Shown here piece after piece: positions 1 to 64,000 of a DNA stretch of 64,000 bases (position 1 is its first letter; the number at the start of each line of letters is the position of its first letter). The stretch spans positions 42,683-106,682 of the forward strand of contig CAZAXH010000002.1 of NCBI GenBank assembly GCA_964489065.1, written 5' to 3'. The stretch comes from an uncultured Planctomycetales bacterium (lineage in GTDB: Bacteria > Omnitrophota > Gorgyraeia > Zapsychrales > JANLHA01). The position numbers and the translations under genes were made by a program. The notes below the pieces were generated by a model. That model saw nothing but the letters and a program-made list of their open reading frames with translations, did not search any database and was not told the origin of the DNA.

Positions 1-3000
1 TGACAATGACCCGCAATGGTACAAGGACGCGGTTATTTATCAACTGCACGTCAAGACGTTTTGTGACAGCGATGGTAACGGCCGGGGCGATTTTAAAGGC
101 CTCACGGCAAAACTGGATTATTTAAAAAATCTCGGGGTGACAGCCATTTGGTTGCTGCCGTTTTACCCTTCTCCTTTAAAAGACGACGGGTATGATATTG
201 CGGATTATTACAATATTCATCCTCAATACGGCACGCTGAAGGATTTTAAAGAGTTCCTGCGGCAGGCGCACCGGCGCGGCCTGCGGGTTATCACGGAACT
301 GGTCGTGAACCATACCTCCATGGAGCACCCCTGGTTTAAACGGGCGCGGAAGTCTCCATCGGGCTCCCATGACCGTAATTATTACGTCTGGAGCGACTCC
401 CCGGATAAATATAAAGATGCCCGGGTGATTTTTAATGACTTTGAGTCTTCCAATTGGGCATGGGATGAAGAAGCGCAGAGTTATTACTGGCACCGGTTTT
501 ATTCGCACCAACCGGACTTGAATTTTGAAAACCCAAACGTGCAGAAAGAAATCCTGCGGGTCGCGGATTTCTGGTTTTCGCTCGGTGTCGATGGTGTCCG
601 TCTGGACGCCGTCCCTTATCTGTTTGAGAGGGAGGGCACGACCTGCGAGAACCTTCCGGAAACCTACGCATTTTTGAAGAAGCTGCGCAAGCATGTGGAA
701 AGCCGGCACAAGAACCGAATGCTCCTTGCGGAAGCGAACCAGTGGCCGGAAGATGCGGTTGCTTATTTCGGAAAGGGTGACGAGTGCCATATGGCCTTTC
801 ATTTCCCGCTGATGCCCCGGATGTATATGGCGGTGCAGATGGAAGACCGGTTTCCTATCATTGATATTTTAGAGCAGACCCCCAGGATTCCCCGGGACTG
901 CCAGTGGGCGATATTTCTGCGCAATCACGACGAGCTTACTCTGGAAATGGTCACGGACGAGGAGCGGGATTATATGTACCGGGCCTTTGCCCGGGATGAC
1001 CGGTCGCGTCTGAACCTGGGGATCCGCCGCCGTCTGGTGCCGCTTCTGATGAACGACCGCAAAAAGGTGGAACTGATGAATATTCTGCTTTTTTCGCTGC
1101 CCGGGACGCCGATTATTTATTACGGAGACGAAATCGGGATGGGCGACAACCATTATCTCGGCGACCGTGACGGAGTGAGGACGCCGATGCAGTGGACCCC
1201 GGATCGCAATGCCGGTTTTTCGAAGGCGAATCCCCAACAGCTTTACCTGCCGGTCATCATCGATTCGGAATATCATTATGAAACCGTCAATGTGGAAACG
1301 CAGGAAAAGAACCTTTCGTCCCTGTTGTGGTGGATGAAGCGGGTTATTGCCATGCGCCGTAAATACCGGGCCTTTAGCCAGGGGGGGATTAAACTTTTAT
1401 ATCCTGATAACCATAAAGTTCTTGTGTTTATCCGGCATTACCGCTCGGAACGGATTCTCGTGGTCATTAATCTGTCCCGTTTTTCCCAGTCGCTGGAAAT
1501 CGATTTAAAAGAGTTCCGCGGCTGCGTACCGGAAGAGGTCTTCAGCCAGAATGTCTTCCCGCCTATTAAAGAAACGCCGTACATTTTGACGTTAGGGCCG
1601 CATAACCATTACTGGCTGCTGTTGAAGAAACCCGAGGATATCCTTCAGCTCCGTAAGCATAAAAGGCAGAAAAAAATGACGCTTTCCTCTTCCTGGGAAG
1701 AAGTTTTTGATCCTGAAAATTTCCGCAGGTTTGAAAACGAAATCCTGCCGTCCTATCTGAACACCTGCCGGTGGTTTGGAGGGAAAGCGCTTCAGATCCG
1801 GTCTTTAAAAGTGATTGAGCGTATCCCGCTGGTGAATTCTTCGCTGAACGCCCAGTTGCTTTTTTTACACATCCAGTATGTGACAGGAGAGGAAACGGTT
1901 TATTTCCTTCCGGTCACGTTTTTAAGTGCCTCTCCCGGGGAGACGCTGTCAAAGGATTTTCCGGCTGGGGTCATCATCCCTTTGACGGTTCAGGGGGCGG
2001 ACGGCGTTTTATGCGACGCCACCTATGACAAGCGGTTTCAGGCCGGGCTCCTGCAGCTGATCGTGCAGAAGAAAAAGGTGCGTTTCAATAAGAATGAAAT
2101 CCGTTTTCTGCCCGGGAGAGCGTTCTTTGCAATGCTGGGAGACCCGTCTCATCCCCCGGCTCCGCAGTTGTTGAAAGCGGAGCAGAGCAATACTTCGGTG
2201 ATTTACGGCAATAGTTTTTATTTAAAGCTTTTTCGAAGAGTCGAGGGGGGGATGAATCCGGAGGCGGAAATGATCCAGTATCTTTCCGCCCGCAGGTTTT
2301 CATGCATCCCGGCGTTTGCCGGAATTATAGAACGGATCCCAGCGTCGGGGAAAGCCATGACTTTAGGCCTCCTGCAGTCGTATACGCCCCATCAGGGGGA
2401 TGCCTGGCATTATACTCTGGATCATGTCATGCGTTTTTATGAAAAAGTTTTAACGCAAAGAGCCGATATTGAGCGTGTGCAGGAAAGACTGAAAGCCGAT
2501 CCTTCCTCTCCGGGCGAAGTGGATGGAACGTTGTTCATTGATGCGTTGTATCTTCAGATGGTGCGACGGCTGGGCAAGCGCACCGGGGAGATGCATGAAA
2601 CCCTGTCCCGCGAGGAGGATAACCCGGAGTTTACGCCGGAATCGTTTTCGATGCTTTATCAGAGGTCCGTATACCAGTCTATGGGCAGCCAGGCCCGTAG
2701 CGTCATGAAATTGTTAAGGAGGACTTTGGCGCGTCTTCCCGTCGAAGCCCAGGGGGAGGCGGCCCCGGTCATTGAGCAGGAAGAGCTGATCTACTCCCGC
2801 TTGAGACGGATTCTCAAGACAAAGTTTTCCGCCAAGAAAATCCGTATTCATGGCGATTACCATTTGGGGCAGGTGCTTTTCACGGGCAAGGATTTTGTTA
2901 TCATTGATTTTGAGGGAGAGCCGCTGCGGCCGATCAGCGAACGCCGGCTGAAACGCTCGGCCTTGCGGGACGTGGCCGGCATGTTGCGGTCTTTTCATTA

Positions 3001-3328
3001 TGCCGCTTACGGGGCGCTTTTTTTGAGGAAGGACGTCCGGGAGGAAGATCCCGTGTTCCTCGAGTGGTGCGCCGATTTCTGGTATGCCCATGTCAGCCAG
3101 ATATTTCTTAAATCTTATTTCGAGGCGATGGAAGGAACGCAGATCCTGCCCCGGAATAAAACGGAACGGGATGTTTTGCTGGATGTTTTTCTGCTTGATA
3201 AGGCCATCTATGAGCTTGCCTATGAACTCAATAACCGCCCGGACTGGGTGCTGATTCCTTTACGGGGGATTCGTCATATCCTGGCCAGGAGCAACAACAG
3301 GGTGAATAATCGGCGAGGCACGCGTTAA
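1..3328 (+). CDS. treS: Trehalose synthase fused to maltokinase (TreS-Mak/Pep2), 5'-partial; the reading frame is open from base 2 and continues into ORF 137..3328
   Basis: N-terminal GH13 alpha-amylase domain (DNDPQWYKDAVIYQLHVKTF..., GVDGVRLDAVPYL, FLRNHDELTLEM); C-terminal ~450 aa maltokinase-like kinase domain; no start codon found in-frame inside the window. Confidence 0.85.
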   Translation, partial: DNDPQWYKDAVIYQLHVKTFCDSDGNGRGDFKGLTAKLDYLKNLGVTAIWLLPFYPSPLKDDGYDIADYYNIHPQYGTLKDFKEFLRQAHRRGLRVITELVVNHTSMEHPWFKRARKSPSGSHDRNYYVWSDSPDKYKDARVIFNDFESSNWAWDEEAQSYYWHRFYSHQPDLNFENPNVQKEILRVADFWFSLGVDGVRLDAVPYLFEREGTTCENLPETYAFLKKLRKHVESRHKNRMLLAEANQWPEDAVAYFGKGDECHMAFHFPLMPRMYMAVQMEDRFPIIDILEQTPRIPRDCQWAIFLRNHDELTLEMVTDEERDYMYRAFARDDRSRLNLGIRRRLVPLLMNDRKKVELMNILLFSLPGTPIIYYGDEIGMGDNHYLGDRDGVRTPMQWTPDRNAGFSKANPQQLYLPVIIDSEYHYETVNVETQEKNLSSLLWWMKRVIAMRRKYRAFSQGGIKLLYPDNHKVLVFIRHYRSERILVVINLSRFSQSLEIDLKEFRGCVPEEVFSQNVFPPIKETPYILTLGPHNHYWLLLKKPEDILQLRKHKRQKKMTLSSSWEEVFDPENFRRFENEILPSYLNTCRWFGGKALQIRSLKVIERIPLVNSSLNAQLLFLHIQYVTGEETVYFLPVTFLSASPGETLSKDFPAGVIIPLTVQGADGVLCDATYDKRFQAGLLQLIVQKKKVRFNKNEIRFLPGRAFFAMLGDPSHPPAPQLLKAEQSNTSVIYGNSFYLKLFRRVEGGMNPEAEMIQYLSARRFSCIPAFAGIIERIPASGKAMTLGLLQSYTPHQGDAWHYTLDHVMRFYEKVLTQRADIERVQERLKADPSSPGEVDGTLFIDALYLQMVRRLGKRTGEMHETLSREEDNPEFTPESFSMLYQRSVYQSMGSQARSVMKLLRRTLARLPVEAQGEAAPVIEQEELIYSRLRRILKTKFSAKKIRIHGDYHLGQVLFTGKDFVIIDFEGEPLRPISERRLKRSALRDVAGMLRSFHYAAYGALFLRKDVREEDPVFLEWCADFWYAHVSQIFLKSYFEAMEGTQILPRNKTERDVLLDVFLLDKAIYELAYELNNRPDWVLIPLRGIRHILARSNNRVNNRRGTR

Positions 3329-3378
3329 TTGTATCTTGGGGGCCCGGCAGAGGGTGCCGTGTCCAGGGGGACTTTGTC

Positions 3379-5328
3379 ATGGAACATTTTTTCGCGAATG
3401 GGCCGCAGCCGGCCGGCGCCGTCCGGCATGGGCTGAGCCGGTTGACGGAAGATGATATTTATCTGTTTCGGGAGGGCAGCCACTTTCGCCTTTACGAAAA
3501 GCTGGGCGCGCATTTTTACCGTGATAACGGAGTTGCCGGAACCCTTTTCGCCGTATGGGCGCCGAACGCCCAACGGGTGTCGGTGATCGGAGATTTTAAT
3601 GGCTGGAACGAATTCAGACATCCTTTGGCCCCGCGCTGGGACAGCTCCGGGATTTGGGAAGGGTTTGTCCCTGGCGTCGCGCAGGGCGCGTTATATAAAT
3701 ATTGTATCGTTTCTAAATTTAACGCTTACCGGACGGAAAAGCGCGACCCATTTGCCTTTTATTCCGAGATGCCCCCTCAAACGGCGTCTATCGTCTGGGG
3801 CCTTGATTATCAATGGCAGGACGGCGGCTGGATGAAAACACGGGAACGGGCCAATGCCCTTAAAGCGTCGATTGCGGTTTACGAAATGCATTTGGGATCC
3901 TGGCGGCGCCTGCCGCAGGAGAACAACCGGTTTCTCAGCTACCGGGAGATAGCCGAGCCGTTGGTCCGTTATTTGCAGGACATGAATTTCACGCACGTCG
4001 AGTTTTTGCCGCTGATGGAACATCCTTTTTACGGGTCATGGGGGTATCAAACCATCGGGTATTTCGCGCCGACAAGCCGGTATGGGTCTCCCCAGGATCT
4101 GATGTTTTTGATAGACTGTTTGCATCAGAACGGCCTGGGCGTGATCCTGGACTGGGTTCCGTCCCATTTTCCGTCCGACGGCCATGGCTTGGCTTTTTTC
4201 GACGGCACGAATCTTTTCGAACATGCCGACCCGCGGCAAGGGTTTCACCCGGACTGGAAGAGTTTTATATTTAATTACGGCCGGAATGAAACCAGGAGTT
4301 TCCTGATCAGCAGCGCCCTGTTTTGGCTGGACAGATATCACGCCGATATGCTGCGGGTTGACGCCGTGGCTTCCATGTTGTATCTGGATTATTCCCGCCC
4401 GGAAGGGGAGTGGATCCCCAATCAGTACGGCGGGAAGGAGAACATCGAAGCTATTGATTTTATTAAGCGGCTTAACGTGGAGGTCTATAAGCATTATCCG
4501 GACACGCAGGTCATCGCGGAGGAGTCCACGGCCTGGCCGATGGTGTCCCGCCCGGTCTGGGTCGGAGGACTGGGCTTCGGTTTTAAATGGAACATGGGGT
4601 GGATGCACGACACCTTGCTGTATTTCAGCAAGGACCCGTTGTTCAGGAAATACCACCATCATCAGTTGACATTCAGCATGATGTACGCCTTCAGCGAGAA
4701 TTTTATTCTAGCTTTTTCGCATGATGAAGTCGTTCACGGAAAAAGGTCCATGCTGGAGAAAATGCCGGGGGACGACTGGCAGAAGTTTGCCAATTTGCGG
4801 TTGTTGTACGGATACATGGCCGGCCATCCCGGTAAGAAATTGCTGTTTATGGGCGGGGAGTTCGGGCAGCGCAAGGAATGGAACCACGAGGAAGCGCTGG
4901 ACTGGGCCTTGTGTGAAGTGGCGCCGCATCAACAGCTCCAGCGATGGGTCAAGGAACTGAATTATTTTTACAAAACCGAACCGGCGCTGTTTCACGATGA
5001 TTTCTCCCCGGACGGGTTTGAATGGGTGAACTGCCTTGATTGGGAACGCGGGGTGATCAGTTTCTTACGGAAAGGGGACGAGGGGACGGAGCCGGTCCTT
5101 GTGGTGTGCAATTTCACGCCCGTTCCCCGGGATAATTATAAGGTGGGTATCCCGATGGGCGGATTCTGGAGGGAAGTTTTAAACAGTGATGCGCAAGAAT
5201 ATGGGGGCACCGGCCACGGGAACCTCGGCGGCCAGGAAGCGGCTCCGGTTCCTCTGCAGGGGAAATATTTTTCCTTGTCTCTTATGATCCCGCCCTTAGC
5301 CGTGCTTTTCTTTAAAAGGAGTGTTTGA
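3379..5328 (+). CDS. glgB: 1,4-alpha-glucan branching enzyme (short form lacking the N1 domain)
   Basis: GH13 branching-enzyme motifs (VWAPNAQRVSVIGDFNGWN, YEMHLGSWRR, GVILDWVPSHF, DMLRVDAVASMLY). Confidence 0.9.
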   Translation: MEHFFANGPQPAGAVRHGLSRLTEDDIYLFREGSHFRLYEKLGAHFYRDNGVAGTLFAVWAPNAQRVSVIGDFNGWNEFRHPLAPRWDSSGIWEGFVPGVAQGALYKYCIVSKFNAYRTEKRDPFAFYSEMPPQTASIVWGLDYQWQDGGWMKTRERANALKASIAVYEMHLGSWRRLPQENNRFLSYREIAEPLVRYLQDMNFTHVEFLPLMEHPFYGSWGYQTIGYFAPTSRYGSPQDLMFLIDCLHQNGLGVILDWVPSHFPSDGHGLAFFDGTNLFEHADPRQGFHPDWKSFIFNYGRNETRSFLISSALFWLDRYHADMLRVDAVASMLYLDYSRPEGEWIPNQYGGKENIEAIDFIKRLNVEVYKHYPDTQVIAEESTAWPMVSRPVWVGGLGFGFKWNMGWMHDTLLYFSKDPLFRKYHHHQLTFSMMYAFSENFILAFSHDEVVHGKRSMLEKMPGDDWQKFANLRLLYGYMAGHPGKKLLFMGGEFGQRKEWNHEEALDWALCEVAPHQQLQRWVKELNYFYKTEPALFHDDFSPDGFEWVNCLDWERGVISFLRKGDEGTEPVLVVCNFTPVPRDNYKVGIPMGGFWREVLNSDAQEYGGTGHGNLGGQEAAPVPLQGKYFSLSLMIPPLAVLFFKRSV

Positions 5329-5331
5329 AAC

Positions 5332-7191
5332 GTGGATATCGGCGCTTTGTATCAAGGGGCGGACCGGTGCCTGTTCCGGGTCTGGGCTCCGCAGCATGAT
5401 TGTGTCAGCGTGATGCTGACCACTCCGGATGAGAAAACCATTCCCATGCGTCGGGAAGGCCATGGTTACTGGGCCGCGACCGTGGACGGGGTGTCCCCGG
5501 GCGCGTGTTACAAATATCTTCTGAATCAGGATCAGGCTTGGCCGGACCCGGCTTCTTTTTATCAGCCCCAGGGCGTCCACGGCCCATCCGCGGTATGGGA
5601 CCACGCGGGGTTCCCTTGGCATGACGCAGGCTGGAGGCCGGTTCCCTTGAAGGAGATGCTTATTTATGAATTGCATATCGGGACGTTTTCCGGGGGAGGC
5701 ACGTTTGACGGCGCTCTTCACCACCTGCCGCATCTGCTGGATTTGGGGATTAATGCCGTCGAGATCATGCCGGTCGCGCCGTTCCCGGGAGAACGGAATT
5801 GGGGGTATGACGGGGTTTATCCGTTTGCCGTGCAGTCCAGTTACGGTGGGCCTGATGGTTTGAAGCGTTTTGTGGACGCGTGCCACGCCCGGGGCTTGGC
5901 TGTTATCCTCGATGTGGTCTATAATCACCTCGGCCCCGAAGGGAATTACCTGGGGCAGTTCGGCCCTTATTTTACCGGGCGCTATCAGACGCCCTGGGGG
6001 GAGGCCGTCAATTTTGACGGGGAATACAGCGACGGAGTGCGGAATTATTTTGTCCATAACGCCCTTTACTGGTTTCGGGAGTTTCACGTGGACGCCCTGC
6101 GTCTGGACGCGGTTCATGGGATTTATGACCGCAGTGCCAAACCGATTCTCCGGGAAATCCGCGAACATGTTGACGCCTTTTCCGCCCGGATCGGCCGGAC
6201 GTTTTATCTGATCGCGGAGAGCGATTTGAACGACGTCCGCCTTGTCACGGACATGGGATCGCACGGCTGCGGTATGCACGCCCAGTGGTGCGACGATTTT
6301 CATCATGCCCTGCATGCGCTGGTGACCGGGGAAGCAGCCGGTTATTACGGCGACTTCGGACATCCGGAAGACCTGATGAAGGCGTATCAGGAGGGCTTTG
6401 TGTATTCCTGGAAATATTCCGCTTTCCGTAAGAAATATTTCGGGAGTTCGTCCCGGGATATCCCCGGGGACAAATTTGTCGTTTTTATGCAGAATCATGA
6501 CCAGGTGGGCAACCGGATGAAGGGAGAGCGGTTATGCCACGTGGCTTCTTTTGAAGCGGCCAAACTCGCCGCGGGAGCGGTGTGCGCCGCCCCGTATATC
6601 CCGCTTTTTTTTATGGGGGAGGAATACGCGGAAGAAGCACCGTTTCAATATTTTGTCAGCCATTCCGATGAAGGCCTTATCCGGGCTGTACGGGAAGGGC
6701 GGCAAAAGGAGTTCGCCGCCTTTCAATGGCAGGGGGAGGTCCCTGATCCGCAAAGCGAAGACACGTTTGTGCGGTCCCGGCTGCGATGGGACACGGTTGC
6801 GACAGGCGGTCATGCCGTCATGTTCCGGTTTTATCAGAGGCTGATTCGGCTGCGCAAAACCGTGCCGGCTTTGCGTGTGTGCGACAAAAACGCGGTGTCT
6901 GTTTTTTGCCTCGCTGGGCACGTCTTTCAGCTTGTGCGAAGTTTCCGGGAAAGTCAGGTGGTATGTTTTATGAATTTTTCCGCCCGGGAAGAACGCATTT
7001 CTCCCAGAGAATTTGGCGGCGGGCTTTTTTATAAGCGGCTGGATTCTTCTGAGGCTGTTTGGCAGGGGCCGGGGTCTTTCGCCGCCGATACCCCCGCGGC
7101 CGGGAATGAGCCCATGGTCTTGCGGCCCTGGCAATTCGTCATTTATGAAAGACGAAAAAAGGGTGAAAAAATACAGGAGGTGTCTTCATGA
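5332..7191 (+). CDS. treZ: Malto-oligosyltrehalose trehalohydrolase
   Basis: GTG start preceded by AAGGAG; GH13_10 signature YELHIGTFS...EIMPVAPFPGERNWGYDGVYPFAVQSSYGGP...LDVVYNHLGPEGNYL. Confidence 0.85.
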   Translation: MDIGALYQGADRCLFRVWAPQHDCVSVMLTTPDEKTIPMRREGHGYWAATVDGVSPGACYKYLLNQDQAWPDPASFYQPQGVHGPSAVWDHAGFPWHDAGWRPVPLKEMLIYELHIGTFSGGGTFDGALHHLPHLLDLGINAVEIMPVAPFPGERNWGYDGVYPFAVQSSYGGPDGLKRFVDACHARGLAVILDVVYNHLGPEGNYLGQFGPYFTGRYQTPWGEAVNFDGEYSDGVRNYFVHNALYWFREFHVDALRLDAVHGIYDRSAKPILREIREHVDAFSARIGRTFYLIAESDLNDVRLVTDMGSHGCGMHAQWCDDFHHALHALVTGEAAGYYGDFGHPEDLMKAYQEGFVYSWKYSAFRKKYFGSSSRDIPGDKFVVFMQNHDQVGNRMKGERLCHVASFEAAKLAAGAVCAAPYIPLFFMGEEYAEEAPFQYFVSHSDEGLIRAVREGRQKEFAAFQWQGEVPDPQSEDTFVRSRLRWDTVATGGHAVMFRFYQRLIRLRKTVPALRVCDKNAVSVFCLAGHVFQLVRSFRESQVVCFMNFSAREERISPREFGGGLFYKRLDSSEAVWQGPGSFAADTPAAGNEPMVLRPWQFVIYERRKKGEKIQEVSS

Positions 7192-10001
7192 AGCCTGATG
7201 TTGCCGGCTCCCGGCATATTCCTGTGGCGACGTACAGAATTCAGTTTCATGCTTCCTTTGGGTTTTCTGCCGCGCGGGCCCATCTGGCGTATCTGTCCGG
7301 GCTGGGCATTTCCGACCTCTACGCTTCTCCGATTTTTAAAGCCAGACAAGGGAGCCACCACGGCTATGATATCGTTGATCCCAACAGCCTGAATCCGGAA
7401 CTGGGAACGGAAGCGGATTTCGCCGCGCTTTCCGAACAGGTGAAAAAGCATGGATTGTTCTGGATTCAGGATATCGTTCCCAATCATATGGCCTATGATA
7501 AGGAAAACCATTTATTGATGGATGTTTTTGAAAAGCGGGAATATTCGTCTTACTATCATTTTTTTGACGTGAATTGGGCGCATATTTATGAGAATCTTCA
7601 CGGACGGATCCTGGCGCCGTTTTTAGGGCGGTTTTATTCTGAAGCCTTGGAAGCGGGGGAGATGCAACTCTCTTATGCGCAGGATGGATTCAAGCTGCGG
7701 TATTACGGCCACAGTTTCCCTTTATATTATTCCTCTTATAAAAAAGTGTTAATGCACGGGGTGAGCCGTCTGGAGGAGGCTTTAGGAAAGGGGTCGGAGG
7801 CCATGACCAAATATTGCGGAGTAGCAGACCTCTTTTTAAGGCCTTCGGAAGAAATCGACGGATATGACCGACTGGCTTTCGCGAAGAATTCCCTCTGGGA
7901 CCTCTACACGGGGGTTCCGGTGATCAGAGATTTTATGGATGAGAATATACGGATGATGAACGGCCGCCGGGGTGATGTGGCCAGCTTCCAGGCCTTGGAT
8001 GAGCTTCTCCTGGAGCAGTGTTTCCGTTTTTCTTTTTGGAAAGTCGCCTCGGAGGAGCTGAATTACCGCCGCTTTTTCACGGTGAATGACCTGATTTCCG
8101 TCCGGGTCGAAAAGCCGGATGTTTTCGAAGCCACGCACGCGTTTATCCTGAAATTGATTGAGGAGGGCCGCGTGCATGGTCTGCGTGTTGATCATATCGA
8201 CGGCCTTTATGATCCGCTGGAGTATTTGCGCAGAATCCGGCAGAAGGCCGGAGACACGGTTTACCTTTCGGTGGAGAAAATTCTCTCGCGGGGGGAAACC
8301 TTGCCCGCCGACTGGCCGGTCGCTGGAACAACCGGCTATGATTTTCTGAATGCCGTCAACGGGGTGTTTTGCTGCCGTGCCCATGAAAAAGAGTTTAACA
8401 GAATATACTTTCGGTTTGCCAAGCCGGATATGACTTACGAGCAACTGGTTGTGTCCAAAAAGCGGCTTATCATCGGTAAACATATGGCCGGAGACATTGA
8501 CAATCTCGCGTATTTGATGAAAAAAGTGGCGAGCCGGGACCGCTACGGCCGGGATATCACTCTCTACGGGCTGCGGCGGGCCCTCGTGGAAGTCATGAGT
8601 TTCTTCCCGGTTTACAGAACGTATATCCGTCATGATGTTTTTTCTAAACAGGATAAAACCGTGATTGGCCAAGCCATTGAAAAGGCGGGGAAGAGCGCGC
8701 CGGGCCTGTGGTATGAAATTTATTTTATCGAACGTTTTCTTATGTTGGACCTGATCCCGCAACTCAATCCGGAAGAACAGGATGATTTCTGGCAATTTAT
8801 CATGAAGTTCCAGCAGCTGACGGCTCCGATTATGGCCAAAGGATTCGAGGACACGACGTTTTATACTTACAATAAATTGATTTCTTTAAATGAGGTCGGG
8901 GGAAACCCGGGGCTGTTCGGGATATCGTTAGACGAATTTCATGCTTTTAACCGGAAACGGCAGCGGATGTTTCCTCTCGCGATGAACGCGACGGCCACGC
9001 ACGACACCAAAAGGGGCGAGGATGTCAGGGCCAGGATCAACGTCCTGTCGGAAATTCCTGAGGCCTGGGAAGAAACGCTGAACCGGTGGCGGAAATGGAA
9101 CCGGTCTAAAAAACACAAGCAAAACGGACAGCCTATTCCGGATGCGAATGATGAATATTTTATTTATCAGACCCTGTTGGGTGCCTTGCCCTTTGACCCG
9201 TGGGACAGGGATTCTTTTAAAGAACGGATTGAGAATTATATCATCAAAGCGGTGAGGGAGGCGAAAGTCCATACCGCCTGGATCAAGCCGGACAGTGATT
9301 ATGAGTCCGCGTGTTTGGATTTTGTGGATCGGCTTCTTGATGACAAGGAGGAGAACGCGTTCTGGCCGGATTTCCTGGCGTTCCAGCGGCGTCTCGCGCA
9401 CTACGGCATTTTTAATTCCTTGTCCCAATGTTTGCTGAAGATGACCTGTCCCGGGGTTCCGGACTTTTATCAGGGATCGGAATTGTGGGACCTTAGGCTG
9501 GTTGATCCGGATAACCGCCGGGACGTCGATTTTGACCTCCGGGAATCCTTTCTTCGGGAGTGGGAGCCGGCGCCCGGGGCAGGCGAGACCGAGGCCGGGC
9601 TTCAGAAGCTTTTTGCGGAAAAGGACACGGGGAAAATTAAATTATGGATGATTCGGAAAGTGTTGCAGGAACGGTGCCGGCGCAAGGCCGTGTTTGAACA
9701 GGGGGAGTATGTTCCGCTTTCGGCGGCCGGCCGGCACGCGGAGAGCGTTATCGCTTTTGCCAGAATTTTGGACGGAGATTGGAGCGTGACCGTGGCGCCG
9801 CGGTTTTTAACCCGTGTCTGCGGGGAGGACGCGATGCCTTTGGGAGAACAGGCTTGGCAGGACACCCATGTGATTATCCCGGCGGGCGGCCCCCGCTGTT
9901 TTCGGGATGTTTTCACGGGACAGGATAAGGAAAATTCCGGGCGGCTGCTCCTTCGGGATATTCTTAATCATTTCCCGGTATCTTTATTGAGCGGCGTTTG
10001 A
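7188..10001 (+). CDS. treY: Malto-oligosyltrehalose synthase
   Basis: ATYRIQFHASFGFSAARAHLAYLSGLGISDLYASPIFKARQGSHHGYDIVDP...DIVPNHMAY is the TreY signature; AGGAGG RBS; start overlaps treZ stop (ATGA). Confidence 0.85.
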   Translation: MKPDVAGSRHIPVATYRIQFHASFGFSAARAHLAYLSGLGISDLYASPIFKARQGSHHGYDIVDPNSLNPELGTEADFAALSEQVKKHGLFWIQDIVPNHMAYDKENHLLMDVFEKREYSSYYHFFDVNWAHIYENLHGRILAPFLGRFYSEALEAGEMQLSYAQDGFKLRYYGHSFPLYYSSYKKVLMHGVSRLEEALGKGSEAMTKYCGVADLFLRPSEEIDGYDRLAFAKNSLWDLYTGVPVIRDFMDENIRMMNGRRGDVASFQALDELLLEQCFRFSFWKVASEELNYRRFFTVNDLISVRVEKPDVFEATHAFILKLIEEGRVHGLRVDHIDGLYDPLEYLRRIRQKAGDTVYLSVEKILSRGETLPADWPVAGTTGYDFLNAVNGVFCCRAHEKEFNRIYFRFAKPDMTYEQLVVSKKRLIIGKHMAGDIDNLAYLMKKVASRDRYGRDITLYGLRRALVEVMSFFPVYRTYIRHDVFSKQDKTVIGQAIEKAGKSAPGLWYEIYFIERFLMLDLIPQLNPEEQDDFWQFIMKFQQLTAPIMAKGFEDTTFYTYNKLISLNEVGGNPGLFGISLDEFHAFNRKRQRMFPLAMNATATHDTKRGEDVRARINVLSEIPEAWEETLNRWRKWNRSKKHKQNGQPIPDANDEYFIYQTLLGALPFDPWDRDSFKERIENYIIKAVREAKVHTAWIKPDSDYESACLDFVDRLLDDKEENAFWPDFLAFQRRLAHYGIFNSLSQCLLKMTCPGVPDFYQGSELWDLRLVDPDNRRDVDFDLRESFLREWEPAPGAGETEAGLQKLFAEKDTGKIKLWMIRKVLQERCRRKAVFEQGEYVPLSAAGRHAESVIAFARILDGDWSVTVAPRFLTRVCGEDAMPLGEQAWQDTHVIIPAGGPRCFRDVFTGQDKENSGRLLLRDILNHFPVSLLSGV

Positions 10002-10059
10002 CAGGTTAATAAACACGGGGAGGTAACATCTTGGAAAGGTTTGTTTTTAAAAATCAATC

Positions 10060-10626
10060 ATGACATTCAGTGAAATATTTATTATTGCCTGCGGGCTTTC
10101 CATGGATGCGCTGGCGGTGTCTATGGCCTGCGGCGTCGTGAACCGGAAAGGACGGCATTTGAACGCCTTTAAGTTTGGGGCCAGTTTCGGTCTGTTTCAG
10201 ATGCTGATGCCGGTTGCCGGATGGGCGGCCGGGGTGCGCTGGCAGCCGTATGTCGCGCCTGTCGACCACTGGCTGGCTTTTGCGCTTTTGTCTCTTATCG
10301 GGGGAAAAATGATTTATGAGGCGCTGAAGATCGAGGAGTGGGAGGAACGATGCCCGGTTATCAATTTTAAAACGCTGATCTGCCTGTCCTTGGTGACTAG
10401 TATCGACGCCTTGGTGGTCGGCTTTAGTTTTGCGTTGCTCCGGTTGGCGATTGTCTTTCCTGTTATTGTGATCGGCTGCGTCACGTTTGTTCTGTCGTAC
10501 GGGGGGTTCTTGCTTGGCCATAAAATAGGCCGCCTGTTTCAGAACAAGCTGGAATTATTAGGCGGAGCCGTCCTTGTTTTTATGGGTCTCAGGATATTGA
10601 TTCAACACCTGATCACCGCTTGCTGA
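10060..10626 (+). CDS. mntP: Manganese efflux pump MntP
   Basis: Two-repeat DUF204 membrane protein closely matching E. coli MntP (GLSMDALAVSMA, ILGG..LVFMGLRIL). Confidence 0.8.
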   Translation: MTFSEIFIIACGLSMDALAVSMACGVVNRKGRHLNAFKFGASFGLFQMLMPVAGWAAGVRWQPYVAPVDHWLAFALLSLIGGKMIYEALKIEEWEERCPVINFKTLICLSLVTSIDALVVGFSFALLRLAIVFPVIVIGCVTFVLSYGGFLLGHKIGRLFQNKLELLGGAVLVFMGLRILIQHLITAC

Positions 10627-10877
10627 AACAGCAAAAGACAAAGTTGGCCGCGGCATAAAGGGGCAGGGCTGTCGCCAGAGAGATTGCCTAAAAAAACACT
10701 ATTCTTATTGTGCTTCATTTTTTTCGAAGTTATACTAAAAATAATTTAAATTATTAGCGGGTAAAGAGTAATAACTTTTGGGTGGATTGTTTTTTTTAAG
10801 TTTTAGCGCGGGCGGACGGGTTCGCCGATTCTTCAAGGCGGCCATCTGTTCGGCAGAAGATAGCGGTAAGAATACGG

Positions 10878-11915
10878 ATGTTTTTTATGAAAAGTTCTCA
10901 GCCTTTTCCAAAAAATTCCGTTTTTCCCCTTCCGTGGAGTTTTTTGATTTTCGCTCTTCTTTTGTTTTTTCCTGCCTCGCGCGGCCGGGCGGCGGATGTT
11001 AAACGGATATTAGTGGTACACAGCGGAAGGGAGGACTCCCGCTGGGTGCAAGATGTCACACGCGGTGCTCTCGACGTTTTAAAAGACCGCCCGCTTTCTC
11101 TGGAAACTGTCTTCATGGATGCGTTTCGCAATCCTTCGGTCGAATGGAAAATACAAGTCGGCCGCCGGATCCGGGAAAAAATCCTCGAATTTAGACCCGA
11201 CGCGGTGATTGCCGTAGGGGACAACGCCCAGATTTACGTGACCCAGCAATTCACCGGCCCGCATAACCCGTTTTTTGTTTTTTGCGGCGTCAACGGCGAC
11301 CTGGAAGATTATGGGCTGCCGGCCGTTAATGTAACCGGGGTTTTGGAGCGCCCGCATTTTGAAGAGGCGCTTGCATTCTTAAAGACGATGGATTCTAAAA
11401 TTAAGAAAGTCGCGGTTTTAAGCGACGACAGTCCGGATTCCATGGGGGCCTATGCCTTTCTGACGCGTGAGCACCCGGACGGGGTTACCGTTTTGGGGTA
11501 TCATATTATTCATGATTTCCCGACCTGGCAGAAAAGGGTCAAGTATTATAACGTTTACGCCGACGCGCTTTTTATTTATCTTTATCACACGGTGAAAATG
11601 CCGGGGACGAAAGAAAGCCTGCCGCCTCACGATATTATTCAGTGGACGTTGAATCATGTGGATATCCCGGTGGTGGGGTTTTTTAATTTCGCGGTTGAAG
11701 ACGGGATGCTCGGTGCCGTCGGGGAATCCGGGTATGACCACGGCCGGGAAGCCGGTGTGATGGCGTTAAAGCTCATCAACGGCGTTCCCCTGGAAACCCT
11801 GCCGGTTCAAAGAATGTCCAAGATATATAAAATGTTAAATCTGCCGGTGTTACAGGCCAGCGGGATGTCCCTGCCGGAAGAACAATTAACTGGCATGGAT
11901 TGGATAAAACAATGA
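10878..11915 (+). CDS. Periplasmic substrate-binding-like protein (ABC-type uncharacterised transport system periplasmic component family, COG2984-like) with signal peptide
   Basis: N-terminal signal peptide; Rossmann-like periplasmic binding protein features (ILVVHSGRE...AVIAVGDNAQ); sits immediately upstream of and overlapping a sensor kinase. Confidence 0.5.
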   Translation: MFFMKSSQPFPKNSVFPLPWSFLIFALLLFFPASRGRAADVKRILVVHSGREDSRWVQDVTRGALDVLKDRPLSLETVFMDAFRNPSVEWKIQVGRRIREKILEFRPDAVIAVGDNAQIYVTQQFTGPHNPFFVFCGVNGDLEDYGLPAVNVTGVLERPHFEEALAFLKTMDSKIKKVAVLSDDSPDSMGAYAFLTREHPDGVTVLGYHIIHDFPTWQKRVKYYNVYADALFIYLYHTVKMPGTKESLPPHDIIQWTLNHVDIPVVGFFNFAVEDGMLGAVGESGYDHGREAGVMALKLINGVPLETLPVQRMSKIYKMLNLPVLQASGMSLPEEQLTGMDWIKQ

Positions 11916-14900
11916 GGCGCGGTCATAAAAAAATATTGGGCGTCTTGACCGGGGTTTTAGTGCTTGGGGGGATATGTTCTTGCGGGCGCGCCGTGGCGCA
12001 GGAGGGCCTCCGGCGGTATAAGATTGGGGTTTTGGCCACCCGGGGCAAAGCGCAATGTTACCGGCAGTTCAGCGCGACCGCGGATTATTTGAATCAGAAA
12101 ATTCCCCACGCGTTGTTTGAAATTGTCCCCCTGGATTTCCGGGAAGTTGTTCCGGCCGTGCGGACGCAACAGGTCGATTTCCTTTTGACCAATCCGTTAT
12201 TATACGTGGATACGGAAATCCTCTACGGGGTCCGCTGTATTGCGACCCTTTCCGGATCGCCTTCTTCCGAATTTCATATCGCCTATGGAGGGGGCTTGTT
12301 CATCCGGGCCGACCGGAAGGACATCAAGACATTTTCCGATTTAAAAGGCAAATCTCTGATGGCGGTCCATCCCTTATCCTTAGGGGGGTGGCTGGCCGGA
12401 TATGAAGAGTTGATGCGCAGAGGCGTTGATCCGTTCCGGTCTTTTTCTAAAGTTGATTTCGCTGGCATTGAGGATGAGGTGGTGATGGCGGTCCTGGCGG
12501 GTAAGGTTGACGTCGGGATAGTCAAGACGGAATTGCTCGAAGACATGGCGAAGGAGGGGAAGATTGATTTGGATCTTATTTCCGTCCTGCAGGGCGAACA
12601 GTTTGTCCCGCACGCGGAGATTCATAAAGAATATCGGAAAACGCATGATACCGGACACCAAATGCGTCCCTTCACCCATTTGTACCCGGCTTGGCCGTTG
12701 GCCAAGGTGCGGAACACGGATGAAAAAATCGCGAAAGAAGTTGTAATAGCGTTGTTGGACATGGAACCAGACGATTATGCTGTGGTCCGGGGTGAGTACA
12801 GCGGCTGGGTCACCCCCTTATGCTATGAGCCGGTGCATGCCCTGATGCGCAAATTCGGGGTCGGGGCCTACGCGGGGTACGGGAAGGTGACGTTACGTAA
12901 TTTGTTTGACCAGTATGGCCTCTGGCTAATTACGCTTGGAGTCCTTATTGTTGTGGTTATCCTGGCCATGGGAAAGTTGTTTATTCTCAACTGGCAGGTC
13001 AACCAAAACAAAAAAAAATATCAAAAGCTGTTTACCAACATGCCGTCCGCCATGGCCGTTTATAAAGTGGTGCGGGGAGGGGAGGATTTCCTCTTTCAGG
13101 AATATAACCACGCGGCAGAAATCATTACCGGCGGAACCCTGGCGGAATTTTATCATAAAAGCGTCAGGGACGCTTTCCCCGGGGTTGAAGCCATGGGCCT
13201 TTGGGCGGCTTTCCAACGGGTCTATCGAACCGGCGTCCCGGAAATTCTGTTGTCACTTTATGAAGACCAGCGGTTGCGCCTGTGGGTGCATAACGTGGTG
13301 TACAAGTTGTCCGAAACCGAAATTGTATCTATTTACGATGATGTGACCAATTGGATTAAGGCCGAGGAGGAAATTAAGACCCAAAATGCGTTTTTGACCA
13401 CCATCATCAATTCGTTTCATTATCCGCTGTATGTGTTTGATGTGAAGACCCGTAGGGTCGTATTGTCCAATAAGGCGGCTGAAGCGTACAAGGAAGACGA
13501 ATTTTCTTCGTTGTTAACGCAAGAAGGTTCCGTTTCCCCGGAAGCGGGGGCTTCTTGCCTGTTGGAGATTGTCCGGGCGTCGAAAAAAGATTTTACGGCC
13601 GAACAGGTGCATTGCACTTCAGATGGAACCATGAAAATTTTTGAGGTGGTGGGCACCCCGATGCTTGACGCCCAAGGGGATGTTTCCCATGTGATTGAAT
13701 ACGCCATAGATGTTACATCCCGGCGGCAGATGGAAGGCCAGTTGAAGAGCCAGAAAGACCTGTTCGCGAACCTGCTTGCGCGGATTCCCTGCGATGTTTA
13801 CTGGAAAGACATTAACGGCAAATACTTCGGCTGCAATATCTCTTACGCGCAGAAAGCTGGGTTAAGCGCCCCGGAAAATATCATCGGCAAGACGGACGCA
13901 GATCTCCCGTGGGAACCGGAGGAGGTTCAGTATTCCCGCGAAACAGACCAGAAAGTCGTCCTGCAGAAGAAAGCGATTATTGATTTTGAAGAAACCAAGC
14001 ATATTCATGGCGGACAGCCGGTTTATCTGCTGTCCAGCAAGGTCCCGTTGATCAACAATAAAGACGAGGTCATCGGCGTGCTGGGGATTTCGACGGATAT
14101 CTCCGACCGGAAAAAGGAGGATGAGCTCAAAAAGCACTTGTTCCATGATTTGGCCAAAGTGAACCAGGAGCTCCGCGAAACGCAGGAACAGCTTTTGCAG
14201 TCAGAAAAAATGTCGGCTGTCGGGCAGTTGTCCGCAGGGGTCGCGCATGAAATCAAGAACCCCCTGGCGATTATAGCGCTGAGTATTGAATCGTTTGAGA
14301 TGATCCAGCCGGACCTCAGGCCGGAATTGAAAGAACGGCTTAAAATGGTGAAAGACGCCGTGACCCGGGCGAATAAGGTCGTGGGGGATCTCCTGTCTTT
14401 TTCCCGCCAGTCTGAGATGAGAATTGTACGGTTTGATTTTAAGGACATGCTTCTCAAAGCGCTGGATTTTGCCAAAAAGAAATCCATCATGAAAAATATT
14501 CAGTATGTCACCCGGTTCCTGCAGGAGGACGGCCCGGTCATGATGGAGGGCGACCCTGTCCTGATCACCCAGGTTGTCCTGAATGTTTTAAGCAATGCCA
14601 TTGACGCGATTGCGGATGAAGGGGGGATCACCTTGGAAACCGACGTGCTGACGGACGGGAAGACCGGGCACCGGACTCTGGAAATGAAAGTGATTGATAC
14701 CGGCTGCGGCATGCCTCCGCAGGTCGTAAAAAGAATTTTTGAACCCTTTTATACGACCAAGGATCAGGGGGAGGGGACCGGGCTGGGGTTAAGCCTGGTG
14801 TATAAAATTATCGAACGGCATGAAGGCAGTATTGAGGTGGACAGTGAGGAGGGGAAAGGGACAACGGTAACGGTGAGGCTCCCGTTAAAGACCGGGCAAG

Positions 14901-14926
14901 AGGAAGAAGGGGGGCGTGATGGATAA
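11900..14926 (+). CDS. Multi-domain sensor histidine kinase: periplasmic PhnD/SsuA-like solute-binding domain, TM segment, PAS domains, HisKA, HATPase_c
   Basis: Periplasmic domain (KIGVLATRGKAQ...VDFLLTNPLLYV...GKVDVGIVKTE); TM around residue 330; PAS repeats; H-box SAVGQLSAGVAHEIKNPL; G-boxes DTGCGMP / GTGLGLSLV. Confidence 0.8.
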   Translation: MDKTMRRGHKKILGVLTGVLVLGGICSCGRAVAQEGLRRYKIGVLATRGKAQCYRQFSATADYLNQKIPHALFEIVPLDFREVVPAVRTQQVDFLLTNPLLYVDTEILYGVRCIATLSGSPSSEFHIAYGGGLFIRADRKDIKTFSDLKGKSLMAVHPLSLGGWLAGYEELMRRGVDPFRSFSKVDFAGIEDEVVMAVLAGKVDVGIVKTELLEDMAKEGKIDLDLISVLQGEQFVPHAEIHKEYRKTHDTGHQMRPFTHLYPAWPLAKVRNTDEKIAKEVVIALLDMEPDDYAVVRGEYSGWVTPLCYEPVHALMRKFGVGAYAGYGKVTLRNLFDQYGLWLITLGVLIVVVILAMGKLFILNWQVNQNKKKYQKLFTNMPSAMAVYKVVRGGEDFLFQEYNHAAEIITGGTLAEFYHKSVRDAFPGVEAMGLWAAFQRVYRTGVPEILLSLYEDQRLRLWVHNVVYKLSETEIVSIYDDVTNWIKAEEEIKTQNAFLTTIINSFHYPLYVFDVKTRRVVLSNKAAEAYKEDEFSSLLTQEGSVSPEAGASCLLEIVRASKKDFTAEQVHCTSDGTMKIFEVVGTPMLDAQGDVSHVIEYAIDVTSRRQMEGQLKSQKDLFANLLARIPCDVYWKDINGKYFGCNISYAQKAGLSAPENIIGKTDADLPWEPEEVQYSRETDQKVVLQKKAIIDFEETKHIHGGQPVYLLSSKVPLINNKDEVIGVLGISTDISDRKKEDELKKHLFHDLAKVNQELRETQEQLLQSEKMSAVGQLSAGVAHEIKNPLAIIALSIESFEMIQPDLRPELKERLKMVKDAVTRANKVVGDLLSFSRQSEMRIVRFDFKDMLLKALDFAKKKSIMKNIQYVTRFLQEDGPVMMEGDPVLITQVVLNVLSNAIDAIADEGGITLETDVLTDGKTGHRTLEMKVIDTGCGMPPQVVKRIFEPFYTTKDQGEGTGLGLSLVYKIIERHEGSIEVDSEEGKGTTVTVRLPLKTGQEEEGGRDG

Positions 14927-15392
14927 AAAAGTGATTGTCGTTATTGACGATGAAAAAGATTTGGCGGCGCTTATCCGGGATATCTTGCAACAGTCGCAGG
15001 GATATGAGGTCCATCTGGCGTACGATGGGATTAAGGGGCGGGATCTGGTTTTTTCCCTGTGTCCGGACTTGGTCCTTTCCGATCTGGTGATGCCGCAGAT
15101 TAAAGGAGACCAGCTGATCAAGGCTATCCGCAGTAACCCCGCGACGCAAAATATTCCGATTATTTTGATGAGTGGGTTAGGGGAATTAACATTGTTTCAA
15201 CATGGCGAACAGACGAAATGGACTTCGGATATTGATCCGGATTTGCCTCAGGATTATAATGAAAAAGTCGTTGTTTCCGAATATAATATAGCAGAAATCG
15301 CCCGGGCTTTCGGAGTGCAGGGGTTTTTAACCAAACCGTTTGATTTTAAGACCTTGGTGGACACGGTCGCGCAAGCGATGCGTTCAGCCTAG
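14916..15392 (+). CDS. Stand-alone response-regulator receiver (CheY-like, no output domain)
   Basis: VIVVIDDEKD...LVLSDLVMPQIKGDQL...PIILMSG receiver motifs; start overlaps the kinase stop. Confidence 0.8.
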   Translation: MMDKKVIVVIDDEKDLAALIRDILQQSQGYEVHLAYDGIKGRDLVFSLCPDLVLSDLVMPQIKGDQLIKAIRSNPATQNIPIILMSGLGELTLFQHGEQTKWTSDIDPDLPQDYNEKVVVSEYNIAEIARAFGVQGFLTKPFDFKTLVDTVAQAMRSA

Positions 15393-15402
15393 AAGGAAAA
15401 TT

Positions 15403-16329
15403 ATGCCGTCTAAGAAAATTCTTATTGTCGAGGATGAAGACGACCTCCGGAAGCTGATCGCCGAACAGTTGAAGATGGCGGGGTATGACGTTTTTCAGGC
15501 TGTTGACGGGGAGGAAGGATTCACGAAAGCGCGGGAGGTGCATCCTGACCTGATCCTTTCCGATGTGATTATGCCGAAAAAAGACGGGAATCAGTTTTAT
15601 AAGGAGCTTAAGAAAACGGATTTCGGAAAGGATATCCCTTTTGTCATCCTGACCGCCCGGGCCAATATGCGGGATTATTTTGAGATCCTGCAGGTGGATT
15701 CGTTTATGGAAAAGCCGTTCACCATGCACGACCTGCTTGAAAGGATTGAAATCACACTGTCCCGGAGGGCGGGAAGCGGCACAGGAGAAGAGGCTCCGAC
15801 AGAGCGATCGCGGCGGTCGGTCCTGGATGCCACGTCCGAGGCCATTGTGGATGAGCAGCTGGTGAACGTGCGGGCCGCCGATATAGAAATAGAATCTTCC
15901 CCGGGGGCGATAATCAAGAAAGCCGAAGCGGCGAAAGAAAAAAAAGAAAAAAGAACCGAAGGGCGGAAAAATATCCTGATCCTGGAGAATGACCCGCTTG
16001 TTTTTCGGGAACTTCAGTCGCTTTTTTCCAAATGCGGTTTTGAAGCGGATGTGGTCGTGACAGTCAGTGATTGCCGGGAGGAACTGGAGCACTATACGCC
16101 GGATGTCCTGATTTTGAAGCATTCCTTCGGGGAGATCAACGCGGAAGACCTGGCGGAAAGCCTCAAACAGACACCCCGGTTAAAAGACGTCCCGATCATT
16201 ATTTATAAGGTGATCGGACGCACCGGCGAGCGGGTGAACGCATCTGGCCAGAAAGAACTGGGGTTTATTATTAATGATGAGGGGTACGCGATGTTCAAGC
16301 GCGCCCTTCAGCTGCTGAAAAGCGGTTAA
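15403..16329 (+). CDS. Response regulator with a canonical receiver plus a second, degenerate receiver-like domain, no DNA-binding output
   Basis: ATG at 15403 after AGAAGGAAA; ILIVEDEDDLRKL...LILSDVIMPKKDG...FVILTA; second domain NILILENDP...VLILKH...PIIIYK; the 63-nt upstream part of the track ORF 15340.. is rejected. Confidence 0.7.
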   Translation: MPSKKILIVEDEDDLRKLIAEQLKMAGYDVFQAVDGEEGFTKAREVHPDLILSDVIMPKKDGNQFYKELKKTDFGKDIPFVILTARANMRDYFEILQVDSFMEKPFTMHDLLERIEITLSRRAGSGTGEEAPTERSRRSVLDATSEAIVDEQLVNVRAADIEIESSPGAIIKKAEAAKEKKEKRTEGRKNILILENDPLVFRELQSLFSKCGFEADVVVTVSDCREELEHYTPDVLILKHSFGEINAEDLAESLKQTPRLKDVPIIIYKVIGRTGERVNASGQKELGFIINDEGYAMFKRALQLLKSG

Positions 16330-16349
16330 AACGATAACAGGCATGGACG

Positions 16350-17138
16350 GTGGTCGTATTCTTTCAAATTTGTGTCGGGCTTTTTGTCGTCAGCTTTTGG
16401 GCGGGAGTCTTGGCCTATGTTCCCGCGACCTTTTATCTGCTGGTTAAGAATCCTCCTATCGTCAAAGTTGAAAAAGCCCGGCAAAAGGGCATTTTTAATA
16501 TCCACGAAGAATCCCTGTCGGAAAAGCGCAAAAAATCCCGGGTTCAAGTGGTTCTGGCCATTTACGGGATTTGCCTGCTGATCCTGGCGGTCGCTTACAC
16601 GTTTAACTGGCTGCAATTTCAACAGACGGGGGTGAACCCCTTTGATATTCTTTCCACGCTTTCGGTGATCCTGTTCTGGTTTTCGGTTCTCACGTATTGC
16701 CCGGTCGGCATTTATCTCATGCTGAAGCAGCCTTGGCGGTATAAAGAAGAAGGCGTGTGTCTGACCGGGATGTTTGTTTCTTACGGGGCCGCGATATTAT
16801 TGTTTTCGATTTTTTTCGCCTACCGCTGGCTTAAGGTCCGGGCGATTTTGGTCCAGGGGCAGGACATGATCGCTGGCGCCCTGCTGCTGATTTTTTCCGC
16901 GGCGGTCTTGTCGTATCTGCCGTTATTGATTTATGTTTTTTATAAATCTTCTCGTTTGAGTAAAGACCACACGGTTCGTTCCAGCGTGATTTTTGTCATA
17001 TACAGCGTTTGTTTTGTCCTTTTTTCAGGGCTTTTTTTCTTTGAGTGGGTTCAGGACCACATAAAGAAAGAGCAGGAACCGCCAAGCGCCGTGGCCGCTG
17101 GCGGCCTGAATTCCCGGCAGGAGTTTGCAAAGATATGA
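16350..17138 (+). CDS. Polytopic membrane protein with three internal sequence repeats
   Basis: GTG start; hydrophobic throughout; the motif L-x-Y-x-P-x-x-x-Y-L-x-x-K recurs three times (LAYVPATFYLLVKNPP / LTYCPVGIYLMLKQPW / LSYLPLLIYVFYKSS). Confidence 0.45.
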   Translation: MVVFFQICVGLFVVSFWAGVLAYVPATFYLLVKNPPIVKVEKARQKGIFNIHEESLSEKRKKSRVQVVLAIYGICLLILAVAYTFNWLQFQQTGVNPFDILSTLSVILFWFSVLTYCPVGIYLMLKQPWRYKEEGVCLTGMFVSYGAAILLFSIFFAYRWLKVRAILVQGQDMIAGALLLIFSAAVLSYLPLLIYVFYKSSRLSKDHTVRSSVIFVIYSVCFVLFSGLFFFEWVQDHIKKEQEPPSAVAAGGLNSRQEFAKI

Positions 17139-17284
17139 TTATTTTTATTGCGCTTCGGGGCATTGGTTAATATAATAACGTTGCCTTTAGGTAATATTTT
17201 AAAATACGCCTTGATTTGAAAATAACAAATTACAGCATGTTTTTTGAGCCGCCGATATTTATATTTTGAGATAAAGACAACCTG

Positions 17285-17310
17285 CTCTGATGTTCCGTCA
17301 GAGTTTTTTT
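17285..17310 (+). terminator. Rho-independent terminator-like hairpin plus T7 run
   Basis: CTCTGA-tgttccg-TCAGAG followed by TTTTTTT; it abuts the 5' end of repeat element copy 1. Confidence 0.45.
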
Positions 17311-17571
17311 ATTCAATGAGCATTTAATTTACACGACCCTAGGGAGTGTAAATTAAAAATGCGAATTGATCCTGAGGGCGAGTGAGTTAAGCGAACGAGC
17401 CGAAGGATTTTGATTTAATCCCCACGACCCTAGGGAGTGTAAATTAAAAATGCGAATTGATCCAGAGCGAGAGAGCTAAAGCGAACGAGCCGAAGGATGT
17501 TGGTGTAATACCCCGCAGTTTGCTGCGGTTCATTGAGTCCAGAGCTTGCTCTGGGGTTTGTATCTTTGATT
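17304..17571 (+). repeat. Conserved structured intergenic element, copy 1 (contains an internal ~94-nt partial tandem duplication); candidate ncRNA
   Basis: Near-identical to 27861..28038 over about 180 nt; hairpins TAATTTACAC-(11 nt)-GTGTAAATTA, CCGCAG-tttg-CTGCGG and CCAGAG-cttg-CTCTGG; long-range pairing ATTCAATGAGC with GTTCATTGAGT. Confidence 0.6.
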
Positions 17572-17590
17572 GGGTTACCATAAGGTTTGA

Positions 17591-19138
17591 ATGATCAATA
17601 ACGCTCTAAAACCGCAGGTATTGCTGCTATATCCGAAAACAGGAATGGATTTCGGGTCTACCATAGCGCCCCCGCACGCCCTTTTGACGGTGGCGGCCCC
17701 GATTGTAAAGGCCGGGTATGCCGTGACCCTCCTGGATCAGCGCACCAGGCCGTTGACTATCGATGATCTTAGGTGTTATATCTCCTCCGATTTGATTTGT
17801 GTCGGGATTTCGACGATGACCGGGACCCAGGTGCGCCATGCGCTGCATCTCGCCCGAATGGTGAGGGAGTTGACGGACGGCAAGGTTCCGATTATCTGGG
17901 GCGGATGCCACCCTTCGGTCATGCCGGAGCAGACTCTGGCAAACGAGAATGTTGATATCGTGATCGTGGGGGAAGGCGACCAAACATTCCTGGAAACAGT
18001 CCAGGCGCTGGAGCATAAACAGAGTTTAAAGCAGGTCCGCGGCCTGCTTTATTCAGACGGGCGGGCTGCGATTAAGACGCCTCCGCGGCCTCTTTTAGAC
18101 GTGGAAACCCTTCTCCCGACCCCTTGGGAGCTTGTGGATGTGGAAAAATATATTCATAAGGATATGTATTTGCAGAACAGCCTGCGGGTTCTGGATATCG
18201 GGCAGACAAGCCGGGGGTGCCCGTTTAATTGCGGGTTTTGCAGCAGCTCGGAGATCCGGCAGCGCAAATGGCGGGCCATGTCTGTGGAAAAAAGCTTGGA
18301 TATGATCACCGAGAATGTCCGCCGGTTTCGTCTTAACGGCATATGGCTGAGGGATGACGAGTTTTATATAGACCGGAAACGGGCGACGACGATTTGCGAG
18401 GGGATGATCGCCCGTAACCTGAATATCTCTTTCTACACATCGGGAACCCGCGCCGATGTTTTTATGAAGGCGTCGGATTATGATATCGAAATCTTAAAGC
18501 GTGCCGGCGCTTACACGTTAAAATTCGGCGCCGAGTCGGGCTCGCAGCGTATTCTGGATCTTATGCATAAGGGGATCACGACTGAGCAGATACTCCAGTC
18601 CAACCAGCGCTGCAAGAAGCACGGGATTATCCCGGCTTTTAGCTTGATGATGGGCTATCCCACGGAAACATTTGAAGATATTCATCAGACCATTGACCTG
18701 GGGTTTCGCCTGAAAGCCGAAAACCCGGCCGCCCAGATGGAGACTATCGCGATTTACACGCCTTTGCCGGGGACGCCGGATTATCGTCTGGCGTTGGAAC
18801 ACGGTTTGCATCCCCCGGATTCTCTGGAAGCCTGGGCAGATTGGATATTTGATGATTATGATTGGGAGGGCCGGCGGAGCCCCTGGATGACGAAACGGGA
18901 GCGTATTTACCTGGGGAATATTTCTTATATGAGCATTTTGTCGAACGCCTTGCTGAACGTGATGGGGAGTTTAAGTAACCGGAGGCTCCGGGCGGTGGCG
19001 CAGGCCCTGGCCAGGCCGGTGAGTTATTATTACGCGCAAAAATTGCAGAATAAAATGTACCGTTTTGCCCCGGATCTGGCGCTGGTCCGGTATCTGCGGC
19101 ACGAACTTTTTTATAAGAGCGATTTTACCATTAATTAA
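17591..19138 (+). CDS. B12-binding-domain radical SAM protein (class B rSAM-like)
   Basis: N-terminal cobalamin-binding Rossmann domain; radical SAM CxxxCxxC ([16 protein letters not shown]); ~515 aa, typical of class B rSAM methyltransferase-like enzymes. Confidence 0.8.
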
Positions 19139-19152
19139 CGGGTCTTGAGTCC

Positions 19153-19398
19153 ATGAAACGTTTCGCCAAACAATGTGTGCTGTATCTCGCGACGGTCATA
19201 ATAATGATTATGACCGTGCTCGCCATTGTGGCCTGGCATGTTTTCAAATGGGGATACCTGTTGACCCGTTTCTTTAAAACAGCCCGTCCCGCTGCTGTCT
19301 GTTGCCGTAAAAGCGCCCTGTCTGCCGAACATGAGCCAAACGAGGGTCCCCAGGAAGAGGAGGCGTCGGCTATGGTTTCGGTGGGGGAGAAAGTTTAG
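19153..19398 (+). CDS. Hypothetical small membrane protein (one TM, acidic C-terminus)
   Basis: ORF 14 nt downstream of the rSAM gene; one hydrophobic helix; weak RBS. Confidence 0.3.
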   Translation: MKRFAKQCVLYLATVIIMIMTVLAIVAWHVFKWGYLLTRFFKTARPAAVCCRKSALSAEHEPNEGPQEEEASAMVSVGEKV

Positions 19399-19631
19399 CT
19401 GAACGATCTTGCCGGGGCGCGGCTATACAGCAAAATAGCCCGACACTCACGATGGATGATGCGGCCGGTTCAGCGGGGTCAGCTTACCACTTATAATCAG
19501 GAAAAAAGAATTTCTCATTTTTAGGCAGGATTCATCATGACGGCTTTTTTCAACCCGGGCGGATTTTTTCTGGGGATTGGAAAAGGCTGTTGTTTTTTTG
19601 AGGCGTATTTTTCAGAGGGGTGAAATAGTCC

Positions 19632-19660
19632 TTGAACCTTATAATATCTATACATATAAT
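19632..19660 (+). promoter_or_regulatory. Sigma70-type promoter upstream of trxA
   Basis: TTGAAC-17 nt-TATAAT, then AAGGGAGG RBS and ATG at 19722. Confidence 0.4.
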
Positions 19661-19721
19661 ACTTTTCTAAACTTATAATTCATTTTTTAACAAATAATAA
19701 ACGATACAAGGGAGGCTGACC

Positions 19722-20042
19722 ATGTCCGTGGGAAAAGTAACCGCTGGTAATTTTGAATCGGAGGTTTTGAAATCGGCGACCCCTGTCCTCGTGGATTTTT
19801 GGGCCGAGTGGTGCGGCCCCTGCAAGATGATTGCCCCGGTCCTGGAGGACGTGGCTGAAGAACTGGCCGGGAAACTGAAGGTGCTCAAAGTCAACGTGGA
19901 TGAATCCCAGGATTTGGCCGGTCAGTTTGGAATTATGTCCATCCCCACATTGCTGCTTTTTAAAAACGGGAAAGTTGTTAAACAGTTGGTCGGGGCGATG
20001 GGCAAGGCCCAGATTGTGAATAAAATTGAGGCGGATCTTTAA
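19722..20042 (+). CDS. trxA: Thioredoxin
   Basis: WCGPC active site; typical ~106-aa thioredoxin fold sequence. Confidence 0.9.
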
Positions 20043-20094
20043 CGTTTGAGTTCCGTTAGATTGGGATGGCGGGAGACATGAAGGAGAGTCCGGA

Positions 20095-20445
20095 ATGCTT
20101 ATTACGTTTTGTAAATCAAAAATAGCGCACGCCAGGATTACTGAATCCGAGCTGTATTATGAGGGGAGTATTACCGTGGATGAGGATTTATTAAAAGCGG
20201 TAGATATCCTCCCCGGAGAAAAAGTGGAAGTCTTGAACCTGAATAATGGGGAACGGCTGGAAACCTACGCGATTGCCGGGCAGGCCGGTTCCGGGCAGAT
20301 TTGTCTCAACGGTCCGGCCGCGAGAAAAGGGTATGTTGGAGACAAAGTGATTATTTTAAGCTACGCGTTGATGGAAGCCAAGGACGCTAAGAATTACAGG
20401 ACCAAAGTCATCTATCTGGATGAGAAGAATCATATCCGTAATTAA
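20095..20445 (+). CDS. panD: Aspartate 1-decarboxylase
   Basis: MLITFCKSKIAHARITESELYYEGSITVDEDLL... matches the PanD family including the pyruvoyl-forming G-S site. Confidence 0.85.
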   Translation: MLITFCKSKIAHARITESELYYEGSITVDEDLLKAVDILPGEKVEVLNLNNGERLETYAIAGQAGSGQICLNGPAARKGYVGDKVIILSYALMEAKDAKNYRTKVIYLDEKNHIRN

Positions 20446-20981
20446 TGGGGCAATTTATAAACGGGAGGATGAACGTGTTTGATGTGAAGCCGTTGCTGAA
20501 GATGCGTTATGGCGGCAATATGTGCCTGCGCCGGAAATCAGAGCCGGTAGGCGAGGTCGGTCCTTCCGAGAGACTGCTTATCGAGGCAATGATTGAAAAA
20601 CTGCACCAGGAAAAGGGTGTTGGCCTGGCGGCCCCGCAGGTCGGTATTAATCAGCAGATTTTTGTCGTGGATATCGGCCTTGGCCCCCTGGTCGTGATCA
20701 ATCCGCAGATCCTTAAGCGTGCCGGCGCGGAGTGGCAGGAAGAAGGGTGCCTTTCTGTCCCGGGGATCACGGTGAAAGTCAAGAGGCCGAAGGAAATTCG
20801 GGTTCGTTATAGGGATGAAAATAATCAGACGGTGGAGCAGGATTTGGCGGATCTTATGGCCAGGGTTTTTATGCACGAAAACGACCATTTGCATGGGAAG
20901 TTGATTGTTGATTACGCGTCCTGGCGCGAAAGGGGTCGTTTGAAAAAGAAACTGGGAAAATTACCGGAAAAGGAAGAATGA
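20445..20981 (+). CDS. def: Peptide deformylase
   Basis: Motifs GLAAPQVG, EGCLSVPG, HENDHLHG; alternative start at ATG 20469 / GTG 20475 after GGGAGG. Confidence 0.85.
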   Translation: MGQFINGRMNVFDVKPLLKMRYGGNMCLRRKSEPVGEVGPSERLLIEAMIEKLHQEKGVGLAAPQVGINQQIFVVDIGLGPLVVINPQILKRAGAEWQEEGCLSVPGITVKVKRPKEIRVRYRDENNQTVEQDLADLMARVFMHENDHLHGKLIVDYASWRERGRLKKKLGKLPEKEE

Positions 20982-21892
20982 ACTCGTCCCCGGTTTCTGT
21001 CCAGTCAGCCCGTTTACCGTCGTGGTTCCGGCAGTCTGTCCCGGAGCCCGGGAAAATATCTTATCTTAAAGAAATTTTACAGCGACATCGTCTTCATACG
21101 GTTTGTGAAAGTGCGCATTGTCCTAATATGGGGGTGTGCTGGGGGCAAGGCGCCGCGACGTTTATGATTTTAGGGGAGCGTTGCACACGGGACTGCCGGT
21201 TTTGTGCGGTTCACAAGGGGCCGCCGGAGGCCGTTTCCCCGGAGGAGCCGTTCCGGCTGGCGGAAGCCGTAAAGCATTTGGGGTTGCGTTACGTGGTTAT
21301 TACGTCGGTTACCCGTGATGATCTTCCTGATGGCGGGGCCGGACATTTTAGCCGGACGGTTTCATCCATCAGGACCGCTTGTCCGGGGGTGCTTATTGAA
21401 CTTTTGATTCCTGATTTCGGCGGCAGGCGGGCGGATTTGGAAACGGTTGTGCAGAGTGCGCCGGATGTGCTTGGTCATAATATTGAAACGGTCGCACGGC
21501 TTTATACTCTTGTCAGGCCGCGTGCCGATTATGCCCGGTCATTGAATATTTTACGTTATGCCAGGCAATTATCCCCGGCCCTGGCTATTAAGTCCGGAAT
21601 TATGGTTGGAATGGGGGAAAGCCGGGCGGAATTATCCGCGGTATTTAAGGATTTGGCCCTGGCCGGGTGTGATATCCTCACTATCGGCCAATACCTGTCA
21701 CCTTGTCGGGACGGTTTTCATGTCCCGGTTGCGCGTTTTGCGGAGCCGGAAGAATTTTTGTGCCTTAAAGAGGAGGCCCAGGACAGCGGGATCAAAACCG
21801 TTCAGAGCGCACCTCTGGTCCGGAGTTCGTTTTTAGCGGAAGAATCTTTTCACGATCATTGTGCCCGGCGGGCGGCAGCCGCCCCGGCCTGA
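20978..21892 (+). CDS. lipA: Lipoyl synthase
   Basis: Auxiliary cluster CESAHCPNMGVC plus radical SAM CTRDCRFC; overlaps def stop. Confidence 0.9.
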   Translation: MNSSPVSVQSARLPSWFRQSVPEPGKISYLKEILQRHRLHTVCESAHCPNMGVCWGQGAATFMILGERCTRDCRFCAVHKGPPEAVSPEEPFRLAEAVKHLGLRYVVITSVTRDDLPDGGAGHFSRTVSSIRTACPGVLIELLIPDFGGRRADLETVVQSAPDVLGHNIETVARLYTLVRPRADYARSLNILRYARQLSPALAIKSGIMVGMGESRAELSAVFKDLALAGCDILTIGQYLSPCRDGFHVPVARFAEPEEFLCLKEEAQDSGIKTVQSAPLVRSSFLAEESFHDHCARRAAAAPA

Positions 21893-21905
21893 TACAGAAA
21901 GGTTT

Positions 21906-22904
21906 ATGTTTATGGTGTTGCAAGAAAAGACAAAGAATTTGCTGGTTTTCGTCAGCCGTTATGTGATCAGCGGGCTGCTGCTGATTTATCTTTATAACCA
22001 GATTGACGTGGAAAAGACCTCCACGATCATCAAGTCCGCTGACGTCGGGTATATGCTGCTGTCGTTTTTTATATTTATCCTGATTAACGGGATGATCCTG
22101 GTACGCTGGATTGTTTATGTGCGGGCGTTTCAGATTGAGGTTTCTTGGATGCGCCTGACCCGTTTCTTCTCCCTGGGATTATTCGGGAATTTGTTCCTGC
22201 CCAGCGCTATCGGAGGGGACGTGATCAAAACCATGGGGCTTTGCCATAAGAGAGGGGGGAAGGCGAAAGTGGTGGCTTCGGTTGTGCTGGACCGCTTGAG
22301 CGGCTTTGCGTCGATGGTCATAGTTTCTACGCTCGCGTATATCGCGGGGTACCGCCTTCTTAAAGAAGCGTCCCTTTTAACGATCATTCTGGTCACGGCC
22401 GGTGTTTCCGGGTCGGCGGCTTTTATCCTTTCCAACGAGCGGATTTATTCGTATTGCTGCCGCGCGTTTCAGGTTTTCCCCAGGTTGCAGCGGGGGTTGA
22501 TGAACATGCATTACGATATCGTTCTTCTTAAGAACCGCAACAGAACGAATTTAAAGGCTGTTTTCCTTTCCTCCATCGCCCAGTCATCCCTGTCTTTTGT
22601 ATGGTTCCTTCTGGCTAAAAGTCTTCACCAGGATATCCCCTTGATTTATTTTCTTGTTTTTGTCCCTTTTACCTGCTTCGCTTCGACATTTCCTTCCGTA
22701 GGGGGGTTGGGAGCCAGGGAAGCCGCGGCGGTGTACCTGTTCGCGAAGGTGGGGGTGGAGCCGGGTATTTCGATGAGCATCAGCTTATTGAACTATTTGC
22801 TGATGGTCCTCGGGGGGGTGTTGGGGGGAGCGCTCTATGTTTTAATGAAAGATCCTGTTGCTGATGCTCCTGCCGTGACTCCTCATATAAGCAGCAGCGT
22901 TTGA
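21906..22904 (+). CDS. UPF0104 / lysylphosphatidylglycerol-synthase-TM-like (flippase-like) membrane protein
   Basis: Polytopic; family motif FSLGLFGNLFLPSAIGGDVIKT; likely start at ATG 21906 (track ORF begins at 21861). Confidence 0.55.
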   Translation: MFMVLQEKTKNLLVFVSRYVISGLLLIYLYNQIDVEKTSTIIKSADVGYMLLSFFIFILINGMILVRWIVYVRAFQIEVSWMRLTRFFSLGLFGNLFLPSAIGGDVIKTMGLCHKRGGKAKVVASVVLDRLSGFASMVIVSTLAYIAGYRLLKEASLLTIILVTAGVSGSAAFILSNERIYSYCCRAFQVFPRLQRGLMNMHYDIVLLKNRNRTNLKAVFLSSIAQSSLSFVWFLLAKSLHQDIPLIYFLVFVPFTCFASTFPSVGGLGAREAAAVYLFAKVGVEPGISMSISLLNYLLMVLGGVLGGALYVLMKDPVADAPAVTPHISSSV

Positions 22905-23137
22905 CGACGCGCGGCATTCCAAGCGGCGTGGGCTGGAATTGTTTCAAGGGAGGCCGTCAAAAGGCCGGGAAATATTTTTTATCCGCCTTCGCAGAAAACC
23001 GCGGGTATGGCCGTGGATGAAGGCGAGAGATTAACAAGCTCCTGCTTCAGGGATGTTCGCACGTATGTTAAGACGGCAGCTCATCCCGCGAAGCGAAGGG
23101 CTAACAGAGATGAGGCTCGTGGGCGCGGGGCTTCCTA

Positions 23138-23644
23138 ATGGCGTTACATTTTATCCTGGACGGATACAATATTATTAAAAACAACGAGAATCTGGCCGAG
23201 TTGCCGTTGGACACTGGACGCCAGAAATTGATCGCCATCCTGGAAACCCGGAGGCCGCAGGGGAGCGCGCGCAACAGAGTCACGGTTGTTTTTGACGGGC
23301 AGCCCGGCGTGGGGCCGTTTCAGTATCCCGGGCCGGTGAAGGTTGTCTTTTCCTGCGGGCAATCGGCGGACGAAAAGATTAAACATATGGTTGGGCATTC
23401 CGGGAACAGGAAGTCAATGGTCGTGGTAACCGATGACCGGGCTATTCGGTATTACGTCCGTTCGTTAGGCGCGGAGGTGTTGGGCGTCCGCGATTTCTGG
23501 CACGCCCGGCTTAACCCTCAGCCGCCACGCCAGCAGGCCCCCCGGAATCCGGGCAAGAGCATTTCCCGGGTTCAGGAAATGAGGATTACGGATGAGCTCA
23601 GCCGGATATGGCTGAAGCCGCGTCAACGGAACCATGATTCTTAA
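23138..23644 (+). CDS. YacP-like NYN (PIN-like) domain protein
   Basis: ILDGYNII...VTVVFDG...VVVTDDRAI pattern typical of the NYN/YacP (COG3688) family. Confidence 0.5.
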   Translation: MALHFILDGYNIIKNNENLAELPLDTGRQKLIAILETRRPQGSARNRVTVVFDGQPGVGPFQYPGPVKVVFSCGQSADEKIKHMVGHSGNRKSMVVVTDDRAIRYYVRSLGAEVLGVRDFWHARLNPQPPRQQAPRNPGKSISRVQEMRITDELSRIWLKPRQRNHDS

Positions 23645-24407
23645 AAGCATCCATAAATTGTTGGAGTTCCTGATTGAGATCGGAAACGCCTTGTTTTTTC
23701 TGGGAGAGGTGTTGTTCTCTATTTTGACCGGCCGTATCCGCTGGGGCGAACTCCTGAAGCAGATTTATGAACAGGGCATTCAGTCGATTGTGATTGTCGG
23801 GATGACGTCTTTCGCCTGCGGGGCTGTCCTGGCCTTGCAGGGGTACGTCATGTTGAACCGGTTCGGGACCAAGGAATATGTGGCCCATCTGGTGGTGCTT
23901 TCGCTGGTGCGGGAACTCAGCCCGGTCTTCACGTCATTTATTTTTTCAGGGAAAGCCGGGGCGCGGATGGCGGCGGAACTAGGGACGATGAACGTCAATG
24001 ACCAGATCCTTGCGACCAGGACGATGGGCGTTGATCCGGTGGCGTATCTTGTCCTCCCCCGCATGCTGGCCAGCATGCTCGTTCTTCCGCTTCTGGTTGT
24101 GTTTTCGGAAGTGATCGGGATCGCTGGCGGTTATACGATCGGGGTCTGTGACGCTAATATCCCGAGTTCAACCTATATTCATCAGACTCTACGGGCCGTC
24201 CATTTCGTGGATTTTTTCAGCGGGTTTATCAAGACGGCGTTTTTTGCCGTGATCGTGTCCTGGGTGTGCTGTTACCAGGGCTACCGAACAACGGGGGGGT
24301 CTTTGGGCGTGGGGCGTTATACGACACGGGCCGTGGCCTACTCTTATATGTTCGTCGTCCTTTCCAATACGGTTTTAACAAAGATTATTTTGGCCTTTTG
24401 GGGCTGA
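23634..24407 (+). CDS. mlaE: Phospholipid ABC transporter permease MlaE
   Basis: MlaE/Ttg2B family motifs (GVDPVAYLVLPRMLA...) with 5-6 TM segments. Confidence 0.8.
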   Translation: MILKSIHKLLEFLIEIGNALFFLGEVLFSILTGRIRWGELLKQIYEQGIQSIVIVGMTSFACGAVLALQGYVMLNRFGTKEYVAHLVVLSLVRELSPVFTSFIFSGKAGARMAAELGTMNVNDQILATRTMGVDPVAYLVLPRMLASMLVLPLLVVFSEVIGIAGGYTIGVCDANIPSSTYIHQTLRAVHFVDFFSGFIKTAFFAVIVSWVCCYQGYRTTGGSLGVGRYTTRAVAYSYMFVVLSNTVLTKIILAFWG

Positions 24408-24433
24408 CAAAGGAGGGATGTCCGGTGAGAAAA

Positions 24434-24778
24434 ATGTATTGTATGTTAGGCTGTGTTTTTATCCTGCTTGTGGGCGGTGCGGGGTGTTCTCCGAGCGTCC
24501 AAGGGAACACCGGACAGTTGCCGATTTATGGCGTGCCGGCGCAGGAGGCGGAGTGGATCCTGGCCGGCGAGCCGATGGAATTTGAGGATGATTTGTGGTA
24601 TCCCGAGGATGCCATTGATGTTTTGCTGGATTCAGAAGTGATCCTCCTGGGGGAATGTCAAGGGGTGCAGATTTTTGTCGATAAAGTCGACGTCCGGCCT
24701 TACCGGGCGCTTTACACAAAATTCGGGAAGAATAAATTCAGGATATTCAGAAAACGGATCTCGGATGATCAAGGTTGA
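24434..24778 (+). CDS. Small lipoprotein, hypothetical
   Basis: Signal peptide with lipobox (LLVGGAGC); sits between mlaE and mlaF, overlapping mlaF by 14 nt; the track ORF 24266.. is rejected as an N-extension. Confidence 0.4.
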   Translation: MYCMLGCVFILLVGGAGCSPSVQGNTGQLPIYGVPAQEAEWILAGEPMEFEDDLWYPEDAIDVLLDSEVILLGECQGVQIFVDKVDVRPYRALYTKFGKNKFRIFRKRISDDQG

Positions 24779-25481
24779 ACATCTTTTTAAGAGTTTTAAA
24801 GGACAGCCCGTGCTGCAGGACGTGTCGTTTGAGATCGCGGCTGGGGAGATCCTTGTCATTTTGGGGGAAAGCGGCTCCGGTAAAAGCGTGCTGCTCAAGC
24901 ACCTGATCGGCATCCTCAAGCCGGACCGGGGGACGGTCCAGATCGATGGCAAAGACATTGTGCCGCTATCGGAAAGAAAACTGCTGGGGATCCGGAAACA
25001 TATTGGTTACTTATTTCAGGACGGGGCGTTGTATGATTTTATGACGGTTTATGAAAATGTCGCGTTCCCCTTAAAGGAACATACATCGTTGAAGCGCCGG
25101 GAGATGGCGGAAAAGGTGACGAAAATTCTGGCTCAGGTCGGGTTGTCCGGCGCCTTGGCGAAATATCCATCGGAGTTGAGCGGTGGGATGAGGAAGCGGG
25201 CGGCCCTGGCGCGGGCGGTTGTTTTGGATTCGAAGATACTGTTGTGTGATGAACCAACCTCGGGGCTGGACCCTATTAAGAGCCGGGAAATTTCTGATTT
25301 AATTTATGGCATTTGCCGGGACTTGAAATGCACAACGATTGTGGCTTCGCATGACATGGAAAATTCTTTGCGGATTGCCGACCGGCTGATTTTATTGCGG
25401 AAGGGGTGCATCGTCGCCCGGGGGACCCCGGATGACATGAAAGCGTCCCAGGATGCGTTCATCCAAGAATTTTTGACTTGA
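24765..25481 (+). CDS. mlaF: Phospholipid ABC transporter ATP-binding protein MlaF
   Basis: Walker A GESGSGKS, signature LSGGMRKRAALARA, Walker B LLCDEP; start MIKVEHLFKSF. Confidence 0.8.
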   Translation: MIKVEHLFKSFKGQPVLQDVSFEIAAGEILVILGESGSGKSVLLKHLIGILKPDRGTVQIDGKDIVPLSERKLLGIRKHIGYLFQDGALYDFMTVYENVAFPLKEHTSLKRREMAEKVTKILAQVGLSGALAKYPSELSGGMRKRAALARAVVLDSKILLCDEPTSGLDPIKSREISDLIYGICRDLKCTTIVASHDMENSLRIADRLILLRKGCIVARGTPDDMKASQDAFIQEFLT

Positions 25482-25527
25482 TATTGCCAGACCTGCTCCA
25501 AGATGTTAATTTAACCTTCGGGAGGGG

Positions 25528-26124
25528 ATGATGGAGAATAATTATATATTCAGGAAACTTGCGGCGGCCGTTTTTTTCCTGGTGGGCGTTGGGTTGATCG
25601 TGGGTGTCGTTTTTATGATCGGGCTTGATAAAGGACTCACGGAACCCCGGTTCGAAATGACGGTGCTTTTCCGGAGGATTGGGGGGCTAGTCGAGGGGGC
25701 CCCGGTGCGGGTTTCGGGCGTCACCGTGGGGACTGTGTCTCAAATTGATTTCCTGGATGAGGAAATTGAAGGCCGGGGGGTCCGGGTGCGCCTGAGCTTG
25801 TATAAACGTTACGAGAAGCAGTTGCACAAAGGCGTCCGGTTTGCCGTTATTACCGAAGGTGTTTTGGGAGAGAAGGTCATGGAGATCACGACCCATCCGC
25901 ATTATTTCCGGGAAAATCTGACGAAACCGATTATTGGAATTGATCCTCTGGATGTCCAGGATCTGGCCGAAACTTTCAGCGCGGCGGCGGGATCCCTGCT
26001 TGAAACTTCCCAGAAAATCGACACGATCACGCAGGATGTCCGTGATTTTTCCGTAACCGTCCGTCGGTTGCTGAACCGGATTGAGCAGCGCATCATTGAC
26101 GGGAATTTGTTTAAGATTTTCTAA
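25528..26124 (+). CDS. mlaD: MCE-domain protein MlaD
   Basis: N-terminal TM anchor plus MCE domain (VRVSGVTVGTVSQIDF). Confidence 0.75.
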   Translation: MMENNYIFRKLAAAVFFLVGVGLIVGVVFMIGLDKGLTEPRFEMTVLFRRIGGLVEGAPVRVSGVTVGTVSQIDFLDEEIEGRGVRVRLSLYKRYEKQLHKGVRFAVITEGVLGEKVMEITTHPHYFRENLTKPIIGIDPLDVQDLAETFSAAAGSLLETSQKIDTITQDVRDFSVTVRRLLNRIEQRIIDGNLFKIF

Positions 26125-26197
26125 GCGGGGGCCGTTCTCCCGCGTGATAACGAATCACGCGATCGATGAAATTATGATAAGAAAGGGGTAAAAAGGG

Positions 26198-26497
26198 ATG
26201 TTTGTCCTTGGGAATTTTATTTATGCCGTAGCGCAGATTCTTAACATGGCTTTGTCGTTTTTGATGTTCCTTATTTTTGTGCGGGCTTTGATCAGTTGGG
26301 TGAATCCCGACCCGTTTAACCCTATCGTACGGTTCCTCGTTCAGACGACGGAACCCATCCTGATGCCTATCCGGCGGCTTCTGCCGGGTTCCCTGATGAT
26401 CGATATTTCACCGATGATTGCGCTTTTACTGGCGATATTCCTGCAGTCTTTTGTCGTTCAAACGCTGGTGGACATCGCGGTGAGGATGAAAATGTAG
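26198..26497 (+). CDS. yggT: YggT family membrane protein
   Basis: Two-TM YggT/Ycf19 pattern (FVRALISWVNPDPFNPIVRFL...EPIL.PIRR). Confidence 0.7.
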   Translation: MFVLGNFIYAVAQILNMALSFLMFLIFVRALISWVNPDPFNPIVRFLVQTTEPILMPIRRLLPGSLMIDISPMIALLLAIFLQSFVVQTLVDIAVRMKM

Positions 26498-26590
26498 TTT
26501 TTTCTTTAGCGCTTGCAAAAGTCCCCTTTTTAGAGTATAAAGGGCGAGTATTAATATTTATAAGCCGGGTTGTGTAAAAAGGAGTTTTTG

Positions 26591-26872
26591 ATGTTTGATA
26601 AGATGAAACAGCTCATGGAAGCGAAGAAACAGGTGGATAAAATCAAGCGGGAACTGGACGTGATGTGCGTGGATGTGGAGGAAGTTAAGGGGATCCGAAT
26701 TACGGTCACGGGCTCCCAGACTTTTCGCTCGATTGAAATCGATGAAAATCTGCTGACAAGCGGGAATAAAGCCAGGATTGAGTCTGATCTGACGCGTTCG
26801 GTGAACGCCGCAGTGAAAAAAGCGCAGAATCTTGCCGCGCAGAAGATGGCATCACTGATGCCCGGGATGTGA
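26591..26872 (+). CDS. ybaB: Nucleoid-associated protein YbaB/EbfC
   Basis: ATG 26591 after AAGGAG; MFDKMKQLMEAKKQ...VTGSQ...IEID..LL...KKAQNLAAQKMASLMPGM matches the YbaB family. Confidence 0.7.
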   Translation: MFDKMKQLMEAKKQVDKIKRELDVMCVDVEEVKGIRITVTGSQTFRSIEIDENLLTSGNKARIESDLTRSVNAAVKKAQNLAAQKMASLMPGM

Positions 26873-26959
26873 CGGTGGGAGGGCCTCCGCCGGATTTTTA
26901 GAATTAAAACGGACAACTTTTTGAAACTTGAATGAGGAAGGAAACCAAAGGAGGAGACA

Positions 26960-27193
26960 ATGCCTTACGAAAAATCTCTGGACGTTGAGACGTTTAAGGA
27001 GATGAAAGAATTTGGGGATACGCGCATCAGCATCGGCGTGTTTTCTTATAATGGCGGGACTAAAAAACTGCAATTGTCCAGGGAATCGCGGGCGCAGAAT
27101 GACGAGTGGCGTTTCCAGAAGTTAGGCCGTTTGACGAAAGAAGAGGCCCAGGAAATTATCCCGGTCATGATGAAGGCCGTGGAAAACATGTAG
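26960..27193 (+). CDS. PC4-like / YdbC-like putative ssDNA-binding transcriptional coactivator family protein
   Basis: 77 aa; ISIGVFSYNGGTKKLQLSRE...EWRF resembles the bacterial PC4-like (YdbC) fold signature. Confidence 0.45.
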   Translation: MPYEKSLDVETFKEMKEFGDTRISIGVFSYNGGTKKLQLSRESRAQNDEWRFQKLGRLTKEEAQEIIPVMMKAVENM

Positions 27194-27289
27194 ATTTTTT
27201 TTGCGGCCGTGCAGGCTTAACGTCGGCCGGGTTTCGGATTGCGGAATGGCCCTTGAACCGAAGGGCGGAAGTCAGAGGGGGGTGTGGTT

Positions 27290-27766
27290 ATGTCTCAGGA
27301 AGTGTATTTGACCAAAGCGGGGTATGAAAAAATGATCCAGGAACTGGATCATTTGAAGAATGTGGAGAGGCGGAGGATTTCTCAGGCGATCGGAGAAGCC
27401 CGCTTGCAGGGAGATTTATCAGAGAACGCTGAATACGACGCGGCCAAGGATGCCCAGGCGCACTGTGAAGCCCGTATCGCGGAGCTGGAATCCAAACTGG
27501 CGAACGTCAGGATTATCGAGTCTCAGAACATCCCCGCTGATAAAGTGTATATCGGCGCCATTGTGACCCTCCGGGATATGGAGACGCAGGAGGAATTGCA
27601 GTATATGATGGTGTCTCCGGAAGAAGCCAATTATGAGGAAAACAAACTTTCCATTTTCTCCCCGATTGGGAAGGGGTTGCTCGGAAAAGGGCTGGGAGAA
27701 GAACTGGTGATTCAGGTCCCGGCCGGGACGCTTAAATATAAAATTTTAAAAATTGAACGTCCTTAA
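27290..27766 (+). CDS. greA: Transcription elongation factor GreA
   Basis: ATG 27290 after GAGGGGGG; N-terminal coiled-coil with GDLSENAEYDAAKDAQ; C-terminal FKBP-like domain. Confidence 0.9.
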   Translation: MSQEVYLTKAGYEKMIQELDHLKNVERRRISQAIGEARLQGDLSENAEYDAAKDAQAHCEARIAELESKLANVRIIESQNIPADKVYIGAIVTLRDMETQEELQYMMVSPEEANYEENKLSIFSPIGKGLLGKGLGEELVIQVPAGTLKYKILKIERP

Positions 27767-27837
27767 GCGTTTTAAAGGCAACGTTGTTTTTGGGACCTGT
27801 GTCGCTTTAAGTGGCGCTGATTTTCAGGGAAAACATG

Positions 27838-27865
27838 GGCAGGAAGATTTCTTCCTGCCTTTTTT
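27838..27865 (+). terminator. Intrinsic terminator of greA
   Basis: GGCAGGAAGA-tt-TCTTCCTGCC, a 10-bp stem, followed by a T6 run. Confidence 0.7.
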
Positions 27866-28038
27866 ATTCAATGAGCATTTAGTTTACGCGACCCAAGGGA
27901 GCGTAAACTAAAAACGCGAATTGATCCTTCAGCACGAGTGAGCGAACGCGAACGAGCCGAAGGATGCTGGTTTAATACCCCGCAGCTTGCTGCGGTTCAT
28001 TGAGTCCAGAGCTTGCTCTGGGGTTTATACCTTTGATT
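27861..28038 (+). repeat. Conserved structured intergenic element, copy 2; candidate ncRNA
   Basis: Matches 17304..17571. The 10-bp hairpin TAGTTTACGC-(11 nt)-GCGTAAACTA differs from copy 1 by two fully compensatory pair changes (A-T to G-C twice); shared 3' hairpins. Confidence 0.6.
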
Positions 28039-28106
28039 TCCGGAAAAATTTTAAGAGACCGGATTCTGGCAGCGGGGAGTGGCTTTCAGGCAATCGCCTT
28101 GATCGC

Positions 28107-29492
28107 TCAGGCGGGCTCGTTCGGTCTTGTGTCCGGCCTTTTTAAAGATAAAGGCCAGAAAATCCAGAGCAAAAACGCGGGCAGAAGCGTGAATAAAATC
28201 CGGTGAAGGGAAACTTGCAGCCACCAGCCGATTTCAAAATACGTATTTACAAAATAATACGACAGGACGCTGGACAGATATATTAGAAGAACTCCGGGGA
28301 AGACGCGGTTCTCTTTTTCGAAACATGCTTTGGGCTGCAGGAATAATCCGGCCAGAATAAAAATCCATATCCCTTGCCATTTTAAGCTTTTTAATTCCAT
28401 GAGCAGAAAGGCGCCGATCATTTTAAGCCGGTCCAGAGAGGCTGGATGATCAGCGGAGGAGAGACCGTTTATGAACGTTTGGTTCCCGGGAGAATAAAAT
28501 ACGTTAAAAATGACCGTGGGCGTCATGGCTAAACAGAAACTTGCGATCCAAATTCCCTGGGCCCGCCGTGGGGAGGCAGCGCCGGGACAGCCGGCGTCCG
28601 GAAGCGTTTTTTTTATGATGACCGTTAAAAGGAAAGCTTGCAGGGCGAGCAATGTCCCTTCCGGTTTAGAAAAGGCGAGTATGCCCAAAAACAGGCCGAA
28701 CAATACGTTATATCCCTGGTCGTTGCTGTGCGCCAGGCCTTTGCGCTGGCAGGACAGGGCGGCCGTCAGATAAAAAGATAAAAGGATATCCGCGTATTGA
28801 CTGGTTGCCAGCGTAATAAAAAATGGGTGAGTCAGCAGAAGTAGGGCGGGTAAAAGAGAAGGCAGCCGTTTTTTCCCCAAAGAATACAAGAGGCCCCAGA
28901 GCAGAAACGCGGTTAATCCGGTAAAAATAATAGCAGTTAGAAACGGCGTCCCCGGAGAAGCGGTTTCCTGGAACGTCCAGCCCCAGACATTTATAAGCGG
29001 CAGGAGCAGCGGATAATGAGGGCTGGTCTGCCAGAGGGACGGCTGCAGCATATTTCTCCAGTGGTCCCCGCCGAGGAATAGGAATTTCGCTTTGATGTTC
29101 CAGACTTGCCAGGCGTCCCATCCGCCCAATGGATAAAATTGTCCGAAATGCCAGGCGACGGTCAGGAAAAAAACCAGGAACAGGATCGCTAACATCATGT
29201 CAGAAGTAGTCTTTTTGTCAAACCTGGGAAGCGGTCGGGGGTTTCTATTATAGAAATACAGCAGGGATAACAGCAGGGCCACGTGACAGCCTATAAGATA
29301 AGTTTTATGAAATTGTTGGAGGAACAGGAAGCTGGTCCAAGCCAGCCCAGCGCTGACCCCCAGTCCCAACCCAACGGACATGGCGGCCTGCCAGGGGATA
29401 TCTTCCGATCTGCGGGAGGGCAGAATCAGGTTGAGGAGACAGAAGCCGCAAATGGCGGAAATGATAAAGGGCATCAGCGTAAGCAGGTTCAT
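28107..29492 (-). CDS. Polytopic membrane protein, possibly a GT-C-type glycosyltransferase-like protein
   Basis: At least 10 predicted TM helices; aromatic-rich loops; no specific motif recognised. Confidence 0.4.
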   Translation of the reverse strand: MNLLTLMPFIISAICGFCLLNLILPSRRSEDIPWQAAMSVGLGLGVSAGLAWTSFLFLQQFHKTYLIGCHVALLLSLLYFYNRNPRPLPRFDKKTTSDMMLAILFLVFFLTVAWHFGQFYPLGGWDAWQVWNIKAKFLFLGGDHWRNMLQPSLWQTSPHYPLLLPLINVWGWTFQETASPGTPFLTAIIFTGLTAFLLWGLLYSLGKKRLPSLLPALLLLTHPFFITLATSQYADILLSFYLTAALSCQRKGLAHSNDQGYNVLFGLFLGILAFSKPEGTLLALQAFLLTVIIKKTLPDAGCPGAASPRRAQGIWIASFCLAMTPTVIFNVFYSPGNQTFINGLSSADHPASLDRLKMIGAFLLMELKSLKWQGIWIFILAGLFLQPKACFEKENRVFPGVLLIYLSSVLSYYFVNTYFEIGWWLQVSLHRILFTLLPAFLLWIFWPLSLKRPDTRPNEPA

Positions 29493-29495
29493 AGT

Positions 29496-29951
29496 TTAAA
29501 AAGCCGTTTCCATGCTCTGGGGATTCCGGACTAGGATGATGCCGAATTGGTTCCTGCGCAGGGGCTGAAAACGAAATTTCTTGATCATAGCCCAGGCGAT
29601 TTCCGGGCGCGAGCAGTCCAGAAGGATGTATTTATGCCCGGAAAAGTTTGTGTCCAGAATGACCGGCGCCAGCATGAATTGAGCTTGGGCGAATTGCATG
29701 GCGTTTTGCTGGGCCTGGAGGTCTTTATCCGTTAGATAACCGATGGTTTCCGCGTTTTCGAGAATGTCCTGCAGGCCTGAAAACTGGAGCCCCAGAAATA
29801 TGTAGGGAGACTCCTGCCGTTTCCGGCGCGTTTGAGTATACTCTTGATAATAGTGGGTGATATTGACGGCAAGCATTCCCACGGCGGCCGTTAAAATCAG
29901 CGCGGAAGCATATCGTTTTTTTGTGCACCGGAATATTGTTCTTATGGCCAT
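29496..29951 (-). CDS. Hypothetical protein with N-terminal TM anchor
   Basis: Its stop lies 4 nt upstream of the start of the downstream minus-strand gene (operon); single N-terminal hydrophobic helix. Confidence 0.4.
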   Translation of the reverse strand: MAIRTIFRCTKKRYASALILTAAVGMLAVNITHYYQEYTQTRRKRQESPYIFLGLQFSGLQDILENAETIGYLTDKDLQAQQNAMQFAQAQFMLAPVILDTNFSGHKYILLDCSRPEIAWAMIKKFRFQPLRRNQFGIILVRNPQSMETAF

Positions 29952-30257
29952 GATGGGTTTGGGGTCCCCTGTCGGTTGAAAGAGTTTCCGGATGTATGTT
30001 CAGAAGTCGGATTATTCCGCGAAGCGAATTATCAATAGAAACCAGATGCCCGTGGGCGTGTGGTTCCATTCATGATTATTTTAATATAAAGAAGAGCATT
30101 TTCAACCCTTGACTTTAAAAAACATCGCCTTGTTTTTAAACGGTGAAAAGTAAAATAGCGCTTCCCCTGCCAGAAGAGACCTTGTATAATAAAAAAAATT
30201 TCAGGCCGGGGCGGGCCCGGCCTGGGCTGCCAGAGGGCTGTTAAAGAGGAGGATGTC

Positions 30258-31280
30258 TTGGTTACTCTCGGAGTTATTGGGTGCGGACATTGGGGTCCGA
30301 ATCATATCCGTATTTTCAACAGTTTGCCGGATTCCCAGGTCAAGCGTTGCGCGGATTTAAGTGAGGAACGGCGCAGAGCGGTGCAGGGGGCTTACCCGGA
30401 TATTATCGCTTCCGGGGATTACCGGGATATTTTAAGCGACGCGGGTATAGACGCGGTCTGTGTGTCTTCTCCCACGAATACGCATTATTCTCTGACCAGG
30501 GAGGCGCTTGAGGCGGGGAAGCACGTTTTTTGTGAAAAGCCATTGACCCTGCGTCCTGAGGAAAGCCTGGAATTAAAAGAGTTGGCGTTGGAAAAGCACA
30601 AGATTTTAATGGTCGGGCATGTCTTTGTTTTTAACAAGGGAATCACGTATCTCAAAGAACTCATCGCTTCCGGGGAATTGGGCACGATTCAATATGCCCA
30701 TTCGGAACGCACGAACCTCGGCCCTTTCCGGTATGACGTTAATGCGCTATGGGACCTGGCGCCCCACGATGTGTCTATTTTTAACTATCTTTTTGACAGC
30801 TCTCCTGTCAATGTGTCGGCCCGTGGGCATAAATGCCTCGGCCCAACTTTAGAAGATTTGGCGTTCGCCGCCTTAGAATATCCCCGTAATATCCTGGTTA
30901 ACATCCATGTCAGCTGGCTTGACCCCCGCAAGGTCAGGCAGATCACGATTGTCGGAGATAAAAAGATGGTGATCTGGGACGACCTGGATCAGACAGGACC
31001 AATTAAGCTGTATGATAAGCATGTCGAGAGAACGGCCACGTTTTATGAAACGTACGGCGAATTTCAATTGCTCTCCCGGGAAGGGAGCATCACGATCCCC
31101 CACATAGGGGTTCAGGAACCTTTAAAAGTCCAGGGGCAATATTTCATTGACCGGGTGCGACAAGGGGAAAACCCGGATATCGCTGACGCCGCCAAAGGGT
31201 ATGATGTCGTTAAAACGCTTTGTGCCGTGCAGCAGTCGATGAATCAGAATGGCACCCCTGTCATGATCGAGGCCCACTAG
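30258..31280 (+). CDS. Gfo/Idh/MocA-family NAD-dependent sugar dehydrogenase (WbpB-like)
   Basis: TTG start 5 nt after AGAGGAGG; Rossmann GVIGCGHWG; EKPL motif; the family conserved in UDP-sugar 3-dehydrogenases. Confidence 0.8.
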   Translation: MVTLGVIGCGHWGPNHIRIFNSLPDSQVKRCADLSEERRRAVQGAYPDIIASGDYRDILSDAGIDAVCVSSPTNTHYSLTREALEAGKHVFCEKPLTLRPEESLELKELALEKHKILMVGHVFVFNKGITYLKELIASGELGTIQYAHSERTNLGPFRYDVNALWDLAPHDVSIFNYLFDSSPVNVSARGHKCLGPTLEDLAFAALEYPRNILVNIHVSWLDPRKVRQITIVGDKKMVIWDDLDQTGPIKLYDKHVERTATFYETYGEFQLLSREGSITIPHIGVQEPLKVQGQYFIDRVRQGENPDIADAAKGYDVVKTLCAVQQSMNQNGTPVMIEAH

Positions 31281-31282
31281 GT

Positions 31283-31852
31283 ATGGGACAACCGGTTTTT
31301 CATCATCCTTCTGCACTGGTCAGCCCTCGGGCAAGGATAGGGGAAGGCACCCGCATCTGGGCTTTCGCCAATATCCAGGACGGCGCCGTCATAGGAGAGT
31401 CTTGTAATATCTGCGACGGGTGTTATATCGAAAAAGGAGCGGTGATCGGGAATCATGTGACTTTGAAGAACGGGGTCAATGTTTTTGACGGGATTACGAT
31501 CGGCGATGATGTTTTTTGCGGCGCGCATACCGCTTTTATCAATGACCGGAATCCGCGCAGCCACCGTGATGATCCGTGGATGCTGGAACGCACGACGGTT
31601 CAACGGGGCGCCACAATCGGCAGTAATTCCACGATCCTGTGCGGGATTACAATCGGAGAGTACGCTTTTATCGGAGCGGGGAGCGTTGTCACCCGGGACA
31701 TCCCGGCTCACGGCCTGTTTTTCGGCAACCCGGCGCAGCCTCACGGATACATGTGCCGCTGCGGACGGAAATTGAATGAGGGATACCGGTGCGGCCATTG
31801 CCAGAGGCAGTACGAGTTGTCAGACAAAGGACTGGCGCCTTTAGACCGCTGA
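31283..31852 (+). CDS. Hexapeptide-repeat (LbH) N-acetyltransferase (WbpD/WlbB-like) with C-terminal zinc-ribbon tail
   Basis: ATG 3 nt after the upstream stop; left-handed beta-helix repeats; C-terminal CRCGRK...CGHC. Confidence 0.7.
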   Translation: MGQPVFHHPSALVSPRARIGEGTRIWAFANIQDGAVIGESCNICDGCYIEKGAVIGNHVTLKNGVNVFDGITIGDDVFCGAHTAFINDRNPRSHRDDPWMLERTTVQRGATIGSNSTILCGITIGEYAFIGAGSVVTRDIPAHGLFFGNPAQPHGYMCRCGRKLNEGYRCGHCQRQYELSDKGLAPLDR

Positions 31853-31897
31853 TTTTTTCAACCCGTTTTTTCAAACAAGAGATATTGATTTCACAAC

Positions 31898-32632
31898 GTG
31901 ATGAGCCGTATTTTAATCTGTCCCGTCGCCTTCAATGAGGACATTAAATTAAGGAACGCTATCGAACGGTTTTTGCGCAGCCCGGGTCGGGATGCGTATG
32001 ATTATTTGATCGTTGATGATGCTTCCACGGACGGGACAACGGCGATGATCTCCTCTTTTGCGGACCGGGGGGTGAAAACGATACGGCATCCTTCCCGGCG
32101 AGGCGTGGGGGCCGCGATCAGGACGGCGATCCGGTATGTCGAGGCCGAAGGATACGATATCCTCGTTATTATGGCCGGGAACGATAAAGACAACCCGGAG
32201 GAGATCCCTCAGCTGCTTGAGCCGATTTTGAACGGTGGGGTGGATCTGGTGCAGGGCTCAAGGTATCTGGCGGGGAAACGCATCGGGGGGGACATGCCGC
32301 TATACCGGAAATGGGCCACCCGTTTGCACCCATTGCTTTTTTCCCTGATGACCGGCAAAAAGATGACCGATACGACCAATGGCTTCCGGGCCATGCGGGT
32401 GAATCTTTTCCGGGACCAGCGGATTCTTCTCGATCAGTCCTGGCTGGACCATTACGAGCTGGAACCCTATATTTTATACAAGGCGGTGACCCTCGGGTAC
32501 CGGGTTGCGGAAGTGGGGGTTAGCAAAATTTATCCAGCCAAGAAACTCGGATATACCAAAATGAAACCTATTACCGGTTGGTGGAGCATCCTCCGGCCGT
32601 TGTTTTATTTGTGGCTGGGAATCAGAAAGTAG
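31898..32632 (+). CDS. Family 2 glycosyltransferase (DPM1-like, polyprenol-phosphate sugar synthase type)
   Basis: DxD-type motifs (LIVDDASTDGT, VQGSRY) and overall GT2 fold pattern. Confidence 0.8.
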   Translation: MMSRILICPVAFNEDIKLRNAIERFLRSPGRDAYDYLIVDDASTDGTTAMISSFADRGVKTIRHPSRRGVGAAIRTAIRYVEAEGYDILVIMAGNDKDNPEEIPQLLEPILNGGVDLVQGSRYLAGKRIGGDMPLYRKWATRLHPLLFSLMTGKKMTDTTNGFRAMRVNLFRDQRILLDQSWLDHYELEPYILYKAVTLGYRVAEVGVSKIYPAKKLGYTKMKPITGWWSILRPLFYLWLGIRK

Positions 32633-32647
32633 GGGAAGGAGCGGGTC

Positions 32648-33418
32648 ATGAAAAAATGCCCCCGTTGCCAGCTCGTGTATCACATGGACGAGCGGGCCCG
32701 TTGTCTTTATTGTGACACCCTCCTGGTGATGACGAACCGCCAGGAAGAGGGCAAGAAGCCTCCGGCCTCTTTGATGACAGGATTCAATATTGCCCAGGGC
32801 ATCGTCCGCAAGATTTTTATCGGCCTGGCGTCGGAGGATCATGCCCGGACGCAATTCCTGATCGGGAATTATTTTAAAATTAGGACATTCAGTTTTATGT
32901 ACACGTTCAGCCGCAACGAATATAAAATGGGCCGTACCTATAAACGCGCGCTGATTCAACCCCTGTCCGTGTATTCTTTCTTCCTGCTTCCCTGGGTGGT
33001 GTATAATATCCTGGACACGATTTTATTCCGGCTCACTCACAACGCTTACTGTGAAAAGTGCCAATGCAAGTTTGTCCGGTACGCCGGTCAGAAAGAACAC
33101 AACCCGGATGAGTGCGAGTATAACCGTGAATACACGGCGGTGGTCAACGACATCGTTTCCGGCCGGATTACGGAAACGGAATCCAACTTGAAATGGCTTG
33201 CGGGGAAGAAGATCCACGCCGGGCAAAAGAGCGCTTACCGGGATCTGTGTGTCGGGGAAAAAGGTTGGCAGCCTGTTTTGGATGTGATGTGTATCTGGTT
33301 TTCAATCTGTCTTCTTGTCGTCACGCTTGTCATTGGGTTTCTCCCGAAGGCCGTTAAGATGGTTACGGGCGTCAGCGGAGACATGGAATCGATTTATGGC
33401 GATGAAAATGCAAAATAG
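32648..33418 (+). CDS. Hypothetical membrane protein with N-terminal zinc-ribbon (CPRC...CLYC)
   Basis: RBS GGAAGGAG; CxxC pairs at N-terminus and mid-protein; two TM helices. Confidence 0.4.
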   Translation: MKKCPRCQLVYHMDERARCLYCDTLLVMTNRQEEGKKPPASLMTGFNIAQGIVRKIFIGLASEDHARTQFLIGNYFKIRTFSFMYTFSRNEYKMGRTYKRALIQPLSVYSFFLLPWVVYNILDTILFRLTHNAYCEKCQCKFVRYAGQKEHNPDECEYNREYTAVVNDIVSGRITETESNLKWLAGKKIHAGQKSAYRDLCVGEKGWQPVLDVMCIWFSICLLVVTLVIGFLPKAVKMVTGVSGDMESIYGDENAK

Positions 33419-33671
33419 TGTCTGGAAGAACAGGGCCCGGTTTTGGGTGGCAGCGGCGGCCATGGCCGCATCTCTGGCCGGTTGCGCTTCGTCAGAAACC
33501 GCGCCTCGGAATATCCTTGACCCGGGCTATCTGAGGTATCAGCGTGAGGCCGATGATCTGGACCGGGACTATTTGAACAAAAAGATGACTTACGCGGAAT
33601 ATAAAGAGCGCAGACAGCAGTTGGATGCCCGGTATCATCGGACAACCGTTGGCGCGCCGTATTCTTATTAA
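33396..33671 (+). CDS. Small lipoprotein, hypothetical
   Basis: Signal peptide with lipobox (SLAGC); internal ATG 33396 preferred over the track start 33315. Confidence 0.35.
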   Translation: MAMKMQNSVWKNRARFWVAAAAMAASLAGCASSETAPRNILDPGYLRYQREADDLDRDYLNKKMTYAEYKERRQQLDARYHRTTVGAPYSY

Positions 33672-33693
33672 TTCCGGGACGGGGAAATATCCC

Positions 33694-34419
33694 ATGCGCC
33701 TTTATGGAAAAAATCCGGTGTTAGAGCGGCTCAAAAGCAATCCTCAAAGTATCCGTAAGATTACCCTGCTGGAGGGGCATCCGGACGCGGGTTATTTTTA
33801 TAAGAAGGCGCGGCAGTGGGGGATTCCGGTTGTGGCCGTTCCTAAAAGTAAAATGTTGAAGTTGACCAGGAACGTGAATTCCCAGGGCGTCATTTTTGAA
33901 GTCGATGATTTTTCTTACACGCCGTTTGATGAAGCTTTAGTTTGGGCTCAAAAGAAGAAAGCGGCGCTGATTTTTTTGGATGAGCTGACGGACCCCCAGA
34001 ATCTGGGGGGCATGATGAGGACCATGGCTTGCCTAGGCGACTTTGTGATCGTGATCCCTACGCATAAGTCCGTGGCGGTGACGGAAGCGGTGTTGCGGGT
34101 CGCTTGCGGCGGAGATAATTATGTGAAGGTGTCTAAGGTCAGCAACTTGGGGCAGGCGATCCGGCACTCCCGAGACGAGGGCTATTGGATCGGCGGCACG
34201 GTGGTGCAGGGCGGGACGGGCTTGTCCGAGGTCGTTTTTCCGGAATTATGCGGTCTTGTGGTCGGGTCAGAACAAAAAGGCGTCCGTCCGGTGTTGTTAA
34301 AACTGGTGGATCAGGAAGTAACGATCCCCATGGCCCAGCCGCGGCTGTCTATGAACGTTGCGCATGCGGTCACGGTTATGGCTTATGAGATCATCAGGCA
34401 GAAAGGGCGGCGGGCATGA
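33694..34419 (+). CDS. rlmB: 23S rRNA 2'-O-methyltransferase RlmB-like (SpoU/TrmH family)
   Basis: N-terminal substrate-binding domain (MRLYGKNPVLE) plus SpoU methylase motifs. Confidence 0.75.
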   Translation: MRLYGKNPVLERLKSNPQSIRKITLLEGHPDAGYFYKKARQWGIPVVAVPKSKMLKLTRNVNSQGVIFEVDDFSYTPFDEALVWAQKKKAALIFLDELTDPQNLGGMMRTMACLGDFVIVIPTHKSVAVTEAVLRVACGGDNYVKVSKVSNLGQAIRHSRDEGYWIGGTVVQGGTGLSEVVFPELCGLVVGSEQKGVRPVLLKLVDQEVTIPMAQPRLSMNVAHAVTVMAYEIIRQKGRRA

Positions 34420-35024
34420 AAGGGGAAAAACGGGGTGAACCCGGGAAGACGGCAGCGGAGCAGGCCTTGGATTTTTTTGCGGAAGCCGGTTTGCTGAAAC
34501 GGATTAAGCGCACGGGCTGGTGGGTTGCCGGCATTGATGATCCGGAATCGGTCGCCGAGCATTCCTTCCGCACCGCGGTGATTGGGTATTACCTGGCGTA
34601 TTGGGAAGACGTTGATCCTTTTAAAGTGGTCACCATGTCTTTGTTTAATGATATTCATGAAGCCCGGATCAATGATTTGCATAAGATGGGGCATTATTAT
34701 ATTGATTTTAAGCTCGCGGAGCAGAAAGTTTTTAAAGATCAGGTTGCGGGATTGGACGCCCGGGTTAAGGGGGCGCTGGAACGCATGCGGGCGGAGTATG
34801 ACAAACAGATGTCGCCGGAGAGTCTGGTGGCCAGAGACGCCGATATCCTGGAATGCCTGATCCAGGCGAAGGAATATTATGACAATGGATATTGTGCCGC
34901 CAGATTATTTTTTAAATCGGCTCCGAAATTTTTGAGAACAAAAAGCGCCCGGAAGCTCTGGGGACAGGTCCGGCGATGGGACAGCAGCCGGTGGTGGCAG
35001 GCTGTCGTGAAATTTGAGCGTTAG
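34416..35024 (+). CDS. HD-domain phosphohydrolase (YfbR-like 5'-deoxynucleotidase family)
   Basis: HD motif (VAEHSF...) and downstream D residues; roughly 200 aa. Confidence 0.65.
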   Translation: MKGEKRGEPGKTAAEQALDFFAEAGLLKRIKRTGWWVAGIDDPESVAEHSFRTAVIGYYLAYWEDVDPFKVVTMSLFNDIHEARINDLHKMGHYYIDFKLAEQKVFKDQVAGLDARVKGALERMRAEYDKQMSPESLVARDADILECLIQAKEYYDNGYCAARLFFKSAPKFLRTKSARKLWGQVRRWDSSRWWQAVVKFER

Positions 35025-35187
35025 AGAACGTCGGGGATATTATAAGCGGCAAGCGCCGGCTAGGCCGGGAAATGTTGAAGCCCCGGGTGTTCGGGAAAAA
35101 AATATAATAACTCTTGGTTGAGGGGTATGTCTGCGGGTAGAATAATATTTAAACAGAAAAGCCGTTCCCCGCGGCCTAAGGAGAAAT

Positions 35188-35481
35188 ATGGAACGCATTG
35201 GATTGGCCGCCAGCAAGGTGGCGAAAGGGAATTTGGTCATATATAACCTTGTCGTGATCCTGCTTTCTTTTTTATACTGTTCCCTGATGTTCCTTATCGC
35301 CGGAGCTACGATCCTGTTTTCGCTTATTGTCCTGGGGTACATCGTGAGTGGACTTCTGCCCCAGGATTACGGACAGGACTGGTGGGCGGTGATTCGTCTT
35401 TGTATGTTGTTATTGACGGGGATAGTGGCGATCGTGAATTTATACGCTGTGGGACGGAATTTTAAATTTAAAAGGGAATGA
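35188..35481 (+). CDS. Hypothetical small membrane protein (3 TM)
   Basis: Hydrophobic 97-aa ORF with RBS AAGGAGAAAT. Confidence 0.35.
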   Translation: MERIGLAASKVAKGNLVIYNLVVILLSFLYCSLMFLIAGATILFSLIVLGYIVSGLLPQDYGQDWWAVIRLCMLLLTGIVAIVNLYAVGRNFKFKRE

Positions 35482-35518
35482 AACAAAACTGTCTTTTTGT
35501 CCCTGCTCCGATCCGTTT

Positions 35519-37858
35519 TTGAACCTTATGAGCGAAGATCAATTGGCATTTTACGAACTGGTGGAACATCTGGACCTGGGGGCCTTTCGTCTAAAACCTG
35601 GCCTGCGGGAAAAATTTTTATTTGTGAACGCCGCCTTTGCGGGCATGCTCGCGTATGCGCCGGGGGAGCTTTTGCAGGAGGACCTGTCCGGTATTTTTAT
35701 TGAGCGGAGGAAAATTCGCACGGCTTACCGCAAGGTTGTCGAATCCGGCACCTTTATGATCGAAGAGATCGGCCTCCGGAGGAAAACAGGCGCGGCTCTT
35801 GTTGTGTCTCTGCTGCTTGTGGCTGTTGTGGACGCCCGGAAGCGCTTGAAATATATTGATGGGATTGTGAAAAATATCAGCACCTTGAAACACGCCGAAC
35901 AACTGCAGCAGGAGTCCAAAGAGCTTTTCGAAAGTGTTTTTAACAATTCAGCGGCGGCGATCATCGTGATGGATAGGGAAGCGAGAATCCTGGCCTGGAA
36001 TCCGTTTGCGGAAAAGATGCTGGGTATGGACAAGCGGGATTTATTTAACAAGCCGTTCCCGGAATTATTCCCGGCCAAACAATGGCAAAAATTGTCCGCT
36101 TTGCCGATCTGGGATAAAGAAGCGGCCTCGGAAATCGAAGCGCAGATCCACAATAAGGATGGCGCGGACATTGATATTAATATGTTTATTTCCTATTTTA
36201 ATGACGCCTCCGGAGGAAGGATGGGATCCGTTGCCCTGATCCTGGATGTGAGCCGCCAGAAGACCGCGGAAAGGCGGATCCGGGAATCGGAGAATAAAAT
36301 CCGGATTATTTTGGATAATTCGGCGGCGGCCATTACCATGACAGACGCGCAGGAACGGATTGTATCCTGGAATAAGTTTACGGAAGAGATGCTGGGGAAA
36401 ACACGCGAGGAACTTTATTTGAACCCGGTCAGTTCTCTGTACCCGCCGGAGGAGTGGGAGAAAATCCGGGGTGCCCGCATTCGCGAAAAAGGGTCCATGC
36501 ACCATCTGGAGACAAAAGTGCTTGGCCGCGATGCAAGCGTGATCGACGTGGATTTGTCAGTGACTATTATCAAGGATAGTAACGGGGATATCACCGGATC
36601 GGTTGGGATTATGCAGGACATCACGCGGCAGAAAAAAATTCATCAAGAGCTTCTGCGCGCCAAGATTATGGCGGAGGAAGCGAACAGCGCGAAAAGCATG
36701 TTTTTAGCCAACATGTCTCATGAAGTCAGGACCCCCATGAATACGATCATGGGGATGCTGGATCTTACCCTAGACACCCCGCTGACCGACGAACAGAGGG
36801 AGAATCTTACGACGATTAAGAGCGCTGCGGATATCCTGCTGAGTTTGCTGAATGATATCTTGGACCTGTCCCGGGTGGAGGCGGGCAAGCTGCAGTTGGA
36901 GCGTATTGAACTGAATATCGAAAATATTATCCGGAGCGTATGCACGGGGCTCTCCGTTTTGGCCCGGAAAAAAAATCTTGCTTTGGTTGGGGAGGTGGAT
37001 CCCGGCGTCCCGGGAATTCTGATCGGTGACCCGATCCGTCTGCGCCAGATTTTGGTGAACCTGATCAACAACGCGATCAAATTCGCTTTCCGGGGCGAAA
37101 TTAAAACGAAAGTCACGGTCCTGACTTTGGACGACAAGATGTGTGAATTGCAGTTTTCGGTGTCCGACCAGGGGATCGGGATCGCCCAGGATAAACTTCA
37201 GTCCATTTTTGATGTCTTTTCTCAGGCGGATCCTTCCACGACCAGGAAATTTGGCGGTACGGGGCTGGGGCTGGCGATCTGTAGCCGGTTGGTCGATTTG
37301 ATGGGAGGGCGGATATGGGTGGAAAGCGAAGAATATAAAGGCAGCACGTTTTGGTTTACCGCCAAATTCATGGTCGCGGCACCGCAGCCGGTGCCGGAAG
37401 CCGAAGCCGCGCCGTTGGCGGACGCTATGTCCCCGCCGCCGGTTGCCGATCTGGACCCGGGGCATTTGCGCATTCTGCTGGCGGAAGACAATATCGTGAA
37501 TCAAAAAATTACGGTCAGGATGCTTGAGAAACGGGGCTGGACAGTTAAAACCGCTGACAACGGCAAACAAGTATTAGAGCGGTTGGACGCGGAAAAATTT
37601 GATGTTATACTGATGGATGCTCAAATGCCTCTAATGGACGGCTATGAGGCGACGAAGAGGATTCGCGAAAGGGAGGCCGGAACGGAGGCGCATATCCCGA
37701 TCATTGCTTTGACAGCGCGGGCCATGAGCGGGGATCGCAAACGGTGTATGCTGGCGGGGATGGACGGTTATGTGACGAAACCGATTGACCGGGAAAAGTT
37801 GTTCGAGACCATTTTAGGTTTGTTTAATATTCCAACCAATCAAAGGAAGGGTCAATGA
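35519..37858 (+). CDS. Hybrid sensor histidine kinase (PAS x3, HisKA, HATPase_c, C-terminal receiver)
   Basis: H-box [14 protein letters not shown]; G-box GGTGLGLAI; receiver ILLAEDN...[13 protein letters not shown]...PIIALTA; start could be TTG 35519 or ATG 35528. Confidence 0.8.
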
Positions 37859-38199
37859 AAAAAAACGTTATTGATATGGATGATGTGATGGAGCGTGTCC
37901 AGGATGACAGGGATCTGCTCATGGAGTTGCTGGATATTTTCCAGAATGACTATAGGGTGAAAAGGAAATTGTTTGACCAATATCTGGCCGCCCAAGACGC
38001 CGCACAGCTCCGTGACCTGGCCCATTCCCTGAAAGGGGCGGCCGGAAATATATCGGCGGTCCAGATGTTTGCCACGTGCAAAGACCTCGAAAAGATGGCG
38101 AGTGATAACGTCTTCGACGGTATGGAAAAGTTATTAAAACTTCTTGATACTCAATTCGCGGATTTGCAGGCCTGCATCGAGGAATTGAAAGCGCAGTAA
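37855..38199 (+). CDS. Hpt histidine phosphotransfer protein
   Basis: HSLKGAAGNISA Hpt motif; overlaps the kinase stop. Confidence 0.7.
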   Translation: MKKNVIDMDDVMERVQDDRDLLMELLDIFQNDYRVKRKLFDQYLAAQDAAQLRDLAHSLKGAAGNISAVQMFATCKDLEKMASDNVFDGMEKLLKLLDTQFADLQACIEELKAQ

Positions 38200-38247
38200 C
38201 AGAAACAAACGTTTTGAACCCGAGGCCCCGCGGGGGGCCTTAACGGG

Positions 38248-39300
38248 ATGATCCCGATTTTTATGAAACGTCATATCCTTCCCATAATAATCATGCTGGC
38301 TGTGTTAGGAGGAATTTTTTTCTCTCTTGTCCATTTTACATGGTTTTTTAATTATTTCGGCCCCGCTTATATTAAACGGCAGTTGAAAGACTATACCTTA
38401 GAAACGTTTCATGTCACAAGCCAGAAATTCAGTTTCCCAGAAACATTTGTCCTGCAGGATGTGCGAATTGTGCTTACCAAAGAAGACAAACCCTGTGAGA
38501 TAACGGTGAAAGAAATAACCCTCTATGAGTTTTTCACCTATTTAAAGAAAAAAGAGAATATTAAGCTTGTCGTGAAAGGGTTAAGTCTTAAATATGACCG
38601 GCTAGGGATAGAGAATATTAATGTCAAAGGCCTGCTTTTTTTCCAGGGCCGTCATCTTTCCCAAGTGAACGGCATTTTTGCCGGACAGCGCGCCGCCATA
38701 TCCCCGTATCATGTGGAGAATTTCGAGGGGCAATTGCGGGGGGCGCGCAACAAGATTCAGTTGACGGATTTGGTGGCGGATGCTTACGGAGGCATGGTTA
38801 AAGGCCAGGTTGTCCTGGAGTATAATCCGCAGTTGAATTATATTTTCTGGTTGGAGCTCAGCAATTTTAAACCGGAACTTTTAAAAGAAACCCGGCAGCC
38901 CTTATTCACCCAGATCCGGGGAGAGATCAGCGGCGCGATGCGTCTTATCTGGGTGGCACAGCAGGTGAACCTGCTGGCGGTTAACTTGCAGTTTAACAGA
39001 GGCGGAGTGATTCTCCCCGGCCTTGTTGAGAACATATTAGCTTGGGGTGGAAATGCGGCGGCAAAGACCCAATTGAGTTCGATGCGGGCTTCTGACGGCA
39101 GCCTTAAAGTTGACCAGGGGAAAATGAGATTGCAAAATGCCGAGGAATACCGCTTCAGCCTGGAGTATTCTTTGGTTGATGAAGGGCAAGGGTTTAAACT
39201 CAGAGAACAGCAGGAGCTCCCGGTCCCGGGAGGCATTTCCCGCTTGCTTTTTCCCGCAGAGGAGAATAACCCCTTGGCCGAAGATGAACTGCTGCCATAA
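38248..39300 (+). CDS. Hypothetical membrane-anchored/secreted protein
   Basis: N-terminal TM; beta-rich periplasmic portion; no motif recognised. Confidence 0.4.
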   Translation: MIPIFMKRHILPIIIMLAVLGGIFFSLVHFTWFFNYFGPAYIKRQLKDYTLETFHVTSQKFSFPETFVLQDVRIVLTKEDKPCEITVKEITLYEFFTYLKKKENIKLVVKGLSLKYDRLGIENINVKGLLFFQGRHLSQVNGIFAGQRAAISPYHVENFEGQLRGARNKIQLTDLVADAYGGMVKGQVVLEYNPQLNYIFWLELSNFKPELLKETRQPLFTQIRGEISGAMRLIWVAQQVNLLAVNLQFNRGGVILPGLVENILAWGGNAAAKTQLSSMRASDGSLKVDQGKMRLQNAEEYRFSLEYSLVDEGQGFKLREQQELPVPGGISRLLFPAEENNPLAEDELLP

Positions 39301-39327
39301 AGAACCTCGGAAGCGTGGTCGAACACA

Positions 39328-41220
39328 TTGGAACCTCCTGTTTTGAACTCTACTGTTCATCATTTTCAGAAATTTATTTCTGCCTTTTTAGCGGGTGTCC
39401 TGATCCTGCTGGGCGGCCTCAATTTTTCCCAGACGTTTTCGTATCCATTTGTTCACGATGATTTGGTTTTTATCCGTAATAATCCGGATATCTCCCGATG
39501 GGACAACTGGCGGGACATTTTTGCCGTTCGTTCGCCTCGAGGCATTGTGAACGCGTATTATCGGCCCGGGCTGGATGTGTTATACCGCCTTCAATATATG
39601 TTTTTTAAATTTAATGCTGGGGCGTATCACGGGTTTAACGTTGCCTTGCATATTTTAAACGGTCTGCTTGTATTTTATGTGTTCCTGCGGATTTTGTCCG
39701 GATGCGGGGAAGCCTTGGGCCGGGTGTGCCGCCGGAGAAAAGAACCGGAGGAGGCAGGGCCTTTGATGGTTGTCTCTCCGTCTCTGTGGGTGGCCTGGAG
39801 CGCCGCCGTTATTTTCGTGATTCATCCTGTGCAGACGGAATCGGTCGCGTGTGTGGCTGGAGTTTCTAACCTTCTGCTTGTGTTTTTATGTCTTCTGTGT
39901 TTTATTCTGTTTTTACGGTTAAGCGAAGGAGGGATATGCCGCCGGAAGGTTTGGGCGGCAGACCTATTGCTTTTGGGCGGGCTTTTTGCCGCGGCCCTGA
40001 GCGTGAAAGAACAGGCGGTCATCTTGCCTTTTTTATTTTTAGCTTACTTGCTGACCGTTGGACGGACACGGCAGAAATCCCTGCGGCTGTCCGTTTTGGC
40101 CGTCTTGTTTCTTATGGCCCTGGTGGCGGGGTATTTCCTGTTCCGGAAAATCTTATTAGGACAGCCGGTTACGCCTTTTTGGGCTTATCATCATGAATTG
40201 TTGTTACGGTTGAAAGCTGTTCCCCGTACCCTGCTGGTTTATTTGCGGATTCTGTTTGTCCCGGCTGGGCTGCATTATTACCGGAGTTTGGATATTTTGG
40301 CCCCTGACGCCGGGGCGAGTCTTATTCTTGTTTTGGCCGGGGCTGTTGTGCTGGCGGGGGGGCGGATTTTACCGGCCGCGTTAAGGCCGTATTACCAGTT
40401 TGGCCTGCTTTGGTTTGCGGTGACCTTAGTGCCGATGCTGAATATTATCCCGTTGATTCACGAATATTCATACATCGCGTTGTTTGAACATTTTTTGTAT
40501 TGGCCTCTGCCAGGGCTTTCTCTGGCGGCCCTGATTGTCGTGACATACCTCCTGGAAACCCGGGTGCCTCCGGAACGCTATAAAACCGTCCGGGCGGTTT
40601 TTATTTTAAGCGTGATTTTCATTTTAACCTTTATCACTCTGAGGCAGACCCGGGTTTGGCGGGATGAGGTCCCTTTGTTCGAGCAGGTGGTCAGGCATGA
40701 ACAGAACTTGGCCAGGGGCCGCCTTTTGTTAGGGAAAGCGTATTTTTTTAATGGCCGGATCGATGACGCCCTCCGGGAATTTACCCGGGCGCTTCATATC
40801 CTGGATGGGTATTTGGAGCGGGTCAGGGATGCGGGCCCCCGGGAGGTTTATCTTTCTTTTAAGAAGGAGGCCCTGTTTAACATGGCCCAGTGTTTTGAGA
40901 AGAAGGGGGCGTGGGCCCAGGCGGTTCAATATTATCAAGCCGCCTTGCAAATTACCCCGAATGATAGTATGATTTTAAATAATTTAGGAGCCGTATTCCT
41001 GCAGATCCATCGGATCGAGGAAGCGGAACAGTGGTTGGCGGCCGCGGTAAGAGCGGATCCTGCTGATTTAATGGCCAAGACCAATTTAGCGTTATGTTAT
41101 ATTTTTTTAGGGAAAGAAACGCAGGCCAGGGAGTTACTCGAGGGTGTGTTATCCGCCGACCCCGGGTTTTATCCCGCTCGTGATAATTTGAATATGTTAA
41201 TCCGTAATCAGGGCTTTTAA
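39328..41220 (+). CDS. Polytopic membrane protein with C-terminal TPR repeats (PMT/GT-C-like plus TPR architecture)
   Basis: About 11 TM helices in the N-terminal 430 aa, then TPR-like repeats (AWAQAVQYYQAALQITPND...). Confidence 0.55.
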   Translation: MEPPVLNSTVHHFQKFISAFLAGVLILLGGLNFSQTFSYPFVHDDLVFIRNNPDISRWDNWRDIFAVRSPRGIVNAYYRPGLDVLYRLQYMFFKFNAGAYHGFNVALHILNGLLVFYVFLRILSGCGEALGRVCRRRKEPEEAGPLMVVSPSLWVAWSAAVIFVIHPVQTESVACVAGVSNLLLVFLCLLCFILFLRLSEGGICRRKVWAADLLLLGGLFAAALSVKEQAVILPFLFLAYLLTVGRTRQKSLRLSVLAVLFLMALVAGYFLFRKILLGQPVTPFWAYHHELLLRLKAVPRTLLVYLRILFVPAGLHYYRSLDILAPDAGASLILVLAGAVVLAGGRILPAALRPYYQFGLLWFAVTLVPMLNIIPLIHEYSYIALFEHFLYWPLPGLSLAALIVVTYLLETRVPPERYKTVRAVFILSVIFILTFITLRQTRVWRDEVPLFEQVVRHEQNLARGRLLLGKAYFFNGRIDDALREFTRALHILDGYLERVRDAGPREVYLSFKKEALFNMAQCFEKKGAWAQAVQYYQAALQITPNDSMILNNLGAVFLQIHRIEEAEQWLAAAVRADPADLMAKTNLALCYIFLGKETQARELLEGVLSADPGFYPARDNLNMLIRNQGF

Positions 41221-41273
41221 CCGGTGGGGCCGGGGGGTCCGGCTGCCACGGTTAGAAACATGAAGAGGCGTAT

Positions 41274-41963
41274 ATGCTGCCGTTAACAATGGAACAGGTT
41301 GTTCTTTTGGGACTGGTGATGGTTTTTCTCCTTTTGGGGTTTCTTGTGTTAATACCCACGACCCCGCGCGGAAGCCCGCGTAAGAAATTTACTTATAAAG
41401 TCCGGGAAGAGGAAGTGAAGGATTGGCAGGCGGTGAGCCTGAAACTGGAGCGGGTGATCCGATCTTTGAAACATCAGATGGCCCAGATGCAGAAAGAGCA
41501 GAAAATATTGGAGCGGGATGTGGTTGTTCAGAAGGAGAAATACGCGAAACTGCAGAGCAAGATCGCGCAAGAACGGGGATGGCAGACCAAGGAACAGACA
41601 GATATGGATAAGAAAAATCAGGAGGTGATTCGGTTGCGGGAGGATTTGCATAACGCCGAACAACAGTTGGCCCAGGAACACGCGGAGAGATTAAGGCTTC
41701 AGCGGGAACAAAAGGAGTTGTCCGGGACCCTTGCTGCCGCCCAGGCCCAGATCAAGGGGCTGGAGACCCAGGGCATTAAGTATAAAGCCCAGCTTGATGC
41801 TTATCGCAGCGAGATTTCGGGGTTGCGGTCTGAAAATCAGCAGCTTTCCCAGAAGCATAATGAGGAAACCTGGGTGGCCAAAAGTGAGTATAGCAAGCTT
41901 AAAAAAGATTATGCGGTGCTGGAACACGAGTTAAAGAAATATAAACCGCCGGCCAACGGATGA
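41274..41963 (+). CDS. Membrane-anchored coiled-coil protein, hypothetical
   Basis: N-terminal TM, then a long Q/E/K-rich heptad region. Confidence 0.4.
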   Translation: MLPLTMEQVVLLGLVMVFLLLGFLVLIPTTPRGSPRKKFTYKVREEEVKDWQAVSLKLERVIRSLKHQMAQMQKEQKILERDVVVQKEKYAKLQSKIAQERGWQTKEQTDMDKKNQEVIRLREDLHNAEQQLAQEHAERLRLQREQKELSGTLAAAQAQIKGLETQGIKYKAQLDAYRSEISGLRSENQQLSQKHNEETWVAKSEYSKLKKDYAVLEHELKKYKPPANG

Positions 41964-41994
41964 GTTGGGCTGAAGGGCCCTTGGGAAAAAAGCT

Positions 41995-43170
41995 ATGTTC
42001 GCTGACCGTACATCTTGGGGCATGGATCTGAATGAGTTGACCGTCGCGCTTGACCGGAAGAGGCGAGCCGGCGCCGCTATCCTTGATTTGACGGAATCCA
42101 ATCCGACACGTTGCGGCTTTTTTTCCCCGGAGGAGAAAATCCTGCAGGCGCTTTGTGTCCCCGCGAATTTATTATATCAGCCCGCTCCTCAGGGGCTGCT
42201 AGCGGCCAGAGAGGCCCTGGGCCTGTCCTTGCTTAAAAGAGGCGTGGCCGTGCGGCCGGAGAACATTTTTCTCACGGCTTCCACGTCGGAAGCTTATTCC
42301 TTTGTCTTTCGCCTGCTGGCTAATCCGGGGGAAACTCTTTTGTTCCCTCAGCCCAGTTATCCGCTGTTCCAGTTCTTGGCGGATATTCTGGATGTGCGCC
42401 TGGAGCCGTATCCGCTGCTTTATGACGGGCGACGTTGGCGCATGGATTTAAACACGTTGGTCCGGAAGGTGTCTTCGCGGACCCGGGCGGTGGTTTGCGT
42501 GAATCCCAATAATCCTACCGGCAATTATGTCAAGAAGGATGAGCTGGCGGCGCTGGATGACCTGTGCCGCCAGAATGATATGGCGCTTATTTCTGATGAG
42601 GTGTTTTACGATTACGGTTTTGAGCGATCCGGGAGTATCAGCCTGCTTGGTCACCGGGATACGCTTACATTTACCCTCGGGGGATTGTCCAAAGACCTGG
42701 GCCTGCCGCAGATGAAACTTTCCTGGATTATTCTTGATGGCCCGGACGGCCAGGTTCGGGAGGCCCGTCAGCGTCTGGAGGTGATTGCCGACACGTATTT
42801 GTCGGTGAATACTCCGGTTCAGAATGCGCTGGGGGCCTGGTTGGAGTTGAAGCCGGATATTCAAAAGCAGATTATGGAGAGGCTCAATGCCAACCGGGTC
42901 TATTTGGAAACGGCGGCTCAAACGGCCGGCTGGGACGTTTATCACACAGAAGGGGGATGGTACGGGGTGCTCAGGCTTCCTCCGGGGAGCAGGGAAGATG
43001 AGTGGGGCATGGCCTTGCTGGAACGGGAGAATGTTTTTACGCATCCTGGATACTTTTTTGATTTCACGGAAGAGCCGGTTCTGGTCCTTAGTTTCTTGAC
43101 GGTCCCGGAATGTTTTCGCGCGGGGGTGGATAGGATCTTAGCCTCGGTTGCGCCCGGGGGCCGTGTATGA
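41995..43170 (+). CDS. PLP-dependent class I/II aminotransferase
   Basis: Fold-type I motifs including the PLP-lysine context LGGLSKDLGLPQMKLSW; alternative start at ATG 42022. Confidence 0.7.
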   Translation: MFADRTSWGMDLNELTVALDRKRRAGAAILDLTESNPTRCGFFSPEEKILQALCVPANLLYQPAPQGLLAAREALGLSLLKRGVAVRPENIFLTASTSEAYSFVFRLLANPGETLLFPQPSYPLFQFLADILDVRLEPYPLLYDGRRWRMDLNTLVRKVSSRTRAVVCVNPNNPTGNYVKKDELAALDDLCRQNDMALISDEVFYDYGFERSGSISLLGHRDTLTFTLGGLSKDLGLPQMKLSWIILDGPDGQVREARQRLEVIADTYLSVNTPVQNALGAWLELKPDIQKQIMERLNANRVYLETAAQTAGWDVYHTEGGWYGVLRLPPGSREDEWGMALLERENVFTHPGYFFDFTEEPVLVLSFLTVPECFRAGVDRILASVAPGGRV

Positions 43171-43195
43171 GCGGGGATGCTTCGCCGTGAAAGTG

Positions 43196-43612
43196 ATGAT
43201 AGGAATAAAAAAGTTTTTCCGTTCCCGCGGATTCGTCATTGTGGCCGCCGGCATAGTCTGGCTGATTTACTCCTGCCAGCATTTGCCCATCCGGTTTTCG
43301 TTCCCGCTTTATGGCCGGGCGTCTTGGTATTCCAGAGAATCGCCGGGGATTAACGAGAGAACAGCGAATAATGAGAAATTTGACGATCAGGCCATGACCT
43401 GCGCCCTGTGGAGCGTCCGGTTTAATCAGAAAGTGAAGGTGACAAATTTGAAGAACGGGAAGTCCGTTATCGTCCGCGTGAACGACCGCGGGCCGGCCCG
43501 CCGTTTTGTCCGGCAGGGCCGGGTGATTGACCTGACAAAAGCGGCTTTTGATAGAATTGCGTCTTTAAAACAAGGGCTTATCAGCGTGCGGGTGGATTTG
43601 GTTCGGGAATGA
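43196..43612 (+). CDS. rlpA: RlpA-like lytic transglycosylase (double-psi beta-barrel domain)
   Basis: GRASWYS...TANNEKFD...VNDRGP motifs of the RlpA DPBB domain; N-terminal TM. Confidence 0.7.
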   Translation: MIGIKKFFRSRGFVIVAAGIVWLIYSCQHLPIRFSFPLYGRASWYSRESPGINERTANNEKFDDQAMTCALWSVRFNQKVKVTNLKNGKSVIVRVNDRGPARRFVRQGRVIDLTKAAFDRIASLKQGLISVRVDLVRE

Positions 43613-43678
43613 AAAATTTTTGGTCTTAAGCCTGGAGGCGTTTGTCAATATAAGGAACCCGTTAAAAGGAGAAGAGAC

Positions 43679-44158
43679 GTGGGAGCAAGACCGGATTGGG
43701 ATAGTTATTTTCTGAAACTGGCCATGCTGGCTTCGGAACGCGCCACCTGCCCGCGTATGCATTGCGGCTGCGTGCTGGTGAAAAATAAAAACGTTATTGC
43801 CACGGGGTATAACGGATCGATTCCCGGTGATGATCATTGCGAAGATGTGGGATGCCTGATCGTTGATCATCATTGCGTGAGGACCAATCACGCCGAAATG
43901 AACGCGATCACGCAGGCGGCTAAATGGGGGCATCCCGTGGATGGGGCCACGGCTTACGTGACGAATATGCCCTGCACAACCTGCGCCAAGGCGCTGATAG
44001 CCGCCGGAATCAAACGCGTGGTGGTTTTTTCCGATTATCATGATACTCTGGCCACGGAGTTTTTTGCGAAGGCGAAGGTGACCATTGATAAAATCCCCAT
44101 GCCGTCCAGAGAAATTGAGTACGACCTTAAGAATTATTCTTCAGCCAGGCCTTTATAG
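43679..44158 (+). CDS. dCMP deaminase (ComEB-like cytidine/deoxycytidylate deaminase)
   Basis: GTG start after AAGGAG; zinc motifs HAEMNAI and PCTTCAKALIAAGIKRV. Confidence 0.8.
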   Translation: MGARPDWDSYFLKLAMLASERATCPRMHCGCVLVKNKNVIATGYNGSIPGDDHCEDVGCLIVDHHCVRTNHAEMNAITQAAKWGHPVDGATAYVTNMPCTTCAKALIAAGIKRVVVFSDYHDTLATEFFAKAKVTIDKIPMPSREIEYDLKNYSSARPL

Positions 44159-44288
44159 GGGCGGGCAGGACGGCCAGCATCACTGGGGCAGCATAAGCGA
44201 TATTGCCGTTGCAAAGGCTGATGGTTCGCGATAAGATTGAAGTGCTTGAGTTTAAGGGAAAGAGAACTTTCTACCGGGGAAGGAGATT

Positions 44289-44699
44289 ATGGACACCCCT
44301 AAAATACTTATTGCCGACGACGAGCCGGACGTTTTGCGCGTTATGGAAAAAAGAATCAGAGCGGCAGGCTATCAGGTGGTCAAGGCTAAAGACGGCCTGG
44401 ATGCCTGGGCGAAAATCTGTTGTGAACACCCGGATGTCATTCTTCTGGATCTCATCATGCCGGGGATGGACGGTTTTGCGGTTTTGGAGAAGCTCCGCGC
44501 CCGGCCTGCGGTAAAAAAATGGCAGCCGGTCATCATTGTGTCTGCGCGAGGGGAACTTGAAGATATGAAGAAAGGGTTCTCTCTGGAAGCGGATCATTAT
44601 ATTATGAAGCCCTGTCAGATGGAGGATGTGCTTAAGGCCATTACGCTTATGCTGAATCTCCTGCCACAGCGAAAACAGCCATCGGAATGGGAACCGTGA
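44289..44699 (+). CDS. Stand-alone response-regulator receiver
   Basis: ILIADDEPD...VILLDLIMPGMDG...VIIVSA motifs; RBS GGAAGGAG. Confidence 0.75.
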   Translation: MDTPKILIADDEPDVLRVMEKRIRAAGYQVVKAKDGLDAWAKICCEHPDVILLDLIMPGMDGFAVLEKLRARPAVKKWQPVIIVSARGELEDMKKGFSLEADHYIMKPCQMEDVLKAITLMLNLLPQRKQPSEWEP

Positions 44700-44720
44700 T
44701 TTTAAGGAATTGACGGACCT

Positions 44721-45539
44721 ATGTTTCGCGTTGTCCTTTATCCATTATTATTTGTCCTGGGGGCTGTTGTTTACGTCCGGTTCTTGGAACGGTCGACAGT
44801 TTTTCAGCCCAATAAGATCGTCCTTTCCACACCCCAAGAGGTGGGGATTGAGTATGAGGATGTGTATTTCCCCTCGACGGACAACAGCCGCTTGCACGGC
44901 TGGTTTGTCCCGGCGGCACGTCCTCAGGATGCCCCGCTTGTCATTTTTTTACACGGGAACGCCGGGAATATCGGAGACCGTCTGGAAAAGATTTTGATGT
45001 TCCATAACTTGGGATGCAGCCTTTTTATTTTTGACTATCGGGGGTACGGCAATAGTGAAGGGGCCCCCACGGAAGAAGGGATGTACGAGGATGTCCAGGC
45101 GGCGTATGACATTGTTTTGGCCCGCCAGGATATCCGCCGGGATAAAGTCATTGTTTACGGCGCGTCCCTGGGAGGCGTTGCGGCGGTTGATTTGGCCACC
45201 CGCCGTGAGGTGGACGCCCTGATCCTGGACTCGACGTTCACTTCTGCCGTGGATATGGGAAAGATTATGTTCCCGGTCATCCCGTCTTTTCTCCTGAACG
45301 TCAAGCTGGATTCCGTGAGCAAGATTCAATCCTGCCGTATGCCGAAGTTATTTATTCACAGCGTAGATGACAGAACCGTCCCGTTTGCTTTGGGGCAGAA
45401 ACTTTTCGAAGTAGCCCCGGACCCCAAAGCGTTTCTGAAAATAACGGGTGGGCACAATGACGGGCATGTTGTTTCGGCTCGGACCTATGTCGGCGGGATG
45501 ACCGCGTTTCTGCGGCAATACGGGTTTTTAAAAATTTGA
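44721..45539 (+). CDS. Alpha/beta hydrolase (BEM46/S33-like)
   Basis: VIFLHGNAGN...nucleophile elbow GASLGG...catalytic D/H positions. Confidence 0.7.
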   Translation: MFRVVLYPLLFVLGAVVYVRFLERSTVFQPNKIVLSTPQEVGIEYEDVYFPSTDNSRLHGWFVPAARPQDAPLVIFLHGNAGNIGDRLEKILMFHNLGCSLFIFDYRGYGNSEGAPTEEGMYEDVQAAYDIVLARQDIRRDKVIVYGASLGGVAAVDLATRREVDALILDSTFTSAVDMGKIMFPVIPSFLLNVKLDSVSKIQSCRMPKLFIHSVDDRTVPFALGQKLFEVAPDPKAFLKITGGHNDGHVVSARTYVGGMTAFLRQYGFLKI

Positions 45540-45721
45540 TGCGGAACCCCACGCTGATAAGCGTGGCGCTTATGAATAATCCGCTTCGCGGAATATTTTG
45601 CCGTCTTCATATACGTGCGAACATCCTGGAAGCAGAAAATTTTGTTAACCTCCCGTATTGATCCGCGGGCATGCCCGTGGTTTTCTGTAAAAGCGGATCA
45701 ATGAACGGAAAGCGTTGTGCT

Positions 45722-46927
45722 ATGAGTGATTTTTTGACTGTCAGAGGGCCGGATATTGTCCGGAAAAATAAAAAGGTCCGGTTGCGGGGTGTGAACCTGG
45801 GCGGCTGGTTGATGATGGAAGGATATATTTTGCATTCTCTAAACCGTCCGGTCTGTATTTTAAAGAATAGACTGAAGAAATCCTTGGGCCCCCGGCAGGC
45901 CCGTGAACTGGAAGCCGCGTTTCAGGCGAATTTTATCACCGAGGATGATTTCCGGCAGATATCAGGATGGGGGTGGAATTGCGTGCGCGTGCCGTTCCAT
46001 TACGCGCTTATTGAAAATGAGCCTTACCGTTATGACGCCCAGGGGTTGGCATGGTTGGACCGGGTGATCGCCTGGGCGAAACAGTTCCGGTTATGGGTTA
46101 TTTTGGACCTGCACGCGGCCTGCGGATCACAGAATCATGACTGGCATTCAGACAGCCGGGGCAAGGCCGGGTTATGGAGCCAGCCATCCTGCCTGCGGCG
46201 GACAAGGGCCCTGTGGGCATTTTTGGCGGACCGTTACCGGGAGGAACCTGCGATCGCCGGGTATGATATTTTAAACGAAGCGGTTGTGGCGGATTCTGGC
46301 CGTCTCAGCGGGCTTTACCGGGATATTATCCGGGATATACGGCAAGCGGATTCCCGTCATATTATTTTTGCCGAAGGGAATTCCTGGGCTACGGATCTCT
46401 CCTGTTTGGACGCGGTGGACGACCCCCAGTTGGTTTACAGCGTGCACGCTTACGAGCCGCTGGATTTTACCTTTAATTTCGTCCCGTGCTTGCGTTATCC
46501 CGTGAAGGGGAGGACGGGGCTCTTTACAAAAGCGTCTTTGCGCCGCTTTTTGTCCCGGCACCGCGATTTCGCGAGATCGCGGCAGCGCCCGCTTTTTGTC
46601 GGTGAGTTCGGGGTCAATTACCGCGATGGCCTCTACGGCGAAGCCCTGTGGCTGGAGGACATCCTGGATATTTTTTATGAATTTGACTTTCACTGGACGT
46701 ACTGGACTTATAAGGCGGTTAAGAACTCTGTTTTTCCTGACGGGATGTTCAGTTATTACGGGAACCCGGCCTGGGTGAAGAGGGAAGGGCCGCTTTTGGG
46801 CTGGGATAATTATGTCGCAACCTGGCCGCGGCACAGGGAGGCCATGATCCGCTCCTGGCAGACGCGGGAATTTAAACCCAATCAGAAGTTGGTCACGATC
46901 ATTAAAAAGGCTGTGCGCCGCTTATGA
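45722..46927 (+). CDS. Glycoside hydrolase family 5 (cellulase-like) enzyme
   Basis: GVNLGGW, NEP (acid/base) and FVGEFG (nucleophile) motifs; start likely ATG 45722. Confidence 0.65.
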   Translation: MSDFLTVRGPDIVRKNKKVRLRGVNLGGWLMMEGYILHSLNRPVCILKNRLKKSLGPRQARELEAAFQANFITEDDFRQISGWGWNCVRVPFHYALIENEPYRYDAQGLAWLDRVIAWAKQFRLWVILDLHAACGSQNHDWHSDSRGKAGLWSQPSCLRRTRALWAFLADRYREEPAIAGYDILNEAVVADSGRLSGLYRDIIRDIRQADSRHIIFAEGNSWATDLSCLDAVDDPQLVYSVHAYEPLDFTFNFVPCLRYPVKGRTGLFTKASLRRFLSRHRDFARSRQRPLFVGEFGVNYRDGLYGEALWLEDILDIFYEFDFHWTYWTYKAVKNSVFPDGMFSYYGNPAWVKREGPLLGWDNYVATWPRHREAMIRSWQTREFKPNQKLVTIIKKAVRRL

Positions 46928-47742
46928 AAATTTTAAGCTTGACCAATCCCCGGATTAAGAATTTATTAACATTAAGAAAGCCCCGGGCCCGGGGGGAACA
47001 GGGGCTCACGGTTGTGGATGGCGTTCAGGAGATTACCCGGGCGCTGGAGGCTGGCGTCCCGTTCCAGGAGGTCTTTTTCGGTCTTAACGCGGCCTCTCAA
47101 CATCTCCTGGGCCTGTTAGCGGCCAGGCGTGTTCCTGTCTACGAGGTGTCGGACCGCGTCATGGAACGGATTGCCTTCGGCGCCCGGGACGAAGGCCTCG
47201 TGGCGGTTTGCGCTCCCCGGCCCTGGACCCTGGAAGCTCTTCCTTGCCGTGCCCGCGCTTTGTACGTGGTTGTGGAGGAAGTGGAAAAGCCGGGGAACCT
47301 GGGAGCTATTATCCGGACGTGCGACGCGGCGGGGGTAGACGGGGTGATCACCTGCGATACCCGGACCGACATTTATAATCCGAATTGCATCCGGGCCAGC
47401 CTGGGCTGCGTATTCTCGTTGCCGGTTGTCAAAGCGGCTCCGGAACAGGTCCAGCGGTTTTTAAAATCCCGGGAAGTCAAGATTGTCGCCACGACTCCAG
47501 CCGCGGAAAAAGCGTATTATGATGCGGACTTAACGTCAAATCTCGCTGTTATCGTGGGGAGTGAACATGAAGGGCTTGGGCCGTTCTGGCTTGAGCGCGC
47601 CCAGGAAAGCGTGCGCATTCCCATGAAGGGGCAGGGGGATTCCCTTAATGTTTCTGTTTCCTGCGCGGTTATAATTTACGAGGCCTGCCGGCAAAGAAGG
47701 CATCAGGCCGATGAGCCGCCGGCCCGGAGGGAGAGAGTATGA
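46924..47742 (+). CDS. TrmH/SpoU-family RNA 2'-O-methyltransferase
   Basis: SpoU motifs EKPGNLGAIIRTCDAAG, VIVGSEHEGL, NVSVSCAVIIYE. Confidence 0.75.
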   Translation: MKILSLTNPRIKNLLTLRKPRARGEQGLTVVDGVQEITRALEAGVPFQEVFFGLNAASQHLLGLLAARRVPVYEVSDRVMERIAFGARDEGLVAVCAPRPWTLEALPCRARALYVVVEEVEKPGNLGAIIRTCDAAGVDGVITCDTRTDIYNPNCIRASLGCVFSLPVVKAAPEQVQRFLKSREVKIVATTPAAEKAYYDADLTSNLAVIVGSEHEGLGPFWLERAQESVRIPMKGQGDSLNVSVSCAVIIYEACRQRRHQADEPPARRERV

Positions 47743-48479
47743 GAAAACGGTCCACGGAACAATGCGGGGGCGACGGGCTCCGGCTGCAGGTTTATATTTC
47801 TCAGGCCGGCGTCGCATCGCGCCGGCAGGCAATGGTTCTGATTCAGGACGGGCATGTTTCTGTCAATGGGCAGCCGGTGACGGAGCCGTCTGTCCGGGTG
47901 AGCGGCAGGGATGATGTGCGTGTGGACGGCAACAGGGTTGTGACGCCGGCGTTTCAATATATTATGATGCATAAACCGGCCGGATACGTTACGACGCGCA
48001 TGGATCCTCATGCCAAGAAGACAATTTATGATCTTCTGCCGCCAGCGTTTTTTCAGCTTAAGCCGGTGGGACGTCTCGATAAAGATACGGAAGGCCTTTT
48101 GTTGTTAACAAATGATGGTAAAACTATTCAAAAATTAACACATCCAAGGTATAATATTAATAAGACTTATATTCTTAGAATTCAAGGTGTTTTAAAACCC
48201 GAGGACCGTAAACGGATTGAGCGCGGACTGTTTATCGAGCGCTACAAAACAGCCCCGGCCAGGGTGGAACATGTTCACAGTCAAGGATTGGAAACACAGT
48301 TGTCGCTCACGATCCATGAAGGCCGGAAACGGCAGATTAGAAATATGATGGCCCATCTGGGCTACAAGGTCCTGGCCCTGAAAAGGGTGCGTCAGGGGCC
48401 GGTGAAATTGGGGGGGCTGCCGACGGGGGCGTTCCGGTTGTTAACCGATCAGGAAGTCAGGGCCTTGAAAACGGGTTAG
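47739..48479 (+). CDS. RsuA/RluB-family rRNA pseudouridine synthase (S4 domain plus catalytic domain)
   Basis: S4 domain (RLQVYISQAGVASRRQA); catalytic GRLDKDTEGLLLLTNDG. Confidence 0.8.
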   Translation: MRKRSTEQCGGDGLRLQVYISQAGVASRRQAMVLIQDGHVSVNGQPVTEPSVRVSGRDDVRVDGNRVVTPAFQYIMMHKPAGYVTTRMDPHAKKTIYDLLPPAFFQLKPVGRLDKDTEGLLLLTNDGKTIQKLTHPRYNINKTYILRIQGVLKPEDRKRIERGLFIERYKTAPARVEHVHSQGLETQLSLTIHEGRKRQIRNMMAHLGYKVLALKRVRQGPVKLGGLPTGAFRLLTDQEVRALKTG

Positions 48480-48484
48480 GTGGA

Positions 48485-49336
48485 GTGATGAAGAAAATTA
48501 TCATATCCTGGATTGTGTTAGCGGCTGTGAACGGAATGTTGGCTACACGGGGAGATGCGCAGCGTTCCAAAGAGTATATGACGGAAGCTGTGAGCCGGTG
48601 TGAAGATTTTAAGCGCCAAGTGAAGAATGATATTTATATCCCGCAGGCGATGCTGAATGAGAAAGAGAACTGCATTATCCGGGAGTTCGCGACGGTCGTT
48701 AAAGAAGACCATCAGGATGTTCTTGATACTTACGTGGCGAGCGATATAGAGGCGTGCGTTAAAGAATCCATTACAAAAGAGCGGACATTTAAGATCGAGA
48801 TATTTCAGGGGTGTATCGCCAAGAGAGTTGAGGAATTGGTCAAGAGGATTAATGGCGCCTGCGAAGATGTCCCGAAGTTTCTGAAAGTCGGCATGGGGAA
48901 GCAGGGTTGTGAAGAGGCCCTGATTCTCCTGGTCGCCGAAGAATATAAAAAACTTATTAATCCGGATCCGCCGAAATGGCTGCAGGCTTATATGGCCTTG
49001 AAGCAGATCCTGAAACCGGTTTTGCCGTGGGCTTTTTATGTCTCCCTGCTGGTGATCCTGATTTATTTCGCGGATCTTTTCTGGCATGAGAAATACCGCT
49101 GGATTCAGATGGCGGTTGTCACGATGCTGTACAGCGCGATGTTAGTTCTGAATGTTTTTAAGGATTTTTATCCGGGTCCCATGATCAATATTGTGCTGAT
49201 AGGAATTATTATTTTATGGAACCACCGTCCCCCGAAGAAAGAAAAGGACCTGGGGGTCGATTTAGAGACTGCTTTGAAATATTATGATCGCGATCACAAA
49301 CCTGACAAAGAACCTCACTCAGAGGACGCTGTTTAA
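48485..49336 (+). CDS. Hypothetical Cys-containing periplasmic protein with C-terminal TM helices
   Basis: Signal peptide; two C-terminal TM helices; no motif recognised. Confidence 0.35.
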   Translation: MMKKIIISWIVLAAVNGMLATRGDAQRSKEYMTEAVSRCEDFKRQVKNDIYIPQAMLNEKENCIIREFATVVKEDHQDVLDTYVASDIEACVKESITKERTFKIEIFQGCIAKRVEELVKRINGACEDVPKFLKVGMGKQGCEEALILLVAEEYKKLINPDPPKWLQAYMALKQILKPVLPWAFYVSLLVILIYFADLFWHEKYRWIQMAVVTMLYSAMLVLNVFKDFYPGPMINIVLIGIIILWNHRPPKKEKDLGVDLETALKYYDRDHKPDKEPHSEDAV

Positions 49337-51224
49337 AAGTGTTAGTTTGAGCATTTTTCCACAGGAACGCATCGGGCTCACCGGACCGAATGGGGCCGGG
49401 AAAACGACCTTGTTTTCGATTATTCTTGGCGAGACGGAATCATCCGGGGGGGCCGTCCAGATGCAGAAGAACCTTAAAATCGGGCACCTCCCCCAGGAAG
49501 CCCGGTTTCATTCTGACCGGACGGTGCTGGAAGAAGTGACTTCCGGGGATATGTATATCCGCCAATTGCTTCAGGAAAAACGTTATTATGAAGAGACGAA
49601 TAAAGCGGATCAGGCGCGTTATGGGGATATTTTGGAAGAACTGGAGCAGCTGGGTATTTATGAGATAGAGCATAAAGCCGAGGCGGTTTTATCCGGCCTG
49701 GGCTTTACCGTTCAGGATTTTCATAAACCGGTCGTCCAGCTCAGTGGCGGCTGGCAGATGCGCACGCTTTTGGCGAAACTGTTGGTTTATCAATATGACG
49801 TCTTGTTGCTGGACGAGCCGACAAATTACCTTGACCTGCCGGCCACCCTGTGGCTCAAAGATTTCCTGAAGGCTTATCCAGGGACGTTTATCCTGATTTC
49901 CCACGACAAGGTTTTTCTTAATGAAGTGACAAATTATACGATCGTCCTGGACGGCGGTACGTTGACCAAGGTCAAGGGGAATTATGAGGCCTATGAAATG
50001 CAGAAAGGGGTTAACCTCCGGAGTCTGGAGAAACGGCAGAAGGTGATTGAAAAAAGGAAACAGCAACTGGAGCACTTTGCGCAGCGGTTTCATGCCCAGC
50101 CAAACCGGGCGGCTGCCGTGAAAAACAAGAGAAAAATGATTGAACGGTTGGAGAATATAGAACTGCCTCCGGAGAAAAAAAGCATTAAGGATTTCGCTTT
50201 CCCCACGGTTCAGTCGAGCGGCTACTCGGTGATCCGTTGTGAGCATGTGGGCAAGGATTACGGTGAGAAAACAGTGTACCGGGACTTGAATTTTGAAATA
50301 CTACGGAAACAGAAAGTATGCCTCGTCGGGCCCAACGGAGCCGGCAAATCCACCTTGTTAAAAATGTTGGCCGGGGTTTTCCCCCCGGACCGGGGGAAGA
50401 TTATGCTGGGGCATCAGGTTCAGCGCGGTTATTTTTCCCAGACCCGGCTGGATGTCCTGAATTCCGGGCGATCTGTGCTCGATGAATTGGCCTCCGCCGC
50501 GGAAGGGACTTACCCGGCCACGCAAATGCGGACTCTGCTCGGGCTTTTTAACTTTCACGGAGAAGATGTTTTTAAGCCGGTCCAGGTGCTTTCCGGAGGG
50601 GAGAAAAGCCGGCTGATCCTGGCCAAACTGCTGATCCGTCCGCCTAATTTTATCCTTCTTGACGAACCGACCACGCATCTGGATATTGACGGGGTGGAAG
50701 CGCTGATCAAGGCGTTTCAACAGTATGAAGGGACTTTATGTTTCATCAGCCACGACCTTTTTTTTGTGGAACAGATCGCTGACTCGATCGTGGAGGTCAG
50801 CCAGGGGCAGATAAAAACTTATCCCGGGGGGTTGGGTTATTATCTGGACAAGAAGAAAGCGGGCGAAACTTTAATACAAAAGAGTGAGGCGAAGGCCTAC
50901 CAGGAAAATCAGGCGGTTCAAGAGGAGAAAAAAAAGGCGAAGGGGGAAGAATATACTAAATTGAAAGAAGCCAGGCGCCTTCATCAGCAGGCCCTGAAGC
51001 GGATGAATGAGATTAAAAGCCAGATCAAAGAGCTGCACCAGCAAATGAAGGATTTGGAAAAAGAAAGCTATGTGAAGTCACGGCTGCTGGCCAATGCTTA
51101 CGGGAAAGACCCGGAGCTTATAAAAGAGTGCGGACAACGGTTGAAACAGATCCCCAAAATATTAAGGGAACTGGAATCGGAGATAAAAAGGCTGACGGAC
51201 GAGAAGGACAACATCAGTAAATGA
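49284..51224 (+). CDS. ABC-F family ATPase (tandem ABC domains, C-terminal coiled-coil)
   Basis: Two Walker A motifs (GPNGAGKTT / GPNGAGKST), two signatures (LSGGWQMR / LSGGEKSR), no TM domain. Confidence 0.8.
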   Translation: MIAITNLTKNLTQRTLFKSVSLSIFPQERIGLTGPNGAGKTTLFSIILGETESSGGAVQMQKNLKIGHLPQEARFHSDRTVLEEVTSGDMYIRQLLQEKRYYEETNKADQARYGDILEELEQLGIYEIEHKAEAVLSGLGFTVQDFHKPVVQLSGGWQMRTLLAKLLVYQYDVLLLDEPTNYLDLPATLWLKDFLKAYPGTFILISHDKVFLNEVTNYTIVLDGGTLTKVKGNYEAYEMQKGVNLRSLEKRQKVIEKRKQQLEHFAQRFHAQPNRAAAVKNKRKMIERLENIELPPEKKSIKDFAFPTVQSSGYSVIRCEHVGKDYGEKTVYRDLNFEILRKQKVCLVGPNGAGKSTLLKMLAGVFPPDRGKIMLGHQVQRGYFSQTRLDVLNSGRSVLDELASAAEGTYPATQMRTLLGLFNFHGEDVFKPVQVLSGGEKSRLILAKLLIRPPNFILLDEPTTHLDIDGVEALIKAFQQYEGTLCFISHDLFFVEQIADSIVEVSQGQIKTYPGGLGYYLDKKKAGETLIQKSEAKAYQENQAVQEEKKKAKGEEYTKLKEARRLHQQALKRMNEIKSQIKELHQQMKDLEKESYVKSRLLANAYGKDPELIKECGQRLKQIPKILRELESEIKRLTDEKDNISK

Positions 51225-51266
51225 GAACCTGGCACTGAGCAGAGGCCTTGGTGCCGGCGGGAGGGG

Positions 51267-51683
51267 ATGATCATGGGAGCAAGAGCGATCCGAGGGGTTT
51301 TCCTTTTTTTTGTCGTGGGTCTGGTTTTGCCCGGGTGCGCTAAGCTGTCCCATTTGAGGGAGTTATTGACGCTGCAGGCTTATTCTGATAATAATGAGGA
51401 GAAAGCGCGGTTTATTGAAAACGCGGATCAGTGTTTCGAGGCGCTTGTTCAAGACCTTAACTCCGGACGGCTTACCCGGACCATGCGTCAGGAGGATATC
51501 CGCCGGGGTTACGGGGTACCGATTTATGACAAGATCATCACCGGGGAGGCTCGGACGCTGTGGATGTATCGCCGCCAGACTGATTATGCGGGAAAGGAAA
51601 AAGTGTATCTTTATTTCGATGAACAAGGGATGCTGATCCGATGGGAGGTCGAAACGTCGGGGCTTCCCGATCCGTCCTCCTGA
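51267..51683 (+). CDS. Hypothetical lipoprotein
   Basis: Signal peptide with lipobox LPGC. Confidence 0.4.
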   Translation: MIMGARAIRGVFLFFVVGLVLPGCAKLSHLRELLTLQAYSDNNEEKARFIENADQCFEALVQDLNSGRLTRTMRQEDIRRGYGVPIYDKIITGEARTLWMYRRQTDYAGKEKVYLYFDEQGMLIRWEVETSGLPDPSS

Positions 51684-51745
51684 GTCCGGGATATTTCCTC
51701 TTGTTGGGAGATGGATGCGATAATTTAACCGTCGGAGTATTCTTG

Positions 51746-51883
51746 ATGGGACGATCATCAAAAAAACCACGCCAAAATAAACTGGACGCACGTAAGGTTT
51801 CTGCTGAGAAGCCCCAGGCACCCAAAAAAGACCGGGATTGGACTTTTGAAGACATCTTGCGGTCTAAGACGCCTCGGCGTTAG
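51746..51883 (+). CDS. Hypothetical small highly basic protein (45 aa)
   Basis: ATG 51746 after GGAG; Lys/Arg-rich; low confidence. Confidence 0.2.
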   Translation: MGRSSKKPRQNKLDARKVSAEKPQAPKKDRDWTFEDILRSKTPRR

Positions 51884-52006
51884 AACCCCTTCGCCTGTCT
51901 TTGTGTCCCAGCCGTAAGGCTTCCTCGGCTTTCTAAAAAGAGCCGTACTAAAACGGTCTGTCTCCTGGAGGCTTTTTAAAAACAATCGTCCGTCGCAAAA
52001 AGTTTT

Positions 52007-52534
52007 TTAATTACTCAGAATTTCCGAGTGTCCCCGGATAAAGTCTTTTATTTCTTCCGGAAACGGGAGGAAAACATAGGACTGGCGCCCTGGGAGGGCG
52101 TCCGGGTTTGAAACCCGGGCGATACGGGTCTGAAACCGCAGGCGGCTTTCCGGGTTCCGCCGGGGGTTGGGTTCTGGAAAAAGGATGGTGACATCCGCGG
52201 GTTCATCAGGAGTAATGGAGGCGGGAATGGTGCAGGCCAGTCCAAGAAGGTTGATATTGTCTGTTTGGCATTCGATGTGTTCGTTGTTGATTTTAATGCG
52301 CAGGGGGATCCTCATCTGGAAGCGGCGGAATTGCCGCTTTTCAGAAAATGGGTCTGAATCCCGCCTGTGCTCGGACCGGGACAGGTACCATTGCTGGCCG
52401 TATTTTCTTATCCAATCCAGCGCGGCCGTAGCGAATCCGATTTCCCGGCCTTGTTTTTCGCTTTCTAGCCATTTATGTTTGTGGATTTCATGAATCGCCA
52501 AAGTGTCGTTAAGAAATGAATAATTACTTTCCAT
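52007..52534 (-). CDS. DUF4032-like N-terminal domain fused to a PilZ domain (putative c-di-GMP receptor)
   Basis: True start is ATG at 52534 (MESNYSFLND) with AAGGAG 7 nt upstream; PilZ motifs RRFQMR (RxxxR) and DNINLLGLA (D-x-S-x-x-G-like); the upstream 85 codons of the track ORF are rejected. Confidence 0.55.
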   Translation of the reverse strand: MESNYSFLNDTLAIHEIHKHKWLESEKQGREIGFATAALDWIRKYGQQWYLSRSEHRRDSDPFSEKRQFRRFQMRIPLRIKINNEHIECQTDNINLLGLACTIPASITPDEPADVTILFPEPNPRRNPESRLRFQTRIARVSNPDALPGRQSYVFLPFPEEIKDFIRGHSEILSN

Positions 52535-52742
52535 AAAATGTCTCCTTTGTTCTGGTGCAATTATATCAAAAAACCTTGCGGGCTCAAGAAAAAATATGAA
52601 AAAATTCCCCGGCTTCTCGACGTATGATTCCTTGTAGAGACGTATGCGCCAAAACAGACGAACCTTGTTTCTTGGGGGGCCGCCCCCTGGTGAAGGACGC
52701 ACTTTGGGGACCATTGTTTTAGGATGAGTATCCTTTGTGTGC

Positions 52743-52778
52743 TTTACAAGTTCTGAAGAAATGTTTATAATAAACATT
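52743..52778 (+). promoter_or_regulatory. Sigma70-like promoter (TTTACA-17-TATAAT) with a perfect 9-1-9 palindromic operator overlapping the -10 box
   Basis: AATGTTTAT-a-ATAAACATT at 52760..52778; lies in the divergent region between the PilZ gene and the small membrane protein ORF. Confidence 0.4.
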
Positions 52779-52819
52779 GTTTGCGGCATTTCATCTCAAT
52801 AGAGAAGAGGAGGAGATAC

Positions 52820-52966
52820 ATGGGCCCGTTTGAAAGCGGAAATGTTCAGGATTTAATTTGGTATTTCGGGATAAAGATTTTTTTGGTTGTTTGGATTGTT
52901 TTTGTCCCGATCGCGATTACCAACCGGCTTGAAAAAATTATTCGATTGCTGGAAGAAAAAAAATAA
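52820..52966 (+). CDS. Hypothetical small membrane protein (48 aa, 1 TM)
   Basis: ATG 52820 after AGGAGGAG; a single hydrophobic helix. Confidence 0.35.
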   Translation: MGPFESGNVQDLIWYFGIKIFLVVWIVFVPIAITNRLEKIIRLLEEKK

Positions 52967-53089
52967 CGGGCCGGGAGTGCCCGGGAAGAGACCCGTCCGG
53001 GCTGCTTTTCCCCGGCGGGGCGAAGAATGTTTTTTGCTCTCCTGGGACCCCTGTGTTAAAATTCAAACCAATGCTGGATACTGTCGTTT

Positions 53090-53470
53090 ATGGCAAAACA
53101 CATTTGTATTACAATTGGTCATATCCGCATAACTGCTCAACTTAATGATTCCCGTACGGCGCAAAAAGTATGGGATAGCCTTCCGCTTTCGGCCAATGTC
53201 ACCCGCTGGGGAAAAGAAATTTATTTTCCGATTCCGATTCAACACGATCTGGAGAAAAAATGCGTCCAGGATACTGTTGAAAAAGGGGATTTGGCGTTTT
53301 GGCCGGAAGGAAATTCTTTCTGCATATTCTTTGGCCCGACTCCTATCAGCGAGGATGGTGAAATCCGTCCGGCCAGCCCCGTGAACGTGATTGGGTATAT
53401 CAACGGCGAATATGGCCGACTGACGGAAGTCGAGGACTTAAGCGAAATCAAAGTAGAACCATATCAATAA
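53090..53470 (+). CDS. Cyclophilin-like-fold family protein (DUF369/DUF3830-like)
   Basis: About 125 aa with the pattern ...GDLAFWPEGNSFCIFFGPTP... typical of cyclophilin-like-fold proteins. Confidence 0.45.
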   Translation: MAKHICITIGHIRITAQLNDSRTAQKVWDSLPLSANVTRWGKEIYFPIPIQHDLEKKCVQDTVEKGDLAFWPEGNSFCIFFGPTPISEDGEIRPASPVNVIGYINGEYGRLTEVEDLSEIKVEPYQ

Positions 53471-53475
53471 TATTT

Positions 53476-54813
53476 TTGGAAGAGGTCCGCATGGATATCA
53501 TTGGATGGCTGCTGGGACTGAGTGTTTTCTTCGCCGCTGGATTTTTCATCCTTTGGAAAGACTTTAAAGAAGCCCGAAAGCAATTCAAGGAGGATCTCCA
53601 GGGGCTCGAGCAGTCTACGGATAAGATCCGGACGGGAGTCCGGGAGGAGATCGCTCTTAACCGGGAGGAGGCGCTGCAGCAAGATCAGAGAATACGGAAG
53701 GAATTGAGGGATACTATTGATGCGTTTTCCCAGTCTGTGTTGTCCCGGATGACAGACGTGTCTGTCTTGCAGAAAAATCAGCTGGATATTTTTTCTCAAC
53801 AGTTGTCGGTGCTCACGCAGATGAATGAGCAGAAATTCGAGAAGCTCCGAGCGGTTGTAGAAGAGCGTCTGCGGTATCTGCAGGATGAGAATAATCAGAA
53901 ACTGGAGAAAATGCGGGAAACCGTGGATGAAAAATTGCACGCCACGCTGGAAAAACGGCTGGGCGATTCTTTCCAGATTGTCAGTGACCGGTTGGAGAAA
54001 GTTCATCAGGGGCTCGGCGAAATGCAGTCCCTTGCCGCCGGAGTCGGTGACCTGAAAAAAGTTCTGGCCAATGTTAAGACCCGCGGGACATGGGGAGAAG
54101 TGCAGCTCGGGAATCTCCTGGAGCAGATGATGTCCTTGGATCAGTATGAAAAGAATGTGGTGACCAAAACCGGGAGCCGTGACCCCGTCGAATTCGCCAT
54201 TAAGCTTCCCGGGGGGCAAGACGGACGGCCGGTTTATCTCCCTATAGACGCCAAGTTCCCCTTGGAAGATTATGAACGTCTTCAGGAGGCGCAGGATAAG
54301 GGGGATGGTTCCGGCATGGCCGAGGCTTCTAAGGCGCTGGAAAACCGGATTAAGCTGGAGGCCAAAAATATCAGGGAGAAATATCTGGATCCTCCGCACA
54401 CGACCGATTTTGGGATCATGTTTTTACCGACCGAGAGCCTTTATGCGGAGGTTTTGCGGCGTCCGGGATTTCTGGATTTGCTCCGCCGGGAAGCCCGCGT
54501 GATGGTGGCCGGCCCTACCACGATTGCGGCGCTTTTGAACAGCCTGCAGATGGGGTTTCGGACGTTAGCCGTCGAAAAACGGGCGAGTGAGGTGTGGAAT
54601 TTGTTGGGTTTGGTTAAAAATGAATTCAGTAAGTTCGGCGGCATACTGGAAAAGACTCATAAAAAATTGCAGGAGGCCAGCAATACGATTGAAACGGCCG
54701 CTCAAAAATCCCGTACGATTGAGCGTAAACTGCAGCGGGTTCAGGAGATGCCCGGCAGTGGCGACGAACCGCAACTCGTATCTTCAGAAGAGGTCCATGT
54801 TAGTCTTGAGTGA
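53476..54813 (+). CDS. rmuC: DNA recombination protein RmuC
   Basis: N-terminal TM plus long coiled-coil; conserved RmuC C-terminal block GTWGEVQLGNLLE; alternative start at ATG 53491. Confidence 0.8.
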   Translation: MEEVRMDIIGWLLGLSVFFAAGFFILWKDFKEARKQFKEDLQGLEQSTDKIRTGVREEIALNREEALQQDQRIRKELRDTIDAFSQSVLSRMTDVSVLQKNQLDIFSQQLSVLTQMNEQKFEKLRAVVEERLRYLQDENNQKLEKMRETVDEKLHATLEKRLGDSFQIVSDRLEKVHQGLGEMQSLAAGVGDLKKVLANVKTRGTWGEVQLGNLLEQMMSLDQYEKNVVTKTGSRDPVEFAIKLPGGQDGRPVYLPIDAKFPLEDYERLQEAQDKGDGSGMAEASKALENRIKLEAKNIREKYLDPPHTTDFGIMFLPTESLYAEVLRRPGFLDLLRREARVMVAGPTTIAALLNSLQMGFRTLAVEKRASEVWNLLGLVKNEFSKFGGILEKTHKKLQEASNTIETAAQKSRTIERKLQRVQEMPGSGDEPQLVSSEEVHVSLE

Positions 54814-55498
54814 TTTTTTCCCTCCCGGGATACATGCAATCTTTTCGGACCGGCACAGCCGTTTCTCTCTTGCGCCGGGACAGCTATCCCTGACACCTGC
54901 CCAAGAGAAGGCGGCTGCAGCATATCTTTCTTTTCCTGACTCGGTTTTTATTTCTTTGCGCCAGGTGCACGGGAATCGGGTGTGCGTCTATGACCGCGGT
55001 GTCTCTGTTTGCCCTCCCCTGCTTGAGGCGGACGCCTGTTTGACGAAGTCAACCCGAAGCTGGATCGGCGTCAGAACCGCCGATTGCCTGCCTGTATTTT
55101 TATGCGATCCTCAGAATCGGTGTGTTGGAATCGTGCATGCGGGCTGGCGCGGGACGAAGAGTGCCATTGTGCAGGAAGCCGTAGCCCGTATGCGCGAGGT
55201 GTTTGGTTCGAACCCCGCGGAGTTGACTGCGGTTTTTGGACCTTGTATACGGCCTTGCTGTTATACGGTGGGGCCGGAGTTTTGTGGTTTTTTCCCGGAA
55301 GGTATTCTGCGTTGGGGGCAGCGGATTGCCTTTGATCTTGCTGGGGCGAATATCAGGCAGCTTCTTCAGAGTGGGGTAAGGGAGTCCCGCCTGCATGACT
55401 GCCGGGTATGCACCTGCTGTGACGCCCGTTTTTTTTCTTACCGCAGGGAAGGGGAAGAGTGCGGGCGGAACCTCGCGCTGATGGTTATAGAGGATTAG
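54797..55498 (+). CDS. pgeF: Peptidoglycan editing factor PgeF / YfiH (Cu-oxidase_4, purine nucleoside phosphorylase-like)
   Basis: Motifs RQVHG, ADACLT, RTADCLPV, VHAGWRGT, GPCIRPCCY; start ATG 54797 overlaps the rmuC end; the track ORF start 54587 is rejected. Confidence 0.8.
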   Translation: MLVLSDFFPPGIHAIFSDRHSRFSLAPGQLSLTPAQEKAAAAYLSFPDSVFISLRQVHGNRVCVYDRGVSVCPPLLEADACLTKSTRSWIGVRTADCLPVFLCDPQNRCVGIVHAGWRGTKSAIVQEAVARMREVFGSNPAELTAVFGPCIRPCCYTVGPEFCGFFPEGILRWGQRIAFDLAGANIRQLLQSGVRESRLHDCRVCTCCDARFFSYRREGEECGRNLALMVIED

Positions 55499-55506
55499 GA
55501 TATTCG

Positions 55507-55534
55507 TTGAATTTTGAGTCAAGAGGGCTATAAT
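55507..55534 (+). promoter_or_regulatory. Near-consensus sigma70 promoter upstream of the cutA leader
   Basis: TTGAAT-16 nt-TATAAT. Confidence 0.4.
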
Positions 55535-55716
55535 AAAATCTTTATCCACCTTCGCGGGAGGGTATGACATGCTCACAGAGGAATGCAAGACGTTAACCGG
55601 GGCTTCTTTCTCGGGAGATGTCTGTAGGCGTCTTGAGAAGTCAGTCCGTTTTGTAAAGTGAATTGTTCGTGAGTCCCACGCCCACGGGCGTGGGACTTCT
55701 TGATCGGGGGGAGGGA

Positions 55717-56043
55717 ATGCAAGGCATTCAATATATCGTTGTCTTTGTCACGGTGCCTAGCCAGGAAGAAGCGCAGGCCCTGGGTCGCGTATTACTGGAA
55801 AAAAAGCTGGTTGCCTGTGTTAATGTTGTTCCCAGCGTGGATTCTTTTTTCTGGTGGGAAGGAAAAATTGATCGCGCCGGTGAGTGCCTGTTGATCTTGA
55901 AAACCCGTTATTCTGTTTTTCAGGCTTTAACAGAGGTGGTCAAAGCACAACATAGTTATAGTGTCCCGGAAATAATCGCGTTGCCGGTCATAGCGGGCCA
56001 GAAAGATTATTTGGCCTGGATTGATGAAACCGTGCGAGCATAA
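55717..56043 (+). CDS. cutA: Divalent-cation tolerance protein CutA
   Basis: ATG 55717 after GGGGGGAGGG; matches the ~105-aa CutA1 family. Confidence 0.8.
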   Translation: MQGIQYIVVFVTVPSQEEAQALGRVLLEKKLVACVNVVPSVDSFFWWEGKIDRAGECLLILKTRYSVFQALTEVVKAQHSYSVPEIIALPVIAGQKDYLAWIDETVRA

Positions 56044-56069
56044 GTGTGGGATAAGGGAGGAGATTATTT

Positions 56070-56603
56070 ATGAGAATCATCGGACGTTTTGTTATCGTTC
56101 TGCTGGTCATCTTTTTGGCCATTAACGGGTCTTATGCTATGGGGCAGTTTTTCTTTTTTGAGAACCCTTTGATTGGCCAGAAGGCCCCGGATTTTACCCT
56201 CAATTCTATTTATCAAAAGAATTTGAATTTGACCACGTTCCGCGACGGTAAACCGGTGATTATTTTCTTCTGGGCGACTTGGTGCCCGCATTGCCGGGTG
56301 CAGTTGGATGCGCTTCACACCAGCCAGGAGGCTTTGGCGGCCAAAGGAGTTCAGGTCGCCCTGGTCGACCTGGGGGAGAGCGCTCCCCTTGTCCAGTCTT
56401 ATATGTCCAATAATCATATGGCCATGGATGTTTTTTTGGATGAAGACGGGTCCGTGTCGGAGGTCTATGGGGTCATTGGTATCCCAACATTTATTTTCGT
56501 GAACGCCGAAGGGATTATCCGCGCGGTTGAAAATGAAATCCCCGACGATTATGAGCAGATTCTTTTTTCCTCCGGAGCTTCAACCTCGGTGGACAGTTTT
56601 TAG
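56070..56603 (+). CDS. TlpA/ResA-like thiol-disulfide oxidoreductase (periplasmic thioredoxin)
   Basis: Signal/TM anchor plus WATWCPHC active site. Confidence 0.75.
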   Translation: MRIIGRFVIVLLVIFLAINGSYAMGQFFFFENPLIGQKAPDFTLNSIYQKNLNLTTFRDGKPVIIFFWATWCPHCRVQLDALHTSQEALAAKGVQVALVDLGESAPLVQSYMSNNHMAMDVFLDEDGSVSEVYGVIGIPTFIFVNAEGIIRAVENEIPDDYEQILFSSGASTSVDSF

Positions 56604-56642
56604 ATCCAGACCGAGGCGTTGGGGGCAAAGGTGTGTTTCGGT

Positions 56643-58262
56643 TTAATTCGCCGTGTCCGTCCGGTAGATTTCGGATGTGTGATCTTCCAGATTGGCCTTT
56701 ACTCTCATCCGGGCCAGGAATTCTTCAAAAGCTTTCGCCTTCTTTTCTTGCAGGATTTCCTGTAAATAAGGGGTCTTTTCTTTTTTATATTTTTCCATAT
56801 CCACAGGAATATAGGAATCCAGCATCAGGAAACAGAATCCTTTTTCCACTTCGACCGGATCGCTGACTTCGGAATTGTTTTTAAGCGCAAAAGCGGCTTC
56901 CTGAAAATTGCGGGACAGGCCGACATTGGGTAAATACTCGCCTCTTTGAAAAACCGGAGTCTGGAACACGGGCAGGCCGAAATTTTCGGCAATGGTTTTG
57001 AATCCCGGATTTCCGGCTTGGCTGAGGGTTTCCCGGGTTTGTCCGACAAATTTGTCGGCTCTGGCCTTGGCGATTTTTTTTGCTTCCGCCCGGGTCCAGG
57101 CAATTTTAACGTCATTTTGAACCGCCGGATACTCGGGAATCGTGGACTCTCGGCGATCTTTGATTTGAAGAACTTGATAGCCGCTGGGCGTCTCGACCGG
57201 GCCTAAAATCTGGCCTTTCGGCAGTTCGAAGAGCTGCTGGATCAGGGGGAAGGACCAGCCCAGGGATAAGTTGGGTTTCTCCAGGCTGAAGAGTCCGCTT
57301 TCTCCGATATTTTTTTGGTTTTCAAGGGCCACGGTTTCGAAACTTTTGTTGTCAATCAGAATCGCATCGGCCAGGTCCTGGGCGGCCTGCCAGGCCGTTT
57401 CTTTGTCGGCATCGCTCACGGCGTTGTTCGGCTCGGTCAAGGGGGACTCCGGTGCTGGCGTCCCGGCCGCCTCAGGATTCTCCGGGACTTCCCCGTTGTT
57501 TTCGGGAGGTGTTTCTTTGACTTCTCCTTCGGATTCGCTGGCCGGCGGGTTAAGCGGGAAATCAACCTGGATGAACGCTACATTGATCATCGGAGGGAGC
57601 ATGAATTCTTCTTTGTGGCTCAGATAATAATTCTTGGCCTGGACTTCGTCAAAAGGGATTTCGGATAAATACTGATCGGTGGCAACCAGCCCGTAAGTGA
57701 CCTGGACTTTTTCGTTGTGTTGGGTGTAGATTTTTAATACCTCTTCCTCCGGGACGGTGATATTCTCGGTTTGCTTTTCGAACAGTTTGGCGATTTTAAG
57801 GGAATCACGCATGCCTTCTTCAAAGTCCCGCGGCTGGATATGGAAGGCGTTTTTGAGGATTTGAGTGTAGAGCGACTGGTTAAAAACCCCGTTCTTCAGG
57901 AAGAAGGGATAGCTTTGGATCGTTGAGACGATCATTTCGTCTGTCACTTTGATATGCTGCCGGTCGGCTTCATACAGCAGAATCAGACGGTCCCAGGTTT
58001 GGGCGAAGATATTTATAAAATCGGCGATTTTTTTATATTCCGACCCGTATTGCAACCGAAGTTGGAGATCGGTTTGGGTCCGGTTGAAATCGTATTCCTG
58101 TATTGAAATTTTTTTGCCGAAAATTTTCCCGGCGTAAGTGGCTTTGGAGGAGTCCCGGAACAGGAAAGACTGCCCGAAAAAGCCGAAAGATATAATGATG
58201 ATAACGGCCAGCGCCCATAATGTCTTTTTCATGAAACCTTTGTGACGAATGACCTTTAACAT
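56643..58262 (-). CDS. Periplasmic chaperone / peptidyl-prolyl isomerase, PpiD/SurA-like
   Basis: ATG 58262 after AAGGAG; N-terminal TM anchor; SurA_N-like domain; parvulin-like region; acidic Pro-rich linker. Confidence 0.65.
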   Translation of the reverse strand: MLKVIRHKGFMKKTLWALAVIIIISFGFFGQSFLFRDSSKATYAGKIFGKKISIQEYDFNRTQTDLQLRLQYGSEYKKIADFINIFAQTWDRLILLYEADRQHIKVTDEMIVSTIQSYPFFLKNGVFNQSLYTQILKNAFHIQPRDFEEGMRDSLKIAKLFEKQTENITVPEEEVLKIYTQHNEKVQVTYGLVATDQYLSEIPFDEVQAKNYYLSHKEEFMLPPMINVAFIQVDFPLNPPASESEGEVKETPPENNGEVPENPEAAGTPAPESPLTEPNNAVSDADKETAWQAAQDLADAILIDNKSFETVALENQKNIGESGLFSLEKPNLSLGWSFPLIQQLFELPKGQILGPVETPSGYQVLQIKDRRESTIPEYPAVQNDVKIAWTRAEAKKIAKARADKFVGQTRETLSQAGNPGFKTIAENFGLPVFQTPVFQRGEYLPNVGLSRNFQEAAFALKNNSEVSDPVEVEKGFCFLMLDSYIPVDMEKYKKEKTPYLQEILQEKKAKAFEEFLARMRVKANLEDHTSEIYRTDTAN

Positions 58263-58390
58263 AGGGTCTCCTTATTTTTTAGGGATATTGAATTTGGTGA
58301 GAAAACTGTTTTAAAAACGTCAGAAAACGCATTATATCTATTTCCCAACTTTTTGACAAGGGAATTCCTTATAAGAGTACAGAAAATTGC

Positions 58391-58419
58391 TTTACTTTTA
58401 AAATACCTAAGGTTATAAT
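58391..58419 (+). promoter_or_regulatory. Candidate sigma70 promoter upstream of hisG
   Basis: TTTACT-17 nt-TATAAT about 70 nt upstream of hisG. Confidence 0.3.
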
Positions 58420-58488
58420 ACCCCCTGTTTCAGCCAACTCTTTTCTGTTTTCCGGCGTCTGGGGGCGGGAGGGGAGATAAGGAATGAT

Positions 58489-59364
58489 ATGGAAAAGTTA
58501 AAATTAGGTCTTCCGAAAGGGAGTTTGCAGGAAGCCACAATCAAGGTGTTCGAGCGGGCCGGGTTTCGGATTTACATGTCGGACCGTTCTTATTTCCCGA
58601 TTATTGACGACGATGCCATTGAGCCCGTTTTGCTGCGGGCTCAGGAGATGTCCCGCTATGTTGAAGAAGGTGTTTTGGACTGCGGTATCACCGGGGCGGA
58701 CTGGGTTTTGGAGAACGAGTCTAAAGTTAAGGCGTTGGCTGATTTGGTTTACGCCAAGCAATCGTCGGTGAAGGTACGCTGGGTTTTGGCTGTCCCCGAG
58801 CACTCGAAGATTAAATCGGTTGAGGATCTGCAAGGGATGCGGATCGCGACGGAACTGGTGAACGTGACCAAAACGTATTTAAAAGCGCATAAGGTTAAAG
58901 CCGAGGTGGAGTTTAGCTGGGGCGCGACCGAGGCCAAAGTGGCGGCGGGGTTGGTGGATGCGGTTGTGGAATTGACCGAGACGGGAACCAGCCTGAGGGC
59001 GAACAAGCTGCGGATTGTGACGACGATTTGTGAGTCCACGACCCAGTTTATCGCCAATCGCGAGAGTTTGCGGGATCCTTGGAAGAAACAGAAGATGGAA
59101 CAGATTGTGATGCTTTTAAAAGGAGCCATTGACGCCAACGGCATGGTGGGGTTAAAATTAAATGTGCATAGAAAAGATTTGGATAAAGTTTTAGCCCGGC
59201 TATCTTCTCTAAAACAGCCTACGATTTCGCATCTGCGTGATGAAGAGTGGCTGGCGGTGGAAACCGTGATTCATGAAGGAAAGGTGCGGACGATTATCCC
59301 CGAGCTTAAGATGGCTGGCGCACAGGGGATCATCGAGTATTCTTTAAACAAAATCATTCTTTAA
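58489..59364 (+). CDS. hisG: ATP phosphoribosyltransferase, long form
   Basis: [15 protein letters not shown]...[10 protein letters not shown]; 291 aa including the C-terminal regulatory domain. Confidence 0.9.
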
Positions 59365-59384
59365 AATTATCAAAGGTTGGACTT

Positions 59385-59486
59385 ATGCCTTGCGGAAAAA
59401 AACGGAAACGCAGAAAAATAACGACTCATAAAAGAAAAAAACAAAGAAAGTCTTTGCGGCATCTTAAAAAACGTGACTGGGCGTAA
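59385..59486 (+). CDS. Unannotated 33-aa ultra-basic small protein, possibly ribosomal protein bS22-like
   Basis: MPCGKKRKRRKITTHKRKKQRKSLRHLKKRDWA is >50% K/R; absent from the ORF track because it is shorter than 60 aa. Confidence 0.35.
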   Translation: MPCGKKRKRRKITTHKRKKQRKSLRHLKKRDWA

Positions 59487-59495
59487 TTTTAAGCC

Positions 59496-60473
59496 ATGCG
59501 GGTATTAAGAAACAAGTTGCTTCCTCTGTGGATCATTGTCTTCGGAAGTTTACTTTGCCTGAATCCAGTGGCCGTTGCGGGGGAAGAAAGCGACCAGGAT
59601 GCGAAGGCTAAAGGGATTGCCCATTATATCATGGCCTTGGTCTATGATTTGCAGGGGATGACGGACAAGGCCATCGATTCTTATAAGACGTCCGCGGAAT
59701 ATTGCGGGCATGCGGACGTGTATTTGCGGTTAGGGGCTGATTATGCTAGGCTCGGAAAGCTGCCCGAATCTATCAGCGCCCTGCAGAAAGTTCTGAACTA
59801 TGACGAAAAGAATATTCAGGCGCGTTATTTGTTAGCGCTGATTTATTCTAGCCAGAAAGATTTTGACCTGGCTGCCAAAGAGTACGAATTGATCCTGACG
59901 TCTTTCTCCGAAACGGATCCCAACAATATCGAAGTTTATATTTCTCTCGGACAGTTGTATTATTCGCAAAAAGAATACCGTAAAGCGATTTTACAGTACG
60001 AGCTTGTTTTGCAGTTATCCCCCAAGAACGCGGATGTCCTGTTTCTCCTCGGTACACTGCATCTCGAATTGGGGGATCGTCCTATGGCCATGGATTATTT
60101 CCTGCGCGCCCTCAAAGTGGACCCGGAACATGACGGAAGTTTAAATTCTTTGGGGTATCTGTACGCTGAAGATGGGGTGCAACTGAAAGAGGCCGAGGAC
60201 ATGGTGAGCCGGGCCATTAAACTGGATCCTGAAAATGGTGCCTACTGGGACAGCTTAGGGTGGATTTATTACAAGCAAGGAGAATATCAAAAAGCCCTGT
60301 CCACGTTCGAAGCCGCTGACAGTTATTTAAAAGACCCGGTGATCTATGAGCATATGGGGGATGCGTATTACATGTTGAAACAGTATGAAGAGGCGAAGAA
60401 GTATTGGAGTTTTTCATTAGATATGCTTCCTGATCAGCAGCGTGTTATCCAGAAGATCGAGAAGCTAAATTGA
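59496..60473 (+). CDS. Secreted TPR-repeat protein
   Basis: Signal peptide followed by at least 7 TPR-like repeats. Confidence 0.7.
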   Translation: MRVLRNKLLPLWIIVFGSLLCLNPVAVAGEESDQDAKAKGIAHYIMALVYDLQGMTDKAIDSYKTSAEYCGHADVYLRLGADYARLGKLPESISALQKVLNYDEKNIQARYLLALIYSSQKDFDLAAKEYELILTSFSETDPNNIEVYISLGQLYYSQKEYRKAILQYELVLQLSPKNADVLFLLGTLHLELGDRPMAMDYFLRALKVDPEHDGSLNSLGYLYAEDGVQLKEAEDMVSRAIKLDPENGAYWDSLGWIYYKQGEYQKALSTFEAADSYLKDPVIYEHMGDAYYMLKQYEEAKKYWSFSLDMLPDQQRVIQKIEKLN

Positions 60474-60525
60474 GTTTCTTGACATCATGGACGTTCGGTA
60501 GTCAGCGTTTGTTAGGTGGTATGGT

Positions 60526-61386
60526 ATGAAATCTGTTACTTTGCGTTCTCCCGCCAAATTGAACCTGTCTTTAAAAGTCCTTCGTAAACGGGCGGATGGT
60601 TATCACGACTTAGAGACCCTTTTTGAAAGAATCAGCCTGTGCGATGCGATCACGTTTAAGGTGACCTCAGACGGAATGATTCGTATCCGTTGCTCCCATC
60701 CCCATGTACCCTGTGGACCCAAGAATTTGATCTTTCGCACAGCCGTTTTGCTGAAGGAAAAATTCGGGGTCAAGTCCGGGGTAGAGGTGTTTTTGGACAA
60801 GCGGATTCCGGTTGCGGCCGGATTGGCCGGGGGATCCAGCAATGCGGCGACGGCTTTAAAAGGTTTAAATAGGCTTTGGGAGCTCAGGCTGTCCTTGGCG
60901 GAAATGGTGGATTTGGCCAAAAAAGTGGGCAGCGATGTCCCGTTTTTCCTGCATGACTGTAGTTGGGCCATGGGATTAAGCCGCGGAGACGAGATCCGCC
61001 GGCTGGATTTAAAGACAAAATTATGGCACATTTTGGTGGTCCCCCGTCTTAAAATGTATAGCTCAGAAGTGTTTGCGAACCTTAATTTGCAGTTGACAAA
61101 GCCGGGGGATGATGTTAATATTCTAATTCGCTATTTAAAGGATAAGAATATTATTAGAGTAGGCAGCTTGTTATGTAACGATCTGGAAAGCAGTATTTTA
61201 GAGCTCCGTTCCTCTCTGCGTGGCATTAGGGAACGACTATTATTATATAAAGAGGTGACCGGGGCGTCGTTTTCTGGAAGTGGCCCGGCCGTATTTGGAA
61301 TAACCCAAAGCCAGCAGCAGGCAGAAAAACTCCAAGCATTGTTGTCGAAAAGATACAGCCAGGTGTATGCCGTAAGAACTCTTTGA
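60526..61386 (+). CDS. ispE: 4-diphosphocytidyl-2-C-methyl-D-erythritol kinase
   Basis: GHMP kinase motif PVAAGLAGGSSNAA; N-terminal KLNLSLKV. Confidence 0.85.
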   Translation: MKSVTLRSPAKLNLSLKVLRKRADGYHDLETLFERISLCDAITFKVTSDGMIRIRCSHPHVPCGPKNLIFRTAVLLKEKFGVKSGVEVFLDKRIPVAAGLAGGSSNAATALKGLNRLWELRLSLAEMVDLAKKVGSDVPFFLHDCSWAMGLSRGDEIRRLDLKTKLWHILVVPRLKMYSSEVFANLNLQLTKPGDDVNILIRYLKDKNIIRVGSLLCNDLESSILELRSSLRGIRERLLLYKEVTGASFSGSGPAVFGITQSQQQAEKLQALLSKRYSQVYAVRTL

Positions 61387-61401
61387 CAGGAGGTTAGCAT
61401 C

Positions 61402-61806
61402 ATGGAAATCACAGAAATTCGCGTATTTTTGAAAGAGGGACAGGACAAAAAGTTGAAGGCTTATACAACCGTTACTTTCGATGATGTTTTCGTTGTCCGG
61501 AACATAAAAGTGATTGAAGGGGCTAATGGCTTGTTTATTGCCATGCCTTCCCGGAAAGTGAAGAGTCCGTGTTCTAAATGTTCTTTTAAAAATGAGGTCG
61601 GAAGCCGATATTGCAATCATTGCGGGGCACAGGTTTCTCCCCAGGCGAAAGACGATGCTGCACGTGATGCGAAGACAGAGCATCGTGATATTGCCCACCC
61701 TGTCACACAGAAGTTTCGTGAATACCTGCAGAGCCGGATTTTAGAAGCGTATAAACAGGAAGTGGAAAACCCTTCCTCTTCCACGATGGATGATGCGGAT
61801 GTTTAA
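61402..61806 (+). CDS. spoVG: Septation protein SpoVG carrying an inserted CxxC...CxxC zinc-ribbon
   Basis: MEITEIRVFL...NGLFIAMPSRK...RDIAHP SpoVG core, with an insertion KSPCSKCSFKNEVGSRYCNHCG between the conserved AMPS and RDIAHP blocks. Confidence 0.8.
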   Translation: MEITEIRVFLKEGQDKKLKAYTTVTFDDVFVVRNIKVIEGANGLFIAMPSRKVKSPCSKCSFKNEVGSRYCNHCGAQVSPQAKDDAARDAKTEHRDIAHPVTQKFREYLQSRILEAYKQEVENPSSSTMDDADV

Positions 61807-61846
61807 GCTGGAGCTGCTTTTTTAGATCATCATTGAGGATTTTTAT

Positions 61847-61921
61847 TGCCCGGTGGTGTAATTGGCAACACACGAGAATTTGGATCTCGTTTTCCTGGTT
61901 CGAGTCCAGGCTGGGCAGCCA
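61847..61921 (+). tRNA. tRNA-Gln (anticodon UUG) with encoded CCA
   Basis: Manual fold: acceptor TGCCCGG/CTGGGCA (U1-A72, G73), D-stem GTGT/ACAC, anticodon stem CGAGA/TCTCG with loop aTTTGGa, T-arm CCTGG-TTCGAGT-CCAGG. Confidence 0.85.
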
Positions 61922-61996
61922 TTTCCCCGGGGGCGGTTATACGGCTGTTCAAAGGAGTCTGCCGGAGTCATAAGACAGAAATGATATTCGTTTTTC

Positions 61997-63253
61997 ATGG
62001 ACCATGTTACGACGATAATTCTTGCAGCAGGTAAAGGGACGCGGATGAAATCCCGGGTTCCTAAAGTTTTACACGCACTATGCGGTAAGCCGATCATTCA
62101 GCATGTCTTGGAAGCGGTTCATGCGGTTGGTTCTTTGAAAACCTATGTTGTTCTGGGCCACCAAAGCGGCCAGGTGAGAGAAGCCTTGGGGCCAGACGTC
62201 ACAACCTATGAGCAGAAGGACCTGTTAGGGACAGCGGATGCTGTCCGCCAGGGAGAGCGTTTCTTCCGGGATTATGCGGGAGATATTCTGATCCTTTGCG
62301 GGGACACGCCGCTGTTGCGAAAAGAAACAATCCGGTCTGTTATCCGGCGGCATAAGCATACGGGGGCGGCCTGCACGTTTTTAACCGCATTCTTGGAAAA
62401 TAGTCATGGCTATGGACGGGTGATTCGTCATGGTTCCGGGAAAGCGGTCGCTATCCGGGAAGAGAAAGATGCCACTTTGGAGGAAAAGAAAATCCGGGAA
62501 ATTAATGTGGGCGTGTACTGTGTGCAGAAAGAAGCCCTGTTCTCCGCCCTCCGGGATGTTCCCTTAAACGCGAAAAAGAAGGAATATTATTTGACTGATA
62601 TGGTGTCGATTTTGGCCCAAAGAGGCGCTAAAATTGAAACCGTGGAAACGCCGGACGCCATGGAGGGGGTGGGGATTAATTCCCGGGAAGACCTGGCTGT
62701 CGCTGAACGGGTTTTGAGATTTCGGGTTTTGAGGAAACTGATGCTCTCGGGGGTGACAATTGTTGACCCTGCTACCACGTATATTGACGGGAAGGTCCGG
62801 ATCGGGCAGGATACGATTATCCATCCCTGCACGGTGATTGAGACAAACGTGACGATCGGCGAACAGTGTGTCATCGGCCCGTTTGCGAGGATCCGGCCCG
62901 GCAGCAGAATCGGGAACCGGGTTCAGATCGGTAATTTTGCCGAGGTGTCGCGTAGTGTGATGGGAGAGCATTGTTTTATGAAACATTTCAGTTTTTTGGG
63001 TGATGCCAGGCTCGGCGCGGATGTTAATATCGGCGCCGGAGTGGTGACAGCGAATTACGACGGAAAGAAAAAAAATCAGACCCGGGTCGGCGCCCGGGCT
63101 TTTGTGGGTTCGGACTCTATTTTGGTGGCGCCGGTTGAAATCGGCCCGGACGCTATGACCGGAGCCGGGTGTGTCGTCACGCGGGGAACCAAAGTTCCTC
63201 CGGGGAACGTTATTGTCGGCGTCCCTGGCCGGATCCGGAAGAAGAAGGAATAA
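61997..63253 (+). CDS. glmU: Bifunctional UDP-GlcNAc pyrophosphorylase / GlcN-1-P acetyltransferase
   Basis: LAAGKGTRMKS nucleotidyltransferase motif plus C-terminal hexapeptide-repeat domain. Confidence 0.85.
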   Translation: MDHVTTIILAAGKGTRMKSRVPKVLHALCGKPIIQHVLEAVHAVGSLKTYVVLGHQSGQVREALGPDVTTYEQKDLLGTADAVRQGERFFRDYAGDILILCGDTPLLRKETIRSVIRRHKHTGAACTFLTAFLENSHGYGRVIRHGSGKAVAIREEKDATLEEKKIREINVGVYCVQKEALFSALRDVPLNAKKKEYYLTDMVSILAQRGAKIETVETPDAMEGVGINSREDLAVAERVLRFRVLRKLMLSGVTIVDPATTYIDGKVRIGQDTIIHPCTVIETNVTIGEQCVIGPFARIRPGSRIGNRVQIGNFAEVSRSVMGEHCFMKHFSFLGDARLGADVNIGAGVVTANYDGKKKNQTRVGARAFVGSDSILVAPVEIGPDAMTGAGCVVTRGTKVPPGNVIVGVPGRIRKKKE

Positions 63254-63282
63254 ACATCAGCTTTTCAAGAGGAGAGGAGAAG

Positions 63283-64000
63283 GGTATGAACGGCAGCATG
63301 GCGGTCTTTAGCGGTAATGCCAACCCCGATTTGGCTCAGGGGATATGCAAATGTCTGCAAGTGCCGCTTGCGGATGTGCTGGTCGGACGATTCAGCGAAG
63401 GTGAAATTCATGTCCGGCTGAAAGACAATGTCCGGGGAAAAGATGTTTTTATCATTCAGCCGACATGCCCTCCCGTGAATGACAATTTGATGGAACTGCT
63501 GGTCATGATGGATGCTGCCCGCCGGGCTTCAGCCAGACGGATCACCGCGGTTATGCCGTATTACGGATATGCCCGGCAGGACCGCAAGGATCAGCCGCGC
63601 GTTCCGATTACGGCGAAACTGGTCGCGAATCTGATTACAGCCGCCGGTGCGAGCCGTATCCTGACGATGGACTTGCACGCCAGCCAGATCCAAGGCTTCT
63701 TTGATATCCCTGTGGATCACTTATACGCGATTAATACGCTGTGCGATTATGTTGACAAAAAGATTCCTTCCTCTAAGCTGGTGGTCGTGTCCCCGGATGT
63801 CGGGAGCCTGAAAATGGCCCGCGCCTATGCCAAAAAACTCAATGCTGGGCTGGCGGTGATTGACAAGCGGCGGACGAGTCCGGAAACGACGGAAGTGATG
63901 CATATTCTTGGTTCGGTCAAGGGGAAGGTTGCGATTATTGTCGATGACATAGTCGCGACGGGAGGGTCCCTGGTTCAGGCGGCGGAAGGGTTGCAGAAAA
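63283..64000 (+). CDS. prs: Ribose-phosphate pyrophosphokinase, 3'-partial (runs off the window)
   Basis: ATG 63283 after GAGGAGAAGG; Prs motifs (VFSGNANPDLA, DLHASQIQGFFDIPVDHL, VDDIVATGGS). Confidence 0.85.

Follow-up and report, generated by a model that had tools for sequence, protein, structure and literature searches.

A structured sequence that occurs twice between genes, each time directly behind an intrinsic terminator, raises the question of whether it encodes a small RNA, binds a protein or is a repeat that moves. The two copies lie in a stretch of DNA of 64,000 nucleotides, hereafter the window, from an uncultivated Omnitrophota bacterium, and a preliminary description had listed these three options, i.e., an undescribed small-RNA (sRNA) family, a small structured repeat (MITE-like) and a family of protein-binding sites. 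In our best reading the two copies belong to a new selfish repeat family of this bacterium and not to a new small-RNA gene, with an architecture that is BOX-like and an insertion logic that, by analogy, would be IS200/IS605-like.

Inside the 64-kb window, blastn returned the repeat matches at E=2e-41 and 4e-21. Two ungapped blocks of 69 and 109 nt (17305-17571 vs 27860-28038) are 91% identical, copies 1 and 2 share ~89-91% identity and both lie on the + strand, as had been described. A search of the whole window with nhmmer --max did not reveal a third copy; the claim of a two-copy element holds for this window, but not genome-wide, where the family has many copies. Copy 1 is ~90 nt longer than copy 2 because of a 91-nt internal tandem duplication (17332-17422/17423-17513), which had gone unnoticed. 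The layout of the two copies and of their left flanks is as follows:

17284..17304, + strand: terminator hairpin 3' of the membrane-protein gene 16350-17138, GCTCTGATG ttc CGTCAGAGT (terminator scan)
17304..17314, + strand: target tract T7ATTC, the U-tract of this terminator; copy 1 starts directly 3' of ATT or ATTC, +/-1 nt
17315..17571, + strand: copy 1, 257 nt, with left end, two 91-nt units and right end
17332..17422, + strand: internal unit 1 of copy 1, with hairpin 1 loop and 3' arm, the invariant ATGCGAATTGATCC motif and hairpin 2; anchor spacing 91 nt, direct repeat family D1
17423..17513, + strand: internal unit 2 of copy 1, tandem duplicate of unit 1, without the 5' arm of hairpin 1
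27837..27859, + strand: terminator hairpin after greA, GGGCAGGAAGA tttc TTCCTGCC (terminator scan)
27860..27869, + strand: target tract T6ATTC, the U-tract of the greA terminator, unchanged at the empty site
27869..27923, + strand: left-end long imperfect palindrome, CAATGAGCAT - hairpin 1 - ACGCGAATTG (RNAalifold on 10 full copies, inverted-repeat scan, invariant columns)
27870..28039, + strand: copy 2, 170 nt, with one unit
27878-27912, + strand: hairpin 1, TTTAGTTTACGC/GCGTAAACTAAA, within the left-end palindrome
27924..27965, + strand: hairpin 2, ATCCTTC ... GAAGGAT, with conserved loop and 3' arm GCGAACGAGCCGAAGGAT; 96% of cells paired
27980..27995, + strand: hairpin 3, CCGCAG cttg CTGCGG
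27997..28003, + strand: TCATTGA, partner of TCAATGA at 27868-27874 (inverted-repeat scan)
28006..28039, + strand: right end, hairpin 4 (CCAGAG cttg CTCTGG) and T-rich tail GGTTTATACCTTTGATT(T); terminator-like, the tail resembling the target tract

The terminator scan confirmed that both copies stand behind terminator-like hairpins of unlike sequence, with the tails TTTTTTATTC behind the 17284-17304 hairpin and TTTTTATTCA behind the 27837-27860 hairpin. By contrast, the proposals that each copy begins at the T-run, and that the element captures or replaces the U-tract, have to be abandoned: the T-run is host DNA, present at empty sites and outside the inserted repeat, and both the hairpin and T6-7ATT pre-exist there, the element lying 3' of the two. 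The greA site, filled in the window, is empty in L047, L048 and L050, where the terminator hairpin is identical; the empty sequence reads CTGCCTTTTTTATTC|CCGGAAAAA and the filled one CTGCCTTTTTTATTC|AATGAG...GATTT|CCGGAAAAA. The insertion of copy 2 is specific to the window genome and absent from a 94%-identical relative. At the copy-1 site, the window and the close relative have the element, and L054 and L056 are empty; these two keep the same hairpin and read ...CAGAG TTTTTTTATT|AT.... In a third pair, the relative has a full copy behind a truncated resident one, and the window strain lacks this full copy; this pair could be due to homologous recombination with the resident copy and not to transposition. 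Wherever the left end is complete (14/14 copies), the flank (T)nATT-C stands ahead of AATGAG; a hairpin abuts the T-run in ~6-8 of these 14 copies, and about half have none. The tract TTTTATTC occurs 16 times in the window, and only 2 of these occurrences are occupied.

These filled and empty sites place the junction to within +/-1 nt. The greA site favours ATTC|AATGAG...GATTT| and requires no duplication. ATT|CAATGAG...ATT| agrees better with the other two comparisons, in which the 3 nt ATT may have been duplicated or may be a crossover core; beyond this possible ATT, the comparisons at the three sites gave no target duplication. The longer resemblance between right end and target is not a duplication, because the G of the right end is conserved (TTTGATT vs the target TTTTATT), and TTTGATT is inherited with the element, not copied from the target. 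Both the left flank and the right end of the element have a [T/G]ATT motif.

The family extends well beyond the window. At least ~17 dispersed copies are present in the 94%-identical relative, the Candidatus Omnitrophota MAG JAGOJP01 (same organism as assembly UPTA01), with the shared architecture of a left end, a unit of 89-95 nt repeated 1 to at least 4 times, and a right end. From the anchor spacing (89-95 nt), copies with 1, 2, 3, 4 and at least 4 units were recognised, copy length ranges from 170 to 390 nt, and truncated and internally deleted remnants occur as well; a solo right end at L028:7093-7164, considered as a transposon end, was rejected as one of these truncated copies. Unit number also varies at a given site, as the copy-1 site holds a one-unit copy in L003, L040 and L047-L049 of the 94%-identical relative vs two units in the window, and the orthologous copies of the L006/L059 site are an intact copy and one with 4 units and a deletion. 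In L006 a second copy follows directly behind the hairpin 4 and T-rich right end of another, and in the window strain, short-read contigs end within the element. The neighbours are unrelated housekeeping genes (among them ClpB, rpsB, Ddl, Hsp20, TonB receptor, response regulators). Among 185,579 species genomes, an exact 20-mer of the right end matched three contigs of a single MAG. In metagenomes, an exact 19-mer of the unit gave 39 matches; 19 are real element-bearing loci, of which a single assembly of the same organism contributes 18, and about 20 were discarded because the similarity did not extend beyond a chance match of 19-25 nt. The one viral-contig match to the exact 18-mer ATGCGAATTGATCCTTCA was a chance match in unrelated sequence.

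The preliminary description was thus right about a real, structured, non-coding intergenic element directly behind intrinsic terminators and, of its three options, the small structured repeat is favoured by the at least ~17 copies, the empty sites, the truncated remnants and the assembly breaks. Like a MITE, the element is small, non-coding, multi-copy and insertion-polymorphic. The target-site duplications (TSDs) or terminal inverted repeats (TIRs) of a MITE, which had been named as evidence against a structured RNA, are not present in that form, as there are no TIRs and no clear TSD. A protein-coding function was considered and rejected: the small ORF of copy 1, ATG CGA ATT GAT CCT GAG GGC GAG TGA (17359-17385), has the 8 codons that had been reported, although these had been misquoted, and its ATG is ACG in copy 2, as stated. 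The frame is not kept, the units of 89-95 nt have a length that is not a multiple of 3, and the largest copy, of 390 nt, contains no ORF of at least 70 aa.

As regards the structure, the 10-bp hairpin was found as it had been quoted (17325-17334/17346-17355 vs 27880-27889/27901-27910, with two compensated A-T to G-C changes), and the inverted-repeat scan recovered the three further helices, TCAATGA/TCATTGA, CCGCAGC/GCTGCGG and CCAGAGC/GCTCTGG. RNAalifold on the 24-row alignment, fragments included, returned hairpin 2 only, and the analysis was rerun on 10 full copies. In the predicted structures, 89-93% of cells are paired in the left-end palindrome/hairpin 1 and in the right-end hairpin 4, whose counterpart in copy 1 was called terminator-like by the terminator scan. 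The 3' arm of the left-end palindrome is the most conserved motif in the family. The long-range helix TCAATGA/TCATTGA has 89% of its cells paired and, on the + strand, two positions fixed as G.U; it encloses the body of the element, in competition with the left-end palindrome.

Taken together, we consider it highly probable that this is a mobile, non-autonomous repeat family that targets terminator T-tracts. That it moves specifically by an HUH single-strand mechanism is a more doubtful proposal, which we hold tentatively, and the full explanation, in which the two are blended, appears somewhat better than an even bet. Each member combines a palindrome at the left end with one, several or at least four tandem units of 89-95 nt and a right end that has two hairpins and a T-rich tail. 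New copies enter in one orientation, directly 3' of (T)nATT(C), which in these genomes is as a rule the U-tract of an intrinsic terminator; that terminator stays intact, with the element between it and the next gene. Movement would involve single-stranded DNA and an HUH-type enzyme acting in trans, in a way similar to the 'peel-and-paste' of IS200/IS605, and this enzyme would read the top-strand sub-terminal hairpins and a short cleavage motif, for which [T/G]ATT is a candidate. Unit number would change via slippage or unequal recombination, copies would decay via truncation and internal deletion between similar hairpins, and any effect at the RNA level would be secondary, on read-through transcripts, e.g., as extra 3' structure or as a back-up terminator.

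On the side of the enzyme, Pfam searches of the 39 ORFs flanking the copies did not reveal a transposase, and the best tblastn match to a Y1 TnpA/RAYT in 526 kb of sequence had E=0.16, with approximate IS608, IS200 and RAYT queries. An autonomous partner beside or between the copies in L006 and L028, and among 30 further neighbours, was also considered and rejected, all of these being ordinary host genes. The top strand of the element lies on the G-rich replication strand at 19 of 20 loci, and the skew is of the replication type, because opposite-strand genes keep its sign. This bias would be consistent with a single-strand mechanism, as would the wobble pairs, which favour the + strand. Nevertheless, 86% of the ORFs share that strand and the terminator T-tracts are oriented too, so that replication strand and gene orientation are confounded; no more than two loci are informative in this respect, L010 speaking for the replication strand and L022 against it.

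The conserved hairpins might instead be the reason why the copies are kept, as small-RNA genes or cis-acting 3'-UTR/intercistronic RNA modules under selection on RNA structure, whose many paralogues would affect mRNA stability, termination or targets in trans; we judge this to be quite unlikely. The helices are indeed strongly kept, with 91% of cells paired vs 37-45% in slid controls, the G.U wobbles are concentrated on the sense strand (54 G.T vs 15 A.C cells, with three fixed wobble positions), 13 of 17 copies point the same way as the upstream gene, the 3' hairpin with its T-rich tail is terminator-like, and folding against shuffles gives z ~ -6. However, folding is as good on the minus strand as on the plus strand (copy 2, z=-6.1 on the + strand and -6.9 on the - strand; copy 1, z=-5.7), and this 'RNA' structure is not constant, because hairpin 1 has no 5' arm in the extra units. 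The covariation that had been called a classic signature of selection on secondary structure becomes much weaker over 24 copies, in which a single base pair covaries repeatedly, A-T/G-C in hairpin 1 (GC:10, AU:7, GU:2); the second compensated change is limited to copy 2, the remaining helices are simply conserved, and what is essentially one column may go back to a single inherited event. Moreover, the upkeep of hairpins is equally expected from transposase recognition of single-stranded DNA and is therefore no argument for an sRNA. The surroundings do not support an independent sRNA gene either, with 0 promoter-like sites on both strands around both copies and an intact terminator with a 6-7 U tract upstream of the element. 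At gathering thresholds only a tRNA passes in an Rfam search of the whole window, and the best matches of the two copies at E<=10 reach 10-20 bits vs gathering scores of 36-100, in agreement with the earlier remark that the element could not be matched to a riboswitch, 6S, SRP or tmRNA consensus. Copy number, insertion polymorphism, unit-number variation, remnants and unrelated neighbours are the pattern of a selfish repeat. The least probable explanation is a host feature at the DNA level, namely arrays of binding sites (GCGAATTGATCC / GCGAACGAGCC direct repeats) for a nucleoid-associated or regulatory protein, spread by recombination. It would fit with ATGCGAATTGATCC, the best conserved unbiased segment and nearly invariant in 24 copies, with the related motif GCGAACGAGCC that follows ~36 nt further on in every unit, and with the tandem multiplication of the units. 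Yet ATGCGAATTG is accounted for by the left-end palindrome CAATGAGCAT, of which it forms the 3' arm; GCGAACGAGCCGAAGGATG served as the search pattern, which inflates its conservation; the neighbouring genes have no common function; and a site that the host requires would not be expected to be present in one and absent from the other of two genomes that are 94% identical.

Different ways of moving can also be envisaged. In a classical cut-and-paste MITE, mobilised by a DDE transposase, ATT would be a 3-bp target duplication and CAAnG...CnTTG short degenerate terminal repeats. ATT is found at both junctions in most copies, two of the three filled/empty comparisons fit 'ATT + CAATGAG...CCTTTG + ATT' exactly, and size, copy number and intergenic position are typical of prokaryotic MITEs (PMC3049150). 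We nevertheless rate this as very unlikely, as the greA pair fits better without a duplication and the triplets differ, left vs right, in both copies where they can (L028a, ATC vs ATT; L022, ATT vs ATA). In addition, the inverted-repeat scan of copy 2 gave no TIRs at the termini, only internal hairpins and TCAATGA/TCATTGA, whose right arm lies 36 nt inside the right end; the true termini, CAATGAGCAT vs AATCAAAGGT (reverse complement), match at ~4/10 positions. TIR elements do not usually insert in strictly one orientation at a target that is itself asymmetric, and no DDE transposase was found among the 39 flanking ORFs. Site-specific recombination by a recombinase of the tyrosine, serine or IS110-like DEDD type, guided by RNA or DNA, is rather improbable as well; here an excised circle with a junction like 'hairpin + T-rich tail + ATT' would recombine with terminator tails at an ATT core. 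The right end (hairpin 4 and GGTTTATACCTTTGATT) does resemble the target (terminator hairpin and TTTTTTATT), ATT is common to both junctions, one copy has entered immediately after the right end of another, and insertion is orientation-specific without TIRs. The argument is, on the other hand, one of resemblance only. A hairpin is missing from about half of the occupied sites, an ATT core implies one additional substitution at the greA junction, and no recombinase gene was found among the 39 flanking ORFs. Somewhat less improbable, although still unlikely, is an undescribed class of 'terminator-homing' elements, in which a trans-acting enzyme would read a folded terminator-like hairpin with its T-rich tail, the right end would be a mimic of the site, and 91-nt modules would be added. 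If this were true, the site mimic would allow nesting and tandem arrays, and the 3' UTRs and intercistronic stretches of an uncultivated phylum would receive a programmable number of structured 91-nt modules, which would in turn affect termination and mRNA stability.

The mobile T-tract repeat that we favour can be compared with several known systems. The BOX elements of Streptococcus pneumoniae (boxA - boxB(n) - boxC) are intergenic, have a highly base-paired predicted structure and a strain-variable number of modules; folding of the internal modules is largely independent of the ends, and the terminal inverted repeats are similar to those of ISSpn2 (PMC3049150). The likeness is one of architecture only, i.e., fixed 5' and 3' modules around variable tandem internal ones, here 1 to at least 4; our element belongs to an unrelated host phylum, has longer units, no TIRs at its termini, and a defined T-tract/terminator target that it occupies in almost a single orientation. 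SPRITE, also pneumococcal, resembles a Rho-independent terminator, is enriched just 3' of genes, and its hairpin and U-rich tract may terminate transcription (PMC3049150). The right end of our element is terminator-like too; however, SPRITE is a single long terminator-like hairpin, whereas our element sits behind the host terminator and has three further hairpins and tandem units. According to PMC4596501, the BrickBuilt MITE of Porphyromonas gingivalis is species-restricted and intergenic, with ~19 copies that contain a minisatellite, and with leader and tail subunits around a variable tandem array, as here; it has 23-nt repeats and small inverted-repeat ends, in contrast to the ~91-nt structured units without TIRs of our element. 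REP/BIME sequences share with it a high copy number, palindromic repeats in extragenic positions after genes, composite variable arrays and a proposed Y1 HUH movement, but our element is a 170-390-nt composite of four different hairpins in constant order and orientation, and no RAYT-like match was found in 526 kb with the approximate queries. A REP is a single palindrome of 20-40 nt whose 5' tetranucleotide is conserved; REPs form inverted pairs and flank the gene for RAYT. RAYT (TnpA-REP), a Y1 HUH enzyme, is the proposed mobiliser of these sequences (PMC8266576).

The closest parallel for insertion comes from IS200/IS605 and its non-autonomous derivatives (PATE-type MITEs), which likewise have no TIRs, no clear TSD and sub-terminal predicted hairpins, insert precisely 3' of a motif that is kept on the left flank, and leave a seamless empty site; they also use one replication strand, with which the confounded strand bias of our element would be consistent. 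In our element, sub-terminal imperfect palindromes are predicted at both ends on one (top) strand, and the 14 left-complete copies are precisely inserted 3' of the motif, with seamless empty sites. It differs in that no TnpA/TnpB partner was found here (526 kb, approximate queries), and its apparent target is longer and T-rich, (T)nATT(C), vs a tetra- or pentanucleotide such as TTAC or TTGAT. IS608 has a guide tetranucleotide 5' of each hairpin; here the left palindrome starts at the very terminus and a guide 5' of the hairpin is thus not evident. TGAGC and TGAGT are found 5' of hairpins 1 and 4, and ATTC and ATTT at the junctions, which is suggestive of an IS608-like guide pairing, although a convincing equivalent of the guide tetranucleotide was not demonstrated in this element. 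To our knowledge, internal tandem units are not a feature of PATEs. Insertion of IS608 relies on top-strand sub-terminal palindromes and takes place precisely 3' of a short left-flank motif, with precise resealing of the donor (PMC5934647), and elements of the IS608/ISDra2 type target the lagging-strand template (PMC6006769).

For these Omnitrophota genomes, the family accounts for short-read assembly breaks at particular intergenic sites, and its presence/absence and unit number provide a strain-level marker; it also carries the warning that the copies should not be annotated as sRNA genes. It adds one more family of interspersed repeats to a phylum known only from metagenomes, with a mix of features atypical of textbook MITEs, namely no TIR/TSD, tandem modules like those of BOX, and T-tracts of terminators as the place behind which it inserts. 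Should its mobilising enzyme be identified, the family could show a mobile element that uses terminator tails as safe landing sites, and whether the added hairpins affect read-through transcripts.

The intergenic repeat, recognised on the + strand by sequence reading and a repeat scan, occurs twice in the window, and no third copy was detected in the 64 kb by nhmmer with filters off. The two copies share 91% identity over ungapped blocks (blastn within the window, E = 2e-41 and 4e-21), and a tandem duplication adds about 90 nt to copy 1. Each is preceded by a terminator-like hairpin, different in sequence in the two cases, and then by TTTTTT(T)ATTC. The features considered here are:

17139-17283: non-coding stretch (about 145 nt) from the stop of a membrane-protein gene at 17138 to the start of the terminator hairpin at 17284, conserved in the relatives L054 and L056
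17284-17314: terminator with T6-7AT(T/C) tail before copy 1; same tail at this site in L054 and L056
17305-17571, +: repeat copy 1 (element proper from 17315)
17332-17422 and 17423-17513: tandem units of copy 1, period 91 nt
27837-27869: terminator with T6-7AT(T/C) tail downstream of greA; same tail in L047, L054, L056 and L058
27860-28038, +: repeat copy 2 (element proper 27870-28039)
22960-23140 (+), 29900-30080 (+) and 45540-45720 (-): three copies of a second, unrelated intergenic repeat family

The second family is about 150-170 nt long, with a mean column identity of 73% over its three copies and a conserved core ...CGCACGTATGTTAAGACGGCA..ATTCCGCGAAGCGAAT...GCTCGTGGGCGTGGGGTTCC; it has no Rfam match at gathering score.

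The preliminary description took the element for a two-copy one, but it belongs to a multi-copy family. Logan contigs, assembled from short reads and otherwise identical to the window, end inside it on both sides, the effect of a genomic repeat on the assembler. In a scan of 185,579 species, one genome each, an exact 20-mer of the right end matched three contigs, all from the MAG Candidatus Omnitrophota JAGOJP01 (the 94% relative), in which L003 is the orthologous copy-1 locus, with flanks 93-95% identical and one unit versus two in the window. An exact 19-mer of the unit retrieved 39 metagenome-contig loci; the element is present in 19, and 18 of these come from a single activated-sludge assembly, UPTA01 (about 7x coverage), of the same organism as the MAG (matching contigs L040 = L003, L022 = L004, L033 = L005). 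Once contig-end fragments were paired, at least about 17 distinct sites were counted in this few-Mb genome, a lower bound since the scan demanded an exact word. Each copy contains 1, 2, 3, 4 or at least 4 units, repeating every 89-95 nt; some copies are 5'-truncated (L013, L006a1, L028:7093-7164), others carry internal deletions between two similar GCTTGC hairpins or between GAGCCCA and GAGTCCA (L028c, L006b), and L006:10047-10116 is a remnant. The flanking ORFs are unrelated host genes, with no transposase among the 39 examined.

Orthologous loci, retrieved via GreA homologues, were then compared for presence and absence of the element, and a third comparison came from a locus around an ARPP-1 gene. 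With a slash marking the junction, the greA site is empty in the 94% relative, ...GGGCAGGAAGATTTCTTCCTGCC TTTTTTATTC/CCGGAAAAA, and filled in the window, ...CTGCC TTTTTTATTC/AATGAGC...CCTTTGATTT/CCGGAAAAA, where 170 nt (27870-28039) were gained without duplication. At the copy-1 site, the window and the close relative both carry the element, and two more distant relatives (L054, L056) have an empty site that reads ...CTGCTCTGATGACCCGTCAGAG TTTTTTTATT/AT.... At the ARPP-1 locus, a truncated copy ends with ...CCTTTTATT/AGTTTCG in the window strain; in the relative, this truncated copy is followed by a complete extra one, ...CCTTTTATT/CAATGAGC...CCTTTTATT/AGTTTCG. These three comparisons indicate that the element is mobile now or was so recently, and that hairpin and T-tract belong to the host; being already there at empty sites, the terminator U-tract is not captured or replaced by the element, as had been supposed. 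The right-end TTTGATT, though similar to the target TTTTATT, is inherited with the element, as its conserved G shows, and such a right end can itself serve as an insertion target.

Both strains have element copies on either side of the ARPP-1 (PF20208) gene (L006:7340-9344, L059:1-1612). The structure of these copies differs between the strains: four units with a deletion as opposed to an intact right end on one side, and a truncated plus a full copy as opposed to a truncated one only on the other. In the relative, the tandem copies at L006:7340-7629 share the private variants GAGTCGCAGGATATTGATTTCATGCC, TTCAGTGAG and GCTGTCTC, absent from the orthologous truncated copy of the window strain, a pattern suggestive of gene conversion, or else of recombination involving a circular copy.

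In each of the 14 copies whose left end is complete, (T)nATT-C precedes AATGAG; about 6-8 of these have a hairpin adjoining the T-run. The window contains only two sites in which a hairpin abuts T≥6ATTC, both occupied, and 16 occurrences of TTTTATTC alone. In several related Omnitrophota genomes the terminators of the orthologous genes all carry T6-7AT(T/C) after the hairpin, which suggests a lineage-typical terminator tail exploited by the element.

As to structure, the preliminary description had quoted hairpin 1, the 10-bp hairpin of the left end (17325-17355 and 27880-27910), exactly right, with two compensated differences between the window copies, and an inverted-repeat scan recovered its three further helices; its covariation claim stands only in part. 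In an alignment of 24 copies, each collapsed to one unit, a single pair, in hairpin 1, shows repeated two-sided change (GC 10, AU 7, GU 2); the second compensated change is private to copy 2, and the other helices show conservation, not covariation. Standard pairs fill 91% of helix cells versus 37-45% with slid partners, a control biased by the derivation of the structure from the same sequences. Folding against shuffled controls gave z of about -6 for both strands; among non-Watson-Crick cells, G.T exceeds A.C on the + strand (54 vs 15, with three fixed wobble positions), so the + strand is the best-folding one, as RNA or single-stranded DNA. RNAalifold on ten full copies gives the left end as one extended, imperfect palindrome, CAATGAGCAT - hairpin 1 - ATGCGAATTG. 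The family's best-conserved unbiased motif, ATGCGAATTGATCC, is thus the 3' arm of this palindrome, which in the predicted fold competes with the long-range helix TCAATGA/TCATTGA.

By crude ORF calls, 13 of 17 upstream genes and 15 of 20 downstream genes have the same orientation as the element. An unusually strong GC skew (0.10-0.17 over 3-64 kb) is seen in the whole window and in loci L006-L042; opposite-strand genes retain its sign, so the skew follows replication strand and not coding strand. The top strand of the element is the G-rich one in 19/20 loci; however, since about 86% of ORFs of at least 120 aa lie on that strand (same regions) and terminator T-tracts are gene-oriented, replication strand and gene orientation are inseparable explanations here.

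The element, which is non-coding, multi-copy, insertion-polymorphic and variable in unit number, and which inserts, always the same way round, immediately 3' of a T-rich motif, usually a terminator tail, is a selfish interspersed repeat family and not a novel structured sRNA; very probably it is mobile and targets terminator T-tracts. An independent sRNA gene is unlikely, given the absence of a promoter-like site around both copies, the position behind an intact terminator and the variable architecture; Rfam, the check first proposed for the element, gave no family, whether gathering scores or a permissive E ≤ 10 was applied. As for the mode of insertion, the junction is fixed to ±1 nt (ATTC/A...ATTT/ in one comparison, ATT/C...ATT/ in two), and site-specific recombination at an ATT core is possible. 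A DDE element that duplicates 3 bp of target is also possible. The three comparisons show no target duplication beyond a possible ATT, and two copies whose left and right flanking triplets differ speak against this one as well.

The mechanism favoured, at less than even odds, is mobilisation of the element in trans by an HUH-type single-strand transposase. IS608 recognises sub-terminal palindromes on the top strand, inserts precisely 3' of a short motif kept on the left flank and precisely reseals the donor (PMC5934647), and IS608-type elements use the lagging-strand template (PMC6006769); by analogy, all four traits appear mirrored here. The left flank [T]ATT resembles the last bases of the element, [G]ATT, which would fit a single mode of recognition for both cleavages. 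Against the HUH mechanism, the apparent target is longer than a tetranucleotide and the left palindrome begins at the terminus; no HUH-type enzyme was found in the about 0.5 Mb searched.

In architecture, the element comes closest to BOX of pneumococcus (boxA-boxB(n)-boxC), in which module number differs from strain to strain (PMC3049150), and the BrickBuilt MITE with its internal minisatellite (PMC4596501) is another likeness; REP/BIME and SPRITE are alike in genomic location. A classical MITE is defined by terminal inverted repeats (TIR) and target-site duplication (TSD), whereas the inverted-repeat scan found no TIR at the true termini and there is at most a possible 3-nt ATT duplication; the defining features of REP/RAYT are likewise lacking. 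Closest in insertion logic are the IS200/IS605 family and its small derivatives, with which the element shares predicted hairpins and target, but not their most important mark, a cognate TnpA, within the same 0.5 Mb. A full-text search returned no relevant literature on Omnitrophota intergenic repeats.

Any read-through transcript would include the hairpins together with the terminator-like right end, and its termination or stability may plausibly be affected as a secondary consequence. As a new repeat family, the element has uncommon traits, namely homing to terminator tails, the lack of TIRs and of a clear TSD, and structured modules in tandem.
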